Origin: Psilocybe cubensis
Lineage: Eukaryota
NCBI GenBank assembly: GCA_017499595.2
Contig: CM039001.1
Location: 2,046,001-2,110,000, forward strand
Reading direction: 5' to 3'
DNA length: 64,000 bases
Positions 1 to 64,000 of this stretch are shown here, piece after piece. The position numbers and the translations under genes are program-made. The notes beneath the pieces are model-generated. The model was not told where the DNA came from, made no database searches, and worked only from the letters and a program-made list of their open reading frames with translations. The number at the start of each line of letters is the position of its first letter. Positions within the stretch are counted from its first letter, which is position 1.

Positions 1-82
1 CGGGTGTAGGAGGATCTGAGGCGTCCGGCGCTGGTGCTTTACGTTTTCCAGAGCCTGAGGCTCGTTGCACCGTCTGTGCCAT
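1..82 (-). CDS. 5' end of a hypothetical protein running off the window (MAQTVQRASGSGKRKAPAPDASDPPTP...)
   Basis: Minus-strand ATG at 82 with an open frame to the window edge, divergent from the gene at 290; too short to assign. Confidence 0.4.
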   Translation of the reverse strand, partial: MAQTVQRASGSGKRKAPAPDASDPPTP

Positions 83-289
83 GCAAAGAAGAGGTGGTTA
101 CCAGCACAGTGTGTCTATGTTACAGAAGAGAGTGTAGAAGTCAAGACAAGAAAGGCTTAGACAGGCACACTTGAACTTTGGGCCCGAAAAGGAAGTCAAA
201 GGGGACGTGATCGTGTGCATACAGGGTTGATCTCATTTAGACGCGCGACGATGTAGCTCGCTGCTCACCTCATACTATCATCTACCTCA

Positions 290-1916
290 ATGCCCACATC
301 TATCCCTGTCGTCACCGGATACTATCGCTACACCGATATATGGTTCGAATGGTGTGTCGACTTCCTTCTTTCAAGACTACTTTGGTGTCACTGACGTAGG
401 CCACTGATATCGCGCGTACCAGGCATCAAGCGCTGCCAGACATCGACGATAGAGCACCGGTCAAAGCAATCCTATGTACATACCAACACCCTTTGCTAAC
501 ACTTCAAGATCGACTTATCTTATTTCTTTCAAGCACATGATGCATTGGTTCATCCTGAACACCCTCTTCACGTCGAGGGGATTAACGGAATTCAAATGTA
601 TATAGGTATGCAATGAAGGCCTTGCTTGTTTCTGTTCTGATTCAGAAAAACCCAGGAACTTTTGCAACCGGAGAAGCGCGTCTCTTATTCTCATCTCGAC
701 AAGTTGATTATCTTCGATACTGGCTTCACGCCATGCAATTGACGAAAGGAATCGTTCCACTCCCATACTCTGACTGCCTTTTAACGGAATCCAACCTTGA
801 AACTGTATCACCTGTTGTGTATCCTGATGGTTTGTCCCTGCGCAATGCCCTCAAAGTAACTTTTCCAGTATATTCTTTGTCAATTAACCTATTTACCCGT
901 TAACAAGGTCATTGATAAGAACAATAAGCGTTTGAAAGGCTCAAACCCTCTCCTTACTCACCGACGCCATCTTTTTGAAAGAGTGCGCAATTTTTGGTCC
1001 GAAAAGAAAGGGGTTTGGTGTGCAATGGACTTTGAAGCTTGGGAACTCGATCACACAGTGTTGACAGAATTCGGATGGAGCCTTGCTGGTTGGAAAGATG
1101 GTAGCTTAGTTGAGGATCGTGGACATCTTATCGTCGAAGAAGCTCGGTCATATATCAACTCACAATACGTACCCGATCATCGATATGTAAGCTTATTGGT
1201 ACTCTTTCTTTACCGAATTCCTAAATATTTCAATACTTTTGGCAGGATTATACTTTTGGCACTAGCGAGACAGTTAAAAAGGCATTGTTCAAAAAACGTA
1301 TTCAATATTTGGTCAAGTCGCTAAACGAATATGGGCCTGTTTTCCTCGTATTCCACGATAATAGTCAAGACATCAAGTGAGCCTGTTACCACCTTTTTAA
1401 AACACTTTTGCTTATTCTTTTTTTTCCAAGGGACCTAAAGAAACTTGAAGTAGACCTGGAAGGCATGTCCTACATCATGCCCGACAGCATACCCGATAGC
1501 GGTATCTTTGTCATTGATACCTCTGATCTCATCGGGGCATTACTGGGTGAAGGCTCTGGTGAAAAAAGATCGCTCGACAAAACATGTAGCTTACTTCAAA
1601 TACCTACTCAATACTTGCACAACGCAGGTAATGATGCTCATGTGGGTGGCTGTATTTGTTTCAACATCTCATTTCCATCTGATTACTCTACACTAAGTAT
1701 ACTTTACTCTCCATGCAAGAAATGGCCAAGGGTGACCCCATCGATATTCAACGCGAGAAAAGATGGCCGAATCAAACCCCTGCTGGTGTGAAAGTCGAAC
1801 TTAAACCCTGGCAAGAGGATAGCGATTATTCCGACGAAGAGGGTGTAATTCCACCACCAGAAGGCTACAAGTTCGTAACAGACGAAGACGAGGCAAACAG
1901 TGTCCACGATCGATGA
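290..1916 (+). CDS. Gfd2/YDR514C-like (QIP-like) DEDDh exonuclease-domain protein, multi-exon
   Basis: ATG 290 (MPTSIPVVTGYYRYTDIWFEW); motifs CAMDFEAWE..LTEFGW, VIDTSDL and LHNAGNDAH across ORFs 613, 932, 1408 and 1713; GT-AG introns. Confidence 0.75.
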
Positions 1917-2293
1917 AGATGGAAATTAATTCGTGAAACCTGTTTTCTTTCATGTATCATAATGTGTCAGAGCGACGATGTAAAATACGATGTGTAAACA
2001 TTTTTATCTTTCTTGAGAAAATTTCATCAGAAAAATTTCACCTGAAACCATTCACATCTACACATAAAACTTACGAAGAACCAAGGTGTGAAATGGTTCG
2101 AAAAAAGGTTCGGGTAATAAGCGCATTGACCGGAACCGTCATTAATGTATTTATTGTTTTCATATTTAAAACATTAGTATACCCAGATAGTTTGTATGTT
2201 CAACTGTCAGTATTGCAGTTACTAGTAAATACCTGCAATTATATATAAAGGTCCCCATACATTCAATTCAAATGAGCGATTAGTGTTCCATGA

Positions 2294-4071
2294 TTAGTCC
2301 TCTTTCTCGTTGTCGTTGTCGTTTCCATCGTCTTCGTCATCAGATCTACTATCGTCTACTTCTTTGGATATAAGCCCCCTAGGTTGTGATATTCAGAGGA
2401 AATGGTATAAAGAGAATTACTTTTAGACTTACCTAATGAGAATTTTAGTCATGAGATAATACCAGAACAAATTCAGAAATTGAAGGATTAACAGTGGAAG
2501 GAAGATCTGCATCTTCATCCAGCCAGGCATGTATACACCTTCCGACCAGTCCCATTTCTTTGCGAATTCACTGAGAATGGGTTATCAGGTCGATATGTAA
2601 GGAACATTGATATCACAAACGTACGGAATACCAACTGGCTGCTCGAACCATACAGACCAGAGAATCCATAGGTTCAAATAATGCCGGAAATAACTACATG
2701 TATGCTTTCAGCGTTTAAAACACAGTTATATATGGGTAAATCCCACCTCCAGATGACAAAGAAGACACCGAAGGCATAAACCTTAGCCGTGTTCCATTGA
2801 ATATAATTCAATAATTTAGAGAACTAACACCCAAATTTGCGATTAGTTGACTACCAGAAGAATTGATAGATTACGTACCGCCAGGAATGTATCCGGGATG
2901 TCCATACTCATATAAACTGCATTTCCTATGTATGTTAAATTTACGAGATAGCTCCAACTGACATATTATATCAGATGTGCTCAAGACAAATGTACTCAAC
3001 ACGTACCCAACGAGCCAGAGAGTAACAAAGTGATGGGCGACCAGTTCTCCGTAATCCTTTCGCGGCTTTTCCAGTCCCAGCACAAGAACAATTAGCTGTT
3101 GCCACCAGTATGCGAACTGCATGAGATAGTATCGTTTTAGTTCGGGCTTCATGTCCCAGTTGGGGTAAGCTAAAAAGGTGTTGTGTTGGAAACAGCAATA
3201 GTCAATATTCAGAAGAGCTTACTATTCCAAAACTCTTGAGTGTTGTACCAGTACGTCGGAAGTTGTGACATGACGCGCTGGCAAGGCTAGAATGAGAGAC
3301 AAATACAACGAAAAGGGGCCATGTACATACGTATCCCCAGGCACCGAAGAACATGAAATAAAAAAGTGCGTATGCTTGTTCACTAAATCGGTCAATCTTC
3401 GCTTCGCGCCTGAGCCCAAAGTATTTGGCGGCAGGTCGCGATATTTTCAGGGACAAAGTTTCACGAACGAAAGAGAAGAAGACGACATAGTATCCCACAA
3501 ATGCTAAATCCCACCACGTCTTTTGATAACGCGGATCCTCAGGAGTCGATGTAGGGACGTAACCGGAGAGCAGGAAGATTTTGCTGAAGGGATTTGGGTA
3601 CCCTGTTTCGACACCGAAATAGGAGAGAAGTTCCCAATTGAGATAAAGTACGACAGGGATTAGTAGAAGCTTGAAAGAAATAGCTAGAAGAATCAAATTA
3701 ACGCGGGAAATGAGACTTTGGTTAACAACGTACCTGGATCAATGGCCCAGCGCACAAAAACGGACCGTTGGTCTCGTAGGGCGTTGAAGGCAGTAGAAAC
3801 CGCTGGAGAAGCAGCTCTCTCCGGTGTTGAAGCCCCGAGTGGTCTATGGTATGAATTGTCAAGAGCTTCAACGCATGTAAATTAAAACAAGTTAAGACAG
3901 ACGTTTGGGGAAGAAAAGAGCCTGTGAGGTGATGATTAGGGTCTCCTCTGCTCGAAAGGGTGTAAACGCAGAGAAATAAGTGGTGCAAATGGAAATGACG
4001 AACTCTATTCCGGGAATTGTAGCGCGCAGATGGGCTGCTTGTTTTTGAGCCTTGGATTGGCGAACAGACAT
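2294..4071 (-). CDS. LAG1: Ceramide synthase, LAG1/LAC1 family (TLC domain), multi-exon
   Basis: Lag1 motif EKPRKDYGELVAHHFVTLWL, KIDRFSEQ, and acidic C-terminus DDSRSDDEDD; LAG1 versus LAC1 is not resolved. Confidence 0.9.
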
Positions 4072-4243
4072 GGTATGAGTTGGAAGACTATTCGCGTGAA
4101 CAAATTTGTCTATGTTCAACACTTCAAACCGTCCTAGTCCGGTTGCAATTCCCTGACGCGTGCATGTGACACGTTAATGAACGTGACCATCACGATATTG
4201 GCGCGCTTGCTACTTCAAGCTTCAAGCTTGACACCCATCACTC

Positions 4244-6158
4244 ATGTTTGCAACTACAGGACTCTTTAGAAACTTGGCATGTCCAGAACGCGATACATGC
4301 ACAAGGCAAAATTGTTTATTCTCGCATTCGTCGGATGTGCCTCCACCGAAGCCTCTCGTCAAACAGGCGACTCCCGTTCCAACAACGATCCGTAGCTCAA
4401 CACCGTCAACGTCAGGAATATCATCCAAATTTTCATCCACTTCCGACCTACATGGCTCCAATCCACACGTTGTTCCAGCCAAACGCCCGGCACTTGCATC
4501 TCCTACAAAGATGATCCCAAATATTGCAGAACCTCCACGCAAACTCCAAAAGGTTGGCGTTGCGAAAATGCCTTTAGTACCTGTGGCCTCAAGTTCAGAG
4601 GTCGGTCTTGGGTATTTATTTCTTGAACTCCTCTAAAGTTACTGCAGTCTGGCATGCCAGTCTTGAGAATCAATGCTGCCCAGTCCTCGGTTGCAATTCC
4701 CGTCAGACAGGTTAGTCCCATGATGTTATCATGTATTTTTGTTGAGGACGGCACTTTAGACGATGTTGAAGACGTTGTACGAACACTTCGTGATACTATA
4801 TAAGTCTATACTTTCGACAAATCCCTCTTTGGCTTCAGAACATGCCCTAAGGCAAGAGGATGAGGTATATAAGAAGTCTACAAAATTGACATATCGTAAT
4901 GCATGTCTTTAATTTAACCTTCGACGAAGCGGGGTAATTGCTAACGATGTACAGGCTGTTATACAATGTGTAGCTGCCTTGAAGAGGAGAGAGGTCCCTA
5001 CCTCCATCTCACACCCATCTGTTGGTACAGAAGGCGATATTGTTTCCCGCGCAGAAGCACGTAAATCTTTAGAAAATCTCCAACTCACAGCCGACCGCCT
5101 CGAACCTTTCATACACACCACTGAGGAACTGAAGAGCTGGGGCTATTTTGTTGATATACCACCGGGGCCCGGAGGCGATCGGCCATCACAGGAAGGAAAG
5201 ATAGCGAAGTGCGAACGGTGTACTCAATATTTTCTTGTTAAACGTGCAGAAGAATCGGAACAATGTACATATCATTGGGGTAAGGCATATACGTCACGCG
5301 CAAATGGTGAGCTTCCCCAATTGCACGCAGTTTAGAGCCTTACCATTCTAACTTGGCTTAAGGGGAGAAGCAACGTACATACAGTTGCTGTTCCAGATCC
5401 GTGGTGGATAGTGAAGGCTGTTCACATGGACCTCACGTATTCTATGAATCGACAGCAGAAGAATTACATTCTCGCCATGCATTTTCATTTCTTCGTTCAC
5501 CAAAATCCGACAGCCCAAAACTTGACGTGGTAGCCCTGGATTGTGAAATGATCTATACCACTGGAGGAATGCGCGTCGCACGAGTGTCCATCGTTGATGG
5601 TTCTGGAAAGGAGATCTTTGACGAGTTTGTACGCATGGACGAAGGTGTAAACGTCATGTAAGTAACTCCTATCTCCCTGCCGTCTTTCTCAGGACCTTAT
5701 CGATTGCAGTGACTACAACACGAGATTCTCGGGGATTACGCCACAGAACTATGCCACAGCTTTACGCACTTTGTCTTCCATACGTGAAGCTTTGGATTTG
5801 TTAATTGATTCTAATACTATTCTTGTTGGCCATGCGCTCGACAACGATTTAAAAACATTGCGAATTATCCACCATAAATGTATCGACACTGCCCTACTCT
5901 TCCCACACAAGGCGGGGGCACCTTATCGCAGGTCACTCAAAGATTTGTGAGTGGTCTAATCAAGGTTTGCTTCTTATCAAACCTGAATTTTATGATCAAT
6001 GCAGGGTACGAGAAAAGCTAGGCAGATCTATCCAGATGGGAGATGCAAATGAAGGGCACTCATCGCTGGAAGATGCTAGTGCAACATTGGATCTTGTGCG
6101 GTGGTACATTCTCAATAAACAAAAATCAGCTGTACACTCTGGAGTTATTACAACATAA
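4244..6158 (+). CDS. REX3: RNA exonuclease 3-like DEDDh exonuclease, multi-exon
   Basis: N-terminal C-x5-C-x4-C-x3-H; CERC..CTYHWGK; VVALDCEMIYT, DYNTRFSGI, LVGHALDNDL, GHSSLEDA. Confidence 0.88.
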
Positions 6159-6277
6159 TACAACATAACCTGATGGTAAGAAAATGAGCTAGGTACAAAG
6201 ATTAAGGGAGATAAGGAAAGGTTTATCTCAGATTTAGATGCAGTGGTGTTTCTAATTCCTAAAAAAAGTTCTCGAGG

Positions 6278-7814
6278 TCAAAATAATATTACAGATACGA
6301 CTTGCGATGAATCAGTTGCTTCCAGAATGACGCCGTCATAACCATGCACTACGCAGAGGATTAAAAAGGATTATCGAAGACTAGTTCACTACTTACAATG
6401 GGTTGTTGAATGTGGAAGAATTAAATGTTCTTCATCGGCAGTCCTGTCCAAAGACATTGATGGAGGTGGCTCTCGGGGACTGAGAAAATGACTGATGGTT
6501 TCGAACTATATTATAACTGAGTAATGGGAAGTCAGATATAGCTTTATGATTCTTACGCGATCAAAGAAGCGCTTCCGTGGGGGAGTGTCTGTTATTGGTT
6601 ATCAAGAACTATTGACGAACCAAGTAGGATTTCAAATTACTCACCGTCTTCATCATCCTCTGGCATACCCTCTATTTCCCAGTTACATCTTTTGTACCTC
6701 TGAAACGTGGGCGAACCTGGCTTTCAAATGGCATCTGAAGTCAGCAAATTCACACAATACAGACATCAATATATATATACCACGTTACTGTGGAGAATTA
6801 TTTTCTTTACAACGTGGGACGTCTCGGATAATAGGAAGTCTATTCCATGCTGGAAATAATTGTAAAAGTCTGGAAAACTACCATGAGTGTGCAAAGAGAC
6901 GAGTATATCAAGATAGTTACAGCCAGTGCCGGTGTCCGAGTGAATCTTGGATGCAGCAGCATGAATCTTCAACCTTTCGTCATCCCTATAATGGAACCTC
7001 AGAGGAGGACCTAGGTCAAGCATAAGGTCTTGAGAAGTGGTTTCTCCGAGACGAATATGCAACGGTGTCGTGGTGGCTATAGGATGGAAATAGAGAGTAA
7101 CACCATCATGAACCTGATAGTTCCAATTGAGTGGTCTAGAGCCTAGCATCATGTCCTTCTCAAGACTTACCTTTACAACAGCTCTTTGAAGCTCTCCGGT
7201 CATTGAGGCGCACTCGTTTACTTCGTCAAGGGCATCTCCATCCTTTCCTTCAGGGAGAATTTGAGATATTACGATTCGCTTGACTTCCTGCATGCGATCT
7301 CCAGCTTGATTTATCTTCAAGCCCTCTGTTATTCTGTCATCGTCGAAGCTAAACCAAATTCCAGGGTACCGCAGTTCGTCTCCGGGATAAGTTGGTCCGA
7401 AAATCTTGCCGACCGTAACTCGTCGGAGTACTTCCTCCGGAGATGAAAGAATTGTGTCATTGTATTGCACAGTAACAGGGGGGTTTGGATCTCTGAGTTT
7501 ACGAATGCATATTGTGTGCAAACGTTGGTGTTTTCCTGAGAACAAAAGGTCAATGTGTGGGCGGATATGAACGATAATGGGGGTTGTCGCTGAGGCATCT
7601 GGGTCATATTTTATGTCTATTTGAGGATATACATGCTGATGCCGACGAATTGTATCAAGCAGTGTCCACAGTGACATCCCTTTATGAAGTAGGGGTAGCG
7701 ATTTTCGTGAGCACAGTTGGCAAGACAACTTCAAGTATGGAACACATAGCTACCAATCTCGAATATGCCAAATCCAAGGCCAGGGCGTAAGTCTACATTG
7801 AGGGCAGAGTACAT
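6278..7814 (-). CDS. UPF0183 / PHAF1-like protein, multi-exon
   Basis: Start MYSALNVDLRPGLGFGIFEIG; FGPTYPG, QDLMLDLGPP, FYNYFQHGIDFL, KKIILHSN are typical of UPF0183. Confidence 0.85.
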
Positions 7815-8082
7815 AGTGGATGTCCGGGGCAGTTAAGCACAATTCAATGGTAGTACCTGGTTAGTACTAGTAACTCAGGGGATGTTAGCCGCGTCGCCGG
7901 CGGAGTCTTACTTTGGTCAATCAGCTGCGGGACCATCGGCCCGTTTTTGACCCAGACACACTAAAGACTATGATTTTGCTTTGCCTTCATCTTGCTTGAA
8001 TGAATCACAACGAATCGAAACCTGGACATATAAGCAGAAAACACCCTCTATAACTGTATAGAGCGATAAAAACCAAATATAT

Positions 8083-8097
8083 ACGCGAAAAACGCGT
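8083..8097. promoter_or_regulatory. Tandem MCB/SCB-like G1/S elements (ACGCGAAA and ACGCGT)
   Basis: ACGCGAAAAACGCGT lies immediately upstream of the DPB2 ATG (8102); function is inferred from yeast MBF sites. Confidence 0.5.
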
Positions 8098-8101
8098 CAT
8101 T

Positions 8102-10296
8102 ATGGCCGATGACCGTCAAAGGACCATTATCAAAGTATGCTGGGATCTCTTCCTTTTTCTATAAGTCTCTAATCCTTCGTCAGATCTTCCGGAAGTTTAG
8201 CAACTCTCTTGGACCAGATGCTTTATTTGAAGTGGAAAGGATCATTGAGGATGCTGAAATAGAGGACGAAGAGATAGAATCAAGCATGGAGATGCTAGCT
8301 AAGGCGTACAATAAACAAGACGGTAAGTGGAATGGTTATTGTGGATGCCTCGATAAAATACAAGCGAAATAATAGATGCAACTATGAAAGTTTCTGTTGA
8401 AATTCTTAGGAGAGTGTACGAATCACTCAAAGACCAAGGCGACGGAACAAAAGCTGAAAAAGAATTGATTGACCCAGACAAGCATATCTTCTTCATTGAT
8501 GCCTTTGAAATGCCTCGGTGGATATGGTCAACAGAACGAGGTACCTTTGAAAGGTGTGTGTGCAATCATCTAACACGACGGCTCCTTACCGAGTTTGCCT
8601 AGACATTCCAGCCCATTGACCTCTGCAGGATCGCCAGAAACGAGAGTCGCGTCCATACGAGATAGGCTCAACATCATCAAGCAATGCGTCCTGAGAAACG
8701 AACATTTTGCTCCGTCAACCTTGCCTTCCCGAGACCGCGAAAGGCTCGTAACTGTAAGCGCCATTGTCATTAGAATCCGGTTACCTCTTATTAAACTATA
8801 TAGTTGAAATCCACTAAACAATTACTGGGACGCGCTGGCGAACGTTTTCTTCTGCTGGGGATGTTGACGTACAATAAAGAAGGTAAAATATGCTTGGAGG
8901 ATTTAGATGGCTTTGTGGTGCTTGATTTTTCGACCCTGGTTAGTTCTCCTGTACTTTTCAAACGTAAAATGCTGATCAAGTCGTAGGATGAGCCCGGGGA
9001 TGGATTGTTCAGTGAAGGGTGCTTTGCTCTGGTTGAAGGAGAATATACAGAAGATGCCACTTTAGAGATAATTGCAATAGGCCAACCGCCTTGTGAACCT
9101 CGTGAGGTTGCAAGGTATACCCGTTCCTGTCCTGTTAATATATCGAGTTTGGACACTAACCCAAGATCCGCGAAGGTCAATATACGGTCATATCGACTTT
9201 CTCGGAAAAGGTTCCACTTCATTACTCGAAGACGTAAGGACTTCGACATGTTGTTTTCATTCAGTGTGCTAACCTATCTGTTCGCAAGTCACAATTCAGA
9301 ATTCGTGTAAGGGAAGAAATACCGGAATTAAACTTCTTCTTCCTTTCAGATGTTTGGTTAGACCATCCACAGACGCTCCTCGGAATTCAAAAAATGTTCG
9401 ATAATTGCATTGAAAATGATTTCATTCCACAAGTTATCGTAATGTGTGGTAATTTCACAAGTAAATCAATCGCACATGGAAACGGAAGAGACGTTCAGAG
9501 ATATCAAGGTGATTGTTCTTCGCACTCTACACCATCTCTAACTTAGGTTTGTGGATCAAGATAATTTTGATTCATTAGCAGACTTAATTGCGGCATACCC
9601 ATCAATAACGCGAACTACCCACTTTGTTTTCGTTCCAGGACCGTTGGACATCACTGTAAATTCTACTCTGCCTCGGCGGCCTTTGCTATCTAGCTTTACC
9701 GGCCGGCTGAGAACAAAATTATCCAAAGTACATTTCGCAAGCAACCCATGTCGCATAAAGTTTTTTGACCAAGAGATCGTCATTTTCCGGGAAGATCTAA
9801 TGGCAAGGATGTTACGAAATGTCGTGGGCGTCAAACCGGAGGCAAAAAGTGAAGATTTGAAACGATTTGTGAGTGATAGTTCTTCATGAAGATTATTACC
9901 ATCTCTTACAGATATATAGTTGGTACAATCCATTCTCGATCAAAGTCATTTGAGCCCGTTTACTATCAATATTCAGCCCGTACTATCAGATTATGACCAC
10001 AGTCTTCGCTTATATCCACTACCAACCGCGGTAAGCGTATCATCTGGGTTATGATGGACAAATCAGCCTTACACTTTCTATAGCTTATCCTGGCCGATAA
10101 GTATGACAGTTATAAGGTGACTTATACTGGATGTCATGTCTTCAATCCTGGAAGTTTTATCGGGAAGTCTTTGACACTTTCTACGTATACCCCCGCTGAG
10201 GTTAACTCTGAGGAATGGTGCGTCAGATCGATTTGTGAGAGTTTTCCATTTATCTGAACTTATCGAAGTGTGCTTGCCCTGGACGATGAGGATTAA
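8102..10296 (+). CDS. DPB2: DNA polymerase epsilon subunit B, multi-exon
   Basis: [67 protein letters not shown]. Confidence 0.93.
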
Positions 10297-11127
10297 AAAT
10301 ATCTGACATTCGGAGAAGTCAAACAATCTCCCTGTCGTTTCAGTATGCTGCTTTGCGTGATTAATATGTAATCAATGTTTTTCATTCATGTATCTTAAAT
10401 CGTATATGTCTTGTATAAATTTCTACGTTTCGATAATTTTTTTGGTGCTTGTTGGATGTCATGAGTCTCAGCCAACAGGATGAGATGTCATCTTCCGGTA
10501 AATTTTTTTTTCGTAATTTAGAGGTTAGGCATGTGCCAGTAAACCCAGAAGTGCATAACTGATATTGAATTTACAATTTACAAACAGCAAACAAGACTAA
10601 GAGCATCATGAGCGTTTTGAAGTTGCATATCTACTGGTAATGCCCCTGCACAAGGCCAATAAAGTAATTAGCAATTGATCCGTGATTGAATATTGGTCTG
10701 TTTCAAATCAAGGGTTATGTCAAGTCACGTACACAGCACGTCCACAGAACCTTCCGCAAGGAACAACAAAACGCACCTACTACATCGGGCTTGGACTGTT
10801 CAATTAAGGCACCTGTTGGGTGCACCCAACGACCACAACAAACATTTGTCGCGTTCTTCAGGCTACACGATTGTCCAGTCATCATACTACTCTGGCCTGT
10901 CATTATACACTACCTTGTCTAGGTATTGCTGCTAACAGATACCCCGCATGTTCTTGCTGGGCTGGTGAATCAGTTGCATCGACTCGACGGACAGTGCTGG
11001 CCTACATCACCACGTAGTTAAGAACATAGCGAGGTTGTCTACATAAACAGTATGTAGCCTCTGTTTTGACCGTAGTGTTGTATCCTAACATTTATTAGTG
11101 TTTTTATCTCAAGTATTCCGTCCGGTC

Positions 11128-14100
11128 ATGGCGCTCTTGTCCTTACTCCTTCTAAGCACCCCCCATCTCTCATGGCCAACCTCTATTGCTGTTTGGTTCG
11201 TTAGGGTCGTCACATTCTCCCTCATTCTCCGCACGTATCTCATACCATGGCTTTTGGCCCACATGTCCGATCACATTCGTATACGAAGCATCAGTCTTCG
11301 GTCAATTCGTGGCATATACTTTCGAAAGGGTGCACGTACCTGGAGGATAGATCGTGTCAGTTATGTCTTTACGTCAGTACAGGGTTCTCGTCGTCTTGCT
11401 ATCAAAATAGATCGACCAAGCTTGCATATCGAGAAGGAGGATGAAAGCATCATAAAACCAAAACCCAAGAACCACCGACATACTCGCAATCTTACACTTG
11501 CAGACTTCAATCCATCTCCTCTTGCTCAGTATGCCTGGAAAGCTTTATCAGGAATGAAGAACATTCTGGAACCATATCTCCGCCCTCTCATTCGTACCTA
11601 TGTTATTGCGTGCATTCGCATTGCAATCCAATGGCTTCCTAAACTTACTCAGGCGCTCTCTTTTGATGTCCATTCTGTCGAGGTCACATTTGCTGAGGTT
11701 CCTGGGGCCAAACTCGTTGCCGAGGAAATCAATCTGAACGCTGCATTATTACTTACGTATTTAGAGCAACCTCCTCAACCAATAAAGACAAAGGAGTCCA
11801 GAACGCGCCCAGACAACTACCCTGCATATGGGATGGGAATCTTGAAAAGACGTATGGCGGAAAGCTTTCAAAGATCATTGGACAAGGCGTTGGGTGGAAC
11901 TCGCGGTACAGGGACTTTATCCCTCAAGATAAGCAATATTCTTGGAAGCATACCACGCTCGGAACATGGTATAATTAGTCGCCAAATTTGTTCGACAAAT
12001 TACTGATATATGTGTAGATTCCTTGAGTGTTTTGTTCCTCGTTTCCCCCGGTGTTATAGACCTAGGAATATCAGTCAAATTCAATCCCAGAGAAGGAGCT
12101 CTAGAAACCCAGGGTCTCCAGATATCTTTCAAAATGGGCGATTGCTCGGCAAAGGTTGATTTATTGAACCTTTTGCTAGAAAAAGTTCTACCAAAGAAGT
12201 CTCAGCAAGCGACGATTGTCCCATCCTTGTCGTCACCTATATCTGAATACGGTAGCACCGTTCTTGGGACACCTGTGAGTTCAACCGCTCACCGACCAAC
12301 GGCGTTACCTTCGCCGACACCGTCCTTTGCTTCATCCTTTTTTTCGCCTAAGTCTATGTTTTCTCCGTCTGGTCTAATGTCACCAAGACCGTCGCTGTTG
12401 TCTCCAAACTCTGCCCAATATCTCTCTCCCCGATCCCCAAAATCACCATCATCACCATTTTTTCAGGCTATATCAGTCAGTGTTCTTTCAGCATCTCAAT
12501 TACCGAATTGAACTCTTATATTATCTAGGCTTCTATGCGGCCCCGTCGTCGATTCCTTATTCAGTCACCGACAAAGTTGAAAGATTTCAGAGACAAGGTG
12601 GATTTTCTGATTGTCCTCCTGCAGAATTGGTTTTAATACTAGATGTAGTCGAAGTTATTGGTCTTGCACAGCATCCACATATCAATCGCTTCTATAGGTC
12701 TGTCGGTATTAAGTGAAGCAAAATCTGGTCCATATAAAGCCATGGTCAAGGACATTACAGCAAACATATCCATCAGTGACCCTTCGACCAACCTTTTTCA
12801 TAAAAAACATCTCGGATCACGCCGTATAAATGGTGGATATGATCCTGAAGCGTATTCACTCAATCTTAGCCTTCGTCAAATCACCCTTGAACGAGAATCA
12901 AGGCATCATACTGTGTCTCTCGCGAAGGGGGGGCATTTAAAGATACAAGTGCTGGCGTTTCAATGGCCTGCGCCATTCTTATCACCATCGCCATTTCTTG
13001 CGAATGATCCCAATGCCCCTTTTTTAGGGATAGACATCAATCTTTCGGACGCCCACCTATCCGACCGGATCCAAGACCTAAAACGATTGCTAGAATTTGT
13101 GCCTTCACCGCAACAACCTACCCAAACCAATTCTCCTGAAACAACACCCGTTCTATGCACCACATCTCAACCATTCTCTATTCCGCGACTCGTTCTCGAC
13201 GTCAATTGCGGACCAATCACTGGGCGGATTATTTATGACACCGATAACGGTGAGACACACCGAGCCATAGAACTGAGAAACAATGGTTTCGTTGTTTCTC
13301 TCGACACAAACTACAACCATCCTACACCCTCGATTTCACGGACATTTCCAGCGGCCAGTTCAGTGCAGGCTCTGTACTTCAAGGCCGGATTACTGTTACA
13401 TCTAGAACCGACGTTGGTCCGAGTAAGATCGCAACATTTTATGGGTGGTCATACTTCAAAATCGAGCACTTCTGATGAAGACTTCTTAGACGATCCTCCT
13501 TTGCTATCTGTTGGTATAATTGAAGTCAAAGCAGCAGCAAGTGCTATTGCCCAAATAGATGGAGCAACTAACTCGGTCCCCGTCATCGAAAAGGCATCCA
13601 CTATTGTGGAACTTTCTTCTGAACTCGAAACTATATCTATCGAGCTATGGCATCCTATATCAGTAGATGCTGCCCTTCAAGTCCTGTCGCTTATACCCCC
13701 AAGACGGCAATCTCAATCTCAGCGGCTGCAACGGCAAACTCGTTTTTCCAAGCTGCCTACAGGTTTATTTACAAGGCTTGCTATTGGACGTTTTGTCTTG
13801 TTCATCACCGGACCTGATATCAGCCCCGACGACACTATGGATCTATCAAGAGGATTTGCGCTACGGACCTCCCCTTCACTGGAATACTGCTCTTTGCGGC
13901 CGAACCAAGACCATTGGTTTGATAATCTTCGCAGGTCAAAGAAAAGAACTCTACTGCGGCTACCTTCTGAAACTCTAACCGACGCTCTTGTTGCCGCAAA
14001 AACCTTTTCTCTATTTGGAGAAAAATCTGGATTTCTCAAGGCAAAGATGAATAACTTCGTTCTTCGCGCAGCCGTTGCAACAACATATGAGCCAGACGAG

Positions 14101-17100
14101 CCAGCGATCGTGGGGCGTGAGGATTTGCTTGATCATTCACAGGATCTTTTGCGTATAGATCACGCATTGGTTGATGTGTGTTTGTCTTGCAAGTCTTCAT
14201 CAAACCGCCTAGAGCTCATAGACATCTGCGATGTTTCTATTCAAATCCCTCTTATACGTATTGACTTTCAGCTGGTCCATGTTTATAACATCCTTCTTGG
14301 TCTCCAAACAATCCGCATTATAAACCCTCCAGATCCGCCCAGCTTATCCAACCACACGCTACAAAGTGTTGGTGACGAAAGGGCCGATGTTGTTTTATCA
14401 GTACATGGAAATGTAACAGCTATTCAGGCTGTCGTCATTTTACCCACCCAAAAGTTGATTCTACGTATGGATGGGTTCAGTGGCCATTTGAACTCCGAAG
14501 GACCTCCAAGATTAAAATGGACAAGAACTACGGCTTACGTTTTACTTCCATCACAGATCAATCGTTGGGAAGAGGTATCAGAATCCAAGTGGGATGAATT
14601 CGTAACCCTGCAAACTTGGGAAATCTCGTTCACGCAGCTCGCGGGATCTCTGTGCGTGTCTGTTGATGGTGATAGTGCACGTTTACGGATTCCACATGGA
14701 TTTGTATTGGCCGAATTGGTCAAAGATCTGTCTGTGTCCATGAAGGCAATCAAGCATATGGCTCATATGGCGAGTGCCGGGTGTTATTCAAAAATGCCCT
14801 CGCCCTCACCTGAAGGTCCTAAATCCGTTCCTCATCTCACAATACGATTGGCGACATTGTGCTTGGAAGCTCAAGACGACCCTTTTGAAAGCAAGCTCGG
14901 GCTAATATGGCGGACAGGCGCGGAGGCAGTCAAACAACGTATGGACCGTGAACAAGCATTCAATGCCAAAGCTGCAGCCGTGTTACTTGCCGAGCCTGAC
15001 CTGTCCTCAGAAGTTCCTGAGATCGGCGAAGCAGAGAACGAATATCAGTTCGATGCAAAACACTCGGTCTCGATAAAGGAAGCCAGAGCAAGGTTAGACG
15101 AGGTTCACGTCTTAGATTGGATTCTTCGCCTTGATCGTGCTAAGAAAAGACGCATCAAAGAGGCAGACGCGCTGTTGCATGCACTGTTTGGCGCCTCTGT
15201 TTCTTTGGCTCCCGACTCACTATTGGATTTCATGAAACTGCCAGAAATTTCGTCTGATCCTCCACTTTTCCGAGCTGTGTTGCAAAACTTATGCCTTACT
15301 ATCTCCCCGCCCAGCTTTAGCCTTGATTCACTTCCAGATGCTTTGTATAATATGGGCAGTGGTATACCCCGTGATACAAAGTATTCTCTACTTGTTCCTC
15401 TCCATATCCACTTTACCTTGACAACTATGCATATAACGTTAAGAGATTATCCTCTTCCCTTGTTGAGTATCTCTGATCAGTCCTCATCCGCTATTTCATG
15501 GACCTTCGACACGGACTTCATTGCCGCCGAAGAAATGGGAACTGATCGATCCGTAGATTGGGTTCCGTGTCCAATCGTAGAACCTCATCAAGCTCGTCAT
15601 GGAGAAGCGCCATTCTCCATTCTTGTCCCAAAAACCATCATGCCTGTCAAAACATACGCCGCACCGATCATAAAAATTACAACTCGAGATCCTACGGTCT
15701 TCTCCTGGGGAGTGAGTTACGGCCCCGCCATTCAAGATTTAATGCGAATTGTCGACACACTTTCAAGTGCTCCTCGAGATTCCTCGCCTGCTATTGGTTT
15801 TTGGGATAAAGTATGTTCTTTCATATAAGTTTTAGTATCTATGACTGAGGTTTTTATAGATGCGGCTTGTTTTCCATTGGACTGCAAAGGTTACCTTCCG
15901 CGGGGACGTTCGCCTTTACATTAAAGGTAGTTTACACGTCCAGCTGTCTTTATATTAGGTCTGATGTTTTAATCGCTACAGGGAGTCGTGACCCGTATAG
16001 TGTTTTTGATACTGGTGCCGGATTTGTGCTTTGTTGGCAAGGACTTCCTGAAATCAGAATTGGCTACGAAAATCCACAGCAAGAACTGATTCAAGTGACC
16101 AGTGATAAAATGTTGATTGCTATTCCAAAGTCAGTTACTTCATCGAGAATTGCGACTTTGTTTAATAATCACAATATTAGCTTCAACAACGGTCTAAGTC
16201 TTCAAAAAGGTTCATTGAATACGACTAAACCCTTTGAGAAAGTCTGTGCTCGTTTGACGTCAGGCGTTCGGTTCGGCATTGGTTTTGTTCTTGAAAGATC
16301 ATGTGGTCCCGACTGCCCATACGAGAACTGTGCAGGTTCACCGTTTCATCGAAAGTGCCGGTATTTCTCATTCAGACCTCATTTTGATGTCAAACTCGAA
16401 ATGAAACCATCACCCCCATCCTATAAAGTACGTTATAATCTCGTTCTGATGTTATTAACTCACTCTTTCCCATCAGGCTCGTGATGACTCGTACAACGGC
16501 TTTCGGTCTGACTTCATTCATCTGTCTGTATCCCTAGCCAGTTCGATGAAGACGAAAGGTCACCAAATGAATCCTCAAATAAGTAATATTTATCTTACGC
16601 CGAAGGTTTTTGCCCACTTTTGGTCGTGGTGCTCTCTTTTCGAGGGCGCCTCTCTCCCAATTCGACAAGGCAATTATCATCCCTCGAGACATATATCACC
16701 AAAGCTAGGCCGCCATCTTGCTACCTTGAAGTATAAGCTATCACTTTCATCCCTATATTTTTTGCATGGATACATGGACGACGCTAGAGAAAGTAAGTAT
16801 TGTAACCCACTTTGATGTTTGCCAACTGACACATCGATAGCATGGGTTGATGGTGTTACTCCTTGGGTTGGTTTGAAAGGGAAAATAGATGAACTTCAGG
16901 CTGACCTTCACCAACGTGATGAAGAATCGACGACTACTGGACCCATTTCAAACACGACCAGAGTTGATAGAAAAAAACCATTTTATGCTGCAGAAGTAAT
17001 CATGAGAGGCATTGAACTCCGTGCTATGCTCGCGATTTTTTCAGAACCTATGAAGCAGAATACGGATATGACGGCCCCCCCACAAAGAAGTAATTACAGA

Positions 17101-20100
17101 AAGCATACGACCCTTCCTATAACTCCGCCTTCTTCCATTTGGTATGACTTGGACGATTTTGTGGAACTAAATTGGTCCCTTCCAACAGATCCCCCTCAAC
17201 TGCATCTATTACCTTTGGCAGGATGTCCTCATTTTACATATTTCAAACGAAACGAAGCTCTGTCTGGATCGCCTCAAACCAGTAAATTTGGGTCTGAACA
17301 TTCACACAACTGCCTTCTCGGTAAAGAACCATGTAAGTCTGTCAAAGAGTAACTGCGCTACTAGGTTCTTAACATTAGCCTTGAAGCTGTTCCCAAAACG
17401 CAGATAGCTCTGGCTAATGCTAGAGTCATGGAGCTCAAGAGTCTTATATCGGAGAACAAAGGAAGCAAGGTGTGTCTATAAACTTTGTACCACCCTTCAC
17501 AATTGATTATTTTTATCAGGGCACAAGGACAAGATCAGTGATGAAAATGGTTGCTCTCCTGGAAGAATACGTCAACATTCTAAAGGAAGTTGAAATACGT
17601 CCAGAATCTGCTCGAGAGAAGGTTGCTCAGAGTTATCACATGCCTGCGGATATAGTCTCCTCAGAGGAATGGGCAGAATTCGATAACGTTTACCAAATAC
17701 ATTGCCCCAGTATATCTATGGACAGTGCTGTTCGCGACGTGCGTGACTGTCTTTGCCTTATCCCATTGAACTCAACTGTGATATAAACAGATCATGATGC
17801 AATACTACTACTGCTCTCGAGATCGACGAGGCTTCGAGTACCATATGGCTACAAGGTAACATTGTCCCTTAGCCAATGAATTATTGCTTGACGTCGTTGA
17901 CAGGGCAGTCAAGTTTATTCGAGATCAAGCCAATGCCGGTTCCGTCACTGACACCGAGGACGAAAGTATCAAAAGTCCGACAAACACAGCCCAGCTCGCT
18001 GCTGTTGCCTTGCGCAAGATTCTAAAGGGCGGTAATGATATCAGGACATCGGTGGATATTATACGCGAAAAGAATGCTCAGCCTCCCGGCGAAGTAAAGC
18101 CTTTATCAGGCTGGACCGAAGATGTATCACTTCGAAAGAGTCATTGCTGCCTTCTACTAAAACCCCAGATTATTCTAAGGGGAGAAGGCGTTAATGATAC
18201 ATGTATAGTTGCAGCTGCGCAAGCAAAGCTTCAATCATTTGCGATCATGGACCCTCTAAACATGGAAGATCCTATCAGTGGCAAGATTATGTCAAGGTAC
18301 ACAATTTGTCAATGCGTTTGTCAGTACTAATGTCTTAAACTTACTTCTAAAGGAACTATACGTCACTAACAGGCCTGCAGGCCTTTGCTCCAATCGATGG
18401 ACAATCAACGAAGAACGGTTCTGTTCCCTTGGAAGTTCTTGTTGATCTTCGTTGCGAAACTGACGCGTTCGAAAGACTTGTTCCTCAAACGGAAGCCACC
18501 TTCCATTATGACAAGTTCAATCGCCTCCGATTACGCAATAACATCACTTCAATCATCTCCAGAGCCGATACCAATAGTGCTAGTGTAAACGATAGCCATC
18601 TGCAGAATCAAACCGTAAGAGAGCACCTCCATTAATATGAGCTTATCCAACTTACGCGGATATCTTAGGATCTGATCCGGGTACATATACCTCGCTTCAC
18701 AGTTTCAGCAAACTCTGAACATTTGAATGCCATTTCGAATATTGTCACTAAATTACTCCTCTTTTCTGATCCCGCACACAAAACAAGGCTGGACAAACTT
18801 GAAACGCTAATTTTCACTTACGACTTCACAGACTTGTCGTCAGCTTCTACAGTGGTTTCCAGCCTACAGGGACGATTAAGATCCGCTTTAGAAATGCAAC
18901 GTCTCAGTGGAAGGAATATTAACCGTATGGACGAGGAAGACGCTCGCCTTGGAATGTTGCAACTCAAAGCCCACATATTCCTTTTATCCGAGGAACTAAA
19001 TCTCCTATTTGACACGATTAAAATGGCACAAGATCGTTATGACGATCAAGCGGACCAAAAATCCGCACTCCTTCTGCATGCTTCGTCATCCGAAATATCA
19101 TGGAGAATGCTAGATCCACGCCGCAATCTGCTATCCAAACTTGTTGTCTCTGATATCAATTTTCATTGGCTCAGCCGGCAAGATAGTTCAACGGTCAATA
19201 ACTTGACTATCGGAAATCTGACGGCGTTTGACGGTTCTCGATACGCACTTTGGGCAGAAATTCTTTCCAAGTATGACGAGCCTCCCAATCATCCACTTTT
19301 AAAGGTACGATTACAACATTGGAACACATTATAATACGAATGCTAATCATGTCGTTGAGTAGCGGGGTTTGTTCATGTCTGCAAGTTGGATTATTCTTGC
19401 ACCTGTTGGAGGTATCACTATATACGAAACTTTTGAGCTGTCTTTTCATCCCCTTCGTTTGCAACTGGATGCTAAAGTAGGCCGCCGAATCATGGAGTAC
19501 ATTTGGCCAGATCGCGGAAATCGCCAAATATCCACACAGGACCCACCAAAGGACCACCAGCATGGCGTCGCAATCACTGCGAAGAGCCCAACGACAGGAC
19601 GCTCGTCTATTGACTCTCCACGAGGTTTACATACACCTAAACTATCGGTTGGTTCGTCTGGTAAACCAGACGCCCCTGCTTTGCGCAAACTTGGGAGCTC
19701 TAGATCATTCACAGATTTGCGGTCTTCGGTCAAAGAAGACAACCTACTAAGCCCGCCGTTATTTTCAAGTGCTCAAGGTTTCTTGAGCCCCCCAGCCTTC
19801 CTCAAACGAACCCATTCCACCGATTCCGTTAATTTTACGAGTATGTTGGATGCGTCGGTAATTCCAGGATTGAACGATAGTATTGATAACGAGGCTGCGG
19901 AAATTGATCGGAAACTTAAAGCCGCGGGTGACGCACAAGTCATGAAAACGCGTTCCTCCCAGAAAAGTTTCGTTCTTGTCCGAATTTCAAGGTCAGTAAC
20001 TGGTCAACTGTAATTTTGGGTGATCATGTCTGAGGTAGACCCAAAAGCCTACATCTTCTTTTAAGCGTTATCAAGGAAGGGTCATTCGAATGCCATGACG

Positions 20101-20750
20101 CCAAGATCAAGACTCGAGAACTAGAATACCGTAACCAGACTTGGAGTGTAAGATCGATTTTCACTTCACTTTCATTTTTTCTAACAGCAAATTTTATAGT
20201 TTGAAGAATTGGTGAGCCAGTTTATACCCTCCAATATGAGCTGGCGAGGCTGGGTGAAAATGGCTTTCCACCAACCTCTGGTGCCGGTTCTTCCTGTTGC
20301 TCGGGAGCTACTTTCCAAAACCAAATGGACTGCATCGAAGACAACGAACCAACCACACGACAATCCATTGCGCCTTCTTCATCCCAAGATATTTGCCACC
20401 GATGATGATCGTCGTCTTACCATGCTACAAAATGAAAACGCAAGAAAGCAAGAAGGACCATCCAAATCTGTATGGAAGAATGCTTTGCGAAGTAACAAAG
20501 ATTCTCCTTCTTTCACATCGCTTCCAATTACGGACGAACCTGAACCAATGGAGTCCGGGGAGCGAGAAGATGTGGACCATACCGTAGGTCGCAAACGTGT
20601 CAAAAGTCTCTTTGGTAATAAGAACTCGCGGCAAACGTCCAAAACACGCACCTCCAAGGTGAGTAGTCAACTAGTAATTCTATCAAAAAGACACTACTGA
20701 AAAGTGCCATACAGCGTCGCTCTGAAGACATACTCAAAGGGAACCCGTAA
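11128..20750 (+). CDS. FMP27: FMP27/Hobbit/BLTP2 bridge-like lipid transfer protein, very large and multi-exon
   Basis: N-terminal hydrophobic anchor; DDPFESKL, LRDYPLP, the GFWDK motif (AIGFWDK), GSRDPY, GFRSDFIHLS; Apt1-like C-terminus HPLRLQLD..IMEYIWP. The start may lie further upstream (possible intron at ~11050-11113). Confidence 0.9.
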
Positions 20751-21183
20751 TTTGCTTACCATGGCTGCTTTAATCTTATGTATCTATCACGACCTAATTA
20801 TTTAGTAATTAATGTAATATTCGTCTGTATCTGTCTGTATGTATTATATAGAATACCATGGAATTGGATTGTCGACCCTATCTTTGATCGCGATTTGGAC
20901 TGTGACCTAGATCTGAAGTGAAAGTTTAAGCTGTATAACGAACTGTAACTTGGCTAGCATATATAGTACATCGACATTACAGCCTATTCAATGGATTCAA
21001 TCCATTTCACGTCACATGATCCGTTTATTCTTGTGCTGCTCCGGTTAAGGAATAGTGGCGCCGCGAACATCGTTGTGTACCACCGTCCTGATGGTCCTGT
21101 ACAAGTTACTTAAGACGGCGTGCGCTTCCGATCTCTATCCGCATCTTCTCTCTCTCATTCTCCCACCATAAGCTTGGAGGATT

Positions 21184-23452
21184 ATGCCTTCTATTAGGAT
21201 CAAGGGGAAAGCAAGTTACGCCAACTTAGAGGACATTTCTCCAGACTCGGGCCCGGATAATCGTCTCAGTGTTGCTGGAACAAGTCCCTCTAATAGGAAC
21301 ACATTCTCTAGGTTCAGTGGCGGGTCGGTTCGCGTACATCCCAGTTCTTCTACACCGCAATTGCAATTGACATCAGAAGATGCACAACCGTCTCCACTAT
21401 CGCAACAGGCAACCCCGGGCAGACCCCGCGCTTTGACCACGACCAGTCGAGTTCATGATCATTGTACATCACGAACTTCGCAATTCCTCAGCCCGACTCA
21501 AGATAACAGTCCCGCGTTTCACTCCCCCCAATTCTCCTCTATAACACCACGGCTTTCACATCTAAACCCCCAAGGGTCTGAAATGATGAACATTTCAGGT
21601 TTACAACCTGGCAGATTGTCTTCTAATGGAGAACTTGGATTAATTGAAAATTCTATCAATCTCTCTGACATGGACGAGGATGGAGGGGATCACCATCATG
21701 ATGACGTTGTGGAGCATTTGGATGTTATTGGTATGTTATAACCTCCTCACCTAGTACCTTCTTATCTTCATCGTCATCCGCATTAGACTCGCAAGTCGGT
21801 GCCATTTCTAATCTCACCAATGCGGCTAACTCGATCCTGATGTATACTTAAGGAATTCTCTGTATTTCCTTACATGAACTAATTGTAAATTGTAACAGTC
21901 CACCCTCGTCATGGTATTCGCGGAAACCGGTTGTTCTACTGCCTGTAACACCCATTCGACCTGGTGATAATCCGGAATTCGAAAATCCCTTAGACAGGCA
22001 TGTAGACGATGTTCTGAATCGACCATCCAAAGTTCGGCGCACGTTCATGGGGGTGTGGTCCTTTTTGAAGACTCGTATGTCGTATACTTTATTTCAATTA
22101 AGCCCTTTTTTAAAAATAGGTTCTTCAGCGATGGGCGTACGTGTGTTTGCCTTCGACCAGCACCTTATACACTTTTTAATTTATCTTATAGATTATAACC
22201 GGAATATACGGTTTCTTGGTCGGTATGTAGTTGAATTTAATGAAAGGTGTCTATTTGATTGATTGCGGCTTACAGTTTTTTGGGGTGCTGCTATTGTGAT
22301 TTTTTTGGCGAAGATCATCAATTTCCACAATGCCAATACCCAAGGATTCTGGGTTGAAGTATCCTCTCAGGTTGAAACTGGTAAGCTTTTCATTCGTCGG
22401 TGTCATACACAGCTCAATAAAGTTTCCAGGGCTGTTCACCGTCACTAGCATCGGACTTATTCCATCGCGTGTACTGGATACATACAGTCAGTGGCTTTCT
22501 CTAGTGAATCACTCTCAAGGCGTATTTATGTATCGGCTCAGGAATATGGAAGATTTGGCGGTATAAACAAAAAACAATAAAACTCCGGAAGAAGGCAGGA
22601 TTGCCACAACTTTTCGATGTTGATGATCTCCCAGATCCAGTCTACGATCCAAATTATGTTCACGTCTTAACGGAAGAAGAGCAGACAGATCTCCATAGGC
22701 GTTAGTCGTTTGTCCTACGTTTAAAATGACATCTAACCGGACCATCGCAGAGCAAAGGAAATTTCAATATTCACAAACTTGGTATAGGGCTCATGGAACG
22801 GAAACTCACAGAGTATGATCCTCTTTTTCATACCTTGTTGTGTCTTGAGTATTGATCATTCTTCATAGGCCTTTCCTATCACGTAAATTGAAATTTTTGT
22901 ATTTTATTGTTTACCTCAAGCCGACGGTGATGACAGCATGGCTTTATGGATCTGCTTTCTGAACGATGGAAATTCAATATTTCAGGTGAAAGTCTTGGCG
23001 CATTATAAAATACACGACTCATCTTTTTGTAGATCTTTCTCTGCGGTACAATGTGGGGATTAAATAGGTGCTGTTACATCGATCTTCATGTGTAGCACAG
23101 ACTCATCGACGACAGGTTTCAGCGACCGGCATGGACCACCGGAATTCTTATCCCAGCCAGTTTTCTCTGTGGAATCGGTGCCGCCGTAGTTATATGGAAA
23201 GGCGGCGAAAAGACGAAACGAGTTGAAAAAGTTAGGGAGAAGCTCAAAGCAGCACTTTCTACAAGACGTGATCTACCGCCATCGATTGTGGTCGATGGTA
23301 CACTGCCTGAAAGTCTGACCCGTAACCCGGAGCCTAAAATTATCAGGAAACCCCTCCATGAGAAGGCAAAGGATACCAGCGATCTCGACTTTGCGACGAC
23401 AATTGACGAACACATGACAGTACCCTCGAGGGGAAATATTTCGGAGGTTTGA
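21184..23452 (+). CDS. Fungal integral membrane protein, DUF2985-like, many small exons
   Basis: Spliced reading KTPMGIITGIYGFLVVFWGAAIVIFL..FWVEVSSQVETGLFTVTSIGLIPSRVLDTY, then RPAWTTGILIPASFLCGIGAAV. Confidence 0.7.
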
Positions 23453-23547
23453 AGGATGAACATTCAAACAATAATTAAATTTTATAGTACTATATCACGG
23501 AGACCATTTAATACTATATGTGTGAACCACCCAAACAATTACCCCTC

Positions 23548-24494
23548 TTATTCGTTATTTATGCGCGCTAAATATGCAGCCCAACCCTCTGCCATGTACC
23601 GTTCAGCTTGCGCTGCTATAGTATCCACTGCTTTTGAATCTGTTCCATATATTCCTCTTCCGACTATAATGATATCGCAGCCAGAACCGAATATAGCTTC
23701 CCGTGGTGTTCTATATTGTTGGCCCATAGAGTCACCCTTGGCGTCCAGCCCAATTCCTGGGGTAAGAATGAGGAAATCCTCATCAGACGTGTCTTCCTCT
23801 TCGCTGGAGCCTACTCCATCCATCCTTTTCTGAGCGATAAATCCAATTACAAAATCTCGGTTTTGACGGGCCATTCGCACAGCTTCCTCTGTGTATGTTC
23901 CAACTGCCAGTGAACCTTTTGTGCTCATTTCAGCAAGAAGTAGAAGTCCACGTCCCAGCGGAAGTCCAACCGATGACAATCCTTTGATGATAGAAAGGCC
24001 AGGAACGGGGTGGGCGTTTGTCAGGTGCGACCAGCTTGCGATTTTGTATACGCCACTTGAGTACTGTAAAGCGACTGTGTTTCCTACATTCATCGTAAGC
24101 CTAATTTCAAATTCAAAGAGGGAAAGGATTCCAACCGATGTCGGCGAATTTCCTATCTTCAAAGTAAACAAAATCGTATTTTTGGCTCAGGTGTTGGAGC
24201 TTCTCGATCAAGGAAAAGTCGAAATTTTGGATAATATCAATATGTGTCTTGAAAAATAATTCATGAGAATGCTTCTGGATACAACCCAGCAAGGGCATTT
24301 GCCTTTATCATGCAGACGTACGGGGCAACGGCTTCGATAATGGCCAGTAAGTCGTTGGCGTCAGTTACGTCTACGCTGACCGCTAGATTGGACTTTTTGC
24401 GCTCCATTGTTTCCAAGATCAATTTGGCGGTTGGATTACTAAAGTTAGATACCCTATTTCCATAGGTCTTCTTGTATGCAGACGAAAAAGACAT
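23548..24494 (-). CDS. URA3: Orotidine-5'-phosphate decarboxylase (pyrG), 2 introns
   Basis: [60 protein letters not shown]. Confidence 0.97.
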
Positions 24495-24656
24495 TGAAGC
24501 GTAAGTGTAGTTGACGAGCTTCGACGAAAATCAAGATACGTTCCAGATATGCACAAAGGGTAGATAAGATCAAAAAAGATTGACAATTAGAAGATAAGAT
24601 AACAAAATGACGATCAGTCGGGTTGTGTTAAAATAGCATCGCACGGTTAAACCACC

Positions 24657-27546
24657 ATGTCGTCCCTGGTGATTCATGAACGTGAGCAAGACGATTCCGA
24701 AGTAGAGAGATACTCTAAACGCCCCAAGCTTGACGACGATTTGGAAGGGAGTACCACTGGCTTTGGTCCCGATAACTCTGTACTTCCTCCAAGTCATGCA
24801 TTACTCGGCATCCCTAAACCTGTTGCTAAAGAAGGCTCTGCCTTAAACTTTCTTGAGGCGGACGTCGGTATATCAGAGTATGTTGGGCGCGGAGAAGCAA
24901 AGGTGGAAGGCATAATTAAGCAAAGGTACATTGATGTTCTTAGAGTTGCTGCTTTTAATTGACAATTTTGGCCAGATTCACAGACTTCCTGGTGTATGAG
25001 GTCGACCAGGATAACAATGTCATTCATATAAAATCACTGTCTAAACCAGAATCAAACAAGCCAGAAAAAGGGGAACCACAATCCACGACATTGGGAGAAT
25101 CCTCAACCAAGGAACCAAATCAATCAGACATGCCCCCAGACGTGTCTGCAAATGAGTGCCAATCAACTCAGGGTACTCCGCCATTGAAACCTTCGACAAA
25201 GGAAGATCCCTGGCCAGAGCATTTCAACTCTTCGCTGTCACCATTCCTAGACGAGGAAAGCGTAAGCAAACTGAGGCAAATTTTTTTGGAGGGGCCAGAA
25301 CCTCCTAGAGTAAGCGATGGCGGTTGGGCCGGACGCGTCTCAACCTCGATGTCCGGAGAAGCAAACCCCTCAGCCGATCAAGACTCTGAGGACAAAACCA
25401 CAAATGAAAGTAGTGGGGCAGAAAATCGTCGTGGTCGTGGGGGAAAGCGTGGTGGCAGAGGAGGTCGGGGTCGGGGTGGAGGTCGAGAGGACACAAGGAA
25501 GGTTCTTTCCAATGTAACTATATTATGTGTCTTTTTTTCTGGTCATTTTCAGCTGATTCACAATTCTTAGCCCATGACCTCCAAGGACGCGCGAACTGCT
25601 TTCCACAAAATAATTCGCGAACTTTTCGGAGGAAAACTCGATACAGAAACTGACACGACGGGAACAAAAAATGAAGAAGGCTCGCGCATTTCAGTTAAGT
25701 GGGCCAACAGAGGTGGAGGTGGAAGAGGGGGAGGAAGAGGAGGAAGAGGGGAAACCTCAGGTATTGCTCTACCAAATCTCGCTGACCTTTTGATGCTCAA
25801 ATGCTTCAGGCCGTGGATCTTACCCTCCTTACATCCACTTCACTCTTCAAAAAACCAATCGTGACACCCAGGATGCACTGGGTCATCTGGCACGCAACCT
25901 TCATGTTAACGTTAAAGATTTAGCTGTGGCCGGTACTAAAGACAAACGTGGTGTAACAGTACAGAGAGTGTCACTCAGTCGCGGAAATAAGACCGTTGAG
26001 GATGTTTGGAAGCTTGCCAATAATGTAGGTCCAAGGCGAACTGCAGAGGACGCCATTTCTCAACGTGGAGAGCGGGGAATACGGATTGCGGATTTTAACT
26101 ATCGAAAAGCTGGTCTGGAGTTGGGCATGCTAAAAGGGAATGCCTTTGTTATTACATTGAGGTACGTTTCCTGTATTTAACAAATGAATGGCTTTTGATC
26201 ATCCCATACAACATTTCCAGAAATGTCAAGGTGAAATCTATGGAAATTTTGGATGAGGCGATGAACACGATAAAACACAAAGGCTTTATCAATTATTATG
26301 GTACTTAGTACCATCTGTCAGTATTGACCCCTAACTTATTATATCAATCCAGGAATGCAACGTTTTGGAACTGCCTCGGTGCCAACGCACTCCATCGGGT
26401 TGGCTTTACTGAGGTCAGAATGGCAGAAAGCTGCAGACATGATCCTCAGAAAGAGGTTTGGGGAGCATCCTGATGTCGAAGCAGCTAGAGACGCCTGGTT
26501 GGTGGAACGCGATTTAGATAAAGCTTTGAGTCTCTTCCCCAGACGCGTTGTTGCGGAGCGCTGTATCTTGGAGAGCTTCAAGAAACAAAAGGGCGATACT
26601 CGAAATGTCATGGGTGCCCTATCTACTGTGGGTGCCCCTTCACTGTTGTCACAGCGTCCTGTGGCTCATGAAGGTATACTTAGATTCCTCGCAACCTCCG
26701 TTTGATGTATATTCATGCCTACCAGTCATACGTCTGGAACGCTATCGTGTCTGAGCGTCTTCGTGAGTATGGTTGTGAACGGCCGATTGTGGGTGACCTT
26801 GTGTTCGATTCCCCCAAGAGCAAGGAAGCTATGGATGTTGACGTTGGAGAGGATGCATTGGAGAATGAGGCAGAAGAGGCAGGTGAATGCATCAATTTTT
26901 ATACATTGATTTGTAGTTATTGATTCCCTTGTTTCCCGCAGCCGTCTCGTCTAAGAAAAACCGAAAGCCGTACGAAGCACCTCAAATCAAGACCTTGACA
27001 GAGGGAGATCTCGACAAATACAGTATTTTTGACGTCGTTATGCCATTGCCAGGTACAGACGTTGCATATCCAGGAGGAAAACTGGGTGAACGGTACCGAG
27101 AATTCCTGCGCATGGATGGTCTTGATCCGGATAACTTTTCGAGGAAGCAAAAGTAAGTTCTGATAGACATCATTGAATGAAGAAGAGTAATCATAAATTT
27201 GTGCAGAGACTATACTCTGAACGGATCTTATCGAAAAATGCTACATCTCCCCAAAGAACTTTCGTGGTCCGTCCTGCGGTACACTGACCCAGATGTCTCC
27301 CTGGCACAGTCGGACGAAGACAAATTACTTGGATTTGATCCCCCGGCGGTGGTAGAAGACGGTAAATTTATGGCACTGCAAATCAAGCTCACCCTTGGTA
27401 CTGCAGCATATGCCACTATGGCTTTGCGGGAAATCACGAAAACTGACACGAGCTCTCATGTGCAAACAAGTCTCACGGCTGCAGCTGAAGATCAAAAGTA
27501 TCGTGGGATTGGGATGGAAATGACACCAAGCGCTGAAGAAGAGTAA
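24657..27546 (+). CDS. PUS7: TruD-family multisubstrate pseudouridine synthase, multi-exon
   Basis: [15 protein letters not shown], catalytic [55 protein letters not shown]. Confidence 0.95.
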
Positions 27547-27889
27547 TTGTGCCATCGGAGGATTCACTAGTAATTCTAACATGAGACAGTATCTCTAGAT
27601 GAGATTGTTTTCGAGCGCTAATATATATTGTCATGTTATTTCGTTGCTGTAGGGCACTGGATTTATGTGGTGTGGTGAGAATGGAATTTGTTGCGTGTCT
27701 GCGTGCAAGGCCGGCAAGAGAGGCGTGAGGAAAGAGGTCGGGGCAATCAGACAGTAAATTGGGTTACCGTCAGCCGGCTGTCTTTTTGAATTTCATCCGA
27801 CGACGTGTTCTCAGCGCAAACTCGTTATAAATGTATCATTTCACCTGAACAGATTCTTACCGCTTTCTCCGTCTTCATCCACCTCCACC

Positions 27890-29645
27890 ATGGCCAAAGT
27901 CGAAACTGTCGTCTTTCTTTCTCTCGTTCTCGACCTTTTCGCCTTTACCATCCCTTTACCCCTTTTCCCTCGCATCATAGAATGGTATACAATTGTAGGT
28001 GCATTTTTGTCTCTATACGTTGCACTCCGACAATGATTTCCGTCTAGCGAGAAAGCTCCAACCCTAACGGCTTCTTGGTTCGCACCCTTCAATTCGTGAC
28101 TTCGATCAGAAGCCTTTTGTACAAGTCCGGAGCTCAATCGCAACGATGGGATATCGTTCTTCTGGGCGGTTTAATGGGCTCTGTGTTTTCGTTAGTCCAA
28201 TGAATCGTTTGTGTGTTGATGACTCGATCTAATAGCATCCTCTTTTCAGGACACTGCAGTTCTTCGTATCTCCCAGAATCGGAGCATTGTCCGACAAGTA
28301 TGGTCGCAAGCGCATTCTGCTTATTACAATGATTGGAAACATTCTGTCCGCACTTATGTACGTGGATCTTGTAAATATGCAGAAAGCTCTGATCACTGAT
28401 GAGCCATGTTCATAGCTGGATTCAGTCTACCACATTTGCGTCCTACATGCTCTCTCGTGTGGTCGGGGGACTCAGCGAAGGGAACGTGCAGCTAGCAATG
28501 TATGCCCTTGCACATCTATGATGTCATGGTCGCTAACAGTTCGAATAGTGCCATTCTATCCGACGTAACAACTCCCGCTGCCCGTTCCAAGGCACTCGCC
28601 CATGTCGGCATTGCATTCGCTATTTGCTTCTGCATTGGTCCACCGATTGGCGCCTATTTTGCCTCCCGCCCTCTTCCCAAATCTTTCGATAGTTGGGGTA
28701 TTGGACTTAATGTGTATGCCATTCCTGCCATTATCACTCTCGTGCTTCTTGTGGCCGAAACAGCCTTTCTGGTCGTGGCTCTTCCAGAAACGAGAGGAAA
28801 AGGATTCGCAACTGCTAAAGTCAATGAAAAGTCAGAATCTAATGGAACACATACAAATGGAAATGGGGTTCATAAACCACCCGTTGCGAAACGCTCAGTC
28901 GAATCACGTCTTCAAATACTTAAATCTCTGCGAAACTTCCACTTCTACTTCCTGGCCCTATTTTCTGGAGTGGAATTTACCCTCACCTTTCTCACCTTTG
29001 ATCGTGCGTGTTGTTTTCTTTTCATCACGAGCAACTGACTCAGGCTTGCCTTGCAGTGCTCGACTGGTCGAATACACAAAACGGCAAATTGATAGGGTCG
29101 ATCGGCATCATTAGCGCTCTACTGCAAGGTGGCTACGTGCGGCGATCGATGACCAAGGTTGGTGAGGGCAACATGGCGCAAAGGGGCGTATCGAGCTGCG
29201 CCGTAGGCCTCGTTCTTTTGGCTCTGATGCCAGGTTTCGTCCAAGCACAGCCATCGATTGCCATGAAGTTGTTACAAGGGGCCGCGGTATGTATGTCCTT
29301 CACGAGCGCGACGGTCGTGAACTCCTTGACTGCGTTCGCGTCCTTGCAATGCGATGAAGGAGGCGTCGACTCGGTGACAGGTAAATCTGTCGAAGAACAC
29401 CCACAGTTGGCGAAAGGGACCGCTCTCGGAAAATTCAGGTCCTCTGGTCAACTTGGACGTGCTCTGGGTCCATTGCTTGGTGAGTCACACACTTCATGTG
29501 TAAGGCTTACTTGTAAGCTCAATGATGTTTAGCATGTGCCTCGTATTGGACCTTTGGACCATCTGCTACCTACGCTGCTTCGGCCTTGGCGATGTTTGCA
29601 CTTTCTATGTCCATGAAAAAGGTCGCGAAAACAAAATCCGCATGA
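27890..29645 (+). CDS. MFS transporter (MFSD10/tetracycline-transporter-like), multi-exon
   Basis: MAKVETVVFLSLVLDLFAFTIPLPLFP; MFS motif A GALSDKYGRKRILL; GGLSEGNVQLA; FRSSGQLGRALGP. Confidence 0.88.
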
Positions 29646-29998
29646 TATGTACAAGTTGGAGATGTATTTATGGCATCGGTGGGCACACTATATTTATATG
29701 GGTAGAGAAGTTGCGATATTTGCATTGTTCCTAAATGTGTAGCTAGAAATAAAACTAATAGGGCTCTTTTTTTATAAATCTAAAGCGAATACACTAAAGA
29801 AGTTGAGTAAGCTAATGTCGTCCCCTGTGAATCTATGGGTGGAAAAATTATGGTATCAAAATAAATACCAATCGCCTTGGGGTGTCTACACTGAGCACAA
29901 AAGTAGCGACGAAGTGTCAACTTCAAATCCATGGGTATCCTAAACTGATCGTTCATGGAAACAAAGCAAATGATATAGAGCGATGGTTAATTAAATGT

Positions 29999-31644
29999 TT
30001 ATGAGCCCCACGGGTCTGCGGGTGTAGTTCTCGGTCTCGATGTACTCGAATGTGACGGCACGTCCTCAGCTAGATCCACAAGAGGGGTATATTCGTCATC
30101 TCTGCGACTACCAGAGCCTGAATCATGACGGCGCCCGGTCTCAATATCTTCACACTGACTCTCCTTTTCTGGAGGGAATGTTGAGCTCGGCTCTGACCTC
30201 CTAGGCACAGGAGGGCGTGAAATAGTTCTTGATACGCCACGGCCGGGCGGGGCAGGCTGCAACTCAATATCTGGGGCTTGTGTAAATATAGCAGGCAAGA
30301 AGAACATGACGCTCCTGTTCGATCTCTGCCGACCAGTCCTGATAGGAGTATCCGGGGGTTCCTGACGAGCACCTGCGTACGAGCTGACGCGATTTCTGAT
30401 ACGGTTGAAAGCCTCGACCAAGGGACTTTGAACGCGTCCGGCATATGGGTCCGAGTATCCTGACACGTCTGAAGATGGAGATGGGGGGCGGGAATCGAAG
30501 GGAAGATGAAGCACTGGGACCTCCTCGATGGGAGATGGAGCCTCACTGCTAATGGGGGAGTGCACTTGGGTTGATGTTCCTGACGCGGAGAAGGACCCGC
30601 GGCGGAGTTGGAAATACCAGCGTCCCGAGCGTGAGATTCTTGGGAACACAATTTCATAACCCCGAGTGAAGCGCCTACCCTGCTTCGACGGTAATCGAAC
30701 AAGTCCAACTACCAATATGAATAGGCCCAACCACATGAGCAGTTTTCCCCAAGTGCCCAAGAAACCAATGAATGCGGCATCGTCGGCATGCCAGCTGCTC
30801 CCGTAGAAATGAGAGAAGAATGAATGAGGTGCTTCGTTTTCCCGAGCATTTTTACCATACAGGGACTTTGGCAAGATTCGTACCTCCTGGAGTGCAGAGT
30901 TGGGATGGGAGGCGGTATACAGACCGTACTGGGCGGAGAGGAACATGGGTCCAGTGGTAAACATGACCGTCGGGTAGTTGAGCACCCAGGAATGGTCGAA
31001 CTTGATCAGATTATGGATGGTCTGCTCAAGCATGGGGTGACCTTTTTCCGAGAACATGAGATCGTTCGAGACGCCAACAGGTATAGTCTTTGGAAGAATG
31101 ACTGGGTAAACGAGGAGGGGATCCATTGGCTTGAGACAGCCAATATCCAAATCGACATAAATTCCTCCATAATGATAGAGGACAAAGTAGCGTATGACAT
31201 CGGCGCGCTGAATTGGATATGTATAGTTGTCAAAGGTATCGAGGAACCACGGGTAGTGCTCTGCAATGAATTCCCGAGAGCCTGCATCGGTCCAAAGCTT
31301 ATATTCGCTGGGGAGATGTCAATGGGGCAAAGAAAAGGGAACAGGGGGGCGACGCACTAATCCGGCATCATGTCTCTGCAAGCCTGGGAAATGGCTCGCC
31401 AGCGAGGGGGCAGGGTCTCTGATTTCCATGTCTGGTGTATAATCCTGGGGATTCGCTCTACCTGGCCATGCGCTGCGGCATCCCAGCGAGTCGAGTTGTC
31501 AAGGATGGGAACCTCACGCTCTGAAAGATATGCCGAGGGGTCTATGGAAAGATAGTAGGTGACCGAGGAGAGAACAAGAACGGTGCCTAGGAGAAAGAGA
31601 GCGAGAATAGAGAGGAAAACATAGAGACTGCGGCGTCTGTTCAT
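29999..31644 (-). CDS. Glycosyltransferase family 32, MIPC synthase SUR1/CSH1-like, 1 intron
   Basis: N-terminal TM; IPRIIHQTWK; QRADVIRYFVLYHYGGIYVDLD (DxD); TGPMFLS; HFYGSSWH. Confidence 0.9.
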
Positions 31645-31799
31645 GAGGGGACTGAAGAAAACATAAAAGCTGGAGAGGTAAACAGATATACATTGCTTCC
31701 GCTTCTTTTCTTCTCACACTCCCGCAGCTAACATCAGCCTGTACCTTGACGCCCAGTAAATACATAAACACAATTACAAAACTCGACTATGGTCAAAGC

Positions 31800-34700
31800 T
31801 CAGTCTTTGCTACTCTTGCTCAGTCCCAATCCACCAATTCCATCTACTGCCTTCGCCGCAGTCTTCCGACCGACGTATCTGCATGCATAAATCAGTCACA
31901 GAGCATCCCACCCATCACAGGCCTGCCCACCGCAGTATGTTGTCCCACATCCTAAGCCCGTGCACCGGAATGCATCTAGCTCGTATCTGCTCCTCAGATA
32001 CCGACTGGGGAGGTGGCTTATTGGGGTCGTCGTCCGGGTCGAACGCTGCTTGTATTGCATCTCTCGCTCTCACCTTGGGCACCATGAGATGCGTCACAGG
32101 CGCTGTAAAATAAATGTGCTTCTTCAAAAGCGCCAAGGCCTCTGGCTGCGTCCTAATCAGCCCGGTTAATCGTCACAAGGCGCATCACTCACCGTGTCAA
32201 CTCTCCCTGCAATAGCACTAGGCGGGGGCCGTTCTCCTTCAAGGTCAAGTGGTCCCCAACGGCGGTCAGGTTGAATCTTACCCACAGACGTCCTTCTTCT
32301 CACTTTCTTTTCTTGCTCCATTACGACTCCAGCCTCGCTGTTCGGCTGCCCATGTGAGGAGTGGACAAATCCTTGCTGTAAAGCTCTTTGAAGCATATGC
32401 CTCGCCTTTTCTTCGTGGCGACTCTTTTGCTTCAAAACTCGTTCAGCTTGCTTGGAATATACGCGATCCCATTCATCCTGCCCAGCGGCCCATCGTAGAG
32501 CGGGCGCTTCTTTAAGAAGGCCAATTTCTGACGCGGCAAGCTGCAACGCGGCCAGTTTGTCTCGTGGTTCCATGGGCCGAACTTTCCCATATATATCGAC
32601 ACGCTCACGAATCATCAATAATCCCGGGATATCCTGTGTATCGATTGGTATTTAGTTAAAGCTTCATTGATAGACTCGATGCCAACCTGATTATCATCAT
32701 TACATTGCGTAGTCTTCGAAGTTTTAGAAGATATGGTATCTGCCTCGGGTTCACCTGTCTCTTGCACAACCAGGGCTTGGTTTTCCAGATAGATGCCAAT
32801 ATCTGATGGTGTTTTCTGCTTGTTCACGTCAAGTACATTGGCGCTATTTTCTTCTTCTTCACATTTGTCTTCATCGGTATTGCCCGCAGCATTTTCCTGT
32901 AAATCGGGGTCTCGGTCTACTGGAATATCTTCAGGGGGTCGATGTAGCTCAGGGAATGGATTTCGTTTTAAATGCTCTTCGTCGTATTTGGTGACATGTT
33001 TGATAAATTCTGCTACTGCTCGATATGCATACTTGGCCTGATTAACTGCCTTTTAGAAGTATCACACAGTGAAAGATAAAAAGGCGCACGCTTTTAGTAA
33101 ACATGAAGACAGTCAACACATGGCACATTCCTGCGAAATAAAACATTGGCAATTTGGTCAAATAAGAAAATTCATCCACAAACCGTCAAAGACTTGTAAA
33201 TGAACCTACAAAGAGAGAGTGAGAGTGGATAATAAACTAATAGGGACGACCTCACCTTAGTTGGTTCAATGTACTTTTCAGAGTTCTCTCTTTGGCGCCG
33301 TGATTTGAGTGCACTGGGGCTTGCTGGATAGTCTTTTGGATGCGCTGCCTTGTGAGCTAGATATATGATTTCGTCCCTCAACAATTCACCTTCCCCTGCT
33401 ATTATATACAACGGGGGTAGGTTGCCGAGTGACCCTTGCAACACAGGTGACACCAATGGATGTGTTAACTGTCTAAAAGGAGTCTTGCGATTATAAAAGA
33501 AGTCCAGTCACCGAAAAGACTTACTCTGTAGTTGCATACATCTGGATTTGCGAGCGCAGTTCCAAAGGCACTGCATTGGGGTTTTCCATGAGAACTTTTG
33601 GAGGTTTGGGGTGCCAATTCTCGATATCATCTTCAGATATGTCTTTTTCAATTGAGCTGGTAACACCTTGAGCCGGATCAACATCTATGGAATTAACATC
33701 TATGTGGCCAGAAGTAAGGTGTTGAGCTGCTTTTTCTCGGTTGTTTAGAAAAGAGGGAGATTGACTATCGGTGAGCATCTGTTCTTGAGTTTGAACCGGC
33801 TTTCCAGGCCCGTAAATATTGCTATCCGTCACTTGTCCACGTTGGGCTAGGCCATCGAGAGGCTTGAGTGTATCAGCATCTCCAGGTCTGGGTGGTACAT
33901 TGGTGACTGTAGTAACTACGCGACCTCCGTGTTCAGGTCGGGTCGGCAAAGGCCATAGCGTTGAAGGTTTTGCAAGGAATCCGTGCTTTGGTATAATATC
34001 CTTGACGGTGAACATTAATTGGAATGAGATCGAGCGCCCGTCGTTAAATACACACCGTTTCGTAGTTTTGCATTACACTTGGAAAACTGTGGGTAAGGTC
34101 TATCCATGGACTTATCAACACAGCTCCCGCAGGCATTGGCATATTCAAATCTCTTAGGATGGTAAGTGTGGTTAGGCAGAGGCCACCCCCAGCAGAATCT
34201 CCCGCGAATACAATTTTTGAGGGAGGTATAGGTTTGTGTGCTGCACTGTGCGGAGGATTTATGAGGTAAAAATCTAACAAGAAATTAAGTTATTGACTGG
34301 TCAAAAAATAAGTTGACGTACACGCAGCCAGAACATCCTGTAAAGCACATGGCCAGGGGTATTGAGGTGCCTTTCTATTCAAACTATGTGTGAGCTGATA
34401 ATTGTACATCATATGTATGCACACTAACCGATAGTTTACAGCAAAGGCTTTGCCTTTGAATTTTTGGGCTGCAAATCCCATGTAAGGTGAAGTTTGAGTA
34501 CAAATTAATCAAGGTTGGTTACCGTAGTGTAGTATTTGATAGCGATGTGTATCTGAAATTGTTCTGTCAGTAGATAGGATGAAAAAGACATAATGTCGTA
34601 CTTATAGAACCCCAAAAATATCCACCTGAAGCAATTAGTCACTTGACTATAATCGAGGCAGGTTGTTCAAGGCCTACCTCCATGAACATATAGCTATGGT

Positions 34701-35462
34701 AATGATATCAGTAAAATATACAGTGGAAACAGAAAACTGTCTACCATTACTGTATCAAGTTCCTCCATGCGAGCAATGTCTGCTTCTATAGTACTCCTTT
34801 TTTTACCATTCTCTGATTTGGGCGGAGTATTGGATACATCTTCTTGCTCCGCGATCCATTCAGCATCTACGCCGTTCAGACCACGAACCTGCCACCATCT
34901 TTCCCCACCAACAACGTATTTGAGATCCTCAGGACCGAACCAATCTATGAGAGCATCCGCGGCATCATTACAACTTGAGAGTGGAATCATGACAGGGCAG
35001 ACCAGCGACCAGTAGGGGGCAGGGACGTGTGTATTTGTACTGGAGAGCAGTCAGAAGTATACCCCTTTCCATAATACAATGGGACTTGCAAAGATTGGAG
35101 AGACTCTATAGTGTTTTTGGTCCCCAGCTCAATGAACGCTAGACAGGAAGCATGACGCGCCGCCATTTGACAATGAACTTGCATTCCAACTCACCCTTCA
35201 CGATGTGAAATGCCCTGTAGACTGTAAATGAGAGAGCCAGAAGAGTATACACAAAACATACTCATCGAAGAAAATGTCGTCAAATGGTGAGTCTTGTTCA
35301 GGTTGAGAGCCATTGGTATTTTTGTTCTTTCTTTTTGCGTGCCAGTGTGCCAGAAGGGTTTTGACGACAACTGGACTCAGTGAGCTGGATACACGAGTCG
35401 TACAGTTAAAAAGACTTGCCAGGTGCTATGTGTACTGCAGCTGATGTTGTAGTGACCGGCAT
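31800..35462 (-). CDS. Alpha/beta hydrolase (HSL / Abhydrolase_3 esterase-lipase family), many exons
   Basis: YVHGG, AVNYRKAPQYPWPCALQD, nucleophile GDSAG, LISPWIDLT, LPPLYIIAGEGELLRDE; first and last exons inferred. Confidence 0.85.
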
Positions 35463-35610
35463 AGGAAGTTTAATAGGAGAAACGCAGCCATGTCCTATAA
35501 TAAAGAAGAAACACAGAGGACTATTGACGTCATTGCAGGTCCGCCTTCCCACAAGGATTAAAACACCGAGCACGATTAGTCAGCGCCTATTTCCATACTT
35601 GAACTATGCC

Positions 35611-38600
35611 ATGATCACCTTCACGCCTTTGTCGGGCGCGGCGCGTTCTTCCAGCACTACTCCCTTGTCATATCTCCTTCAAATAGACGATGTCAAGATT
35701 CTAATCGACTGTGGCTCCCCAGACTGGCTGCCCGAGCCTTCACCATTTGATCCACCCGAAAACGACGACCTACATAAACCGCCTGCATGGTCCCAATACG
35801 CTGAAGCATTACAAAAGTAGGAGGCGTTTAGAAGCATATTTTGGCCAATGTCGTCTGATCTCTTACATAGGCATTCCCCCACTGTTGACCTGGTTCTCCT
35901 TTCCCATGGAGATTTGGCACACTGTGGTTTCTATCCATGGGCATATTCGAGATGGGGTCTAAAGGCTCCCGCATATACAACATTACCTGTTCAAGCCATG
36001 GGCAAGATGGCCGTTTTAGAGGACATTGAAGGTCTGCGTGAAGAAGAAGAAGTTAATGACAAGCCCTTGGAATTATCCACAGACCAGGAAGCCAATGACG
36101 AAACAATTTCAGAGCTGCCTCCTTCAACTCCCCCCTCGGGGAAATACATAGCAACTGTCATCGAAGTTCAAGATGCTTTTGACTCCCTGAACACCCTCAG
36201 ATACTCTCAGCCGACACATTTGCAAGGTCAGAGAACGTTGTTGACTGTTCCAAAAATTTCTTGTTTTGACGGTGCTATTACTGGCGTCCAGGTAAATGTC
36301 AGGGTTTAACCATAACGCCGTTTAACGCAGGGCATACGCTTGGTGGTACAATATGGAAGATTCGCTCTCCTTCGTCCGGCACAATCATCTATGCAGTGAA
36401 CATGAACCACATGAAAGAACGTCATTTGGATGGAACTGTGTTAATTCGGCAAGCCGCAGGTGGAATCTTTGAGCCTCTGGCTCGTCCAGATCTCCTCATC
36501 ACGGATGCCGAAAGAACGTCTGTTATAACAAGTAGAAGAAAAGACCGTGATGCAGCCCTTATTGGTACGTCTCTTAAAAACAGATCGCATGTGTTACTAA
36601 TGTTGTGTAGATACAATAACGTCGACACTTTCATCTCGATCATCGCTCCTCCTCCCTTGTGACTCAAGTACTCGAATATTGGAGTTACTTGTTTTGCTTG
36701 ATCAACACTGGAATTATTCACGACTACGATACCCTATTTGCCTTCTTTCACGAACAGGAAGAGAAATGCTTACGTATGTGAGATCTATGATGGAATGGCT
36801 TGGAGGAACTATTAGCAAGGAAGATGTCGGTGAAGACGGTACCAACTCACGGCAAAATCAGAACAACAACAAGAGGCGACGCGACGAAGACAATGATGAG
36901 GACGCTTTAGGTGCATTTGCTCTCAGATTCAAGTTTGTTATGTCACTGTTCCTCTTTAATATTTGCTAAAATATTTGTAGACATTTGGAATTTTTTCCAA
37001 ACCCACAAGCCTTACTTCAAACGTATTCAAGCAAGGACCCAAAATTAATCATTGCTATTCCCGCCTCGCTTTCTCACGGCCCTTCTCGCCATCTGTTTTC
37101 TGATTTTGCAGCAGTCCCCGATAATGTGGTACTCCTTACGGGGAGAAGCGAAGAGGGTACGCTAGGCCGCGCCCTTTTCGAGAAATGGAACGACTCTCAA
37201 AGACCAGAAGATAAATGGGATAAAGGGAAAATTGGGCGCAATGTCATGATGGACGGTTCCATCAAACTTAAGATGAGACGCAAAGTGCCTTTAACTGGAG
37301 TGGAACTGGAAATATACCAGCAGAAGGAGCAAGCTGCCAGGGAGAAGGAAATTGCCCATCAGGCAACTCTTGCTCGTAACCAACGTATGCTGGAAGCAGA
37401 CGAAGATTCGAGTGATTCCGACTCCGATGATTCTGACGCAGAAGAAGAGGACGAGGTCAGGAATGCCCTTGGAGGAGACTCGATGGATATTGATGCCGAT
37501 GGTAGAGGAGACGATGGAAAATCGAGAAAAACGGATAGAGCAATGGAAGGCGCTGATTGGTTAGACGGAGATGAAGGGTCGACGAAACAGCTCCTTTCAT
37601 ATGATATCTACCTCAAGGGAAATGTGGCGAAGGCCACTTCTTTTTTCAAGAATAATAGTCAAAGCCAACGGTTTCGAATGTTTCCCTATGTGGACAAGAA
37701 ACGCAGAGTGGACGAATATGGCGAAACCATTGACGTTGGAATGTGGTTGCGAAAGGGGAAAGCACTGGAGGAGGAGGCAGAGAGTGAAGAAGCAAGAGAT
37801 TATAAGCGACGTGCTTTGGCAGAAGAAGACGCAAAGGTATGCGGTCTCTCTTTCTTCTCGCTCGTCGTAATATTTAATGAGACTGTATAGAAAGCCATAA
37901 GAGAACCACCGTCGAAATATATATCCAATGAAATCGAAATTCAATTGGCTTGTCGGTTGTTGTTTATTGACATGGAAGGGTTGAACGACGGAAGGGCTGT
38001 CAAGACTATTGTTCCGCAAGTCAATCCTCGCAAAATGGTACCAGTGCTGCAAAGAATCTATTGCTGTTGTTTTCTGAAAGATTTATTCAGATCATTGTCC
38101 ATGCACCGTCATCGGCATCGGATGCGCTCATAGAAAGTTGCAATGGGATCCGGTCGATGACCAAGGATATCTTTGCACCAGACGTGGGTGAAACGGTGCA
38201 GATTGGGCAGCAAACGAACAGCTTCTCTATCAACATTAGTGACGAGCTGCTTGCGTCACTGAAAATATCACGAGTGGGTTTTGCGTTGCCTTATAAGAGA
38301 GACAAACTAACAAGGGCGCTAGTTTGAGGACAACGAAATCGCGTACGTTAGGGGACTAGTTGTGGCACATCCAACGTCAACTATATCCACGCTATCACCG
38401 ATTTCGTCATTGGACAGCCCTGTTGAGGCGGGGAAGCGAGCAGAGCCCCTGAAGGAACGCATACTCGGATCGCGAGCACGGGCGCCTCTTCCGCACTCGA
38501 CAATGATCGGAGAACTGAAGCTAACTACTCTCAAGGCACGACTGACTGCGATTGGAGTGCAGGCGGAGCTTATTGGAGAGGGAGTTCTGATCTGCGGATC

Positions 38601-38736
38601 AAGAGAGACGTTGGGGGAGGCAGTGGCAGTCCGGAAGGTGGGAAAAGGGAAAATTGAGCTTGAAGGAAGTGTGTCTGAGGTGTATTATACTGTCCGGCGG
38701 GAGATTTACAGTCTGCATGCATTAGTAGCCGCCTGA
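35611..38736 (+). CDS. CFT2: Cleavage and polyadenylation specificity factor subunit 2 (CPSF100), multi-exon
   Basis: LLQIDDVKILIDCG, LLSHGDLAHCG, LRYSQP, NAGHTLGGTIWKI, DEYGE, IDMEGLNDGR, C-terminal YYTVRREIY. Confidence 0.93.
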
Positions 38737-38898
38737 GTCTAATTTGTTGGTCCTTTTGTTGTGGTGCATTGTACAAGACCAAACATCCCAAAAAGGGAAT
38801 CTGAGCACGCTTTCAAAATTTGTTAAACCCAAGTTGCCCTCTGACCACTTTGACTTGTCCCGTTATTATTTCCTCTTCCTTCTCTCCTTCTAACCACC

Positions 38899-40797
<1,899 letters not shown>

Positions 40798-41255
40798 AGG
40801 CTGCGAGGTGTTTTATAGCTTATTGATCTTCATGCTGTTTGTGCGTTTTTCAACGGTGTCTTTCAACGCCTAAATACCCTACTCCTTTAGTGCAAAATTC
40901 CCCCTATCTTTTTTTCCTGCTTTGGGAGCTTACTCATTATCATGATACTCATTTTCCTCGGTTTGAAGCTCTGGTCAAAGTCAACGTTCATCAATCATAA
41001 TGTTTCTTCTATGTAATGATTTTGGTTGTGATTTAAAACGGAAATGTTGAAGTAACTTCTACGTAATTGTATGAAAAGTAATTGTACAAAGTCCGTTGAG
41101 ATTGCGCACGTCCATCTACTAGTAGCACCATGTCAGTCATCTAAATGTCTATCTATGTAAATTGACTTTTTATGACGATGTGTAGTTGTGTCCGTTGAAT
41201 ATCTATGTTCCTGGCCAAGTGATGTTGTAGATAAAATTCCGCAAAAAAAATTTGA

Positions 41256-42329
41256 TCAAAGGGTTTGGAGTGTGACTGATACCCCTGTCGCAGTGCGCGT
41301 AATCGAAACACTACATGGAAGAAAGAGTAAGACAAGTTCAATGAACATCCATCTGTTCCATACCTTGAAAGGTCCTTCACGATGTAATCTGGTTTGGCAG
41401 CTTCCAGCTGTTCCCGGGAGTGAGTTGTAAGCAAAGCAACAGTTTTGCATCCGGCGTCACGCCCGCTACGAACACCATTAGGCGCGTCTTCGAAGACAAT
41501 ACCTACGTCAAAGAACGCGTCAAAAGCAGGACAAAAAATAATTTTGAAGCAGGTAGATATGTACTGACAGTTTTCAGGCTTCACGCCAGATAATTTAGCG
41601 CCAAGGAGGTAGGGATCTGGAAACGGTTTCCCCTGTGATACATCTTCGGATGCAACGAAGACATCTGGTATAGGGATGCCTGCGGTGTTCAGGGCGGAAG
41701 TCGCGTAGTCCCGGGTAGCAGATGTGCAAATGGCCCAGCATGGCTTGGGTCCATATCGTCCAGGAGCGATCTGTGGAGTAATGCATAGGTACATGATGTA
41801 TGGAATCGATAAGCGGGACTGTGTACCTCCTCCATGATAGGTTTAACTCCCGGTAAAAGGACAATGCCCTGGCGACCACCTTGGGTTGAAGAGGTGACGA
41901 TCGCCTGTTCAAATCTTGCCGACTCTGCCTGACGAACAGCCATCGACGGTAAGGTGCCTTTGTCGAATTGGAGTAACGAAAAAACTGACTTCCAGGATCT
42001 CGGGATCTTCAATACCGCAATATTTTCTCAAATTGTCGACGGTACGAACTCCATGCGCAGCTTTTTCCGGAGAAATAATAAGTGGATGAAGAGAAAACAC
42101 AGCAAGCGGTATACACGATGCTCACAGCTCAAAATGTTGTGTACGTCGATGGTTGGGTAGGTTTGCCGGAACAGCTCCCAAGCGCCGACCACACCTGCGG
42201 TCGAGTCAACCAAAGTGCCGTCCATATCAAAGAGGCTAGGTATAACGTCAAGATGTCGGCGCAAAGAAAGAGGTACCCCCGACATACATTGCATCTACGT
42301 GAAGAGTAGTGTGAGGCATGGAGGTAAAT
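41256..42329 (-). CDS. HAD-superfamily phosphatase (Gpp/DOG-like sugar or glycerol phosphatase), multi-exon
   Basis: MPHTTLHVDAI|LFDMDGTLVDS (motif I), ICTSAT, GKPFPDPY, VFEDAPNG. Confidence 0.9.
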
Positions 42330-42583
42330 GACAAAAGTAAAATCCGATTGACCGGGAAAGGGTGCGCAATCTATGTCTGTCGGCCAGCAGCCCAAAACGG
42401 GAAATATTTTGGCAGGTGATCGACCCGCGGGGTATTTGGATCAGGGGCTTGGACCAAACAAAGGCGTCGGTGATTTCACAGTTGACAGTTCCGTTGTTCA
42501 CAGTTGCCTTTTCTGTCCTGTACAATCAAGTCTAGTCCTGAAAGTCGCGTTCCCTTCTCTTTCTTTATTCTCTCGGGTCAATT

Positions 42584-45515
42584 ATGCCTCCGCGCAGGCG
42601 TCAGCAGTTCACACAGGACAACATTGACCAGCAGCTCCAACAGATTCACCTATTGGATCCTTCTTCGTCTTCAGAGAACCTCGAACAGCTCGGTCCTATC
42701 ATCAAGCAGATTCACACCAACCGCCAGCAGGATGCGTATCTCAGGACTGTGCAAGCCCTCATTGACTCGAAAGATGCAGAGATCGAAAAGATATGTAGTG
42801 ACAATTACCAGGACTTCATCTCTTCCGTGTCTACCTTGTTCAAAGTCAAGTCTTACACCGACAGTATGAAAGAGAAAATCACCTCATTGGATGCCAGCGT
42901 TGCCCAGTTGGGGGGCGGCCTGGTCGAAAAAAAGCGTGCGTTGCTGCAGACAAAAAAGACCGCTGCAAACTTGGATGAGGCCATAGATACCCTGCAGGCA
43001 TGTCTGCGTGTTCTCGACGTCGTCGACCGTGTTGGTGAGATGATCAAGGCAGGCAAATACTGGAGTGCCCTGAGGGTCTGTCATTTACACTGTTATTGTC
43101 GTATACAATTTGCCAATCTATCGTATCCAATTTTCAGTCGCTCGAAGATATTCAGAGTATGCCTCCAACCTCTTTGTCGCAAACTCCATTTTTCCAACAC
43201 TTGTTGTCTTCATTACCCTCTTTACGTGGCCAGATCAAAGACGCTGTCACTGCATCCATGAAACAATGGCTTTTGGAGATCAGAAACATAAGCACAGAAG
43301 TTGGTCGACTGGCTGTAGAAGCCATGGAGACAAGAACGCGACGATGGCGTTCTAGGCGAGAGAAAGATGTACTACTTCGGTCCAACAGAGTTGGTAGCGC
43401 TGTCGAATTGGTTACCTACGAGAAAATTGAGTGTAAGCGCAAACCTATTTGATTATGTTTGTCCTGTGGATTCTAACTTTGTCAAGTCAATGTTCTCGAC
43501 AATGATAAACTTCATGTCGATTTCAAACCCCTTTTCGAGTGTATTCACATATACACCACATTAAATGCTCTGAATGAACTCCAAAAATCCTACCAAGCAG
43601 ACAGAAAAGTAAGTAGACAACATGGTGTTTTTGTTCAATCCTGATATATAATATTACAGGCTCAATCCGATTTGATCCTTCCTACCCCGCTTCCGTTAGG
43701 ATCTCTATCCTCCTTAACACAGGAAATATCTGGATTCTTCATTGTCGAATCCCACGTGCTTGAGACTACAAATAACTTTCGTTCTGCACGCGACGTCGAA
43801 GAGCTGTGGGACACACTTGTCACACGACTGACTAGTGCCATTGGAAGTGCCTTGCGAACAGAGGCAGATCCGGAATCTTTCCTAAAAGTGAAAGAAAGCC
43901 TGCTAAGCTTTATCATGACATTAGAAGTGCGTACGACCACGTCATTTATATCAAACTTCTTCAAATTGTAATCCAACTTTATCAGGCATACTCATACTCT
44001 ACCGCCAGTCTTCAATCCTTTATACTTGTTTTGTTCGAGAAGTACGCCAAGCTATTGGAAACACAGTTCACCAAGCGATTTGAAGTTGTATGTATAAAGT
44101 TCACGTTTCTGGATTTATAGTAACCATGACCGCAGATCGTCCGAGAAGATGAACATACTCCAATGGTAATAGGGCCCGAGGAGACTTTAGAAAGTATCTT
44201 GGATGTTGTCTGGTTAAATGAATCTGAAAGGGATGAATTAAAGCAGTAAGTCATGCTTCTTTCTGTTGTTGTACATTGCCTCATTAAAATCTTATTTAGA
44301 AATTCTTCTCAATCATATTTGCCGTGGTCCCAAACATTTTATTCTTGTTGCCAAGATGTGTGCATAGGCTCACACCTAATTTCTACTTGGCTCTGATAAT
44401 TTGTTTGTTTAGATCCGTTTGTTTATCCAGAAATTTTACGCATTCGTTGAAGGCGTATCACAACATCACCGTGATATCGATGAACTTTTAGGCAAAGTAA
44501 TTCATTTCAAGTATTTTACAAAGGAATGTCGCTGATCCTCTACAGTCTTTGGACTCACTGTTAAAGAAGAGCATCGGAGAAACAATTTTACAGCGTTTGG
44601 CTACCACACAGAACCCCGCCCAGATAGCCCAAATCATCGCCAACCTAGAGCATTTCCAAGTAGCCTGCAGTGAACTAGAGCGATCTTTGACGAATCTTCG
44701 GTATGCTGCCGTGAACATATTAACACCGACCTTCTAAAAGAGTATTAATAGGTCTACTCAACGCGGAGGCAGTATCAAACTTACCGCAGCGTCGTCATTC
44801 GATCCAATCATATCTCGCGCCCGTGCACGCATGTCAGGTCTTATCTCGTCAAAACTTGACCAATGTTTTGAACTGTCTGAATATGACTGGACACCAAATG
44901 CTCGCGAAACATCACCGAGCATGTACTTGTACGAACTAGTCAACTGGTTGACCACTGTCGTGGACTCCTTGGTAATCAAAGAAGCTTACAAAGAAGAAGC
45001 CTATAAAGGTGCCCTCGGTTACATTACGGACTGCTTAATGGTCCGTTCATCCACAAACCTCGCGGAAATGCAATCTAAAATGTGCATTAGGATTTTTTGA
45101 CAGGCCGGGACATCCCCATGATGAATGAGAATGCCATATCCAATATTCTCATCGATGTAGATTTTCTCGAAGACGAACTGAAGCGAATCGGCCGATCTCA
45201 TCTTTCCACAGTGTTCACTGAACTTCGCCTGGTGAGTATAATCACTGTTCACACTATATCACGTGAAAATTGATGTTAACCGGATATGACCAGACGACAT
45301 CCATCGCTCTCAGTGGGACTGTTCAGGAATACCTAGTCCCAGCGAACAGACATGCTTCATACGCTGCTGTTAAACCTAAGCGGTTACAAGCCTTGCTCGA
45401 AAAACTTGCACGGTATGGAGCGAACCAAAGAGATGCCCCGCGACGAGAAATTGGTGAACGACGCCGAAAGGAGGCAGAGGCAGTTGGCCGACTATTTCCT
45501 GGCGAAAACCGCTGA
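42584..45515 (+). CDS. SEC15: Exocyst complex subunit Sec15, multi-exon
   Basis: EQLGPIIK, EIEKICSDNYQDFISSV, VDFKPLFECIHIY, IAQIIANLEHFQVACSELE, FELSEYDW, DVDFLE. Confidence 0.92.
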
Positions 45516-45841
45516 GCCCTGACTTTGTAACTTTATGATACCAAAGACACCGATAGTCATCATATCTAACCACCTTATGGAGTGTAAACTGTAACATGTA
45601 AAAGATTTACCACTGGTCTAGAAAGGGGCGGTTTAGGGCTACATGCCTGAAGATCAAAATTTGGACGAAATGGACAAAGACAAGAAAAGAAAAAAAGGAT
45701 ATTGGAGCTAACTGATAAACTAGAGGTGGTGAGCTGAAAGCGACATAAACAGCGGTGAATACGTTTTCGGTATCGTGAGGGGATCGTGACACGTGTACAA
45801 CGCTAATAAGGTATTCAGACTGGAAAGCAAAAAAGGATTAT

Positions 45842-46665
<824 letters not shown>

Positions 46666-47295
46666 GATTTGAGAAAAAAAGGAGAATACGAGAAAGTGGA
46701 AAGGTGGAGGTGGAAGCTGAGGACAGCGAATGAGTTGAGGCAGAGCTTTGTCGTCTGTTTGCGTGGGACCACAATATTCAAGTTCCGCTATGGGGCAAAT
46801 AATTCACCGCCGTTTTTTGCTCTTTATACCAAATCTGCGCTCCTGCCACGTCTCGTCTGTCGTTGCATCCCACCGCAGCGGAGGCTGTCGTCTGCGCATT
46901 CAGCACACCAATACTCCTCCAGCGTCGACGACGGCCCCGCAGCTGCCACAACCGAGTCACTTGCATTCACACAGACTTGCCAATTATGTAGATACTGTGC
47001 CAAATATGCACTGCCTTTTTAGACTCTCCAATCCAAATCCTCATGAACCGAGTTCATATTTGGCAATATGCTCGCCCGCCAGTCTTTGTGGGCTCTTGTG
47101 GATCCTGTGCCCAGTCACTCTTCCAGCTCTTCGTTTATTCACCCCGATGGGCATACAAGCATGCGAGACAAAAGGCATAGTATTTGTTAAATATAATCAG
47201 TACATTCCGTTCAATACATAGTATGTCGACTGCAGTTAATACACGAAGCCATCCAGTCGATCATTTTTCGCCATGGAATTGAACCCATGTTTTTG

Positions 47296-47986
47296 TTAGT
47301 ATGGCAAGCCTGCAGCGCGAAGTCGGCGCTCTAGTTGGGTGCGCCAATTGACATAGATCCCATTGCTTCGCGATGGAGCGTACTGGCAGAGTTCAAACAA
47401 AACCAACTGCTCCTGGAAGCCGGGGTTTGGCCATATATGGTCCCGTGCTGCGTAAAATATGAGACGTTGTACGCGTCGAGTAATAGTTTGCCATACCAGT
47501 TCTGACAATATTGAGCGCCTGAGTAGAGTTGATGCGGCGCGAGTACATCACTGCAAAAAAAGTGGTGAGTGGACCATTGACTAGGTTGAGTAAAGGTCTT
47601 CTTACAATAAGCTGCAACAACTGCAGCGCTTCTGGAAATGCCTTGCACACAATGTACTAGGACAACTCCTCCGGAGGCAAGTGCTTGCTCAATAAAGCGA
47701 CATGCCGCCGGTAAGTGGATCAAAAGATCCGCGTAATCAACGTCTTCGATATTAATGCGTTGGTGGACGATGCCCGCTTCCGGAAGCTCTGCAGGTATAG
47801 GATCTGGGCAAACCGACAGAATATGAGTAATTCTGTTCTCTGCCAATGAACGCGTCGAACGCGCAGCCATAATGCTATAGAGAGAGACGTCGTCATCAGT
47901 CATCTCATCAGATAATTTGTGCAGAGCCACACTGACTTTCCCAGGAAAAGCCTGTTTTCGACAGCGTTGATATTTTTCCAGACCAT
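47296..47986 (-). CDS. Dual-specificity protein phosphatase (short DUSP12/YVH1-like catalytic domain)
   Basis: NRLFLG, ITHILSVC, catalytic VHCVQGISRSAAVVAAY, WPNPGFQEQL. Confidence 0.9.
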
Positions 47987-49066
47987 TTTAGATGAGTGTA
48001 GATCTTGGCTGAACTCGACGACTTGTGGTGGGTTTTTTGGATGGCATTCCTGTTTTTTCTTGCCCTTGTTATGTACCCGCCCAATACAAGGCGGAATCGT
48101 TGAATCCCGAATTATAGCGGAGGTACAGACATCCGTGACGAGCTCTACTCATTGCTACTTGCACTTAGAGAATGAGGAGACTGATGAATGCAGTGTCAGG
48201 TACTCTGCACATGAGATCACCGCAAGTACGATCTGTAAAGGCCAAGGCGGTGCTCAACTTCTCGTGGTTTTTCGTAATACCCACAAATAGCTGCTCCGTG
48301 CCTGCCGCTTATTTTACACGTGGGATCCCTATTTTGGAAATGCCTTCGGGATACCACTGAACATCTAAGGCGGTTGTATGGCGGTGTCCCCACGTTTTTT
48401 AAGATAACAACCATGAAAGTCCTTGTTCTGAGTCCGAACATAGACGCCCCTCGTTCTTCTTCGGAAATCTAGATTACCGGACTCTGACGTGAATCCTCGA
48501 CATGATAAGCGCCAATCAATTTACTGACCTCATTAATCAAGCAACAATTCCACAATTTCATCCGTTCAATAAGCAATGGAAGTTTGTGTCGCTTTTTCTT
48601 ATCTGCTTTGTCAAAATAAAACATATCTTCTCCGAGTCATTATGCAGATTTCGGAATTTCCTCATCGCGGTTCCAAAAACTTGGCTTGTGGGGGATACAT
48701 TGACATCTGCCAGCTCGCATTCTTGGAAGCTTGGAAAAAGTTGGAGAAATGATTGCATTTTCCGTATTGATAGACATTTGTGACTCGTTGAAATCTGGCT
48801 GTCATTGAGTTTATGTTAATGTATGATTCTAGTGTTTTGGGAACATGACCTTTACACGAGTAAACACCAAGAATTCAAGGCACGATATCATGACTGCGTA
48901 TTGAGTGGTGTATGCAACGAGGCGAGTTACGTAATGTCGACTGGCCATAAGTACCCCAGGCTATTAATGAATGTCAGCTGTGCGCGACATTGATCCCGAC
49001 AATTGCACTTCTTCCACAACTACCACCACACATCTTGCGGTCGAGTGAGGCCCAATAGTAATAAAA

Positions 49067-49656
49067 ATGAAGATAGAATGGTCTTCCAACGTGAGTTTTG
49101 GACAGCTATTCGCTATTGCGTGGATCCAACTTCACCTTGGTGACCCAGTCCTGACGCCACGTCTAGTTCTATCCAGATGGAAAGAGACGAAATCCTCCTC
49201 CTTCGACAATGCATGGATGGTTAGCGAAGATGAGAGGAACCTTGATAGGCAATGAAGAATTGCGATCGAAAGTAAGGCTTTTGTTGCGATGACATCATCA
49301 CGGTATAGGACTGAGAATGTGCGTTTGGGATATAGGGCATGCGGGAGATGAGAGCAGCCCATGCAGAACGACAACGCCAGGCCGCAAAGAAAAGGCAGCA
49401 CTCTGCTGGAACTGGAAGAAGCTTGTTCTCGTTCCTAGGGTTCGGAAGGAAAGCTGCCAGCAAGCAAAAGCAACACCGGTCAGACAGACCTCGAGGACCA
49501 CCACAAGGAAAAAGACAAGATTCTCAGAGTGCCCGACTGGTCAGGCCACCTTTGAAGCCATCGGGTGACACAAATCGATCCAGTCATCGCAGCAGTCATA
49601 AACATGGCTCACAGCAGACGCGCCCAAGTGGCCAACGTAGGTCAAGTCGACGATGA
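49067..49656 (+). CDS. Small basic hypothetical protein; exon structure uncertain
   Basis: Intron-like signals (GTGAGT ~49091, CTGAC..TAG) and an Arg/Ser-rich terminal ORF 49339-49656; no family recognised. Confidence 0.35.
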
Positions 49657-49977
49657 AGGAATGGTTTCGGGCATTAGATAAATGTCACGGACCTGTCAAA
49701 GCATTTATTGTATACTATTTTAATTTGTATGTGGACAGGATTTACAAAATGTCCATGGGATTCACTTTTCGTAGGTATTGGTGCGGATTGAATGTATTGG
49801 AGATGGGTTGAGCAAAAGAGTTGATCAAGGGATTTGGGATGGAGGGTGGTTTGGTGAAGAAACCGGAACCGCACAACACAGCATTGATCAGGTCTTCGGC
49901 GTCTATCTATAATAAAGCCAAAGAATGTGGTAAGCCGGATTACGTTATCATCTTGATTAGACTTTTAACTCAATGCG

Positions 49978-50229
49978 ATGCCTTATCTTGATCTTACTGA
50001 AATGGATCACACTACTCTACTATTAGTATTACTAATTCTAGTAGTTTTGCAAGCCATTGTACAGACAATCATCATTCGGATCACATTCGGGTCGCGCGGA
50101 CAAGAATCGGAGTACGAAATTCAAGGTCACGGAGCTCGAAATACTATCATTGACCAGACGTTCGGTTTGACCACTGATTCGGTTTACCCACCTTCCCGTG
50201 CTCCGTTTCTTTTGGAAATTGAAATCTAA
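49978..50229 (+). CDS. Possible small single-TM hypothetical protein (83 aa)
   Basis: ATG-initiated ORF with hydrophobic stretch LLLVLLILVVLQAIVQTIII; no other support. Confidence 0.25.
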   Translation: MPYLDLTEMDHTTLLLVLLILVVLQAIVQTIIIRITFGSRGQESEYEIQGHGARNTIIDQTFGLTTDSVYPPSRAPFLLEIEI

Positions 50230-50536
50230 GCTTGAGTGTATGGGCTATACATAATTCTACCTTTTTTTTGACCAGAAACGATGCAGAAATGAGAAAAACG
50301 AATGAGTGTTAAAAATTGATCGTTTTGCAACGCCGACAATGCCATCAAAACGAATTAAAGGGCGGCATGTCGGCGTATTGCGTTTCAAGTGCAATCAACA
50401 GGTCGCGTTGCGTTCGGAGTTGAAAATCTCACTGATGATCAGCCATCAAAACGAATTAGTGGTCAAACCGAACGTCTGGTCAATGATAGTAGCTGAGTCG
50501 AGCCTATCTCCAACACTGTTGATGTTTTATTCTCAC

Positions 50537-50913
50537 TGTTGAATTTCTAACCGTGCCTTCGTAATGCACGCCCTTTTCTTGAATGATTATATTTTCTTGT
50601 TGTCTTATTTCTCCGTGATGACCTCAGTTTTAGTCTAGACCGTACGTAGACGGGTGCACGCATGAACAATACGTACACCGAGTAGGTCCGCATGGCTTGG
50701 GCATTTGCCCAGCCATTTTCGTATCACATATACCAGAACAATTTCGTCTCAACTCCCCTCAGTCTATTCTACATTGACTGAGGTGAGTTGACCATCGTAT
50801 TTACTGTTTCCCTTCGTATATTGACTTTGTGTAGCCATTATATTTGTTCAATAGGTACTATACACGAATATAAGTCTATTCTACATTGACTGAGCCATTA
50901 TATTTGTTCAATA
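50537..50913 (+). repeat. 5' LTR (377 bp, TGTTGAA...TTCAATA)
   Basis: Direct repeat of 55761-56137 with one difference seen (T50828 vs C56052). Confidence 0.97.
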
Positions 50914-50925
50914 GGTTATGGGCCC
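50914..50925 (+). other. Primer-binding site GGTTATGGGCCC (internal/half initiator tRNA-Met type)
   Basis: Directly abuts the LTR end; matches the PBS type of Drosophila copia and yeast Ty5. Confidence 0.85.
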
Positions 50926-50980
50926 CGACCTCAGCCTATAATCAACGAGTAGACTCATTTCCCTTCACACCAACTTCACA

Positions 50981-53900
50981 ATGCTCTCTACAACGAAGCT
51001 AGGCGACGATTTCTTGCGCATTCCCAAGCTCGAGGCCACGGGCGCTAATTGGGTGGTCTATCGAGACCGTTTCTTGATTTCCATCGATGCACGCGGACTG
51101 GGAGATCACATCGACGGCACAGCACCTATGCCAGTCGCTCCATCGTTCTCCTCGTCCTCTGCACCGGCTCCCGCTGCCACAGGCTTGTCTACCACTCCTG
51201 CAACGACCCAGCCACCGCCGGCCCCGACAGTGGAACAAACAGCTGCGCTTGAGGAGTACTACAAGAAGTTGAAGGTGTGGAAGTAGGAGGAGGCCGTGGT
51301 GAAGCAGCAGATCGCTGGCACGATCCCGGACAGCCTCTTCTTGAAGATTCGCATGCTACCTACTGCAGAGATGATGTGGGCGGCATTGGGAGCGAATTTC
51401 CAGAACAAATCTCGCATGGTTTCGATTGACCTTCGTCGACGATTGCAAGAGGAGCGGTGTGGAGATAAGGGCGACGTGCGAGCGCATTTTGCGAAGATAC
51501 GCCTCATGCGCGAAGATCTCTCGTCCATGGGCTATCCCCTCGACGACCTCGAATTCTACACTATCCTCATGGGCTCCCTACCCGCTTCCTACGACTCTTT
51601 TGTCTCTGTCATCGATGCATCATACACAACAGTTATTGCTGCGCAGTATGCGAATACGGAAGACCCCCCACCACCGCCATCACCCGAAAACTTTATTTTA
51701 AGCGTCACCGACGAGTACGAGCGCCGGCTCCTTCGTGCGAAGGGCAGTAGCGGCAAGAAGGACAGCGAGAACGTTGCCTTTTACTCCAACGACTCAGAGA
51801 GAGGTCAAAAAGGAGGCTCGCGTCGGGACAACGTCGAATGCTTCAATTGCAAGAAGCGCGGTCACTATAAATCGGAGTGCTGGGCGAAGGGAGGCGGCAG
51901 AGAAGGTCAACGCCCTGGAAAGGGCAAGGGGAAAGGCAAGGGGAAGGGGAAAGCGAAGGAGAATGGGGAGAGCAAGGGCAAGGACAATTCATTGACGGGG
52001 GCTTCTTCGAGCGCTAAACACACGGCTGGAGCTGCCAATGCTGATTCTGACTCGGATGAGGCTTGGATGGCGAATGCTTTCGATGACGATTCGTATTCCG
52101 AGACCTCAGACACACCCTCCTCCTTCAATGACTTCGATTCCGATTTTATTCAGGAATTATTCGATGAAGCTGTTCCCGTAAGCGACACCGAAGCGTCTAC
52201 CGTATTGGACAATAGCAGCGACGAAATGCCAGGTCTCCAAAGCGTTTCTGAATCGTCTGACGACTCTGACGGTGATAGCCCCACGCTTGACTCAGTATCT
52301 GACTCCGACAACAATTTTTCGGATGATGACTTGAGCTCTGAGTCTGATGACGACGAGTTTATTATTCCCCCGCCATCGTTGAATCCTATCTTTGTCCAAG
52401 CGAACGCTCTTCAGGAAGACACAGCGTTTACGAGCAAGACACATGAGGAGCTGACCACTCCAATAGATGTGGAGCTTTATGATTCGGGAGCTACCCGACA
52501 CATGTCTGGTCTTCAACACTGTTTTATCAACTTCGTCGACACTCCAGAGAAGCCCATTTCCGCCGCTGATAACCGAACTTTCACGGCGACTGGCAAGGGA
52601 GACATTTGGATCACTATTCCCAATGGTGAGCAAGAGTCTCGGGTCCTCTTGAAGGACGTCCTCTATGCGCCGTCGATGCGCGTCACTCTCGTATCCATCA
52701 GTCGTATTGCTCTTGCCGGATCAACCTTGATTTTTCACGGTGAATTTTGCAAGATTTACGATCGCCATCGTCGACCGATTGGAAGGGTGTCTGTAAAGGG
52801 AGGACTGTATCGGGTCTTTACGCCACGCTCAGTTGAGCCAGAGGTTGAGACCGCGACCGCCGCGAAGGTGGAGGAGGTAATCTCACTTGATAAACTTCAT
52901 CGTCGACTGGGACATGTTTCGCACGAGCGAGCGAAGCGTTTGGTGGATAAGGGACTCGTCACTGGTATTCTATTAGACCCAGAAAGTGTCTCAACAATTT
53001 GCGAGTCCTGCGAGTGGGCGAAAGGCGAGCGTAGAGCTATCCGACGCGAACGCGAACGAGAACGCACCAAGGCTGTTGGCGACGAGATTTATTCGGATCT
53101 GTGGGGTCCAGCGCCAGTCGAAACGATTAATTGCAAGAAGTACTACATTAGCTTCACGGACGATTACAGCCGCTATTCTCAGCTCTATTTTTTGCGCAAA
53201 AAGAGCGAGGCGTTCGATGCGTATCGGTCATACGAGGCATGGCTAAAAACGCAAAAGGATATCCAAATCAAATCGCTTCGTACGGATCGTGGAGGCGAAT
53301 ACCTCAACGATGCGTTTACTGCCCATCTTGCACTCGCTGGAACCGAACGGCACCTCACAACCCACGATACACCCGAGTATAATGGCGTTTCGGAGCGCCT
53401 AAACCGCACCATTATTGCTAAAGTCCGTGCCATGCTTCATGAGAGCGGACTGCCCGATTTTTTGTGGGCTGAAGCAGCCCGCCACTCTGTGCATCTCAAG
53501 AACTGTTCCTGGACGCGCAGTCTTGGAAACACGACCCCCTTCGAAATATTTCATGGCAAGAAGCCAAACCTTGCGAATTTACACCCCTGGGGATGCAGAG
53601 TGCGAGTTTACGACGACAACAACAATAAACTTGCAGCGCGATCGAAAATCGGCCGCTGGGTTGGTTTTGACGATGAGAGCTTTGCCCATCGCATATATTG
53701 GACCGAGAAGCATTCAATTACTGTTGAACGAAACGTTAAGTTCAATTTTGATGAAGAAATATTCGTCGAGGCTGCACCACTCGAGGGGGAGCGTAAACCA
53801 TTTGTCGTGTAGACTCCGCCCGACGAACCACTTGCTTCCAACGATTCTCAACGCCCCAAGGTCGAGGAAGTCGACGAGGATGACGAGGACAAGCCAGAGC

Positions 53901-55753
53901 CCAGAGGTCCTTCGGATCATACTGAAAATCGATTCCAGAATGAAGAACCCGAGCCAGAAGGTCCACGACGAAGCTTACGCATTCGCAAAGCTTCCTCGTA
54001 TGTGGAACGATTGAGAAGTGGTGTGGGAGTGCTCAGCGCAAGACGCAGCGATGGTGTACTGCCTGTAGGCATACAAGAAGCGCCAGAGCCTTCGGAGACG
54101 GGTGGAGTTGCGGATGGCGAGGAGGATGCTTGGGAATTGGTCGAGGCGGCGGAGTATGCAATGGCAGCGGTTATGGAGGGAGCAGAAGGTTTAACACCTA
54201 CATTTGAGGAGGCGAGGAAGCGTGCAGACTGGCCTAAATGGGAGATCGCAATCAAGGAGGAGCTCGATTCGTTGAAGCGAAACGGCACTTACGAGCTCGT
54301 ACAGCGACCCAAGGATGCCAACGTCACCAAATGTCGATGGGTTTTGCGTATCAAGAAGAATGCAGCCGGCGAAATCGAAAAATACAAGGCACGTCTAGTC
54401 GCTAAAGGTTTCACTCAAATTCATGGCGTAGATTATTACGAGACGTATGCACCTGTTGCTCGTTTCGCATCTTTTCGACTCCTTCTTGCTCTTGCTGCGC
54501 GGAACGACTGGATTGCAGATATCATTGACTTCGATTCAGCGTACCTTAACAGCAAATTGGGTCCAAACGAGAAGGTATTTCTTGAACAACCACCCGAGTT
54601 CGCCGTCCGCAACAGTCGTGACTGGGTTTGGCGCTTAAACAAGACGTTATACGGCTTGAAACAGGGCGCTAAAAACTGGTACGACGCACTTTGTAAAGCT
54701 CTCGCTGATTTGGGGTTCGTAAGAACGGATGCAGACCATGGAGTCTTCGTAAAGAAGATTGGCTCCGATATCATTATCCTTGCAGTACACGTCGACGATT
54801 GCCTGCTTGTTGGGAGCTCTAGGAAGCAGATTAACGAATTCAAGAAGCGAATGAATCGTATCTACAAGCTCACCGACTTAGGCGCCGTGAACTGGCTCTT
54901 GGGGATCAAGATCACTCGAGATTTCGTCAACCACACCATTTCCCTATCCCAGGACGCATACATCAACTCTATCATTGCGCGATTCAATTTTAACGACTTG
55001 AAACCGTCGTCTATCCCTATGGATCACACAGTTACGCTCTCAAAATCGCAATCCCCCACGAAGATCGCAGACATCATCAAGATGCAGCAAATTCCGTACC
55101 GTGAGGCGGTCGGATCCCTGATGTATGCAGCGATGGGCACTCGCCCTGATATCGCATTTGCAGTGTCCACAGTGGCACAATTCTCCGAGAACCCAGGTTG
55201 GGCTCATTGGGAGGCCGTGAAGCGAATCTTTCGCTATTTATTGGGCACTCGCTCATTGCAGTTGACGTACGGCGGCGAGAAGCGAGGAGTGGAAGGGTTC
55301 GTTGATGCTGACGGAGCATCCCAGGAGCACAGGCGTGCAATTTCCGGGTATGTTTTCATGGTTGACGGGGGAGCCGTTAGCTGGTCATCGAAGAAACAAG
55401 AGCTCGTTACACTGTCAACCACCGAGGCGGAATATGTCGCACAAACTCACGCTGCGAAGGAAGCCATTTGGCTTCGTGAACTCATCACTCAACTTTTCGG
55501 ACCTCTCGACGGTCCAACCATTTTATTTTCTGACAGCAAATCGGCCATTGCACTCGCACAAGACGGACACTATCATGCACGCACAAAACATATCGATATT
55601 CGCTACCATTTTATCCGCTACGTCATAGAGAAGGGCACGATCAAGTTGATCTACTGCCCCACAAATGACATGACGGCCGACATTCTCACCAAGGCGCTTC
55701 CTAGCGTGAAGGCCAAACATTTCGCTACCGCCCTCGGACTCAGCACGGTTTGA
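50981..55753 (+). pseudogene. Copia gag-pol polyprotein, a single frame interrupted by two in-frame TAG stops
   Basis: ORFs 50981, 51296 and 54002 share one frame; Zn knuckle CFNCKKRGHYKSEC, protease YDSGATRHM, HRRLGH..CESC, integrase SDLWGP/TDRGGEY/SERLNRT, RT KARLVAKG..HVDD, RNase H ADILTKAL; stops at 51284-51286 and 53810-53812. Confidence 0.92.
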
Positions 55754-55760
55754 GGGGGAG
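55752..55760 (+). other. Polypurine tract GAGGGGGAG
   Basis: Immediately precedes the 3' LTR and overlaps the pol stop codon. Confidence 0.9.
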
Positions 55761-56137
55761 TGTTGAATTTCTAACCGTGCCTTCGTAATGCACGCCCTTT
55801 TCTTGAATGATTATATTTTCTTGTTGTCTTATTTCTCCGTGATGACCTCAGTTTTAGTCTAGACCGTACGTAGACGGGTGCACGCATGAACAATACGTAC
55901 ACCGAGTAGGTCCGCATGGCTTGGGCATTTGCCCAGCCATTTTCGTATCACATATACCAGAACAATTTCGTCTCAACTCCCCTCAGTCTATTCTACATTG
56001 ACTGAGGTGAGTTGACCATCGTATTTACTGTTTCCCTTCGTATATTGACTTCGTGTAGCCATTATATTTGTTCAATAGGTACTATACACGAATATAAGTC
56101 TATTCTACATTGACTGAGCCATTATATTTGTTCAATA
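55761..56137 (+). repeat. 3' LTR (377 bp)
   Basis: Direct repeat of 50537-50913, followed by TSD CTCAC. Confidence 0.97.
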
Positions 56138-56344
56138 CTCACATCTATCAAACTCTTTCATCTTTTATCTGTGGTTCTGAAGAGCTTTTTAATTCGTCTC
56201 ATCCACCGCAAGATATCAAAAATTAAGTCATCAATGCGCAATGGATATACAATAAAATTGGAAGCATCAGGATGTTCAGAGAAAAAAGACCTGATAGTTG
56301 AATAGAAAAAATAGAAATTCCTTGATTATATAGTGGTAGATGTT

Positions 56345-57374
56345 TTATATCGGTGTGGCCTGACTTGTCGATGCTTGAGTTTCCAATGCGTCCACTGTCG
56401 GATGATTTTTATTCTTCTTTCGTCTTTTGCGTTTCTTCTTGGTAGGTGTCGATGGTGTCACAGGTTCATGGTCATTTTCGGGGTCACTAGGTGGTCCGTC
56501 TAAGTTAAGCAAAGGGATCTTCAACAAATCGAGAGGGAGGGTCTTTCGTGAACTCTTCGAAGGTGATTGTGCTGCGAGGGCTTCATGGGCCAAGTTTTTG
56601 GCATCTTCTATTCGTAACCATGCGGTAAGTAATTGTGAAGGCCAGGTATTAGTGTGCACACTTACCGTGAAGCGAGGGCGGCAACGTTTCTGAATTTGCA
56701 GGAGGTGTAGTCTGTTTTGTATCATCCACAATGTCCATAGGATTCAAAGATTTCGATCGCTTCTTTTTGGACTTGGGAGAAGTAACAACTTTGTCCGAAT
56801 CGCCAGGTCTATGGTCATCTCCAGTGTTTTCTGAGGTGTAAGCCTTCGTGGGTGACGCCGGGGGTGAAACTGGAGCCTCTAATTTCACACTGGCGGTGTC
56901 AGAGATCTTCTTTTTCTTCTTTTTTCCGTGGACCACATCAAACGGATCGAATCGGGCCTTTTTCTTGACGGCTATGACCTTGCTTTCATCTTCGTCGTCT
57001 GAAGCCACACTAGAGGGGACAGCATCGACCTCTTCCCTTGGGCGCTTGGAAGTCAGTTTACCTTTGAGACGTGCAACCTCTCGGGTCTGACTTTGCATGC
57101 CTTCCGGTATGGCAGCTCCCACACCTAGCCTTGACGATATCCAATCAATACTGTCATCCCGGCCTTGGTTAGGACACCACGCACCCTACCTAGGAGGTCT
57201 TTTCATATACTCGGTGATTTCTTGCTCGAGATGCTGTCTTCTCGAACTTTTCGGAAATTTATGAGGATCCATCCACGAGGTAACGAGGCTTTGTGCAAAC
57301 GACATGGACATGTCGATTTGGGCTTGAAGAGCCGCCGTATCCACGGAGTCATCGTCTAGTAGCTCTCCGTTCAT
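56345..57374 (-). CDS. Hypothetical Lys-rich, probably nuclear protein (DUF3245-like), about 3 exons
   Basis: Spliced LQAQIDMSMSFAQSLVTSWM...RPPRLGVGAAIP; NLS-like KKKKKK and KKKRKRRKK tracts; family call is tentative. Confidence 0.65.
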
Positions 57375-57528
57375 CGTATATATGTGTCCAGGACTGATGC
57401 AATTAAGATCTGTTCGATGCTGAAAGAAGTGTGTGATGGTTGTTGACTGTCAAGGTGTTTTTGTGAAGTTTTGGTGCCATGTTGTGAGATCAGGACAAAC
57501 TTTCGGCACGCGATCACTTATACCTTAT

Positions 57529-57874
57529 CACGCCGGACAAAAATGCTGACCAGTTAGCCTGGGTGTTGTCCTGACCAGTGACGTGACTAGTACGGTGACC
57601 GATTACATAGTGTCACAAATATGTTGTCACGCTAGTTCATTATTAGTAGGCTCGACAGTAAATGGCAAATTACTTGATTGTCTTGCGTTGGAACTCAGTG
57701 CGTAGTAAGAAGAAATACTAAACAATCAAGTAATATGTTATTTACTGTTGAGCCTACTAATAATGAATTAGCGTGACAATGTATGTGTGACACTATGTAG
57801 TTGGTCACGGTACTAGTCACGTCACTGGTCAGGACAACACCCAGGCTAACTGGTCAGCATTTTTGTCCGGCGTG
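57529..57874. mobile_element. 346-bp foldback / MITE-like element with ~153-bp inverted arms, possibly CMC-EnSpm-like
   Basis: Arms 57529-57681 and 57722-57874; outer 65 bp perfectly complementary; termini CACG...CGTG; flanked by TAT on both sides. Confidence 0.85.
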
Positions 57875-57920
57875 TATATGTAAGCGGTTTGACTCCTCTG
57901 ATTTATCCCATCACCCACTC

Positions 57921-59229
57921 ATGTCATCGTTCAAACGCAAGAGAGTGCAACTCGATGAATCTGATGAAGACGAGCCTGCATATGGAAAACAAATTCTTCC
58001 TGTTGCAAATCTACCAGCCGATTTCAACGATGAACCCATGGATGGGATGCAGTATCTCTTCATGGTGAGGTTAGTCATCTTAACTCTACCTCAAGGCCTT
58101 ACTTTTGACCTTTTATGTAGACGCGATGCTCGACTACTACCTGGAACTGTACGTGTAGAAAATCCTTATGAGAAACCATCACCTCCTGTGACCGAAGAGA
58201 GGTTCCTTGAATCGTTTGCTGGTCCTTCTCAGTTACCTCTTGAGAGTTGGCGGGAAACATTTGAATATCGCTTTCAAAACTTCCGCAGAGTGTGTTATAT
58301 TTTTCTCTGGAAATCTGCTTGTTGATACCACATCTAACATATACGTTTTACTTGAAGAATTTCAACCAGCCAACAATTCATGTGGGTGCCGCAACTCCTG
58401 GGCCTCGCGGACTGATGCCCGACAAAAAAGATAGGGACATGTGGTGGGCATTCTTGTCTGGACAACCTGAATCAGAGTGGAACCCAACAAAGAAAGCTAA
58501 GAATAAATCTAAACGCAATCCATCTGCTCTTGGAAGTATGTGTGCATGGACAGAAGGAAACCCGCAACAAGATTCTTCACCATCATCCCCATACAACACT
58601 TCGCAGCAGCTCGACGATGAAGGCGAGGTAGAGCAAGTGCTCAAAGTCAGTGCTGCTGAATCTTTACCCAGCCCTGCTGGCACGCCTGTCCCTCTCGAAT
58701 ACTTCGAGGGTCTCAGTCAACCTAGTTCAACGGTCAGCCCTCCTACTTCTCTACTTCCCGAAGACAAGTTGACTCCACGGGAACCCACATCTATCCTTCT
58801 AAAAATGATAGACGAGGTCTGTTTAAAAAACTTCCTCTCGCTGTAATTTGGGCTGACATAAGGTTATTGTTTCAGCGTGTAGCTTTGCATCTTCTGATGT
58901 ATTTTACTCATTGGATCAATCTCTATCTTAAAGAACCGGAACCACAACAACATCTGCCCACGGAATGCCATGCTAGATGGATATTTGTGCTATTATCAAG
59001 GATTGATGATTTTATATCATCCGATGATCTCCACCTTTTGCGCAATCTTGCTCGAGCGTGCCTGGCTTTGCTTGGGCATATCAAGAAGCAGCAACAAACT
59101 TCATCTTGCAAACCTCCATCAAAACGAATGGGTGAAAACGCCTGCTGGATTATCATTACGACAATTGCTGGAGTTTGGAAGCAAAGAGACCTCTGGATGG
59201 ATGCTGAGAGCATCTTAAAAAAACTGTGA
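57921..59229 (+). CDS. Gemin2/SIP1/Brr1-like snRNP assembly factor, multi-exon
   Basis: QILPVA..EPMDGMQYLFMVRRDA; ARWIFVLLSRID..LLRNLARAC; C-terminal IAGVWKQRDL. Confidence 0.75.
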
Positions 59230-59475
59230 AGCAGTAACCTGTCTACAAACTTCTACTTGACAATCTGTTGTGCCAACCCTTTGATGACTTAAAGGCCATT
59301 ATAAAAAATTAGTACCGCTGTATTCGTTACTTCTCATTTGTGGGTAGTAAACACGAGTACAAGCAAATACATGGATTTTGTACACGATACAATAGATATA
59401 CAAGGTAATAATAGGTTGTTACTATCTGACATATAGTAAGAGTAGGCTATTCATAATCATACACTTCATAGAATA

Positions 59476-60512
59476 TTAAGGGGCTTTTTCAGTTTCGAAA
59501 CGCGATGTTGGTTCTCGAACCATCTTTACCGATGAAAGAATTATTGCAAAGAAGTTAAGCACAAAAGGTCAAAACATACTATTGGCACAATGATGGGCTT
59601 GTCATTCCATTTTGAGTTGGAATCTCCCAGACAAACCTCTCCTACGATTCTAAATCCATGAGACATGTAGAAACTCGTATTGTTGGTGTTGCTGGATTGG
59701 AGCCACAATGCTTCCCCAGATGCATCGGCCTAGAATATCTTGAGAGCATATCTAACGAAATTAGAACAGCATCACATACAATCCTTGTAATAGACTCTAG
59801 AAGAGCGCCGCCATAACCTCTGCCTTGATGATGCGGGTCGGTGGCTAGTAAATTTACGTACGCCATTTCGCGAACACGGTCGCCTAGTGTTTCTGAGATG
59901 ACTTTCTCTGATTTGCGAGCAAACTCTTTGTTCCTCTGCAGTTAAGGAGAGCTCCCACCTGAAGAAGAGTGTTCTTCAACTAGAGCTACATACCTTCCGG
60001 GACTCTTTGACCGCAATATTTTTAACTGCTGCTGTGAGCAAGGTGGAAAGTAGATTTGTGATCGCATCGATTGGGTTTTTAGAACATGATTCAGGTGGCG
60101 TCCTTCAATTAGGTGTCAAGCTACAGTGTACTGATATTCGGAAATGAGGAAACTTACGCAACAATTATGGCTGTGCCAGAGTCGACTGTCAGGACCCACT
60201 TGGTCTGCATCCATAATCGCAGAAATGAGGTGCTAATGATCTGGTAAAGTGTTCGAGAAGGCTTTTGGCCCTACGAATCCACGTCAATAAAACACGTCAT
60301 TTTGAGTTCACCCGGATAGTTACAGCTCGAAGATATACGTTGAGAGGGTCTTCCAAGAAAGCATCAAACACCATGCCTGCTGCTTTCCAGGTGTCGCCTG
60401 CTCCGCCGCGGATTGTCTCAGTCATTCGAATAATTGAGGTATGGATCAAACCTGATCTCAAAGGCACGACTGTATCATGCAGAACTGAAACCTCCACTGC
60501 CCATGAAGTCAT
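59476..60512 (-). CDS. GNAT-family N-acetyltransferase, multi-exon
   Basis: DAFLEDPLNVY; acetyl-CoA motif A YVNLLATDPHHQGRGYGGALL; NTSFYMSHGF. Confidence 0.85.
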
Positions 60513-60992
60513 GTCCTGAGTGAGTAGTTTAAAGCCAGAGATTGCAATGCATGCTGGAAGGCCGTTTTATAGCGGATGCTTACTGCGGTCTGCGGCCTCC
60601 ATTCGGTGAATGTCAGAAGGGGTTTAACCTCGGCAAATACGGGGACCTAGCCGACTGACAGGATGATAAAACTTGGGTGCTCAATACCTCGAGAGCAAAG
60701 AGCGCGCATGAGCGGAGAATGTCTATGGATCAGTGCTAGCGTGGATGACGCCGTAAGACGGCCTGAAATAGCCATAGGTTTATTTGAGACCATGGAGGGA
60801 GCGTGTAAGGGATATTGTGAGCTCTGATGGATGGGTTGCTGCTGGAGGCATCACGTGGGTGAATTAAGGTCAGGGGCGTGGCGAATAAATAGATGACATG
60901 GTGAATTTTCACAAACCTTCATTTCGTTCCTCTTCCCTCGCCGTGTAATTTTTCATTCTTTATCTTCCCCTAATACTCTGCTCTCTCACGAA

Positions 60993-61745
60993 ATGCGCGC
61001 CGTCGCCGCCCTTCTCGCCTTTGCCTCCTCTGCACTTGCCTACTCCGTTCTCAGTCCCAACGGTGCTCAAGGATGGACCAACCAGGGTGCCCAACTGTTC
61101 GTTTCCGGCTTTTGTGCATACTGTTCCTAGCTAAACAAGTCCTACAATGTTCAGGTTGACGTGGCAGCGCGTAGATACCGACAGGCAAAACTTCACCGCC
61201 TTGTTGATCAACCAGGTTGGTGCCATTCATCTTCTGTTCCTCTATACCGTATATACTGCTTATGTGCACGTCCTTTCTCCCTAGAACATCACCGACTTTA
61301 AACCCCAAGTTCTGCAAGCTTTGGTCAACGGCACTGATGGTTCGGCTAGGCTGAACCCCCCTAGTGGCGGATGGCCTGTGGGCCCTCATTTCCGTGTCAA
61401 CCTCGTCCAAGATCCCAACAACCTCGACACCATCTTGGCTCAATCCCCCGAATTCACTATCAGTGTGTCTACCGCATCGGTTTCCTCAACGTGCGTGGTT
61501 CTCTCAATTTTTTCTGCGAAAACTAAGTTATGTATTTGGCTCAAACTTGTAGCGGCTCTAACACACTGGCCAATACCGGCGCTACGATTCCGAACACCGC
61601 GAGTGGTACCGTTCCTACTACACCTCCTGATGGCTCGTCTGCTTCAGACCCTATCACGGTTCCTACAAGCGCTGCCCTGCCTAGCTACAACGTTCAGGTT
61701 GTCCTTCTGGCATTCTTGTCGCTCATGGGATTCGTTCTCGCTTGA
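60993..61745 (+). CDS. Secreted Ser/Thr-rich, probably GPI-anchored cell-wall protein (Kre9/Knh1 N-terminal-like)
   Basis: Signal peptide MRAVAALLAFASSALA; FRVNLVQD..TILAQSPEFTI; S/T-rich stalk; hydrophobic C-terminus. Confidence 0.82.
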
Positions 61746-61840
61746 ACTAGCTAAATTTGTCCTTGCTCAAGGACGTCCTTTCTTTTCATTTGATTGCATT
61801 CTTAGGGTCATGCCTTATACCTTACTTGGGTCGGACAATC

Positions 61841-62438
61841 GTAAGATTGGGCTCATCAGAAACCAGCACCCTTACGTAATCAATGGGCTTGGCGCCAAGA
61901 GCGGCCAAAATCCAGCTCGAAAAAAAAATCAAAAGTTATGTTGACGGAAAATGGTTTCAGACAAAAAGTTTAAAAAAAAAAAATTCATAAATGTGCATAT
62001 ACAATCCTTACTACTAGCCTTTATGCCCACAATAATAGAATTACACCTCAGAGGTCAAATTGTAGTCTCTGGAAGTCCATAATGAGTCTGAGAGGTATTA
62101 CTTAGGCGTGACTTATTGTCACGTGTGGTCACGTGTACCATTATATAAGCGGCCAAAAGAACATTGTCAAATTTTCGAAAATCTCCCAAACTCGAGAAAA
62201 CACCATTTCTGACGTGTTAGACTAAAAAAAAAGGAAAAAAATTAAAATCTTTATAACTTCTTGAGATCAAAATTTTTTTGAAAAAAAAAACCACAGATGT
62301 GTTCAAAGAAGCATAACCTACATATCTGTGGTTCAAAAATGTAGAATAGTGTGAGTGCAGAAGGGTTGAAAAGGTTCGGAGGTAAGCCAACTTTTGCTTA
62401 CCTAAGGGGGTGCTGGTTCCTGATGAGCCCAATCTTAC
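61841..62438. mobile_element. ~600-bp non-autonomous DNA transposon (MITE-like) with 31-bp terminal inverted repeats
   Basis: GTAAGATTGGGCTCATCAGAAACCAGCACCC (61841-61871) matches the reverse complement of 62408-62438 with 1 mismatch; A-tract-rich non-coding interior. Confidence 0.75.
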
Positions 62439-62540
62439 TTACTTCTGCCTAAATCTATTGGATACTATGTACTTCATTACGTAGGACGTTCTTCCAATGT
62501 GATGGACAATTGCTTCTAGGCCGAGGTTGATAGGGTGCAA

Positions 62541-64000
62541 TTAGGGCATTGATCGCCTGCCGACCGCACCGAACCACGCTAGTCCAGCGCATCCGCCCGT
62601 CAGGATGGCAACGGGAGGAGGGGTTGAAAACCATTCTACTGCAATGAAAGTCGACGCAGCCACTACCACCCACCATGGCTCCTGGCCCAAACTGCTTCCT
62701 CTAGTGGCTGCAGGTGTTAGATATCCAATTTCCCATAGGCGATAGACAGCAGTAAAGATTAAGCCAACGGCGGTGGCATTTAATCCCCGCAAGATGCTGG
62801 ACACTTCTCTTCTTTTGCGTAATGACTGCCATATGCTCTGAAAGCCAATAGAAAGCCAAAGGCCTGGGGTGAAAATGCCCAAAAAGGCCACTATCGCACC
62901 AGCTATAGAAGGTGTCGAGGGTGACGAAAAAGGTCCTGCTGCCACAAGAGCTCCAAGATAAACAGCGAAATTGAAGTTTGGACCGGGCATCGCCTGGATA
63001 ACGGCGAGTCCAAGCAAGAAATCACGAGGAGAAACCCAGCCGGGGTCTACAACATAGTCTCGCAATAGAGGTATTACGACAGGCCCACCACCAAAAATGA
63101 TAGTCCCGGCCAGGAACATACTATTGAAGAGGGAAAGGAGGATGGGGACTGGGTGAAGGGCACTGCGAATGGAAATAAAAACGGCAAAGGTAACCACAAA
63201 TATTCCAATGACGCCGACACCTATATTTACCGGAATGGTGTGTCCTGAACGCTCAGTGTGCAGGACTTGTCGACTTTGTTCTTGCTCTTGTTCGGATGGC
63301 ACATTGGCATCAGAGTCGTTAGCAGTGGGTGTTGATGCTGTTTGTCTGCGATACGAAGCAGTGGCGCTTGTGTTGATGTTCTCTTTCTGAATACCGTCCA
63401 TTGGAATACTCTCAACTTCAGGACCGGTCTCCGGTTCATGGACGGACGTTCGCCTTCTGGTATTCCTCAAAACCTTCCACCTCCGTACCCAATTCTGGAC
63501 ATAAAAGTCCCAACCAAAAGTTGAAGATCCTCCTATAACAAGTAGCACAGGAAAATACCACAGAGCGTTATAACACATCCCCGCACAACCGCCCATCGTG
63601 ACCAATAATCTTGTCAAGGGATCCGTAATCGCCTTCCGGGAAAGTTGAACGGCAGAAAGGGCAATAATGCCAACAATGGAGGCATTTAGTCCAGAAAGGA
63701 GAGCGTAAGCGGGACGGGGAAGAGTGTCGTTGATTCTTTGGACGCCAAGGGATAGACCATACATCGCGATTCCAGCAGGAAATGACCATAGCAAGAAAGC
63801 AAGAAAAGCTGGTATTATTCCAGCATGTATCTGCACTATGTTGAACAACATTTTGGTTGAGGCCGGGCCAGGTAGCGCCTGTGATATCGCAAATAGTTCC
63901 TGATACTACAAGGCAACTATTTAGCGGAAAGCGGATTGTATTCATGGTGAGTTACTCTCACAGTTTGCTCATCTATCCACGGAGTTTTTCCTAGCCCATC
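62541..64000 (-). CDS. Chromate ion transporter (CHR family); 5' end lies outside the window
   Basis: ELFAISQALPGPASTK; second repeat GTIIFGGGPVVIPLL..FLLGLAVIQAMPGPNFNFAVYLG; GLNATAVGL. Confidence 0.92.

Follow-up and report, generated by a model that had tools for sequence, protein, structure and literature searches.

Each long terminal repeat (LTR) of a Ty1/copia element in the window, the 64,000-nt stretch of Psilocybe cubensis DNA analysed here, contains two short segments, A and B, twice: first separated by an intron-like stretch (A1 and B1) and then fused to each other (A2B2). In our judgement, this is rather probably a hemivirus-like Ty1/copia element with leader introns of its own in the LTR, close to the promoter, and with a pre-spliced landing pad that is rewritten from the spliced leader. 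For the broader proposal, we put the chances only slightly above even: a large and old fungal copia clade would replicate via a spliced leader, with R being assembled by the removal of two mini-introns from the 5' LTR transcript, a strong-stop DNA of 35-50 nt, and a landing pad that is rewritten in every cycle.

The features of the window copy are listed in Table 1. It is a young Ty1/copia element with LTRs that are identical at 376 of 377 positions and a 5-bp target duplication. An LTR pair, target-site duplication, primer binding site (PBS) and polypurine tract were all found, which corresponds to the structure of Ty1/copia elements, and the Pfam matches follow one another in the Ty1/copia domain order (Retrotran_gag_2, Pol_BBD, gag_pre-integrs, rve, RVT_2). 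Translation of the gag-pol frame revealed in-frame stops at 51284-51286 and 53810-53812. The sole difference between the two LTRs is a T/C exchange at position 50828, within the 52-nt stretch that separates A1 from B1.

Table 1. Features of the window element
Feature	Position	Strand	Remarks
5' target-site duplication CTCAC	50532-50536	+	same 5 nt at 56138-56142
5' LTR, 377 nt	50537-50913	+	376/377 identity with 55761-56137; independent contig of run X1 across it
TATA-like motif	50727-50732	+	34 nt 5' of A1; CCTC abuts A1
A1, putative exon 1 and RNA 5' end, 22 nt, 3' end CTGAG	50761-50782	+	exact repeat of 50873-50894
Intron 1 (i1), 52 nt, GTGAGT...TTGAC...TAG	50783-50834	+	missing in the fused copy
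B1, putative second mini-exon, 20 nt, pyrimidine-rich, 3' end TAG	50835-50854	+	exact repeat of 50895-50914
Spacer, start of putative intron 2 (GTACTA...), A/T-rich, poly(A)-signal-like motifs	50855-50872	+	
A2, downstream A copy fused to B2	50873-50894	+	exact repeat of A1
B2, downstream B copy	50895-50914	+	LTR end comprises 50895-50913; G 50914 belongs to the primer binding site
Putative intron 2 (spacer, A2 and B2), 60 nt	50855-50914	+	acceptor AG completed by G 50914
Primer binding site, half-tRNA type (anticodon stem-loop, presumably initiator Met)	50914-50926	+	motif also in 7 related loci
gag-protease-integrase-RT-RNase H, single reading frame	50981-55753	+	translation; Pfam matches
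Polypurine tract	55752-55760	+	abuts 3' LTR; motif also precedes the LTR in most related loci
3' LTR	55761-56137	+	modules as in the 5' LTR, offset 5224
3' LTR modules	A1 55985-56006, i1 56007-56058, B1 56059-56078, spacer 56079-56096, A2 56097-56118, B2 56119-56137	+	
3' target-site duplication CTCAC	56138-56142	+	matches the 5' copy at 50532-50536

All coordinates and strings given in the earlier note were confirmed, including its statement that A, B and positions 50915-50925, when joined, correspond exactly to genomic 50873-50925. A single placement had to be amended. The note had counted position 50914 as the last base of B2 at the LTR end, and the exact repeat of B does indeed span 50895-50914. 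However, because the target duplication CTCAC occupies 50532-50536 and 56138-56142, the LTR ends at 50913, and G 50914 is therefore the first base of the PBS. B2 of the 3' LTR ends at 56137 and lacks the terminal G. Within the PBS motif lies a sequence complementary to the CAU anticodon, and seven related loci (L001, L002, L003, L010, L017, L021, and L026) carry this motif 3' of their 5' LTR. We take it to pair with initiator tRNA-Met and, presumably, to be nearly identical to the corresponding motif of Drosophila copia. Neither the window nor 18 loci yielded an initiator tRNA-Met gene for alignment with the PBS.

We compared the window element with 38 related copia loci from metagenome contigs, using a k-mer approach for detection of the layout. 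Nineteen of these 39 elements have the layout, six contain an intron-less single A+B, one is cut off, and 13 are unreadable. The layout consists of A1, a GT..AG intron of 44-56 nt, B1, a short spacer, and the fused A2B2. It thus occurs in 19 of 26 readable elements (25 loci and the window), and these 19 represent at least 13 sequence families. Layout-bearing families fall on both sides of the deepest split in the reverse transcriptase (RT) tree, and the RT of layout elements is 37-78% identical to that of the window element. No relatives were found among viral contigs. The earlier note had proposed, as a test set beforehand, that related families should retain the layout, that the downstream copy should track the spliced exons, and that the boundaries should coincide with GT/AG; all of this was observed. 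Its overall interpretation was upheld with respect to intron 1 and this comparison, but required modification on two points: the LTR of some families runs on for 11 to about 62 nt past B2, and the module can be lost.

In the window copy itself, a 378-nt contig of run X1 covers positions 50537-50914 with four substitutions, none of which lies in A or B. Raw DNA reads of run X11 revealed no joints in the LTR and a single minority 1-base deletion at 50736 (4/39 reads). Processed derivatives of the window family were detected neither in the X11 DNA reads nor in the X1 contigs at a joint share of at least 3%, a neutral result that is not evidence of absence. Two further runs, presumed to be RNA, were uninformative on expression: X13 yielded nothing, and X14 yielded two contigs that cover only 50462-50491, outside the LTR.

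As a control for chance, a script seeking a split repeat followed by a fused copy was applied to the window and the loci, altogether 210,835 nt. On the forward strands it returned 18 hits, of which 14 had GT..AG ends. The reverse complements gave three hits, none with GT..AG, and the remainder of the window gave none. That this one copy arose by a chance duplication and deletion, or is a product of misassembly, has in our view a negligible probability. Nothing but a two-base (AG) ambiguity at the deletion boundary speaks for such an origin, whereas the layout is present in both LTRs, is matched by the independent contig and the raw reads, and recurs with different sequences at 18 other loci, and neither the reverse-strand nor the rest-of-window control gave any GT..AG layout.

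Three further origins were considered and rejected. A tandem duplication, in which the spacer would be the diverged duplicate of the region upstream of A1, does not fit, as A and B are identical and the spacer lacks clear similarity to that region. An origin from a 2-LTR-circle junction is out because the LTR start does not follow B1. Finally, reverse transcription of RNA spliced at intron 1 only would be expected to leave either A+B in triplicate or a duplicated LTR free of introns, and the 25 loci and the window showed neither form.

The two copies were also compared within and between elements. Between families, the identity of A+B averages 61% (0.61; range 0.50-0.79; 78 pairs), whereas A2B2 and the spliced A1+B1 of the same element match at 752 of 785 positions (95.8%; 19 LTR copies from 16 loci). 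Among the 33 mismatches within elements, 31 are transitions and 30 are CpG-compatible. The window element and L001, the two youngest elements, have no mismatch at all between A2B2 and A1+B1. In one family, L017 differs from L006/L008 by two substitutions in B, each of which is found in both B1 and B2. Since the mismatches within elements are almost exclusively attributable to CpG decay (30/33), they point to frequent rather than rare rewriting. There are exceptions: L020 and L027 have two A1/A2 differences in common, and L026 carries a G>T exchange at the last base of A2 in both LTRs. Thus, rewriting is not visibly perfect. Diverged parental LTRs, or transfer from one co-packaged RNA to another, could account for these differences, but this is an added assumption.

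These data also bear on the idea of a frozen relic, i.e., a single ancient, aberrant reverse transcription of a partly spliced RNA, followed by passive inheritance with no present role. Template-switch duplications are generally known to be common in retroelement LTRs, and the intron-less LTRs indicate that the module can be lost. A relic, however, predicts that A2B2 and A1+B1 diverge at the rate seen between families, in conflict with the 95.8% within versus 61% between, and it does not account for the conservation of splice signals, spacing, and promoter motifs in at least 13 families. According to the RT tree, moreover, the metagenome loci are not near-identical copies of one family. On these comparisons, we regard a relic as largely refuted and very improbable.

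The base directly 5' of A2 varied in all three within-family comparisons. Base 50872 is A in the window, T in X11 (28/28 reads), and C in X1; L017 contains an extra C just before A2, which is the only indel in 188 columns; and L020 and L027 differ by C/T at the base just before A2. This variability would fit untidy ends of the strong-stop DNA. Non-templated addition by the RT of an LTR retrotransposon is mentioned in PMC3185545.

A GT start is found in 18 of the 19 counterparts of intron 1 and an AG end in all 19. They measure 44-56 nt and contain a branch-like motif, while their interior has diverged to an identity of 0.59 between families. Intron 1 is precisely absent from the fused A2B2, which equals A1+B1 in each family apart from the mostly CpG-type mismatches. 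By a heuristic comparison, most candidate host introns in the window measure 46-58 nt, in agreement with the claim of the earlier note that the size and signals of intron 1 resemble those of host introns in this stretch. The identification of 50783-50834 as a spliceosomal intron is thus strongly supported at the sequence level. The boundary of the deletion corresponding to intron 1 has a two-base placement ambiguity (AG).

A TATA-like motif was detected at -30 to -35 of A1 in 12 of 16 LTRs and in none (0/16) at the same distance from A2. Similarly, CCTC precedes A1 in 13 of 16 LTRs and A2 in none of the 16. The left edge of the repeat lies at AGT in every family. Indirectly, these motifs support a transcription start at A1 rather than at A2.

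In a classical replication mode, the RNA would start at A2 or remain wholly unspliced, and A2B2 would represent R-U5. The upstream module would serve only a longer, spliced mRNA, the second stretch would not be an intron, and A2B2 would be realigned occasionally by reverse-transcribed spliced RNA. An RNA started at A2 and a doubly spliced RNA would have identical sequences, the A1/A2 differences of L020/L027 and L026 have outlived at least one insertion, and LTRs with an intron-less single A+B function as lineages, all of which would accord with this mode. It is hard to reconcile, however, with the lack of a TATA-like/CCTC context at A2 (0/16 versus 12/16 and 13/16 for A1) and with the CpG decay behind 30 of the 33 within-element mismatches, which argues for frequent, not rare, rewriting.

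The second stretch bears on the same question. B1 is followed by GT in 18 of the 19 loci, also in families where B2 is not. B ends with YAG, and the length of putative intron 2 is constant at 53-62 nt while A ranges from 22 to 36 nt. The spacer is shorter where A is longer (Spearman -0.92; 13 families, phylogeny not corrected for). GT..AG ends and a host-like length of putative intron 2 are accordingly conserved across families. Its donor, by contrast, deviates from what we take to be the consensus, as none of 12 donor types has G at +5. The sole conserved branch-like motif is CTGAG, which is off the presumed usual fungal consensus. The weak donor in all families speaks for the classical mode, but that mode leaves unexplained why GT follows B1 (18/19), why B ends with YAG, and why the length stays within 53-62 nt. 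Taken together, we consider classical replication unlikely, although it is the rival to be taken most seriously. Judging by the conserved ends and spacing, the second stretch is probably spliced, with a consistently weak 5' site.

Replication via a spliced leader, which we prefer, would proceed in four steps. Transcription would start at A1 (50761), about 34 nt 3' of the TATA-like motif. Intron 1 (50783-50834) would then be removed, and the weaker second intron (50855-50914) probably too; the doubly spliced leader would run from A+B into the primer site and have a sequence identical to the genomic one that starts at 50873. In window-type families, the acceptor AG of intron 2 would be completed by the first G of the PBS, and hence in the 5' LTR only. 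In the third step, half-tRNA-primed minus-strand strong-stop DNA would copy the 42-nt spliced leader; half-tRNA priming as such has been described (PMC1181622, PMC5371799). This DNA would finally pair with the A2B2 copy that has stayed unspliced close to the 3' terminus of the RNA. Extension from A2B2 via the spacer, B1, intron 1, and A1 into U3 would allow both new LTRs to regain the intron-bearing copy, which would act as U3. The A/T-rich spacer probably bears the poly(A) signal used in the 3' LTR. As A2B2 would be overwritten in each cycle by spliced A1+B1, A1/B1 would be the master and A2B2 the slave. For the model to work, the 3' LTR copy of intron 1 would have to escape splicing in the same RNA, and no sequence feature accounts for that.

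Retroelements copy from processed RNA, and introns in the replicating transcript are therefore normally lost. The classic intron test for retrotransposition relies on this loss. The LTR architecture described here appears to solve the problem, with spliced RNA as the template and the intron regenerated from the 3' copy. As a likely benefit, a retroelement otherwise free of introns would keep 5'-UTR introns in a host whose mRNA accumulation is boosted by them. For basidiomycetes, a dependence of mRNA accumulation on introns is reported in PMC3744415, PMC8379801, and PMC4935854. Among the look-alikes of one host gene in the window, Basidiomycota was the most frequent taxon, which is a weak hint.

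The window element shares the gene order gag-PR-IN-RT-RH with hemivirus-type Ty1/copia elements (Drosophila copia, yeast Ty5, Osser, 1731), and likewise the 5-bp target duplication, the LTR start TGTTG, and a PBS abutting the LTR. None of these has been described as having a spliceosomal intron in the LTR or a pre-spliced duplicate of leader exons, and the word intron is absent from a survey of fungal copia diversity (PMC5445492). Split-intron (and double-copy) retroviral vectors differ in being engineered: only the donor sits in the 3' LTR, with the acceptor 3' of the packaging signal. They have neither a pre-spliced landing pad nor rewriting of a downstream copy and are built for one round of transfer. 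In DIRS1-type elements, an internal complementary region consists of pre-joined terminal sequences and serves as a template or landing site for regenerating complete ends. The principle of a pre-joined copy is the same, but these tyrosine-recombinase elements have inverted or split repeats, no splicing, and unrelated enzymes. Spliceosomal introns also survive retrotransposition in Penelope-like elements and in plant Ogre elements, the latter carrying theirs in the coding region; this is ascribed to unspliced RNA or another mode of reverse transcription, not to a spliced duplicate in an LTR. The spliced RNAs of HTLV-1 are subgenomic and not the template for replication, and the HTLV-1 LTR lacks a duplicate of the exon junction. 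For the HTLV-1 R region in the hybrid EF1a/HTLV-1 LTR promoter, a preprint describes donor and acceptor sites that undergo splicing in cells, with increased expression (bioRxiv 10.1101/2023.01.28.526022). Our search of openly accessible articles found no published description of an LTR that combines an intron with a pre-spliced copy of the exons.

If the model is true, a natural LTR retroelement would for the first time have been shown to preserve spliceosomal introns by design, as a natural counterpart of the split-intron vectors. The U3/R/U5 boundaries would have to be redefined, and assembly of R by splicing would be a new replication step. The element would represent a transposon adaptation to hosts whose introns promote mRNA accumulation, and its LTRs would provide compact natural promoter-plus-intron modules for expression in mushroom-forming fungi. 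LTR annotation would change with regard to U3/R/U5, the dating of solo LTRs, and CpG decay. Moreover, the master-slave copies and the junction hotspot would give a sequence read-out of strand transfer in genomes that lack a transposition assay.

Intron-less U3-A+B LTRs with the promoter context of A1 (L010, L036) are nested among intron-bearing relatives. They are the by-products that the model predicts. Such intron-less lineages persist, and the module is therefore dispensable. A minor feature concerns the A segment: in minimum-free-energy folds, its leading bases pair with ACT before the final GAG in 16 of 19 A2 copies, as in a putative 5'-terminal hairpin, with z-scores of -4.6 to +0.6, mostly insignificant.

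The feature lies in the LTR of a Ty1/copia element, where the earlier note had seen two short segments, A and B, separated by an intron-like stretch and followed by a second such stretch carrying a fused A+B copy. On re-checking, the strings and coordinates of A, B and both stretches proved exact, and A plus B plus 50915-50925 is indeed identical to genomic 50873-50925. The A1-B1 interval measures 52 nt, with GTGAGT at its start and TAG at its end, and the 60 nt after B1 include A joined straight to B. This arrangement occupies the 3' part of the LTR and recurs in full 5224 nt downstream, in the 3' LTR; the sole difference between the LTRs, at 50828, falls within the 52-nt stretch. CTCAC forms the target duplication, and a polypurine tract adjoins the 3' LTR. 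Relative to the earlier note, the LTR end is corrected to 50913. The last G of B2 as originally drawn therefore already belongs to the primer site, as its first base, and B2 of the 3' LTR lacks it. The element fits Ty1/copia and, judged by its primer site, would fit the half-tRNA-priming hemivirus group, which comprises copia, Ty5, Osser and 1731 (PMC1181622, PMC5371799). As for a host pairing partner, no initiator tRNA-Met gene was present in the window or in 18 related loci.

Features of the window element, and related loci sorted by LTR form
Feature	Position or loci	Strand	Remark
5' LTR	50537-50913		376/377 identical to 3' LTR
A1 and A2, 22 nt	50761-50782 and 50873-50894	+	exact repeat
Stretch 1	50783-50834
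B1 and B2, 20 nt	50835-50854 and 50895-50914	+	exact repeat
Second stretch	50855-50914		spacer, A2 and B2
Primer binding site	starts 50914
gag-protease-integrase-RT-RNase H	50981-55753		single frame, two in-frame stops
3' LTR	55761-56137
Layout bearers	window, L001, L003, L006, L007, L008, L009, L013, L017, L020, L021, L022, L026, L027, L028, L030, L032, L034, L037
Contig breaks off right after A1 and GTGAGC	L025
Single A+B, intron-less LTR	L002, L004, L010, L023, L029, L036		six loci
Uninformative	L005, L011, L012, L014, L015, L016, L018, L019, L024, L031, L033, L035, L038		13 loci, LTR part missing or unclear
Intron-less clade in RT tree	L002/L023/L029/L004 + L018		support 100
Intron-less position in RT tree	L010 with L012
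Intron-less position in RT tree	L036 next to L020/L027		support 95
LTR extends past B2	L013/L028; L021; L020/L027		11 nt; 52 nt; ~62 nt

A 378-nt contig from X1, a DNA sequencing run, covers the window LTR as independent DNA with four substitutions, none of them in A or B. Raw reads of a second DNA run, X11, contained no joints within the window LTR. The stop of the window copy at 51284-86 is not present in the X1 and X11 copies. Over 50950-51120 (leader and gag start), C>T and G>A changes are numerous in about one third to two thirds of the X11 reads, at 12-13 per read; they point to a second copy in that strain, heavily altered by transitions and showing RIP-like or methylation-type decay.

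Relatives were collected by scanning metagenome contigs with the window RT-RNase H protein, which yielded 38 loci (35-78% identity), and the region between the pol end and the primer site was inspected in all of them. Nineteen elements, including that of the window, share the layout, in which 44-56 nt with GT..AG ends separate A1 from B1, and a spacer of 10-25 nt separates B1 from fused A2B2. When a script searched for split repeats with a fused copy downstream, the forward strands of window and loci gave 18 layouts, of which 14 had GT..AG. The reverse complements gave 3, all lacking GT..AG, and the remainder of the window gave 0. The window layout was confirmed to lie far beyond chance. In L009:2244-2600 and L026:4857-5220 the primer site directly follows the post-pol LTR, in L009 with a second gag start thereafter; these are either tandem elements with one common LTR or an assembly collapse.

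The duplication boundaries had been predicted to coincide with GT/AG sites in relatives, and this was borne out for intron 1, with GT in 18/19 loci and AG in 19/19. The exception, L021, has AT, and further G>A changes are present in that copy. Some 10-20 nt upstream of the intron end there is a branch-like motif, and the intron interior has diverged. Candidate host introns in the window, from a crude, heuristic ORF-joining GT..AG scan made without gene models, are mostly 46-58 nt long with similar donors and branch motifs. That stretch 1 is an intron is well supported.

Between families, mean pairwise identity is 0.63 for A, 0.58 for B and 0.59 for intron 1, and 0.61 (range 0.50-0.79) for A+B (78 pairs, 13 families). 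Within elements, fused A2B2 differs from spliced A1+B1 at only 33 of 785 positions (19 LTR copies, 16 loci); 31 of these mismatches are transitions and 30 lie at CpG-compatible sites. The two youngest elements, the window element and L001, have none. Such a pattern fits copies that were identical when inserted and then underwent methylation-type decay. Two adjacent B positions separate L017 from L006 and L008 of the same family, in B1 and B2 alike. Thus, as the earlier note had anticipated, the layout is kept and A2B2 tracks the spliced exons across at least 13 diverged families. A single ancient accident, passively inherited, could not produce low between-family as against high within-element A+B identity. 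On this sequence evidence, some process repeatedly copies spliced A1+B1 into the A2B2 position, and a cDNA origin of A2B2 is well supported.

In a quick IQ-TREE RT tree (37 rows), the layout was found on either side of the deepest split, and the intron-less form held at least three separate positions nested among intron-bearing relatives, so that the layout would most simply be ancestral and several times lost. L010 and L036 retain the TATA/CCTC context of A1. In the L002/L004/L023/L029 clade, an A/T motif resembling the spacer stands immediately before A.

A replicating RNA initiated at A2 would be indistinguishable in sequence from a doubly spliced RNA. A TATA-like motif occurs at -30 to -35 of A1 in 12/16 LTRs, and CCTC immediately 5' of A1 in 13/16; at the same distance from A2 the TATA-like motif was found in 0/16, and the bases before A2 are variable. 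The left edge of the A repeat is AGT in every family. The promoter motifs and the AGT edge are as expected if A1 were the RNA 5' end and the A2 start the strong-stop DNA run-off. Most minimum-free-energy folds of A contain a small hairpin (16/19 A2 copies) that pairs the first bases, AGT, with the ACT preceding the terminal GAG; its inner stems are family-specific and strong in L013 and L030, and its z-scores are mostly insignificant. It may be an R-region hairpin.

The base directly 5' of A2 varied in all three within-family comparisons. Among about five variable LTR sites, only position 50872 is tri-allelic: the window has A, 28/28 X11 reads have T, and the X1 contig has C. At this point L017 carries an additional C, the sole indel in 188 aligned columns, and L020 and L027 differ by C/T. 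Ty1 shows untemplated base addition at the U3/R border. Similarly, LTR-retrotransposon RTs can add untemplated bases to the nascent DNA end, as described for Tf1 (PMC3185545). The hotspot fits strand transfer with its junction at the left border of A2.

The second stretch starts with GT in 18/19 loci (AT in L034). GT follows B1 also in families without GT after B2, so it did not arise through the duplication. B, rich in pyrimidines, ends in YAG in all, and A terminates in CTGAG in all, 15-22 nt upstream of the AG of B. The stretch totals 53-62 nt despite A lengths of 22-36 nt, because the spacer shortens as A lengthens (Spearman -0.92; 13 families, phylogeny not corrected for). G is absent from +5 of every donor, and CTGAG does not conform to the usual branch consensus; the second stretch, if an intron, would be a weak one. 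The spacer is A/T-rich, contains motifs resembling AATAAA or TATATA, and may provide the 3' LTR with its poly(A) signal. LTRs of window-type families terminate in TA, and the missing G of the acceptor AG comes from the primer site; hence only the 5' LTR has a full acceptor. Where the LTR extends past B2, the arithmetic of the earlier note holds because the acceptor is the B2 end.

In the scheme proposed there, transcription would begin at A1, and splicing of both stretches from the 5' leader would leave A+B and the primer site. Half-tRNA-primed strong-stop DNA of ~42 nt would copy this leader, anneal to unspliced A2B2 at an RNA 3' end and be extended through spacer, B1, intron 1, A1 and U3, so that A1/B1 would act as master and A2B2 as slave. 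Intron 1 of the 3' LTR would have to remain unspliced in the template. Among the schemes considered, only this one would both keep the layout and rewrite A2B2. Its second intron and strand transfer are putative, as is a benefit. By reasoning, template RNA spliced at intron 1 alone would yield either A+B in triplicate or a duplicated LTR without intron; neither form was seen. Wholly unspliced RNA would replicate faithfully but never homogenise A2B2. If strong-stop DNA landed on A1, or on a 3' copy already spliced, a U3-A+B LTR would result, exactly the intron-less form of L010 and L036, whose LTRs are as expected for products of spliced-RNA retrotransposition. In L020/L027 and L026, A1/A2 differences were already there at insertion, and for these the scheme needs diverged parental LTRs or co-packaged-RNA transfer. 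Both L026 LTRs (141-311, 5046-5220) have T for G at the last A2 base, the exact exon-exon junction, and A1 keeps G; this may be an inherited reverse-transcription error.

The internal complementary region of DIRS1 and the intron-retaining Penelope or Ogre elements are parallels. The nearest functional analogue is the man-made split-intron retroviral vector: its donor lies in the 3' LTR, and reverse transcription thereby equips the integrated copy with a leader intron (PMC3182074). An HTLV-1 LTR segment containing a spliced intron serves in expression vectors (bioRxiv 10.1101/2023.01.28.526022), and intron-dependent expression is documented in basidiomycetes (PMC3744415, PMC8379801, PMC4935854), to which the host may belong. 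Full-text searches of the openly accessible literature yielded no description of an LTR with an intron and a pre-spliced exon copy, and introns go unmentioned in a survey of fungal copia diversity (PMC5445492). We regard the element as an LTR retrotransposon whose LTR architecture is new and linked to replication.

Just 5' of the element, 50448-50491 shows a several-fold depth excess with many loose ends in both DNA runs and is the sole part matched by contigs of X14, a run presumed to be RNA; a different dispersed repeat has probably left a fragment here. An inverted repeat at 57529-57874 (153-nt arms, 93% complementary, 40 nt between them) may be a foldback or MITE-like element. At 12649-15828, a 1059-aa open frame has its nearest Atlas clusters in the Hobbit/BLTP lipid-transfer family, with Basidiomycota as their most frequent recorded taxon.

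What the first reader, a model, noticed from the sequence alone, without database searches (positions are those of the whole stretch)
50911..50915. Non-canonical TG...TA LTR end whose junction with the PBS creates a splice acceptor only at the 5' LTR
Seen: the TSD fixes both LTR ends as ...TTCAATA instead of the usual ...CA. At the 5' LTR the next base is the first G of the PBS, giving CAATAG|GTTATG, a YAG acceptor. At the 3' LTR the next base is host C (56138), so no acceptor exists. Inference: intron 2 can be spliced only at the 5' end of the RNA, a built-in asymmetry that would protect the 3' LTR copy.
Basis: partly seen in the sequence, partly recalled or inferred. Interest (0 to 1): 0.7.

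Follow-up and report, generated by a model that had tools for sequence, protein, structure and literature searches.

The report
Copia LTR that rebuilds its introns
A fungal jumping gene ends its terminal repeat in TA instead of the usual CA, but the TA is only a side feature of a larger, widely shared design in which the repeat carries two small introns plus an already-spliced copy of the same stretch, which would let the element be spliced and still hand its introns on.

Summary
Observation confirmed. This Ty1/copia element has TG...TA LTRs (50537-50913, 55761-56137), fixed by the TSD CTCAC and by an empty site in another strain's DNA. TA plus the first G of the PBS gives TAG only at the 5' LTR. 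TA is fixed in one clade (9 of 9 complete insertions have perfect 5-bp TSDs). CA+G is an acceptor too (99 CAG versus 13 TAG PBS junctions in the genome). 3 of 10 TA-clade 3' LTRs are followed by G. Most CA families hold this acceptor inside both LTRs. The real feature is the LTR layout U3-A-intron1-B-spacer-A'B', where A'B' is the exact spliced copy of A+B. It occurs in 19 of 39 own and 13 of 105 metagenome PBS regions, and the copies evolve together (13 differences in 1143 bases). A U3-dependent hairpin covers donor 1 only in the 3' RNA copy. Best reading: spliced RNA is the reverse-transcription template and the introns return through the 3' LTR. No RNA covered the element, so splicing is inferred. 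This scan noted the module before on other DNA; I found no paper on it.

The parts
50532..50536 (+). left target-site duplication CTCAC
   Evidence: empty site in X1, X2
50537..50913 (+). 5' LTR, 377 nt, TG...TA
50749..50791 (+). predicted RNA hairpin, 15 bp with one mismatch: 50749-50764 pairs with 50776-50791 and covers donor 1; most of the 5' arm lies upstream of the inferred RNA start
   Evidence: (z -5.8; 0 of 200 shuffles as stable)
50761..50782 (+). exon A (22 nt); its first base is the inferred transcription start
   Evidence: exact repeat with 50873-50894; start site inferred
50783..50834 (+). intron 1, 52 nt, GTGAGT...TTGAC (14 nt before the end)...TAG
   Evidence: precisely absent from the downstream copy
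50835..50854 (+). exon B (20 nt), ends in TAG; template of the LTR's TA end and of the first PBS base under the model
50855..50914 (+). intron 2, 60 nt: GT spacer 50855-50872, spliced copy A' 50873-50894, B' 50895-50914; the acceptor G is the first PBS base
   Evidence: splicing inferred
50872..50872 (+). hypervariable base just before A' (A here, C in two other copies, T in X1/X2); candidate strong-stop junction
50914..50927 (+). primer-binding site, 14 nt complementary to the anticodon arm of the host tRNA-Met(CAT), no spacer after the LTR
50981..55753 (+). gag-pol in copia order (gag, protease-like, integrase, RT); this copy has in-frame stops at 51284-51286 and 53810-53812
55752..55760 (+). 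polypurine tract
55761..56137 (+). 3' LTR with the same module (hairpin 55973-56015, intron 1 copy 56007-56058, A'B' 56097-56137)
56138..56142 (+). right target-site duplication CTCAC

Best explanation
The LTR is built so that a spliced RNA can be the replication template without loss of the introns. Shown from sequence: the layout, the exact spliced copy, joint evolution of the two copies, a conserved hairpin, a clade-fixed TA end and clean TSDs. Inferred steps: (1) Transcription starts at the A of exon A (50761), inside the hairpin's 5' arm, so at the 5' end donor 1 is free and both short introns are removed. This would supply the 5' intron that many mushroom-forming fungi need for expression. 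(2) The spliced 5' end reads A+B+PBS, the same as A'B'+PBS; exon B gives back the first PBS base. (3) At the 3' end the whole U3 arm is present, the hairpin locks donor 1, and the RNA probably ends inside A'/B', before intron 2 has an acceptor. (4) Strong-stop cDNA copied from spliced A+B jumps to A' at the 3' end and goes on through spacer, B, intron 1, A and U3, rebuilding the full LTR. The terminal TA is then simply the end of exon B (TA-G|GT), re-copied to the LTR end each cycle and tolerated by the integrase. The PBS-completed acceptor is a by-product of this clade having no extra terminal piece after B'; it is at most a back-up safeguard.
For: Two-intron layout in 19 of 39 distinct own-genome PBS regions and 13 of 105 metagenome regions, against 0 of 144 reverse-complement controls; one-intron calls in 7 and 8 (control 2 of 144). 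It spans RT identities of 35-68% to this element. In 31 parsed two-intron elements, A+B versus A'B' differ at 13 of 1143 bases, while TA-clade elements differ from each other by 2-16 bases in A+B and by nearly the same number in A'B'. Intron lengths of 48-64 and 51-66 nt match the 51-68 nt host introns spliced in X3/X4 next to the element. The cost of opening donor 1 is a median 13.3 kcal/mol with U3 and 4.8 when the RNA starts at the A' boundary; it is more than 2 kcal higher in 36 of 40 elements and above all 10 shuffled-U3 controls in 36 of 40. Donor 2 shows no such effect (6.1 versus 5.5; 3 of 31). For this element the values are 21.0 and 5.1. The arm follows the donor sequence across 22 families: 22 of 44 Watson-Crick pairs at +3/+4, against 12.8 +/- 2.7 with arms permuted. 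The base before A' differs within each of 5 groups of close relatives and takes three states in this family. TA with no terminal piece is one clade (100/100), sister to a CA family that has the piece; 9 of 9 complete TA-clade insertions have perfect 5-bp TSDs.
Against: No RNA evidence: splicing, start site and poly(A) site are all inferred. The parser demanded GT/AG at the borders, so canonical borders are partly by construction (the strand control limits this). The elements are related, so counts and the permutation value are not independent tests. Intron 2's donor is weak (GTACTA) and its branch site unsure; a YTRAY within 30 nt of the intron 1 acceptor is missing in 14 of 31 elements. 13 of 39 own PBS regions have no parsed module, among them the family with 12 identical-scoring RT hits (L020), so the module is not needed for activity. 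In the one-intron L019 family the base near the junction is polymorphic only by C/T, like many other sites, which does not support a junction hot spot there. The hairpin effect is weak or absent in 4 of 40 elements.
Confidence: 0.72

Rival explanations
1. One reading: the PBS-completed acceptor is itself the selected safeguard of the 3' LTR copy of intron 2 in this clade, because the RNA reads through the whole 3' LTR.
For: In this copy the acceptor exists only at the 5' LTR. The layout is fixed in the TA clade and recurs in other elements (L069, L161, L178, L082, L116). Donor 2 has no hairpin protection, so it needs some other safeguard.
Against: Related families with the acceptor inside both LTRs keep intron 2 just as well. 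3 of 10 TA-clade 3' LTRs are followed by G, although whether such copies leave offspring cannot be seen. It does not explain intron 1 or need TA. An RNA ending in R would not contain this end at all (general LTR biology, recalled).
Confidence: 0.15
2. The module is a tandem duplication made once from a spliced RNA (or by slippage) and since kept alike by recombination or RT template switching; ongoing splicing is not needed, and the hairpin serves poly(A) control, strand transfer or protein binding.
For: No transcript shows the splices. Tandem repeats in LTRs can change in copy number (a 61-nt tandem at the LTR end in L041-L051). A perfect inverted repeat could act in DNA.
Against: Slippage between A and A' would add or delete the whole interval; it would not keep both A'=A and B'=B across an intron whose sequence drifts (21-26 of 52-56 bases between TA subfamilies). 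All 7 LTRs of this family and 10 of 10 of the L011 group are matched over nearly their full length, with both introns. The hairpin arm tracks intron bases +3/+4.
Confidence: 0.13
3. Origin of the TA, route 1: a C-to-T change in a CAG exon-B end of an element that already lacked the terminal piece, spread to the LTR end by the B-to-B' copying.
For: TTCAATA is one transition from a perfect inverted repeat of the LTR start TGTTGAA. Same-layout elements with CA ends exist (L161, L178). CpA-to-TpA changes are common in decayed copies here (72 of 286 CpA sites in the C13 copy).
Against: The sister family has a terminal piece and an exon B ending in TAG, so the piece had to be lost in any case.
Confidence: 0.45
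4. Origin of the TA, route 2: a splice from donor 2 to the CA|G acceptor at the PBS removed the old CA-ending terminal piece, leaving exon B's TA as the new LTR end. Splicing would have created the non-canonical end, the reverse of the first reader's causality.
For: Families with a terminal piece form the outgroups, including the sister L013/L014. Intron 2 ends in TAG in 25 of 31 parsed elements, so such a splice would usually leave TA.
Against: The end matches the LTR start at 6 of 7 bases, more than a fresh exon end should, unless it adapted later. TA also occurs at the end of a retained terminal piece (L137, L179). The tree has only 21 rows from one genome and a midpoint root.
Confidence: 0.4

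Closest known systems
Foamy virus LTR: major splice donor masked at the 3' LTR by a U3-dependent fold (Schrom et al. 2013, PMC3694450; abstract and section 11 read)
   Same: A donor near the RNA 5' end is open when the RNA starts at +1 and masked when upstream U3 bases are present.
   Different: There the fold controls poly(A) choice through U1 binding and the LTR holds no spliced copy of the leader. Here a whole intron pair lies inside the LTR with a spliced duplicate, and the fold is computed, not probed.
Penelope-like elements with a retained 5' UTR intron (PMC8557442; passages read)
   Same: A retroelement keeps an intron near its promoter through retrotransposition.
   Different: PLEs have pseudo-LTRs and a GIY-YIG nuclease, and that paper calls the significance of their intron retention unknown. 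This is an integrase-bearing copia element with a sequence-encoded route to rebuild the intron.
Non-TGCA copia elements of plants such as Tos17 (TG..GA), AtRE1 (TA..TA), TARE1 (TA..CA) (LTR_retriever preprint 10.1101/137141; passages read)
   Same: Short-LTR copia elements with a non-canonical terminal dinucleotide and normal 5-bp TSDs.
   Different: Plant survey, no link to splicing in the passages seen. The table of the seven motifs is in a supplement I could not open, so I cannot say from a call whether TG..TA is listed.
Half-tRNA-primed Ty1/copia elements, Drosophila copia and yeast Ty5 (recalled; one search gave a listing only)
   Same: PBS abuts the LTR and pairs with the anticodon arm of tRNA-Met.
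   Different: No LTR intron module in those elements as I recall them; kinship not tested here.

Membership tests
Ty1/copia LTR retrotransposon | gag, protease, integrase, RT order (integrase before RT) | tested here: met
   Pfam Retrotran_gag_2, Pol_BBD, gag_pre-integrs, rve (below its curated cut-off), RVT_2 in that order
Ty1/copia LTR retrotransposon | two direct LTRs, 5-bp TSD, PBS and PPT | tested here: met
Ty1/copia LTR retrotransposon | TG...CA termini (usual, with known exceptions) | tested here: not met
   TG...TA in all 6 LTRs of the three complete copies; exceptions known
Half-tRNA-primed copia elements (copia, Ty5) | PBS complementary to the anticodon arm of tRNA-Met, no spacer | tested here: met
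   14-nt match to two host tRNA-Met(CAT) genes found by ARAGORN, one read in full
Half-tRNA-primed copia elements (copia, Ty5) | RT groups with copia or Ty5 | not tested
   the tree held only own-genome elements
Spliceosomal intron | GT...YAG borders and host-like length | tested here: met
   52 and 60 nt; neighbouring host introns 51-68 nt
Spliceosomal intron | branch site near the acceptor | tested here: inconclusive
   intron 1 TTGAC at -14; intron 2 TTGAC at -29 or CTGAG at -25; no YTRAY within 30 nt of the intron 1 acceptor in 14 of 31 elements
Spliceosomal intron | removed from RNA | tested here: inconclusive
   the two RNA-like runs did not cover the LTR; indirect record is the spliced copy in DNA
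Foamy-virus-type LTR switch | donor masked by a U3-dependent fold at the 3' LTR only | tested here: met
   by computation only
Foamy-virus-type LTR switch | U1 binding suppresses polyadenylation in the 5' LTR | not testable with these tools
   needs 3' end mapping and donor mutants
Penelope-like elements | GIY-YIG nuclease and pseudo-LTRs, no integrase | tested here: not met
   integrase and copia RT found, no GIY-YIG hit

The most novel reading that the evidence does not exclude
A widespread lineage of fungal copia elements replicates from a spliced RNA and regenerates its LTR introns every cycle, using a stored spliced copy as the strand-transfer target and a U3-gated hairpin to spare the 3' copy. 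As a result the integrase attachment end is templated by an exon, and in this clade a splice into the LTR/PBS junction created the non-canonical TA end.
Probability: 0.35. Interest if true: 0.88.

Novelty: new variant of a known kind. Interest (0 to 1): 0.68.

Why it matters
Retroelements normally lose any intron that is spliced from the RNA they copy, yet many mushroom-forming fungi need a 5' intron for expression (PMC4935854, passages). This LTR would solve both at once, with parts that can be pointed to and tested base by base. It would also explain how a non-canonical LTR end can become fixed (it is re-copied from an exon), give a natural marker of the strong-stop junction, and warn that TG..CA filters miss a whole clade of recent insertions in such genomes.

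Tried and rejected
RNA test: no RNA holder listed. X3 and X4 show spliced host genes but cover the element only at a 37-42 nt low-complexity patch; this blank is not counted for or against. The alignment mixed orientations and was discarded; comparisons were redone in scripts. Integrase residues fixed in the TA clade and different in CA elements: none found in 300 positions over 6 TA and 11 CA rows plus this element; the EY before the conserved NG is clade-wide but the CA rows vary there, so no claim. Junction hot spot in the L019 family: inconclusive. The 73% match at 62338-62377 shows no LTR structure on reading and is taken as chance. Rows dropped: loci with under 200 nt upstream of the PBS were left out; six parsed rows (L032, L051, L066, L122, L156, L162: mis-parsed or duplicate) and L041 (too little upstream sequence) are not; four more (L052, L080, L151, L165) were left out; L179 and L182 were mis-anchored and L092 unanchored in its junction table and are not counted. 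Four of the 15 one-intron calls (L066, L122, L156, L162) are partial parses. Only part of the 125 own PBS matches was fetched (64 hits, 39 distinct). Literature searches for the module and for TG..TA ends (0 papers) listed nothing that describes it, judged from titles and abstract starts; the library lacks most subscription papers. Non-templated bases at strong-stop ends are recalled for Ty1; one search listed 2 papers that I did not read.

Full report
Observation. The element at 50537-56137 is a Ty1/copia retrotransposon: Pfam finds gag, a protease-like barrel, integrase and copia RT in that order. Its LTRs are 377 nt, differ at one base, begin TGTTGAA, end TTCAATA and are flanked by CTCAC. 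Two DNA runs of another strain hold the empty site, skipping 5606 bases with a 5-base overlap, so the ends are exact. The PBS starts at 50914 with no spacer and matches 14 bases of the anticodon arm of a host tRNA-Met. The host is taken to be a mushroom-forming fungus from the short introns and from earlier notes; I did not test this.

Is TA fixed? Yes. The genome has two more complete copies and one decayed LTR, all TA, and the LTR contig of X2 keeps it. Six further elements at 65-68% RT identity also end in TA. With this family they form one clade (100/100), sister to a CA-ending family. All 9 complete insertions have perfect 5-bp TSDs, so integration handles TA cleanly. Non-TGCA copia ends are known in plants (10.1101/137141, passages; its motif table is in a supplement I could not see).

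Does TA make the acceptor, and is the asymmetry built in? No to the first, only weakly to the second. Of 125 PBS matches in the genome, 99 follow CA and 13 follow TA; both give YAG. The base after the 3' LTR is the first base of the target site, and it is G in 3 of 10 TA-clade cases. In the CA-ending two-intron families of this genome the acceptor of the second intron lies inside the LTR, followed by a short terminal piece, so both LTRs have it. The piece-less layout also occurs with CA ends in metagenome contigs.

What is really there. The last 153 bases of the LTR read A (50761-50782), a 52-nt GT-AG intron, B (50835-50854), an 18-nt GT spacer, then A' and B' joined without the intron. Removing both introns from an RNA that starts at A gives the same sequence as A'B' plus the PBS. 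A parser found this two-intron layout in 19 of 39 distinct own PBS regions and 13 of 105 metagenome regions, and a one-intron form in 7 and 8 (four of these 15 are partial parses). On the opposite strand it found 0 and 2 of 144. The copies evolve together: 13 differences in 1143 bases within 31 elements, while A+B differs by 2-16 bases between TA-clade elements and A'B' differs by nearly the same amount. A stored duplicate would drift; a copy re-made from spliced RNA would not. Intron lengths match the host introns spliced in X3 and X4 beside the element.

A hairpin pairs 50749-50764 with 50776-50791 and buries donor 1 (z -5.8, 0 of 200 shuffles). A' begins at the equivalent of 50761, so an RNA starting there lacks most of the 5' arm, while the 3' LTR copy has it. 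Across 40 elements the cost of opening donor 1 is a median 13.3 kcal/mol with U3 and 4.8 without; donor 2 shows no change. Elements with quite different sequence (L019, L025, L071, L083) keep the fold. The arm follows donor positions +3/+4 across 22 families (22 of 44 pairs against 12.8 +/- 2.7 permuted); relatedness inflates this. Foamy viruses use a U3-dependent fold over their donor in a like way (PMC3694450, abstract and section 11); I searched for that paper from recall before earlier notes named it. The base just before A' is A here, C in the two other copies and T in X1/X2, the only three-state site among these LTRs. It differs within 5 of 5 groups of close relatives. That fits the end of strong-stop cDNA, where RT is known to add stray bases (recalled). 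The L019 family gave no clear support for this.

Mechanism. Inferred cycle: start at A; splice both introns; prime at the restored PBS; copy spliced A+B; jump to A' at the RNA 3' end, which kept intron 1 behind the hairpin and probably ends before intron 2's acceptor; copy on through B, intron 1, A and U3. The LTR end is thus templated by exon B, and TA is that exon's end. Whether TA arose by a C-to-T change in a piece-less CA ancestor or by a splice that removed the old CA piece is open (about even). The motive would be intron-dependent expression, reported for several Agaricomycetes though not all (PMC4935854, passages). I put the cycle at about 0.72.

Against. No transcript covers the LTR, so splicing, start and end are unshown. 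Branch sites are often non-consensus and donor 2 is weak. One very recently spread family (L020) lacks the duplicate. Another note reports a sister copy lacking the stretch (e1-7588093); I saw no such loss in 7 LTRs of this family or 10 of the L011 group.

Known and new. It is a copia element by every feature tested except the CA end. It works like a foamy-virus LTR in the donor switch and like Penelope elements in keeping an intron (PMC8557442, passages), but belongs to neither. A survey of fungal copia elements does not use the word intron in its main text (PMC5445492, passages). Searches listed no description of the module. This scan has noted it many times, in this genome and others; those are AI notes, not support, and my reading was written down before the first look-up. 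Verdict: observation confirmed, interpretation partly supported, new variant of a known kind, interest 0.68, nearly all of it owed to the module rather than to the TA.

Noticed in passing
window 50140-50491: Small multi-copy element with 44-nt terminal inverted repeats, high contig depth and loose ends at both borders: MITE-like, 45 bases upstream of the 5' LTR.
   Followed up: partly
window 57526-57874: 349-base insertion with 153-nt inverted arms, absent from X1 and X2: a polymorphic MITE-like element.
   Followed up: partly
L020 (G000:C1:2745600-2755500), LTR at 4038-4218: Family with 12 identical-scoring RT hits whose short LTR has no spliced duplicate, yet has a hairpin over an AG|GT and a GT...CAG stretch of about 67 nt (counted by eye) ending at the PBS junction.
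   Followed up: partly
G000:C2:2202931-2250082; C10:2234842-2249604; C4:2869774-2883236: Head-to-tail arrays of one copia family with periods of about 4.7, 2.95 and 4.5 kb; the C2 units carry a 61-nt tandem repeat of the LTR end.
   Followed up: no
G000:C5:3192620-3204579: The C5 copy of this family has LTRs 11.6 kb apart instead of 5.2 kb, so about 6.4 kb of extra DNA, probably a nested insertion.
   Followed up: no
L016 / G000:C13:1827477-1829285: Decayed relative: 297 of 393 substitutions are C>T or G>A; 52% of CpG but also 18-25% of other C contexts are changed.
   Followed up: partly
L069 (G000:C11:2778430): A further TA-ending, piece-less two-intron LTR with different sequence; not placed on the tree, so it may be an independent TA origin.
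   Followed up: no
metagenome loci L071-L193: Among 105 distinct regions before this PBS motif, 65 end CA, 25 TA, 10 GA, 5 AA; TA ends may be common in this lineage, though many loci without the module were not shown to be LTRs.
   Followed up: partly
window 50918-50941: The ATG inside the PBS opens a 7-codon upstream ORF in the gag frame.
   Followed up: no
window 56339-57447 (-) and 57914-58400 (+): Flanking host genes are covered by spliced contigs in X3 and X4, with introns of 58, 60, 51 and 68 nt.
   Followed up: partly
window 62338-62377: 73% inverted match to the U3/hairpin region; no LTR structure seen around it, probably chance.
   Followed up: partly
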